Part shown: positions 1-29,003 of the stretch, in pieces
How the letters are laid out: each line of letters begins with the position of its first letter
Numbering within the stretch: position 1 is the first letter of the stretch
DNA from: an uncultured Myxococcales bacterium
GTDB taxonomy: Bacteria; Myxococcota; UBA4151
DNA: 29,003 bases
Direction of reading: 5' to 3'
Assembly: GCA_964013405.1 (NCBI GenBank)
Contig: CAXGWI010000029.1
Coordinates: 1 to 29,003 of the forward strand
Notes under the pieces: model-generated
What the model was told of the DNA's origin: nothing
Seen by the model: only the letters and a program-made list of their open reading frames with translations
Databases searched by the model: none
Program-made: the position numbers and the translations under genes

Positions 1-9990: not shown

Positions 9991-10233
9991 ATGAGTCTCC
10001 GACCGATCATTATCGTTGTTTCCCTTCTCTTCATCGGCTTTATTGTCCTGCAATGGATGAGTATGAAGTCCCAACGTCTGCCGCGACGCCGGGGCAACCG
10101 GGCCCGACGGCGGCGACGGGCTCAAGTCATCGCGCCCAAAACTCGCAAAGGGCCGAGTCCCTGGGCGATGATTGCCGGCCTGGTGATGACCTTGGTCGCC
10201 CTGGGTCTAGCACTCTTCTGGAGGTCGAATTGA
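9991..10233 (+). CDS. Small 2-TM membrane protein with an Arg-rich loop
   Basis: 80 aa with two hydrophobic segments flanking RLPRRRGNRARRRRRAQ. Its stop overlaps the next start (TTGA, 10230-10233). Confidence 0.7.
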   Translation: MSLRPIIIVVSLLFIGFIVLQWMSMKSQRLPRRRGNRARRRRRAQVIAPKTRKGPSPWAMIAGLVMTLVALGLALFWRSN

Positions 10234-11477
10234 GGCTTCTTATCTTATTGGTTTTTCTTGCATCAGGCTGCCAACTCATTGGCGATGGCGACGCCCCGAC
10301 GCCTGAGCCCTGCAGTCCCCAACCTGTCGTCCGTGGCCCCTGGGCTGTCGGCTACCACATGACCCAAGCAGACATCCGCTGGGAAACAGAGGTGGCCGGT
10401 TGCGGCGGAATCCGCCTGCGTCGAGAAAGTGGCGGTGAATGGCTTGCCCAGGTGGCCTCCTCCGAAGAGATCGTGAACCGGACGCTCGCCGTCGGTGAAG
10501 GCGTCCTAGAGCGCCCCGACATCCCGGGCCCAAGTGTCCAACATCGAGTGAACTTACAGAACCTCGAACCGGGTACATGTTATCAATATCAGATCTCCCA
10601 GACTGCAGAGGTGGTCACGGGGCGCTTCTGTACCGCCCCCCGACTGGACAGCCGATCACCGCTCCGTTTCGCATTAATCGGCGACACCAACCCGGCGATG
10701 GGAACAACGGCCGGGCTCTATCAAAACCTCGCTGACTGGACGCCTTCGGCCATCCTCCACGCGGGGGATATTCAGTACTATGATAGCTTCATCGAGACCT
10801 GGGCCGACTGGTTCGTCCGCTCCGAACCCCTCCTGCGATCTGCGGCCATCCTGCCCGTCGTCGGCAACCACGAGCTCGAAGTGCTCGATGAGCGCCTGGA
10901 ACCGGAGGGGACCTTACCCCGAGACTTTACCGAGTACTATCAACCGATGTGGGGCGATCACGGACACAGCGGCCCCGGCAACAACTATGCCTTCCGGATG
11001 GGTGGACTTCTCGTCCTCGCGCTGGATTCGGAATGGGACCCCCAGGACATGTGGACGCAAGAAGTCCAGCAATGGGTGGTTCAAACGCTGGTCCAGGCAG
11101 AGTCTGATCCAAGCTATCGCTTCGCGGTCGTGATGTTTCACCGTCCTCTCATGACCCGCAGCCGCTACGGCGGCCAGACGGAGCGACGGGCCCAATTCGT
11201 CAATCTCGTGGCTCCATTTCGTGTCAAACTCATCCTCAGCGGACACGCCCACTGCTACGAGCGCTTTATCGACTCGGGCCGGACTTGGATCGTCAGTGGC
11301 GGCGGCGGCGCATTGCCCCACCGCTGCGATCAAGAGCACGAGGATTTAGCCCTCGCACAACAAGCCGCGCATACAACTTACCATTGGGTCGGCTTCACAC
11401 TGACCGCCAGCGGATTGACAGGGGAGGTTTTCGACGCCGATGATCAGGTCATCGATCGTTTCGAGATCGGAGGTTGA
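10230..11477 (+). CDS. Purple acid phosphatase-type metallophosphoesterase lipoprotein (Fn3-like N domain plus calcineurin-like catalytic domain)
   Basis: GGAGG at 10220-10224, TTG start, lipobox LASG-C. Motifs: LIGDT, HAGDIQY (GDxxY), VGNHE, VMFH, SGHAHCYER. Fn3-like segment LQNLEPGTCYQYQI. Confidence 0.88.
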   Translation: MRLLILLVFLASGCQLIGDGDAPTPEPCSPQPVVRGPWAVGYHMTQADIRWETEVAGCGGIRLRRESGGEWLAQVASSEEIVNRTLAVGEGVLERPDIPGPSVQHRVNLQNLEPGTCYQYQISQTAEVVTGRFCTAPRLDSRSPLRFALIGDTNPAMGTTAGLYQNLADWTPSAILHAGDIQYYDSFIETWADWFVRSEPLLRSAAILPVVGNHELEVLDERLEPEGTLPRDFTEYYQPMWGDHGHSGPGNNYAFRMGGLLVLALDSEWDPQDMWTQEVQQWVVQTLVQAESDPSYRFAVVMFHRPLMTRSRYGGQTERRAQFVNLVAPFRVKLILSGHAHCYERFIDSGRTWIVSGGGGALPHRCDQEHEDLALAQQAAHTTYHWVGFTLTASGLTGEVFDADDQVIDRFEIGG

Positions 11478-11478
11478 G

Positions 11479-12525
11479 ATGAGTCGAATCGTTCTGCTCC
11501 TCCCCTTCCTGGCCTGCGCCCCCATTCAACTCTACGAGGGGGACCGGGCAGCCTTTGACCGTATGCTCGACGTCATGGAGCCGATGGAGATTACGACGGA
11601 AGACCGTCATCTCCCTCGGCCAGCGCCCCTGATCAGTCATACCAAGGCCCCTGTAGGCCCGCCGGTCACCAGTCGACCTGCAGTTGCCCCGGGCCCTGCC
11701 GCACCGCCGGCCGGCGCCCCCGTGCCGCGACCAAGACCCAGGCAAACACCAGCGACCGCGCCCGGCGCCGGTCCCAGCCTTGACCTGACGGCGCCCGCGG
11801 CAGCACCAGCCCCTGCCCGCCGGCCAAGGCCGGAAACCAGGTCCCCGACGGTTCCAACACCGACCAAGAAGCGCGAGGAGAAAAAGGCAGCCCCTGGCCC
11901 CACGCCCATCCCTAAGACGCCAAAAACCAAGACGCCTCCCCTCCCCAAAGCACCCGCGCCACCGGCGCCGCCACCAACACCAGCCCCAAAGATACCTGGT
12001 GCACCCAAGCCTCCAGCAGCACCGGACGTTCCCCGACCCAAGATTCCCGCCGCTGAGGCGCCCAAGCGGGAGAAACCGAAACGGCAACTCATCAGTCGAT
12101 CCCCCACAAAGCCCAAGACAGAAGCCGGGGAGGCTTCCGCTTGGGCCAGTGCCGATGGTCTGACATCGGGGACACCGGAAGCCGATTCCGGCGAGGACGT
12201 TGGTCTCGATGACCTCTTTCCCCCGGCGCCCCGACCCAAAGGCCCACGGGATCCCGACGGCAATCGGGCCCTCATCGGCAAACGCAAAGGCCCACTCTCC
12301 GACTGCTACGTGAACGAGCGCCTCCGTGACGAGGGCGCTGCCGGTACCATCAAGCTGCTGATCGAAGTCCCCGAGACCCTGCCGAACAAGGTCTCTGTGA
12401 TGCGGAGCGAATTCTCCAAAGCGATGGGCGCCTGCGTGAGCCGGGCCCTCTCTGACGTGCCCTTTCCCGGGGACCCTGCGGGCAAGAGCTATCGATTCGC
12501 CATCCCCTTTACCTTCCGACGCTAG
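11479..12525 (+). CDS. Proline-rich protein with AgmX/PglI (TonB-C-like) C-terminal domain; probable lipoprotein
   Basis: GGAGG before ATG 11479; N-terminus MSRIVLLLPFLA-C; long P/A/K/T-rich linker. C-terminal domain LSDCYVNERLRDEGAAGTIKLLIEV...MGACVSRALSDVPFP...FAIPFTF is typical of myxobacterial AgmX/PglI C-termini. Confidence 0.75.
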   Translation: MSRIVLLLPFLACAPIQLYEGDRAAFDRMLDVMEPMEITTEDRHLPRPAPLISHTKAPVGPPVTSRPAVAPGPAAPPAGAPVPRPRPRQTPATAPGAGPSLDLTAPAAAPAPARRPRPETRSPTVPTPTKKREEKKAAPGPTPIPKTPKTKTPPLPKAPAPPAPPPTPAPKIPGAPKPPAAPDVPRPKIPAAEAPKREKPKRQLISRSPTKPKTEAGEASAWASADGLTSGTPEADSGEDVGLDDLFPPAPRPKGPRDPDGNRALIGKRKGPLSDCYVNERLRDEGAAGTIKLLIEVPETLPNKVSVMRSEFSKAMGACVSRALSDVPFPGDPAGKSYRFAIPFTFRR

Positions 12526-12624
12526 ACTTTCGGTGGGCCTGACATGGGCGTGGCCCAGTTGTTCCTTGCCCCTCCCCCCCCCTATTCGTTAGCGCCCCTG
12601 ACCGTAAGGTGAGGTCGAAGCAGC

Positions 12625-13251
12625 ATGGCTGGACCCAAGGGCAGACGTGTCCGTATCAACCCGGAGTTTCCGGAGCCCCGTAAGGTGGCTCAAGCTTGCG
12701 ATGCACTCAGAGAAGGGGAACTCATCGGCTGGCCCACCGATACGGGCTACGCACTCGCATGCGGGCTCTACAACCGTAGCGGTATGGATCGCCTCCGGCA
12801 GGCTCGTGGGCTCGACCGGCACCACCCCTTTACCTTCGCCGTATCCGATCTCTCAGCGATGACCCGCTACGCCGTTGTTGAGCAAGGTACCTTTCGCACC
12901 CTCAAACGGATCCTTCCGGGCCCATACACCATTATCTTGCGTTCAACGCCCCAGGTTCCCCGCGTCCTCCACTTCAAACGCCGACAGGTCGGCGTGCGTG
13001 TCATCGACCACCCTGTAAGCCAAGCGCTCATGACCGCATATGGTGAAGCGATCATCACCACATCGGCCATCTATGAAGGGCTGCATCTGGAGTATGGGGA
13101 GGAGTTGAAGGACGCATTCGGACATGTACTGGAACAAATCTTAGACGTAGACTATCTACCCCGAGCCGAAAGCACCGTTGTGGATATGAGCGGTGCCATC
13201 CCCGACGTGTTACGTGAGGGAGCTGGAGAAGTGACATGGCTAGAAAACTAA
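12625..13251 (+). CDS. yciO: Sua5/YciO/YrdC family protein, YciO-like subgroup
   Basis: Motifs WPTDTGYALAC, LPGPYTIIL, RRQVGVRV, ITTSA, STVVDM and LREGAG. It lacks the canonical TsaC KxR and SxN residues (has RQARG and TTSAI), which fits YciO rather than TsaC. Confidence 0.8.
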   Translation: MAGPKGRRVRINPEFPEPRKVAQACDALREGELIGWPTDTGYALACGLYNRSGMDRLRQARGLDRHHPFTFAVSDLSAMTRYAVVEQGTFRTLKRILPGPYTIILRSTPQVPRVLHFKRRQVGVRVIDHPVSQALMTAYGEAIITTSAIYEGLHLEYGEELKDAFGHVLEQILDVDYLPRAESTVVDMSGAIPDVLREGAGEVTWLEN

Positions 13252-14138
13252 TCCCCATCGCAATCATCAGTCTAACCTTTGGGTGTGCGACAGCGCCCGT
13301 GGACACGGGCATTCGTGGCCATCTTCCCCTGCGGCAGGCTGATCAGACCCTTTTGACCACGGTGATCCAGGGCAGCGTCGACGCATTGAAGCTGGCGTCT
13401 TGGTCGGAACAACTGAAGGAAAAGACCGTCGCGCTTCGGATCGTTGGTGTCTCCGGCCTTGAACAGGCCCGGCTCGCCTACAGCCTGGAACAAAGATTAC
13501 TCGCCGAAGCCAAGGTGGCTCGGGTTGCCACGGGCGCAGAGATCCAAGTGGTGGTTCTGGTCCGAGCTATCGGTGTTGAGAGTAAAAATGGTGACGAGGC
13601 GAGTCTTACCCGGGCTTTTCTCGTCGGCGAGGTCCTCCTTGTTCAAGCCAAGAAAGAACTCGCCCGTCTGGTTCTGAAGGGTCATGCCATCGACAGTTGG
13701 GTGGTCGGCGCAGCGAAGCCAGAACGCGGGAAAGGTCAGTATGGAGACCAGCCTGCGCGCCGAGACCGGGACCGAGACGACGATCGGGACCGCTACGATG
13801 ACAGGGATCGGGATCGGGATCGAGACCGCTACTATGATCGGGACAGAGACCGGGATCGGGATCGCGACCGGGACAGAGACCGTCGTGGGGATCGAGATCG
13901 ATATGACGACCGGGACCGGGACCGAGACAGGGGTCGAGACCGGGATCGAGATCGGCGCAGAGATCGAGATCGGGACCGATATGACGACCGGGACCGAGAC
14001 AGGGACCGTAGCCAGGACAAGAGTCGAGACCGGCGCAAAAAGAAAAAGCGGGGCGAGGCCGACCGGGATGATGATGAACGGAATGACCGCCGAGACCGTC
14101 GTCGCAACCGCCGCCGACAACCGCTCATCATCGATTGA
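13236..14138 (+). CDS. Lipoprotein with a small globular N domain and a ~120-aa Arg-Asp dipeptide-repeat C-terminal tail
   Basis: GGAG upstream; lipobox SLTFG-C; tail of (RD)n interrupted by RYDD/RYYD. It overlaps the yciO-like stop and abuts the MoxR gene. Confidence 0.75.
   Translation: MARKLIPIAIISLTFGCATAPVDTGIRGHLPLRQADQTLLTTVIQGSVDALKLASWSEQLKEKTVALRIVGVSGLEQARLAYSLEQRLLAEAKVARVATGAEIQVVVLVRAIGVESKNGDEASLTRAFLVGEVLLVQAKKELARLVLKGHAIDSWVVGAAKPERGKGQYGDQPARRDRDRDDDRDRYDDRDRDRDRDRYYDRDRDRDRDRDRDRDRRGDRDRYDDRDRDRDRGRDRDRDRRRDRDRDRYDDRDRDRDRSQDKSRDRRKKKKRGEADRDDDERNDRRDRRRNRRRQPLIID
13758..14120 (+). repeat. Degenerate 6-nt periodic repeat (GAY + Arg codon) encoding the RD tract, with a higher-order RY(D/Y)D-(RD)n unit occurring four times
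   Basis: Directly visible: gaccgggaccgagac..., gatcgggatcgggatcgagac... Confidence 0.9.
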
Positions 14139-14143
14139 CGACC

Positions 14144-14944
14144 ATGAACACTTTTCAGGGCACCAAGGACTACGTCTCCTCTCCCGAACTCAATCAAGCC
14201 GTGGCCTGTGCGTTGGTGCTTGGCCGCCCGCTGCTCGTCAAAGGAGAGCCGGGAACGGGTAAGACGCTCTTAGCCGGCGCGATCAGTGAGGCGCTCGAGC
14301 GGCCGCTGTTCCGCTGGCACGTCAAGTCCACCTCGAAAGCCCAGGAGGGGCTCTATCACTATGACGTCGTCGCTCGGTTGAACGACTCACGCTTTGGCGG
14401 TGGTGACGTCCACGATCTGCGCAGCTACATACGCATGGGTCCGCTGGGCATGGCCTTTCAACAAACCGCACCCGCCGTTGTCTTGGTCGACGAGATCGAC
14501 AAGGCGGATCCGGAATTTCCCAATGACCTGCTGCGGGAACTCGACGAGATTGCCTTCACCATCACCGAGTTGGATGAAACGGTGACGGCCACACACCGCC
14601 CCCTGGTGATCATCACCTCGAATGCAGAAAAAGAACTCCCCGACGCATTTCTGCGACGCTGCGTGTTTCATTTTATCGACTTTCCTGACCCCGAGCGGAT
14701 GCGACAGATTATCGATGTCCACCACCCGGACCTCAGTGAAACGTTGGTCGAAGCCGCTGCTGCTCGGTTCTTTCAACTCCGCCAGGAACGGGGCCTACGG
14801 AAACGGCCGAGCACAAGCGAGCTGGTGGATTGGCTTGCCGTCCTTGCCCACCATGGCGTCAAAGCCGACGACCTCGCCGCTGCAATGCCCTTCCTCGGCA
14901 CCCTGCTGAAAGACGAGCGGGACCTGCAGCGACTGGCCATCTAG
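14144..14944 (+). CDS. MoxR-family AAA+ ATPase (PA2707-like subfamily)
   Basis: N-terminus FQGTKDYVSS, Walker A GEPGTGKT, Walker B VLVDEIDK, sensor I ITSN, Arg finger DAFLRRC, and RKRPSTSELVDW. Alternative start TTG 14135. Confidence 0.92.
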   Translation: MNTFQGTKDYVSSPELNQAVACALVLGRPLLVKGEPGTGKTLLAGAISEALERPLFRWHVKSTSKAQEGLYHYDVVARLNDSRFGGGDVHDLRSYIRMGPLGMAFQQTAPAVVLVDEIDKADPEFPNDLLRELDEIAFTITELDETVTATHRPLVIITSNAEKELPDAFLRRCVFHFIDFPDPERMRQIIDVHHPDLSETLVEAAAARFFQLRQERGLRKRPSTSELVDWLAVLAHHGVKADDLAAAMPFLGTLLKDERDLQRLAI

Positions 14945-14960
14945 GGCCTGCAGGGCCGCC

Positions 14961-16118
14961 ATGTTCCTTCACTGGTTTATCAATCTGCGACTCGCTGGCG
15001 TCCCGGTGACGCTGACCGAGTGGCTCGACCTGGCCAAGGTGATGGAAGCGGGGCTGGTGGGCGATGTGGACCAACTCTACGGTGTCGGTCGTGCATTGTT
15101 GGCGAAGACCGAGAATCGCTACGACGACTACGATATCGCTTTCTCGGCCACCTTTGGCGAGGGCCAGATCCCGGTGGCCTTAAAGGATGAGTTCTCGGCC
15201 TGGCTCAAGGATCCGATCCCAGCCCAATTCGACGATGCGATGATGCGTCAACTCGCGGCCTTGGATCCGGAGGAATTGCGACGGCGTTTTGAGGAGATGC
15301 TGAAGAATCAACAAGAGCGCCATGATGGGGGTTCTCGCTATATTGGTACCGGCGGCACCTCGCCCTTCGGCAGCGGCGGCTACCACCCCTCGGGGGTTCG
15401 TGTTGGCCCAGGGGGCGGTCGAATGGCCGCCCGCGTGGCCCATCAGCGACGCTACCAAGAGTACCGGAGTGATGCCGTTCTCGACGTCCGCCAGTTCGAA
15501 GTCGCACTGAAGACGCTGCGCCATTTACTGCGCGAAGGGCCCGAAGAGTTACATCTCGACAAGACCATCGACAGGACCTGCCAGAACGCTGGCGAGATCG
15601 AGTTGGTCTTCGACCGAACTCGCCGTAACAGCCTGCGGTTGATCCTCATCATGGACGTGGGCGGCTCCATGGACCCCTTCGCGCAAATCTGCGACCGCCT
15701 CTTTTCCGCTGCCTCCAAAGCGAACCATTTTAAGTCCTTCAAAAACTATTGGTTCCACAACTGCGTCTACGAACGCTTGGGCACCAATATGGCACGGGGT
15801 GAGTTCGAGCCGACTTTTGAAGTCCTCGAAAAAGCCCACCCAGAGAGCTGTGTCATCTTCGTGGGTGATGCCTGCATGCACCCCTGGGAGTTGATGCAGC
15901 CAGGCTGGAGTATCGACCGCTGGGAGCGGGTTGAAAGACGGCGCGGGATCGACTGGATCAAGTCCTTCGCCGACCGGTTCGGGCGCTGTATCTGGCTGAA
16001 CCCAGAACCCACCCGGCACTGGCAGCACCCAACGATTGAGGCCATTGGCGGCCTGATCGATATGTACCCGCTGACGCTCGACGGACTGAGAGAAGGAATT
16101 CTGCGACTGCGGCGTTGA
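14961..16118 (+). CDS. VWA-domain protein (CoxE-like VWA), partner of the MoxR ATPase
   Basis: N-terminus MFLHWFINLRLAGVPVTLTEW, Gly-rich IGTGGTSPFG, MIDAS-like MDVGGSMD, FHNCVYE, FVGDA and IWLNPEP. Confidence 0.9.
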   Translation: MFLHWFINLRLAGVPVTLTEWLDLAKVMEAGLVGDVDQLYGVGRALLAKTENRYDDYDIAFSATFGEGQIPVALKDEFSAWLKDPIPAQFDDAMMRQLAALDPEELRRRFEEMLKNQQERHDGGSRYIGTGGTSPFGSGGYHPSGVRVGPGGGRMAARVAHQRRYQEYRSDAVLDVRQFEVALKTLRHLLREGPEELHLDKTIDRTCQNAGEIELVFDRTRRNSLRLILIMDVGGSMDPFAQICDRLFSAASKANHFKSFKNYWFHNCVYERLGTNMARGEFEPTFEVLEKAHPESCVIFVGDACMHPWELMQPGWSIDRWERVERRRGIDWIKSFADRFGRCIWLNPEPTRHWQHPTIEAIGGLIDMYPLTLDGLREGILRLRR

Positions 16119-16141
16119 GTCTGAAAAACTTAGCCAGGCGC

Positions 16142-16171
16142 TTGACTTCGCGGCCACACGCGGAGGATAAT
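16142..16171 (+). promoter_or_regulatory. Putative sigma70-type promoter for the ferredoxin-hcrCAB-like-rel unit
   Basis: TTGACT (16142-16147), 18-nt spacer, GATAAT (16166-16171), in the 77-bp gap upstream of the ferredoxin. A GGGGGAG RBS-like run follows. Confidence 0.55.
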
Positions 16172-16195
16172 CGTGTCGGATGGGGGAGATGGCCC

Positions 16196-16567
16196 ATGGC
16201 AACAATGATCACTGCAGATTGCATCAACTGTGGCGCCTGTGAGCCCGAATGCCCCAATCAGGCTATTCGAGAAGGTGACACTGTCTACGTGATCAATCCG
16301 AACCTGTGCACCGAGTGCGTTGGCTTTCATGGTGCGGAAGCCTGTCAGGAAGTTTGCCCCGTGGCCTGCTGTATCCCTAACCATGAACTCCGGGAAACCG
16401 AAGAGATCCTCCATGCTCGGGCGGTGAAACTCCACGGTGACGCTGAGATCCCCGCGACGGACGATCTCGACGGCGACACCAGCCGGTTCCGCAACGATGA
16501 TTGGGATAACGAAGAAGATCCGGATCAGGAGGCAGGCGAGGACTGGGCTCCCTACTGGGAAGACTGA
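16196..16567 (+). CDS. 2[4Fe-4S] ferredoxin, YfhL/Allochromatium (Alvin)-type, with an acidic C-terminal extension
   Basis: MATMITADCINCGACEPECP (CxxCxxCxxxCP) and CTECVGFHGAEACQEVCP (CxxC-x8-CxxxCP, the Alvin-type insertion). 123 aa, ending in DDWDNEEDPDQEAGEDWAPYWED. Confidence 0.9.
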   Translation: MATMITADCINCGACEPECPNQAIREGDTVYVINPNLCTECVGFHGAEACQEVCPVACCIPNHELRETEEILHARAVKLHGDAEIPATDDLDGDTSRFRNDDWDNEEDPDQEAGEDWAPYWED

Positions 16568-16597
16568 TCCCCCGATCTGAGGCCCTGGAGGTCACCA

Positions 16598-17128
16598 TTG
16601 GCCGAGAGCGTCCTCAAACTAAAGATTAATGGCTTCGTGCGAAGAGTTGCCGTCTCCGATCAGGAGACGCTTCTTGAGGTTTTGCGCTACACCCTCGGGC
16701 TGACCGGTTCGAAGCAGGGCTGTGACAAAGGCGATTGCGGCGCTTGTACCGTCCTCGTGGACGGCGAGCCCGTGCTCGCCTGCCTGAGCCTGGCAAAACG
16801 CAATGCCGATAAAGAGATCCTAACCATTGAGGGATTGAGTGGTCCGGAGGGTCCCCACGCTGTTCAGGATGCCTTCGACAAGGCCGGGGCGATGCAATGC
16901 GGGTTCTGCCAGCCCGGTATGATCTTGTCCGCCGCTGCCCTCCTCGAACGAGATCCCGAGCCGGATGACGAAGCCATCCGCCACGCCTTGTCCGGTAACC
17001 TGTGTCGCTGCACAGGATATACACGCATTTTTACCGCCGTGCGGCAGGCCGCAGGTATCGAAGCCGACCGCAAAGGTGTGGACCCCCGCCCGGCCCCAGC
17101 CCCTCCCGTGGATCCGAAATTGCCATGA
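16598..17128 (+). CDS. Xanthine-oxidase-family 2x[2Fe-2S] subunit (HcrC-like, 4-hydroxybenzoyl-CoA reductase gamma-like)
   Basis: GGAGG then TTG start. Motifs GSKQGCDKGDCGACTV, QCGFCQPG and LSGNLCRCTGY. Confidence 0.9.
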   Translation: MAESVLKLKINGFVRRVAVSDQETLLEVLRYTLGLTGSKQGCDKGDCGACTVLVDGEPVLACLSLAKRNADKEILTIEGLSGPEGPHAVQDAFDKAGAMQCGFCQPGMILSAAALLERDPEPDDEAIRHALSGNLCRCTGYTRIFTAVRQAAGIEADRKGVDPRPAPAPPVDPKLP

Positions 17129-19500
17129 GCGACAAGAAGAAGCGCGACCAAGGCGGTGCAGACATCGTCAAAGGTAAAGCCAGTCCGATCCACGGGGTCG
17201 ATCTGCCCGGCGGTGACGTCATCGGACGCCCTTTGCGCAAAGCGGACGGGCTCGACAAGGCGACGGGGCTTGCCCTCTACACCGACGACATCCAGTTCCC
17301 CGATATGCTCCATGCGAAGATCCTTCGCTCACCCCTGCCTCACGCCCGCATCAAGTCCATCGATTACAGCGAAGCCCTCGCAATGGATGGCGTTGTCGAT
17401 GTGATGGTCGGCAGCGAGTTGCCGATTCCCTACTGCGTTATTCCCTGGACGCGAGATGAAACGGCCCTCTGTACGGACAAGGTTCGCTTCATCGGCGATG
17501 GTGTGGCGGCCGTGGCGGCGGTGGACGAAGCCACGGCCATCGAAGCCTGCAAGCGGATCAAGGTGGACTACGAAGCCCTCAAGCCCATCCTCACCATCGA
17601 AGCGGCCAAGCAGCCTCCCGAGGACGAAGCGATTCACGTGGGCAACAGGCGGGGTAATCAGCACAAATACGTCGATCTCAGCTTTGGCGACCTCGATGCC
17701 GGCTTTCGTCACTCCACCTCGATCGCCCACGACGACTACTACTTTCACGGGACGACCCACGCCCCGATCGAACCCCATTGCGCCATCGGCAAACCCGAAC
17801 CTGGCGGCCAACTCTGTATCATCAGCGCCACCCAAGTCCCCCATTACCTGCAGCGGGAGTTGGCCCGTGTGCTCGGTATGGCGCAGCAGAACATCCGGGT
17901 CATCCAGCCGGCTTTAGGCGGCGCCTTCGGTGGCAAATCCGAGCCCTTCGACTTGGAGTTTGTCGTCGCCCACCTGGCCCGTAAAACCGGCCGCCCAGTG
18001 AAGTGCCTCTACACCCGGGAAGAGGTCTTCTACTCCCACCGTGGACGGCATCCGATGGCGATGAATTTCAAAGTCGGGCTCGACGATGAGGGCAAGATTC
18101 AAGCGGTGCGCTCAAAAATCGATCTGGATGGTGGCGCCTACTCGTCCTTCGGCCTCGTCACGACCTATTATGCCGGCCAGTTGCTCACCGGGCCCTACGA
18201 CTTCGCCAGCTATGGTTTCACCAGCACGCGCTACTACACGAATAAGCCTTGTTGCGGCCCCAAACGAGGGCATGGCTCGGTCCAACCCCGCTTTGCCTTT
18301 GAGTGCGCTCTCGATGAAGCCGCAGCGGGCTTGGGCTTGGACCCGATGACGGTTCGGGAGCGTAACACCATGCCTCGGGTCGCAACCACGGTGAATGGTA
18401 TGCGGGTCCAATCCAACGGCTTTCTCGCCTGCCTCCAAGCGGCCCGAAAGGCCAGTGGCTGGGATGAGAAGTGGGGCAAGTTGCCCCGGGGTCGCGGCAT
18501 CGGCGTGGCCGGGAGTATGTACATCTCCGGCACCAACTATCCGGTCTATCCCAATGAGATGCCCCAGAGCGGCGTGACCGTACAGCTGGATCGCTCGGGT
18601 CGAGCCCTGGTCCTTTGCGGTGCCAGCGATATCGGCCAGGGCTCCGATTCCATGTTCACCTACATCGTTGCGGAAGAACTGGGCATCGAGCCCGGCCATG
18701 TACGCATCGTCTCCTCGGACACGGACCTGACCCCGGTGGATCTGGGTGCCTACTCGTCGCGCATCACCTTTATGGCGGGCAACGCCTGCATCGACGCCTG
18801 CCGCCGCCTGCGCAAGTTGCTGCTCGAAGCGGCAGCAACAGCGCTTGGCCAATCGGCTAAAAGGCTGCGACTTGCCGGCGGGTATGCGGTGGCTGTAGAC
18901 GACACCGCTGTGTCGCTCCCCATGCAAGAAGTCTTTCGCCTTGCGGAGGCCGAGAACGGCACGCTCAGTGCCAGCGGTTGGTACAATACCCCGCTGCTGG
19001 GAGGCGAGTATCGGGGCGGGACCATCGGCTCCTCGCCGGCTTACAGCTTCACCTGTCACGTGGCTGAGGTGGACATCGATCTAGAGACCGGTGAGTTACG
19101 GGTGCCCAAGGTCTGGGTCGCCCACGACTGCGGCCGAGCCCTCAACCCCGTCATCGTCGAGGGCCAAATGGAAGGCTCCACCTACATGGGTGCAGCCGAG
19201 TTGATGATGGAAGACCAAGACTTCTATCCGGCCGACCACGCCGCACCGGGCCTTCACTTAGGGCCGAGTCTCCTCGACTATCCCATCCCTACCTCCAGCG
19301 AGGTGCCCGAGTTCGAAGCCCTCATCATCGAGAGCTTAGACCCGGAGGGCCCTTACGGTGCGAAAGAGGCTGGAGAAGGCCCTTTGCACTCCACCATTCC
19401 GGCCATCGCCAATGCCATCCATGACGCCGTCGGTATTCGTCTAAAAACCCTACCGATCACCGCCGCGAAGATCTGGCGGGCCCTGCAGGAGACTCACTGA
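17125..19500 (+). CDS. Xanthine-oxidase-family molybdopterin-binding subunit (HcrA-like, 4-hydroxybenzoyl-CoA reductase alpha-like)
   Basis: ATGA overlap start. Motifs KILRSPLPHARI, ATQVPHY, LGGAFGGK, GPKRGHG, DIGQGS, GAYSSRITFMAGNA, ALNPVIVEGQ and GAKEAGEG. RGHG and YSSRxTFMxGNA resemble HcrA/HbaC more than XdhB or CoxL. Confidence 0.88.
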   Translation: MSDKKKRDQGGADIVKGKASPIHGVDLPGGDVIGRPLRKADGLDKATGLALYTDDIQFPDMLHAKILRSPLPHARIKSIDYSEALAMDGVVDVMVGSELPIPYCVIPWTRDETALCTDKVRFIGDGVAAVAAVDEATAIEACKRIKVDYEALKPILTIEAAKQPPEDEAIHVGNRRGNQHKYVDLSFGDLDAGFRHSTSIAHDDYYFHGTTHAPIEPHCAIGKPEPGGQLCIISATQVPHYLQRELARVLGMAQQNIRVIQPALGGAFGGKSEPFDLEFVVAHLARKTGRPVKCLYTREEVFYSHRGRHPMAMNFKVGLDDEGKIQAVRSKIDLDGGAYSSFGLVTTYYAGQLLTGPYDFASYGFTSTRYYTNKPCCGPKRGHGSVQPRFAFECALDEAAAGLGLDPMTVRERNTMPRVATTVNGMRVQSNGFLACLQAARKASGWDEKWGKLPRGRGIGVAGSMYISGTNYPVYPNEMPQSGVTVQLDRSGRALVLCGASDIGQGSDSMFTYIVAEELGIEPGHVRIVSSDTDLTPVDLGAYSSRITFMAGNACIDACRRLRKLLLEAAATALGQSAKRLRLAGGYAVAVDDTAVSLPMQEVFRLAEAENGTLSASGWYNTPLLGGEYRGGTIGSSPAYSFTCHVAEVDIDLETGELRVPKVWVAHDCGRALNPVIVEGQMEGSTYMGAAELMMEDQDFYPADHAAPGLHLGPSLLDYPIPTSSEVPEFEALIIESLDPEGPYGAKEAGEGPLHSTIPAIANAIHDAVGIRLKTLPITAAKIWRALQETH

Positions 19501-20480
19501 TGCTTCGCCTGCCTGCCTTTGATCTGCTTGAGCCCACGAGCCTCGAAGAAGCCCTGCACTTGCTCGCCGAGCATGGGGGTGATGCCATGCCCATCGCCGG
19601 CGGCACCGACCTGTTGCCCAACATGAAGCACGAACTCTTCACGCCCAAGGTGCTGGTCAGCCTCACTTCGATCCCTGCTCTACGGGCCATCGAAGACCTG
19701 GGGGATGCATGGCGACTCGGCGCAGGCTGTCCCTTAGGCGAACTGGCCAATCATCCGGGCTTACAACAGAGCCTCCCGGCCCTTGCCGAAGCCCTCGGTG
19801 CTGTCGGTGGCCCCCACCACCGACGCATGGGGACGCTGGGCGGCAATCTCTGTTTGGATACCCGCTGTCTCTATTACAATCAGACCTTCCAATGGCGAGA
19901 AGCGCTGGGCTTCTGCCTCAAGAAGGATGGTGACGTCTGTCATGTCGCCGGTGGGCGCAAGTGCGTAGCCGCCGCGTCTAATGACAGCGCCCCCCCACTC
20001 TTGGTCTACGATGCCACCGTCGAAATCGTCGGCCCCGGCGGTGCCCGGACCTTGCCGGTCCGGGAGTTCTACCATCCGGATGGCATCTCCAATACCCGCC
20101 TCGAGGATGGCGAACTGGTGGTAGCCCTACGGGTCGCTAAGCCCAGCCAAGGAACCCGTGCAGCCTTTCACAAACTGCGCCGGCGCGGTGCGATCGACTT
20201 TCCCCTACTCAACATGGCGGTCTCGCTTCGCTTGGACGAACGCGGCACCTTGGTGGCCTTGAGCGCGGCGGTGAGCGCACTCGCTGCTCGCCCCAATCTG
20301 GTCAAAGGGCTGGACCGTTTCCTTGGGCAGGTGCCTGATGAGGCACTCGTCGAAGCCATCGCAAACCGCTGTCGACGCGGGTCGGTCCCCCTGACCAATC
20401 TGGCCACCGACCCGGAATGGCGTCGAGCCATGGTGCCTGTGTTTATCAAGCGCCTCCTCCAGCGCTGCTTGGATGCCTGA
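19500..20480 (+). CDS. Xanthine-oxidase-family FAD subunit with an extra [4Fe-4S] loop (HcrB-like)
   Basis: FAD motifs IAGGTDL and MGTLGGNLC. Four-Cys insert RCLYYNQTFQWREALGFCLKKDGDVCHVAGGRKC, followed by KLRRRGAIDFP. Confidence 0.88.
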   Translation: MLRLPAFDLLEPTSLEEALHLLAEHGGDAMPIAGGTDLLPNMKHELFTPKVLVSLTSIPALRAIEDLGDAWRLGAGCPLGELANHPGLQQSLPALAEALGAVGGPHHRRMGTLGGNLCLDTRCLYYNQTFQWREALGFCLKKDGDVCHVAGGRKCVAAASNDSAPPLLVYDATVEIVGPGGARTLPVREFYHPDGISNTRLEDGELVVALRVAKPSQGTRAAFHKLRRRGAIDFPLLNMAVSLRLDERGTLVALSAAVSALAARPNLVKGLDRFLGQVPDEALVEAIANRCRRGSVPLTNLATDPEWRRAMVPVFIKRLLQRCLDA

Positions 20481-22660
20481 TGAGCGAGGCTTTTTCCGCA
20501 CCGCGTATCACCGACATCACCGACCAGATGGGGGTTACAGCAGGCTCCGAAGCGGCGGACCTCGTCAATGTCGCCTTCATCTATTCGGCCCAATGCCACA
20601 GTGGGCAGAAACGGAAATCCGGGGAGCCCTATCTCAACCACCCCCTCGAAGTGGCCTATATCCTCGCTGAGTGGGGTCTGGACCCTGCGACCATCGCAAC
20701 GGGCCTCCTTCACGACACGGTCGAAGACACCCACGCCACCCTGGAAGAGATCGAAGAGCAGTTTGGCATTGAGATTCGTCATCTGGTAGACGGGGTGACA
20801 AAGATCTCCCAAATCGAGTTCAGTTCAGCGGAACAAAAAGCCGCCGATAACTTTCGCAAAATGGTCGTCGCGATGGCCCAGGACATCCGAGTGCTTGTGG
20901 TGAAACTGGCCGATCGCACCCATAATATGCGGACCCTCGATCACATGCCCTCGGCAAAACAGAAGCGCATCGCTCAAGAGACGATGGACATCTATGCGCC
21001 GCTCGCCGACCGACTGGGTATGAATGGGGTCAAAACCGAACTACAGGATCTGAGTTTCCGCTACCTGTTCGCAGAAGAATACGCTGAGTTGCTCGGCCAA
21101 ATGGAGGCCATCCATCCCGAGCGGCAACAGTATGTCGATGGCACCCTCGCCGCGATTCGCGCCCGTCTCGAAGAGGCAGGCCTCCCCTTCAGCAAGATTT
21201 ATGGCCGAGCCAAACACCTGTATTCCATTTGGATGAAGATGCAGAAGAAGGGTGTCACGCTCGAGCAAGTCTACGACGCCGTCGCCTTTCGCGTCATCGT
21301 CTCTGATATCGCTGCCTGCTACGGTGTATTGGGCCACATCCACGCGCTCTGGCGTCCCGTGCCCGGCCGGTTCAAAGACTTCATCGCCCTGCCCAAAAAG
21401 AACGGTTACCGGAGCCTTCACACAACGGTGGCCGGGCCTAGCGGCAGTCTCATCGAGATCCAGATCCGCACCCAGGAGATGGACGCGGTGGCGGAGAGCG
21501 GTTTGGCGGCCCACTGGCAATACAAAGAGGGAGGGCATCAACCCAGCAAGGACTTGGCCTATGAATGGCTCAACCGCTTGCGGGAATGGCAGCAAGAGGT
21601 CGACGATCCCTCTGAGTTTCTCGAGACCGTCCGCAGCGAGCTCTTTCACGAAGAGGTCTTCGTCTTCACACCGGCTGGGGATGTCATTCAACTTCCCCGC
21701 GGTGCCACGGCGGTGGATTTCGCCTTCGCCGTCCATACAGAGGTGGGGCTGCATTGTGTCGGCGCCAAAGTGAATGGACGAATGGTGCCGCTGAGAAAGC
21801 CGCTCGACTCCGGAGACCGGGTCGAGGTGATGACCGATCCTCGCCGGCTGCCCAATCGAGAGTGGCTCGATTTCGTGGTGACTTCTCGGGCTCGCACCCG
21901 CATCCGAACAGCGATCCGCAGGCGGGAGCAAGAGGAGGCCGCTGAAATCGGCAGGAACCTCCTAGAACGGGCCCTCAAAGCCAATGGAAGTTCGATCAGC
22001 GCCATGACCAGATCCGGTGACCTTGATCGCTACATTGAGCGTTGGCGTGGCGGTCACACCCTCAATGATCTCCTGGCCCAGGTTGGCTTCAACAAGATCT
22101 CCACCGAGGCGATCGTTGCAAAATTGCTCCCAGAACAACAAACGATCCCCCCCAGATCGGTGGCGGACCAAGGGGCTTCGAGCCTCGCTGCCCGGCTCTT
22201 TGGCCGGCGTAAATCTCGTCAGAACAAGAGCGGCGTTGAAGTCGGTGGACTCGATAATGTCCTCATCACCTTCGCCAACTGCTGCAGTCCGCTGCCCGGG
22301 GACCAGATCGTCGGCTATGTCACCCGGGGCCAAGGGGTCCGAGTCCATCGTCTCGCCTGTGAGACACTCACCGACTCCAGTCCCCAGCGCATGGTTGAAG
22401 TCCGCTGGTCCGCAGAGACCGACGTCACGCACCAGGTCTCGATCCGCCTGGTCTCCGACGACCGACCAGGTATCTTGGCGAACGTCTCGATCTGCTTCCA
22501 AGATCTCAGCATCAACATTTCCGAGGCGAACTGTCGCGTGCTCGGTGATGGCACAGCTATTCACACCTTCCGCTTCGGCATCGAGAGCCTTGAAAAGCTA
22601 GAGACCATTTTGCAACGACTGAAGTCTCTCAAGGGGATTTCCAGAGTGGAACGGGCCTGA
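20480..22660 (+). CDS. rel: Long bifunctional (p)ppGpp synthetase/hydrolase (Rel/SpoT homolog)
   Basis: HD domain (GQKRKSGEPYLNHP, LLHDTVED, VKLADRTHNMRT); synthetase (GRAKHLYSI, RFKD, KKNGYRSLHT, EIQIRT); TGS (VFTPAG, GAKVNG); ZFD/CC (NCCSPLPGD...VHRLAC); ACT (DRPGILANV). Starts at a TGATG overlap. Confidence 0.95.
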   Translation: MSEAFSAPRITDITDQMGVTAGSEAADLVNVAFIYSAQCHSGQKRKSGEPYLNHPLEVAYILAEWGLDPATIATGLLHDTVEDTHATLEEIEEQFGIEIRHLVDGVTKISQIEFSSAEQKAADNFRKMVVAMAQDIRVLVVKLADRTHNMRTLDHMPSAKQKRIAQETMDIYAPLADRLGMNGVKTELQDLSFRYLFAEEYAELLGQMEAIHPERQQYVDGTLAAIRARLEEAGLPFSKIYGRAKHLYSIWMKMQKKGVTLEQVYDAVAFRVIVSDIAACYGVLGHIHALWRPVPGRFKDFIALPKKNGYRSLHTTVAGPSGSLIEIQIRTQEMDAVAESGLAAHWQYKEGGHQPSKDLAYEWLNRLREWQQEVDDPSEFLETVRSELFHEEVFVFTPAGDVIQLPRGATAVDFAFAVHTEVGLHCVGAKVNGRMVPLRKPLDSGDRVEVMTDPRRLPNREWLDFVVTSRARTRIRTAIRRREQEEAAEIGRNLLERALKANGSSISAMTRSGDLDRYIERWRGGHTLNDLLAQVGFNKISTEAIVAKLLPEQQTIPPRSVADQGASSLAARLFGRRKSRQNKSGVEVGGLDNVLITFANCCSPLPGDQIVGYVTRGQGVRVHRLACETLTDSSPQRMVEVRWSAETDVTHQVSIRLVSDDRPGILANVSICFQDLSINISEANCRVLGDGTAIHTFRFGIESLEKLETILQRLKSLKGISRVERA

Positions 22661-23370
22661 TGCGCGCACAGTACCAACGGGGTCAGCCCTGGAAAGCCAC
22701 AGTGACCCGATTGACCTTCCTTGGTCTGCTGGGCGGGCTGGCCTGCTCGACGCAGAGTGAAGATCCGGTGGCCCCTGAAGCAGCGAAGCCAGCCGCGTCG
22801 AGCACGCCCTCAGCCGAGCATGCACCGCCAAGCCCACCGCTGGTCCGAGCAGACAGCAAACAACTGGTCTTTAGTTGGGCCCATCCCGAACGGGGCTATG
22901 CCACCGGGACCTCTGTCTCCGAAGTTCCAGAATGCTGCCGCAAAGACGTGGTGGTGGCTGATCTGAGCAGGAGTCCGGCGGAGCGCCAGGCCCACCGCTA
23001 CGTGATGGTGACCGATCTGAGCAGCCCGAAAGCCGATGGTAGTTATCCGGTCGTGGTCTTGTCTCGCTATCGCTTCAAAGACGCTGACCTGAGTGACACG
23101 GGCCCCAGCCAGAATGACGGGGTAATCGTCTACACCACCGCCTGGTGTGGATTTTGTACCAAGCTGAAGCGCTGGCTCGACCAGCGAGGCGTTCGCTACG
23201 AAGCCAAGGACATCGAGAAAAACCCGAAGGCTGGGGCTGAACTTCAGATGAAGTTGAAGAAAGCGGGGCTTCAGGCCGGCGGTGTGCCGGTGACCGACAT
23301 CAAGGGGACCCTCATCCAGGGCTTCGCCAAGGCTCGAATCCAAAAGGCGCTGGAGGATGCAGGGCTGTGA
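22660..23370 (+). CDS. Lipoprotein with a C-terminal glutaredoxin/NrdH-like domain
   Basis: Lipobox LGGLA-C; C-terminal VYTTAWCGFC (CxxC) and GGVPV...GTLIQGF (cis-Pro loop). The start could be the GTG at about 22702. Confidence 0.82.
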   Translation: MRAQYQRGQPWKATVTRLTFLGLLGGLACSTQSEDPVAPEAAKPAASSTPSAEHAPPSPPLVRADSKQLVFSWAHPERGYATGTSVSEVPECCRKDVVVADLSRSPAERQAHRYVMVTDLSSPKADGSYPVVVLSRYRFKDADLSDTGPSQNDGVIVYTTAWCGFCTKLKRWLDQRGVRYEAKDIEKNPKAGAELQMKLKKAGLQAGGVPVTDIKGTLIQGFAKARIQKALEDAGL

Positions 23371-23660
23371 AGCCCTTACCGACTTGGGCCTATTGGCTGC
23401 ACGGCCTCATCATCGCCAACCTGGCGATCCAGGGCCTTTACGGCGCCTACATGGTCTTTGTCGTCTTCTCGCCGGGAAGCCCAGGGCCCTTAGGGCTGGC
23501 TGCCCTCGAGATCGACCAGACCCTTATGGTCAACAGGCGACTCTACGCCCAGGAAACCTGGATCGCTCTGGGCTCCCTCTCCGTCTATCTCGGGCTGACA
23601 GAAATTCTACCTCGGCGCTTGGGATGGAGATCTGAGAGCGATCCCACCGAGCCCCCGTGA
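23367..23660 (+). CDS. Small membrane protein (about 2 TM), hypothetical
   Basis: GTGA overlaps at both ends, GGAGG upstream, two hydrophobic stretches. Confidence 0.7.
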   Translation: MKPLPTWAYWLHGLIIANLAIQGLYGAYMVFVVFSPGSPGPLGLAALEIDQTLMVNRRLYAQETWIALGSLSVYLGLTEILPRRLGWRSESDPTEPP

Positions 23661-24301
23661 GTGCCTGGACCCAATTCCGGTTCGACCTCACTACGGGCAT
23701 GCCCTCCGCATGGCGAGTGCTTCGAGCCCACTTGAGTTGGCGGGCGACCCTTGCGGTCTTTTGTCGCTTCCTTTGGCACAGCATCTGGTTCCGACGCCCA
23801 GAGGGGCTCGCTCTTGAGCAGCCCGGGGCCCAGTTCACCTGGCGCCAACTGCGTCCTGTGTTGATTCTCGAACGATCGCTCACGCTTCCTTCCGATGCTG
23901 ACAAAGCCCGGCGGCGAACCATACTCGCTGAGATCGTCGCCGAAACAGGTGCTGCATTTATCGCTTCGCAAGTGCCCATCGATCCGGCCCAGTGGAGCCA
24001 GTTAGACGACGGTCAGCGACGGCGGTTAGCCGAAGCCAGCTTGAAGCGCTTCGGAAATGCCGAAGCCCGGTTGCAGGCGGTGAGTCCCCAACGTTTGAGT
24101 TTCGACGTCCACCATTGCTACTTCGTCGAACTCTGCAGCGCGATGAACCGCCCGGAATTGGCCTCGCTTTTCTGCGCCGCCGACCGTCGCTTCTTTGGTG
24201 GACGAGACGATGTTGTCCTGAGTCGGGAATCCACCCTTGCGGAGGGCGCCGACCACTGCGCATTTCGCTTTCGCTTACCCCAGGGAGATGACCCGCCATA
24301 A
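23657..24301 (+). CDS. L-2-amino-thiazoline-4-carboxylic acid hydrolase-like family protein
   Basis: C-terminal pattern FDVHHCYFVELC...LFCAAD...LSRESTLAEGADHCAFRF matches the conserved Cys motifs of this family. The actual function is unknown. Confidence 0.7.
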   Translation: MSAWTQFRFDLTTGMPSAWRVLRAHLSWRATLAVFCRFLWHSIWFRRPEGLALEQPGAQFTWRQLRPVLILERSLTLPSDADKARRRTILAEIVAETGAAFIASQVPIDPAQWSQLDDGQRRRLAEASLKRFGNAEARLQAVSPQRLSFDVHHCYFVELCSAMNRPELASLFCAADRRFFGGRDDVVLSRESTLAEGADHCAFRFRLPQGDDPP

Positions 24302-24356
24302 ACGCTGGATGCAGGACTGATTTCCGGCTACACCTCCCTGGGAAAAGGAAATCGCT

Positions 24357-25496
24357 ATGCGCCAGTTACTGGTCATTCTTCTCAGTGTCCTCCTCAGCCT
24401 CTCCAGTCTGAGTTCGGTACCGGCTATGGCCGCAGCACCGGTCCTCGCCACAGATGGCAGCACACTTTTCGCCGCGAAACGCAGCAAAAAGAAAAAGCGA
24501 CGGCGGAAGAAGAAGCGCCGGCCAAAGCGAAAGAAGAAAAAGAAGCAGGCCAAACCGAAAGCCAAGCCCGAACCGGTGGCAGAGCCAGAGACCAAAGAAG
24601 AGCCTACAACTGCACCGGCAGCCGCTCCGGCACCGGCAGCCGCTCCGGCTGAAGCCGAAGACGAAGAAGAGCGACCGGGTTTGGCCGTGCTCGACATGGA
24701 GGTGAAGGCCGGCTTCGATGAGGGTGTCGCCTCGATGCTCAATGAGAACATGCTCGGCATCATCAATGATAGCGGCGTCTTCTCCACCGTGATCTCTGGC
24801 AGTGATATGCGCAGCATGTTGGATCTCGAGCAGCAGAAGGCCGCGCTGGGCTGTGCTGAGGATTCCTGCATCGCCCAGCTTGGTGGTGCCCTTGGCGTCC
24901 CCTACATGTTCAGTTCCAGCATCGGCAGCTTCGCCGGCAAGTTCCTCCTCAACGTGAAGATCGTCGCCGTGGACGAGGCCAAAGTCGTCGCCCGGGCCAA
25001 CGCAGTGATGGAGAATGAAAGTGCGCTCCTCGCCGGCCTTCCCGACCTGGTGAATGAAGCGCTGGAGAAAGGCTTCGGCGTCGTTGCGGAAGATGATGAC
25101 GATGAGGAAACGACCGATGCAACGGCAGAGAGCGAGGCCGGGGCGCCTACCGAGAATGAAACAGGCGAAGCCGCGCCAGCGGTCGGGAAGAAGGCCGGCG
25201 ACGGCAAATCCATGGGCCAGCGTCTCACGAGCCCGGGCTTTCTCATGGGGGCAGGCATCCTGCTGGCCGGCGGCGCCGTGATCACGCCCGGCGTCACGCT
25301 CAACCCAACGGACGATGCGATGCTTTCGAAGCTCGATGAGTACAAGGCTGCAAGCGATGCGGATGATGCGACCCGATTGGGCAACGAGGTATCCAGCATG
25401 ATTCAGATGCGCCAAATCGCTGGCCCCGTTGGACTGCTTCTCGTTGCGGGTGGTGGATGGATCGCCGGGTGGAATCTCTTCGTGGGTGAGCAATGA
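24357..25496 (+). CDS. Exported protein: signal peptide, polybasic tract, CsgG/TolB_N-like domain, acidic linker, two C-terminal hydrophobic segments
   Basis: AAGGA RBS; signal peptide ending in AMA. Domain LAVLDM...VISGSDMRSMLDLEQQKAALGCAEDSCIAQLGGALGV...SIGSFAGKFLLNVKIV, a pattern common in myxobacterial envelope proteins. Confidence 0.7.
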   Translation: MRQLLVILLSVLLSLSSLSSVPAMAAAPVLATDGSTLFAAKRSKKKKRRRKKKRRPKRKKKKKQAKPKAKPEPVAEPETKEEPTTAPAAAPAPAAAPAEAEDEEERPGLAVLDMEVKAGFDEGVASMLNENMLGIINDSGVFSTVISGSDMRSMLDLEQQKAALGCAEDSCIAQLGGALGVPYMFSSSIGSFAGKFLLNVKIVAVDEAKVVARANAVMENESALLAGLPDLVNEALEKGFGVVAEDDDDEETTDATAESEAGAPTENETGEAAPAVGKKAGDGKSMGQRLTSPGFLMGAGILLAGGAVITPGVTLNPTDDAMLSKLDEYKAASDADDATRLGNEVSSMIQMRQIAGPVGLLLVAGGGWIAGWNLFVGEQ

Positions 25497-28477
25497 ACCA
25501 GGAGCGACGCACCCAAGGCCTGTTACCCCTACTTCTCATTGTCTCCTGCACGGTGCCCAACGACTTTGAGCAGACCTGGCGAACCAATAAGCACGACCGA
25601 AACCGGGAGCAACCAGCCAACTGTGGTGATGGGGACCTCAACGCGAACGAAGGCGAAAGATGCGATGACGGCAACAGGGCGTCGGGCGATGGCTGTGATG
25701 AGCTATGTCAGCCAGAAGGTCGCTGCGGCAACAACACGGTCGACCAGGGCGAAGAATGTGACGACGGCAACCTCGAAAGTGGTGATGGCTGCGACGAGCA
25801 GTGCCTAGAAGAAAAAGGCGCAGAGACCTGCGGAAACAATACGGTCGACGAAGGCGAAACCTGCGATGACGGCAACCGGAGCAATGGTGACGGCTGTAAC
25901 GAAGACTGCCAGACCGAAGAGGACGGCCCATGTGGGAACAGCACGGTCGACGAGGGCGAAGAATGTGACGACGGCAATCAGATCGATGACGACCTCTGTG
26001 ACAACAACTGCCAACTCATCAACTGTGCTGAACCGGGCTCTGAGGGGGAAGTCGGTGATAAACGGTGCAGCCGGATCGACGACGACGCCGTCTGTGTCGT
26101 GGCAGACACGGACCACCCGGTCTGCCTCCTGCGGGACCTCGGCTACGAAACCCCAGAATTTCTGAGGGCTTCTCTCTTCCACTTTTGTGCCCGTTCGGAC
26201 GAGGGTCCGATCCCAGAAGAAGCCCATCGCTGCCGAAACAGCGACGACTGCGACGGCGGAGAACAGTGCTATCTCTTCGATGTCCCCGATAAGTTCCAAG
26301 GCCTCTGCTGGGTTTCTGAAGAGCCGGACTTCCCAGAGGACAGACCCCCGAATCCACTGGTACCTGGTTGGGCGGTCCATACCAATCCGGGTGGCGTGGA
26401 TGATGGGAGCGACTCCACCTGCAAGCCGATGGCTTGTAGCGGCCTGCACGAGGGGGATTACTGCCGCGTGAGGGAAGCGCTCGAGCATGACACGCTGTCT
26501 GCCTACTGTTCAGACTCGATCTCGCAAGACGTGGTGGATGATGCGGGAAGCGGCGTCTGTGTCATCGCCGAATGCACGGGCAACAATGAGCATGTCTCAC
26601 GGCCCTGCAAGGAGATCTTCTCTGTCAATGAAGCTGTTTGCAACCACGATGGCTACTGCGTCGGTCTCGGCGGTGACGATGACAAGATGTGCAGTGAGGA
26701 GGATCTGCCCTATGCCTGTGGGGAGCTCTGCCAGCCAGCCCATTGCCGCAATTGTCACGGCGATGGCTGTCAAGGTTGCGGAGGTGCAGCCTTTGATCTG
26801 TGTGAATGGCCGCCCGGCGAGAACGATCTTCGATGCCTGTCATGTCTTGATGACAACGATTGCCCCCATGACGGCGGTGCCAACGACGGCAGTTCCGACT
26901 ACCGCTGTTTCAAGCGCCCGGGACAAGCCCAAAACGATCCCGGAACCTGTCGTCTGAGTTGCGAGGGAGACGACGACTGCCGCGTTCGTCATGGCGGACG
27001 CTGTGTCGGCCCTCAAGGTGGGCAACGCTTCTGTGAACTGCAAGGAGGTGGGCAACAGCATGGCCCGGGCTGCGGTAGGGACAACGACTGTCAATCCCAT
27101 GAGCGTTGTGATCAGGATGAGGGTCGTTGCGTCCCCCGTCGCTGCGACCAAGGCTGCCCTGAAGGCACCCGTTGCAATCAGGACCACCAACACTGTGAAC
27201 CGGAGCACGGTGGTGGTGGCGGGCCGGAGATGATCGAGATTTGTGGAAACAACGATGAGTGCCGTGCTCAGCACTACTGTCAACAATGGGCCCCAGAAGA
27301 TCCAGGCATCTGCCTGCCCAACAATTGCCGAGACAACCCCTGTCCGGGTGGGCACTCCTGTGAGGACCGAGGCGACCACGGTGAATGCGTTTTAATGGAT
27401 GGGTGCCAGTTGGAAGACAGAGGTTGCGGCCACCCAATCGCCTTACGGGAGTGCGTGCAAATCCCCGGGCATGCCGGTGGTGAGCTCTGTGAGTATCAGG
27501 CGAACACCGATGACGGCCGCTGTCGAAGTAACGACGACTGTAGGGGTGGTGTCTGCCGGCCGACGAAAGGCGATTGCATCAACTGGGGCGATGCTTGTGA
27601 CGGGGCTCCTACCCGCTTCCCGGGCTACTGCCGAGATGTCCACCAAGCGGAGGCGCAAAACTGCAATCCGCTCAATGCAAACGAGTGCAACAATGGATAT
27701 CGGTGCGACCAGGCCCAGGATCATGTGGGGCAAGAAGGCCTAGCAGCGGAACGCGGCATTTGCGCTGGTAACGCCTGTGAGCGCAATGGAGACTGTGCCT
27801 TCGGGCAAGCCTGCTTCTTCGATGGCGAAGAGGGCCAGTGCAAAGGCCGACTCCTTTGTCGCGGGCCGACCGAGGAGGCCTGTCCCGAATCTCAGGCCTG
27901 TGTCCCCCTTTATGGCTATGGCCTCCACGGCGGCGACTTCTGCGTCGAAGGGCGGAGTTGCGATGCTCATGATGATTGTGCTGACGGCTTCGGTTGTAGC
28001 AATGGCCTCTGCATCGGTCATCACCACGATTGTGAAGGACTCGGCGGCGTCCGGTTCGACTCGATGTGTGTCCCGACGATTCGTGCAGCCGGTGACGAAG
28101 ATCGGAACGATTGGCTCTCCCTGGACGAAGGGGGGGACGACTGGCGGACGTTTGGTTTTGGGGGTGTCATCGACTTCGTTCTTGAAGAGCGAGACCAAGA
28201 CGTCTTTCGTTATCTAGATGAAGATGACTCCGGGACTCGGACGTTTACGGTCAGATCGAGCGATCAGCGCCAACATCACATCCCACCGGTGAAGTGCTTT
28301 CTCGTCCAGTTCAATGAGGAGGGCACCCAGGTCCTAGACGAAGACGATGCTTGGGAAGGAGAGGGCTGCACCCTCGAAGTGGAGATCAACGAAGGCGAAC
28401 CCTATCTCTTCGTGATTCACCGGCTTGATATGCTCGAGGACCACCCCATTGGAGACCTCCGTTTACGGGCCGATTAA
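25493..28477 (+). CDS. Cys-rich lipoprotein with four Myxococcus cysteine-rich (DUF4215-type) repeats, many small disulfide modules and a C-terminal beta domain
   Basis: ATGA overlap; lipobox LIVS-C; four CG[DN]...EGExCDDGN...C...C repeats; many CxxDxDC-type modules. Confidence 0.85.
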   Translation: MNQERRTQGLLPLLLIVSCTVPNDFEQTWRTNKHDRNREQPANCGDGDLNANEGERCDDGNRASGDGCDELCQPEGRCGNNTVDQGEECDDGNLESGDGCDEQCLEEKGAETCGNNTVDEGETCDDGNRSNGDGCNEDCQTEEDGPCGNSTVDEGEECDDGNQIDDDLCDNNCQLINCAEPGSEGEVGDKRCSRIDDDAVCVVADTDHPVCLLRDLGYETPEFLRASLFHFCARSDEGPIPEEAHRCRNSDDCDGGEQCYLFDVPDKFQGLCWVSEEPDFPEDRPPNPLVPGWAVHTNPGGVDDGSDSTCKPMACSGLHEGDYCRVREALEHDTLSAYCSDSISQDVVDDAGSGVCVIAECTGNNEHVSRPCKEIFSVNEAVCNHDGYCVGLGGDDDKMCSEEDLPYACGELCQPAHCRNCHGDGCQGCGGAAFDLCEWPPGENDLRCLSCLDDNDCPHDGGANDGSSDYRCFKRPGQAQNDPGTCRLSCEGDDDCRVRHGGRCVGPQGGQRFCELQGGGQQHGPGCGRDNDCQSHERCDQDEGRCVPRRCDQGCPEGTRCNQDHQHCEPEHGGGGGPEMIEICGNNDECRAQHYCQQWAPEDPGICLPNNCRDNPCPGGHSCEDRGDHGECVLMDGCQLEDRGCGHPIALRECVQIPGHAGGELCEYQANTDDGRCRSNDDCRGGVCRPTKGDCINWGDACDGAPTRFPGYCRDVHQAEAQNCNPLNANECNNGYRCDQAQDHVGQEGLAAERGICAGNACERNGDCAFGQACFFDGEEGQCKGRLLCRGPTEEACPESQACVPLYGYGLHGGDFCVEGRSCDAHDDCADGFGCSNGLCIGHHHDCEGLGGVRFDSMCVPTIRAAGDEDRNDWLSLDEGGDDWRTFGFGGVIDFVLEERDQDVFRYLDEDDSGTRTFTVRSSDQRQHHIPPVKCFLVQFNEEGTQVLDEDDAWEGEGCTLEVEINEGEPYLFVIHRLDMLEDHPIGDLRLRAD
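25622..26015 (+). repeat. Four tandem ~100-nt repeats encoding Myxococcus cysteine-rich repeats
   Basis: Recurring acggtcgac(c/g)a(g/a)ggcgaa...tg(t/c)ga(c/t)gacggcaa units; protein CGxxTVDEGEECDDGN. Confidence 0.85.
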
Positions 28478-28508
28478 AGGCCATCCAACGAAGACAGAGC
28501 CACTCGCC

Positions 28509-29003
28509 ATGCAACTTACAGTCACCCAGCACCTCGCCAACCGCAGCAGCCTTCTTCACGTCGGCCTAGGGATTTGCTGTCTTTTAGCAGCCGGCTGCGG
28601 GCTCCCAAGCCAGTTGGAATCCCCTTGGCGGGGGAACACCTTCGACAAAAACGCCGATCCTGAGGCTGATCCCTTCAAGCCGGCCGAGCCGGCGGGAGAT
28701 GGCGGCCCCGCAGGTTCAGATGGGGGGCTCTCGACACCGGATGCAGGCGCCGATGGCTCCTGTGGCGATGGCCAATGGCTTGCTGACGAGGCATGCGATG
28801 GCAGTGCCGATGACCGCTTTCCCTGTAGCGCCGACTGTCGTCTCGTGAGCTGCGATCTCGAGAATGGGCAAGGTGGCGACAAACGCTGTGTTGACTTCGG
28901 CGAAGACGTGGTCTGTGTCCGTTACGAGGGCGCATCAGTCTGTCTGCCGCAAGTCGAAACCAACGAACCGCTCGTCGACGAGAACCAACGGCGACAACTC
29001 TAC
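28509..29003 (+). CDS. Cys-rich lipoprotein, paralog of the upstream gene (3' part runs off the window edge)
   Basis: Not in the ORF track. ATG 28509 is open to the edge: MQLTVTQHLANRSSLLHVGLGICCLLAAG-CGLPSQLESPWRGNTFDKN...SCGDGQWLADEACDG...GGDKRCVDFGEDVVCV. Confidence 0.8.
   Translation, partial: MQLTVTQHLANRSSLLHVGLGICCLLAAGCGLPSQLESPWRGNTFDKNADPEADPFKPAEPAGDGGPAGSDGGLSTPDAGADGSCGDGQWLADEACDGSADDRFPCSADCRLVSCDLENGQGGDKRCVDFGEDVVCVRYEGASVCLPQVETNEPLVDENQRRQLY

What the first reader, a model, noticed from the sequence alone, without database searches (positions are those of the whole stretch)
16142..20480. Alvin-type ferredoxin plus hcrCAB-like molybdoenzyme with no aromatic-degradation genes nearby: possibly a new reductive dehydroxylase
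Seen in sequence: gene order is 2Fe-2S, Mo, FAD subunit, as in Thauera hcrCAB and Rhodopseudomonas hbaBCD. The FAD subunit carries the HcrB-type [4Fe-4S] loop (RC-xx-YNQ...W...CLK...CHV...C), and the Mo subunit has RGHG and YSSRITFMAGNA. An Alvin-type 2[4Fe-4S] ferredoxin sits directly upstream behind a plausible promoter. Established: 4-hydroxybenzoyl-CoA reductase is the xanthine-oxidase-family member that runs reductively, and it draws electrons from a Chromatium/Alvin-type low-potential ferredoxin. Inference: enzyme and dedicated donor are co-transcribed. The window has no CoA ligase or benzoyl-CoA reductase, and the active-site loop reads GPKRGHG where I recall GAMRGHG in HcrA. The substrate may therefore differ, making this an uncharacterised sister clade in a myxobacterium-like host.
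Basis: partly seen in the sequence, partly recalled or inferred. Interest (0 to 1): 0.7.

Follow-up and report, generated by a model that had tools for sequence, protein, structure and literature searches.

The report
Sister 4-hydroxybenzoyl-CoA reductase feeding aerobic Box
Three genes encode a widespread sister lineage of the molybdenum enzyme 4-hydroxybenzoyl-CoA reductase, for which I found no experimental study; in this oxygen-respiring bacterium it likely strips the hydroxyl from tyrosine-type aromatics so that an oxygen-using benzoyl-CoA pathway, encoded elsewhere in the genome, can open the ring, and the ferredoxin gene beside it is a resident household gene rather than a dedicated partner.

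Summary
The anatomy is real: an Alvin-type ferredoxin, then 2Fe-2S, Mo and FAD subunits with the four-cysteine HcrB loop. The Mo subunit lies in a GPKRGHG clade, sister to canonical HcrA and below its family cut-offs. (1) The ferredoxin is not dedicated: it sits directly before relA in four same-family genomes lacking the trimer, and flanks the trimer in 1 of 103 related loci. (2) Aromatic genes are present, only elsewhere: the genome has boxB (split over two contig ends), boxC, boxR and an aa3-type oxidase; bcrB and oah were not found. In 251 same-phylum genomes, 52 of 53 carriers have boxB or bcrB (32 boxB only) against 32 of 198 non-carriers, and several carriers sit inside bcr clusters. 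Best reading: an untested, divergent 4-hydroxybenzoyl-CoA reductase feeding benzoyl-CoA to the Box pathway. New lead: canonical hmgA is in 0 of 53 carriers, and a LeuA-like enzyme tracks boxB (70 of 73), often without IlvD. This suggests Phe/Tyr catabolism by one-carbon homologation to (4-hydroxy)benzoyl-CoA. Against: 12 of 50 other carrier genomes show neither sink, and the pocket differs from HcrA.

The parts
16142..16171 (+). sigma-70-like promoter match TTGACT-18-GATAAT (not above chance)
   Evidence: 1 found, 1.8 expected; an RNA-library contig begins at 16178, a weak hint
16196..16567 (+). Alvin/YfhL-type 2[4Fe-4S] ferredoxin with acidic C-terminal tail; resident gene of the locus, possible but non-dedicated electron donor
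16598..17128 (+). 2x[2Fe-2S] subunit (HcrC-like), TTG start
   Evidence: TIGR03193 184.1 bits, cut-off 257.8; Fer2 + Fer2_2
17125..19500 (+). Mo-cofactor subunit (HcrA-like, GPKRGHG clade)
   Evidence: TIGR03194 815.7 bits, cut-off 994.55; best PDB match 1rm6 by sequence (E 4.8e-174) and by fold; trees
18256..18276 (+). active-site loop GPKRGHG (Mo residues 378-384)
   Evidence: 120 of 120 top homologues and 80 of 80 loci; 0 of 173 canonical HcrA sequences
19500..20480 (+). FAD subunit (HcrB-like)
   Evidence: TIGR03195 298.6 bits, cut-off 404.55; 1rm6_B E 1.6e-64
19866..19964 (+). inserted loop with Cys123/139/147/155, predicted [4Fe-4S] site
   Evidence: aligned to 1rm6_B; four-Cys pattern in 64 of 80 clade loci
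14144..16118 (+). context: MoxR-type AAA ATPase and VWA/CoxE-like gene, conserved before the ferredoxin with or without the trimer
20480..22660 (+). context: relA/spoT, start overlapping the FAD-subunit stop; follows the ferredoxin directly in relatives without the trimer
   Evidence: TIGR00691 768.8 bits, cut-off 499.2

Best explanation
[quoted passage not shown] Inferred electron path, by analogy with Thauera 4-HBCR: low-potential ferredoxin (probably the cell's general Alvin-type one, reduced by the genome's 2-oxoacid:ferredoxin oxidoreductase) -> [4Fe-4S] loop -> FAD -> two [2Fe-2S] -> Mo, where the para-hydroxyl leaves as water. Shown: subunit anatomy, clade position, co-occurrence and physical linkage of the clade with benzoyl-CoA sinks, Box genes and a cytochrome c oxidase in this genome. 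Inferred: direction, substrate, donor, and work under air. The source of 4-hydroxybenzoyl-CoA is not shown; tyrosine via chain elongation and beta-oxidation is my leading guess (see the section on the most novel reading).
For: Nearest solved enzyme by sequence and fold is Thauera 4-HBCR. The GPKR clade (17 rows, SH-aLRT 99) and canonical HcrA (10 rows, 100, includes the Aromatoleum EbN1 protein P0369) lie within one 31-row clade (99). Mo-proximal residues shared with 1rm6_A: Q237, E273, Y349, R381, H383, Y543-S-S-R546, E748, E751. In 251 same-phylum genomes (tallied), 52 of 53 carriers have boxB or bcrB (47 boxB, 20 bcrB, 32 boxB only), against 32 of 198 non-carriers. The link holds within families: f9 5 of 18 carriers = the same 5 with boxB; f5 7 carriers among 8 boxB of 19; f14 all 5 carriers among 7 bcrB of 33; f10 8 of 8 carriers have a sink against 9 of 87 others. 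A bcrB homologue of at least 62% identity lies in 7 of 103 clade loci; bcr, dch, had or oah genes there were confirmed with TIGR models for L098, L100, L103 and L133. The window's pocket motifs match those bcr-embedded members. Own genome: boxB halves 415.6 + 318 bits at two contig ends sharing 10 nt, boxC 724.9 (cut-off 712.3), boxR-like 228.9 (cut-off 204), XdhC 163.4 (cut-off 161.6), coxA 709.2 (cut-off 670.75), KorAB-like enzyme. Aromatoleum EbN1 is described with presumptive reductive dehydroxylation to benzoyl-CoA under both anoxic and oxic growth (PMC9765128, passages).
Against: All three subunits fall below the curated Hcr cut-offs. The pocket differs from canonical HcrA: the Arg at the 248-equivalent position (my numbering from the alignment; present in 173 of 173 canonical sequences) is Lys271; Met357 is Lys380; the channel loop 463-481 differs. 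Among 50 other carrier genomes (50 of the 80 loci), 20 have boxB or bcrB, 18 only a divergent bcrB-like gene (200-315 bits), and 12 neither, including two single-contig Gemmatimonadota chromosomes, G053 and G058. No benzoate/4-hydroxybenzoate-CoA ligase passes TIGR02262 in this genome, and only 24 of 53 carriers have a hit (five candidates scored per genome). 4-HBCR is described as oxygen-sensitive (PMC12771579), yet this host respires O2. E. coli PaoB, an oxidative enzyme, also carries a [4Fe-4S] cluster (recalled), so the loop alone does not fix direction. Kin are not independent, so the co-occurrence P value overstates. No enzyme of the clade was found assayed.
Confidence: 0.62

Rival explanations
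1. The trimer is a reductive aroyl-CoA dehydroxylase or deaminase with a different or wider substrate that also ends in benzoyl-CoA or a close analogue. Candidates: 2-aminobenzoyl-CoA from tryptophan, a methyl-, methoxy- or dihydroxy-benzoyl-CoA, or p-coumaroyl-CoA.
For: Two lysines replace Arg and Met near the Mo site and the channel loop is rebuilt. Kynureninase-like genes flank the trimer in 6 loci at 61% identity or more, plus one weak hit, of 103. A UbiD gene and a PaaK-like ligase flank a subclade. 12 of 50 carrier genomes lack boxB and bcrB.
Against: Members with the same pocket sit inside standard bcrABCD-dch-had-oah clusters. Exclusion of hmgA points to a tyrosine-type substrate. A para electron-withdrawing thioester or ester is the shared feature of both known substrates (PMC12771579).
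Confidence: 0.22
2. The trimer runs oxidatively, as an aromatic-aldehyde or heterocycle oxidoreductase like PaoABC, supplying aromatic acids to the benzoyl-CoA pathway and passing electrons out through the [4Fe-4S] loop.
For: The host respires O2. Most of the family is oxidative (PMC12771579). PaoB also has a [4Fe-4S] cluster (recalled).
Against: PaoC scores 243.6 bits against 815.7 for HcrA. The tree places it with HcrA. The loop aligns Cys for Cys with HcrB. A free-acid product would need an aryl-CoA ligase, not found in this genome or in 29 of 53 carriers.
Confidence: 0.09
3. One reading: a self-contained operon in which the ferredoxin is the enzyme's dedicated donor, working outside any benzoyl-CoA pathway.
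For: Adjacent and co-oriented (30-nt gap) behind a promoter-like site, in this genome and in G004. Thauera 4-HBCR accepts reduced ferredoxin (PMC12771579).
Against: The ferredoxin persists before relA in 4 of 4 same-family genomes without the trimer. It is adjacent in 1 of 103 clade loci; a ferredoxin-like gene lies within 6 kb of 3 of 76 canonical loci. The genome has boxBCR.
Confidence: 0.07

Closest known systems
4-Hydroxybenzoyl-CoA reductase HcrCAB (Thauera aromatica, PDB 1rm6; HbaBCD of Rhodopseudomonas palustris)
   Same: Three subunits in the order FeS-Mo-FAD; four-Cys loop in the FAD subunit; Q/E/Y/RGHG/YSSR/GAKExxEG residues; same superclade; tie to benzoyl-CoA sinks.
   Different: About 40% identity; below all three equivalog cut-offs; GPKR for GAMR and Lys for the invariant Arg; found in Myxococcota, Gemmatimonadota, Planctomycetota, Acidobacteriota, Eisenbacteria and Chloroflexota; in 32 of 53 same-phylum carriers the only sink found is BoxB; often no aryl-CoA ligase.
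Urolithin C dehydroxylase Ucdh/UcdCFO (Enterocloster bolteae)
   Same: Reductive phenol dehydroxylation by a xanthine-oxidase-family trimer (PMC12771579 and PMC11760930, passages).
   Different: Ucdh lacks the [4Fe-4S] loop, uses NADH and acts on a free lactone; the window's enzyme has the loop. Not compared by sequence here.
Aerobic benzoyl-CoA (Box) pathway, BoxB/BoxC/BoxR
   Same: boxB, boxC and a boxR-like gene are clustered in this genome.
   Different: No boxA is seen beside them; boxA was not searched genome-wide by its model. No benzoate-CoA ligase over the cut-off.
Phe/Tyr homologation enzymes HphABCD (cyanobacteria)
   Same: HphA condenses 4-hydroxyphenylpyruvate with acetyl-CoA (PMC12961565, passages). 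The box-linked LeuA-like protein has Ala at the size-determining position in 18 of 18 sequences, where IPMS has Leu and homocitrate synthase His (mapping mine).
   Different: Hph is biosynthetic; here a catabolic use is only proposed. The other four pocket positions do not match HphA, and one (His) matches homocitrate synthase. No direct sequence comparison with HphA was possible.
E. coli PaoABC aldehyde oxidoreductase
   Same: Xanthine-oxidase-family trimer whose FAD subunit bears a [4Fe-4S] cluster (recalled).
   Different: PaoC model 243.6 bits, cut-off 1180; PaoB E 2e-22 against 1.6e-64 for HcrB.

Membership tests
4-hydroxybenzoyl-CoA reductase (HcrCAB equivalog) | Scores above TIGR03194/03195/03193 cut-offs | tested here: not met
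   815.7<994.55, 298.6<404.55, 184.1<257.8; each is still the best model
4-hydroxybenzoyl-CoA reductase (HcrCAB equivalog) | Nests within the canonical HcrA clade | tested here: not met
   separate clade within a shared 31-row superclade; quick trees, no AU test
4-hydroxybenzoyl-CoA reductase (HcrCAB equivalog) | FAD subunit with four-Cys [4Fe-4S] insertion | tested here: met
   Cys123/139/147/155 align with 1rm6_B
4-hydroxybenzoyl-CoA reductase (HcrCAB equivalog) | Canonical pocket residues (GAMRGHG; Arg at the 248-equivalent position) | tested here: not met
   GPKRGHG and Lys271; other Mo-proximal residues kept
4-hydroxybenzoyl-CoA reductase (HcrCAB equivalog) | Genome with a benzoyl-CoA-consuming pathway | tested here: met
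   boxB/boxC/boxR; bcrB and oah not found in a 94% complete genome
4-hydroxybenzoyl-CoA reductase (HcrCAB equivalog) | 4-hydroxybenzoate-CoA ligase (HbaA type) supplying the substrate | tested here: not met
   best TIGR02262 hit 224.7<375.25 is acetate-CoA ligase
4-hydroxybenzoyl-CoA reductase (HcrCAB equivalog) | Reduces 4-hydroxybenzoyl-CoA with reduced ferredoxin | not testable with these tools
   needs an enzyme assay
Xanthine oxidase family | Mo, FAD and 2x[2Fe-2S] domains and the catalytic Glu of GAKExxEG | tested here: met
   Glu751
Alvin/YfhL-type 2[4Fe-4S] ferredoxin | CxxCxxCxxxCP plus CxxC-x8-CxxxCP and a C-terminal helix region | tested here: met
   NF033683 100.9>86; aligned to 1blu/3exy over residues 2-82
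PaoABC aldehyde oxidoreductase | PaoC/PaoA model cut-offs | tested here: not met
   243.6<1180 and 142<322

The most novel reading that the evidence does not exclude
The trimer is the tyrosine branch of an undescribed aromatic amino-acid catabolic pathway in Myxococcota and probably other poorly cultured phyla. Phenylpyruvate or 4-hydroxyphenylpyruvate is lengthened by one carbon by a LeuA-like synthase, a fused LeuCD-like isomerase and a LeuB-like dehydrogenase, as in HphABCD but for breakdown. The product is decarboxylated to (4-hydroxy)phenylpropionyl-CoA and beta-oxidised to (4-hydroxy)benzoyl-CoA. The GPKR reductase removes the hydroxyl, working in an oxygen-respiring cell, and BoxB or Bcr breaks the ring. 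This would replace the homogentisate route and need no aryl-CoA ligase. Basis: the LeuA-like gene is in 70 of 73 boxB genomes against 21 of 178 without, and in 47 of 53 carriers; a match of at least 50% identity lies beside the trimer in 6 of 103 loci; no IlvD in 33 of 40 such genomes, so de novo leucine synthesis does not explain it; LysX under cut-off in 5 of 5; canonical hmgA in 0 of 53 carriers against 60 of 198 others.
Probability: 0.35. Interest if true: 0.85.

Novelty: new variant of a known kind. Interest (0 to 1): 0.6.

Why it matters
4-HBCR counts as an oxygen-sensitive enzyme of anaerobic phenol degraders. This sister clade is in 53 of 251 sampled genomes of one phylum and in at least five other phyla. 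In most same-phylum carriers the only benzoyl-CoA sink found needs O2. If it does the same chemistry, aerobic or microoxic dehydroxylation-then-epoxidation of 4-hydroxy aromatics is common in soils, sludge and the sea, and this clade offers a possibly oxygen-tolerant phenol dehydroxylase. If the homologation route holds, it is a new general pathway for phenylalanine and tyrosine breakdown, and it gives a job to a LeuA/LeuB/LeuCD-like gene set that is now annotated as leucine synthesis in genomes that lack IlvD. Both claims can be tested with purified enzymes and with a cultured carrier (Saltatorellus ferox, locus L083).

Tried and rejected
Dedicated ferredoxin: rejected. Anaerobic benzoyl-CoA pathway in this genome: bcrB 0 of 1 and oah best 43.6 bits; class II (Bam) reductase not searched separately. 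PAL/TAL entry from Phe/Tyr: the single aromatic ammonia-lyase is histidine ammonia-lyase (638.9>539.15). HppD/hydroxymandelate entry: two hits of a recalled motif were other proteins, a weak test. IorAB, UbiD and PaaK-like entry genes: no tblastn hit in the genome. Deletion scar of the trimer in G001: scores 20 and 25 against a random mean of 25, so none. A co-occurrence test of the LeuB-like gene over 80 genomes was run with a query out of frame by one base; it is uninformative and could not be repeated. LeuB-like and fused LeuCD-like genes were therefore seen only in 4 of 5 and 5 of 5 genomes. The phenylacetyl-CoA epoxidase (paa) genes were not searched, here or in the 12 genomes without a sink. 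A ferredoxin-FAD subunit complex prediction was not obtained. The AlphaFold model (mean pLDDT 73.7, active-site loops under 50) served only for the fold search; no docking. The first IQ-TREE run did not finish; trees are FastTree and quick IQ-TREE on 42 rows. Sequencing runs: low cover; absence of RNA contigs over the trimer is no evidence. Papers not held: the 4-HBCR structure paper and several reviews, so HcrA residue numbers are counted from the alignment and their roles are recalled. Searches of earlier findings returned nothing. Literature searches for this clade or route found no description; the library lacks most subscription journals, and no supplements were read.

Full report
Observation. 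The window holds, on the + strand, a ferredoxin (16196-16567), a 2Fe-2S subunit (16598-17128), a Mo subunit (17125-19500) and an FAD subunit (19500-20480). An AAA/VWA pair precedes them and relA follows, its start overlapping the FAD stop. The ferredoxin passes the YfhL model and matches Alvin-type structures, including 1rgv. The best models for the three subunits are the 4-hydroxybenzoyl-CoA reductase equivalogs, each under its cut-off (815.7 of 994.55; 298.6 of 404.55; 184.1 of 257.8). The best solved relatives are 1rm6 chains A and B, also by fold (TM 0.82, 40% identity). The four loop cysteines of HcrB are kept. The promoter match is real but at chance level. In a marine metatranscriptome run the only near-identical contig covers 16178-16513, beginning seven bases after the -10 box: a weak hint, as contigs show no starts.

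Clade. The top 120 of 120 homologues and 80 of 80 GTDB loci read GPKRGHG. Of 173 canonical HcrA-type sequences, 156 read GAMRGHG, 15 GAFRGHG, 2 GPMRGHG and none GPKR. In an IQ-TREE quick tree of 42 rows the GPKR clade (17 rows, 99) and canonical HcrA (10 rows, 100) are distinct and lie, with four unnamed proteins, in one clade of 31 rows (99). FastTree on 84 rows agrees. The nearest named rows and two myxobacterial domain hits place the host in Myxococcota (inference).

Ferredoxin. It is the only small CxxCxxCxxxCP ferredoxin found in the genome. All five same-family genomes have it. In G001, G002 and G003 the order is AAA-VWA-ferredoxin-relA, and in G005 VWA-ferredoxin-relA, with no trimer between; only G000 and G004 carry the trimer in that slot. 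It is adjacent in 1 of 103 clade loci; 64 of the first 80 have more than 600 nt upstream of the 2Fe-2S gene, and some genomes may be counted twice. It may still donate electrons, as the general low-potential carrier, but the linkage is local history.

Pathway context. The genome (94% complete) has boxB in two halves at contig ends that share 10 nt (415.6 and 318 bits). It also has boxC, a boxR-like gene, xdhC and cytochrome c oxidase subunit I over their cut-offs, and one 2-oxoacid:ferredoxin oxidoreductase. Not found: bcrB, oah, a benzoate-family ligase, hmgA. In 251 same-phylum genomes of at least 85% completeness, 53 match the Mo subunit at E<=1e-220. Of these 47 have boxB, 20 bcrB, 52 either and 32 boxB only; the exception, G140, is 86% complete. 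Of 198 others, 32 have either. Leaving out three matches of 46-47% identity gives 49 of 50. The pattern repeats inside families f5, f9, f10 and f14. In L098, L100, L103 and L133 the trimer adjoins bcr, dch, had and oah genes confirmed by TIGR models, and the window's pocket motifs match theirs. Against a universal link: of 50 genomes reached through the named loci (50 of 80), 20 have boxB or bcrB, 18 only a divergent bcrB-like gene and 12 neither, among them two single-contig Gemmatimonadota chromosomes.

Mechanism. [quoted passage not shown] Anatomy, clade and context are shown; substrate, direction and donor are inferred. The pocket is not canonical: Lys271 replaces an Arg kept in 173 of 173 canonical sequences, and Lys380 replaces Met. 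A related aroyl-CoA substrate therefore keeps 0.22, oxidation 0.09, and the dedicated-ferredoxin, pathway-free version 0.07. [quoted passage not shown] Ucdh is a second reductive family member, using NADH and lacking the loop (PMC12771579 and PMC11760930, passages). SAR324 bins were noted to hold boxBC and a 4-HBCR-like gene (PMC4782131, passages). PMC6974649 (passages) confirms that hbaB is needed for 4-hydroxybenzoate use in R. palustris.

Where the substrate may come from. Only 24 of 53 carriers have a benzoate-family ligase hit. Canonical hmgA (248 bits or more) is in 0 of 53 carriers and 60 of 198 others; three carriers have weak hits, and 57 of the 72 hits come from one family, so kinship inflates this. 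A LeuA-like protein without a regulatory domain is in 70 of 73 boxB genomes, 21 of 178 without boxB and 47 of 53 carriers; it lies beside the trimer in 6 of 103 loci at 50% identity or more, and in bcr clusters. Of 40 such genomes (40 of 91, chosen by me), 33 show no IlvD, this one included. LysX stays under its cut-off in 5 of 5. Fused LeuCD-like and LeuB-like genes are in 5 of 5 and 4 of 5 genomes tested; the wider test failed by a frame slip. At the position that sets substrate size in HphA (Ala; Leu in IPMS, His in homocitrate synthase; PMC12961565, passages) the protein has Ala in 18 of 18 sequences. The other four positions do not match HphA, and one matches homocitrate synthase (mapping mine). 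This suggests, without proving, catabolic homologation of phenylpyruvate and 4-hydroxyphenylpyruvate to C6-C3 thioesters that beta-oxidise to benzoyl-CoA and 4-hydroxybenzoyl-CoA (0.35). Valine-to-leucine conversion or an unusual citrate-synthase role are not excluded.

Verdict. A real, widespread variant of the 4-HBCR kind, for which eight full-text searches (most subscription journals not covered) found no description. It works like HcrCAB by the best evidence but fails the equivalog membership tests. The surprise lies in its tie to the O2-dependent Box pathway and in the possible new Phe/Tyr route, not in the neighbouring ferredoxin. Interest 0.6.

Noticed in passing
own genome C21:28668-29891, C3:71172-73091, C1:92267-93322: LeuA-like synthase (behind a thiolase), fused LeuD-LeuC-like isomerase and LeuB-like dehydrogenase, all below their family cut-offs, in a genome without IlvD; the LeuA-like gene tracks boxB in 70 of 73 genomes.
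   Followed up: partly
own genome C168:3-3305 and C10:48386-49165: boxR-boxC-boxB cluster; boxB is cut by an assembly break (contig ends share 10 nt) and is whole in 5 of 5 same-family genomes; no boxA beside it, so the Alvin-type ferredoxin might also serve BoxB (inference).
   Followed up: partly
window 16442-16564: The ferredoxin has an acidic tail of about 40 residues ending in PYWED; the same-family copies align over the full 123 residues. Role unknown.
   Followed up: no
window 14144-16118: MoxR-type AAA plus VWA/CoxE-like pair, resembling the CoxD/CoxE maturation pair of Mo-CODH (recalled), but kept in relatives that lack the trimer, so not tied to it.
   Followed up: partly
L184:6820-8285 (G093): The 2Fe-2S subunit gene appears split by a transposase-like ORF (judged by eye) in this single-contig genome.
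   Followed up: no
L154-L156, L158-L160, L188, L189 (family f5): The Mo-subunit gene stands without neighbouring 2Fe-2S or FAD genes; the trimer is split or incomplete in this family.
   Followed up: no
L043, L046, L055, L075, L086, L096: The trimer is followed by xdhC, a mocA-like gene and a kynureninase-like gene, hinting at a link with tryptophan breakdown.
   Followed up: no
L127, L128, L129, L130: Divergent class I benzoyl-CoA-reductase-like clusters (bcrB model 200-315 bits), two of them with LeuA-like and iorAB-like genes; possibly an unnamed BCR subclass. L128 also holds a bzd-type reductase.
   Followed up: partly
12 of 103 clade loci, e.g. L064:8004-9203: A Glu/Leu/Phe/Val dehydrogenase-like gene lies near the trimer, in keeping with amino-acid deamination upstream.
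   Followed up: no
L049, L053, L054, L057, L081, L101: A different dicluster ferredoxin, not Alvin type, lies 5-7 kb upstream of the Mo gene in six Gemmatimonadota loci.
   Followed up: no
window 3228-9842 (-), 511-3159 (+), 25493-28477 (+): A 2,200-aa TPR-bearing protein, an 880-aa protein with no family hit, and a 994-aa protein with myxobacterial cysteine-rich repeats.
   Followed up: no
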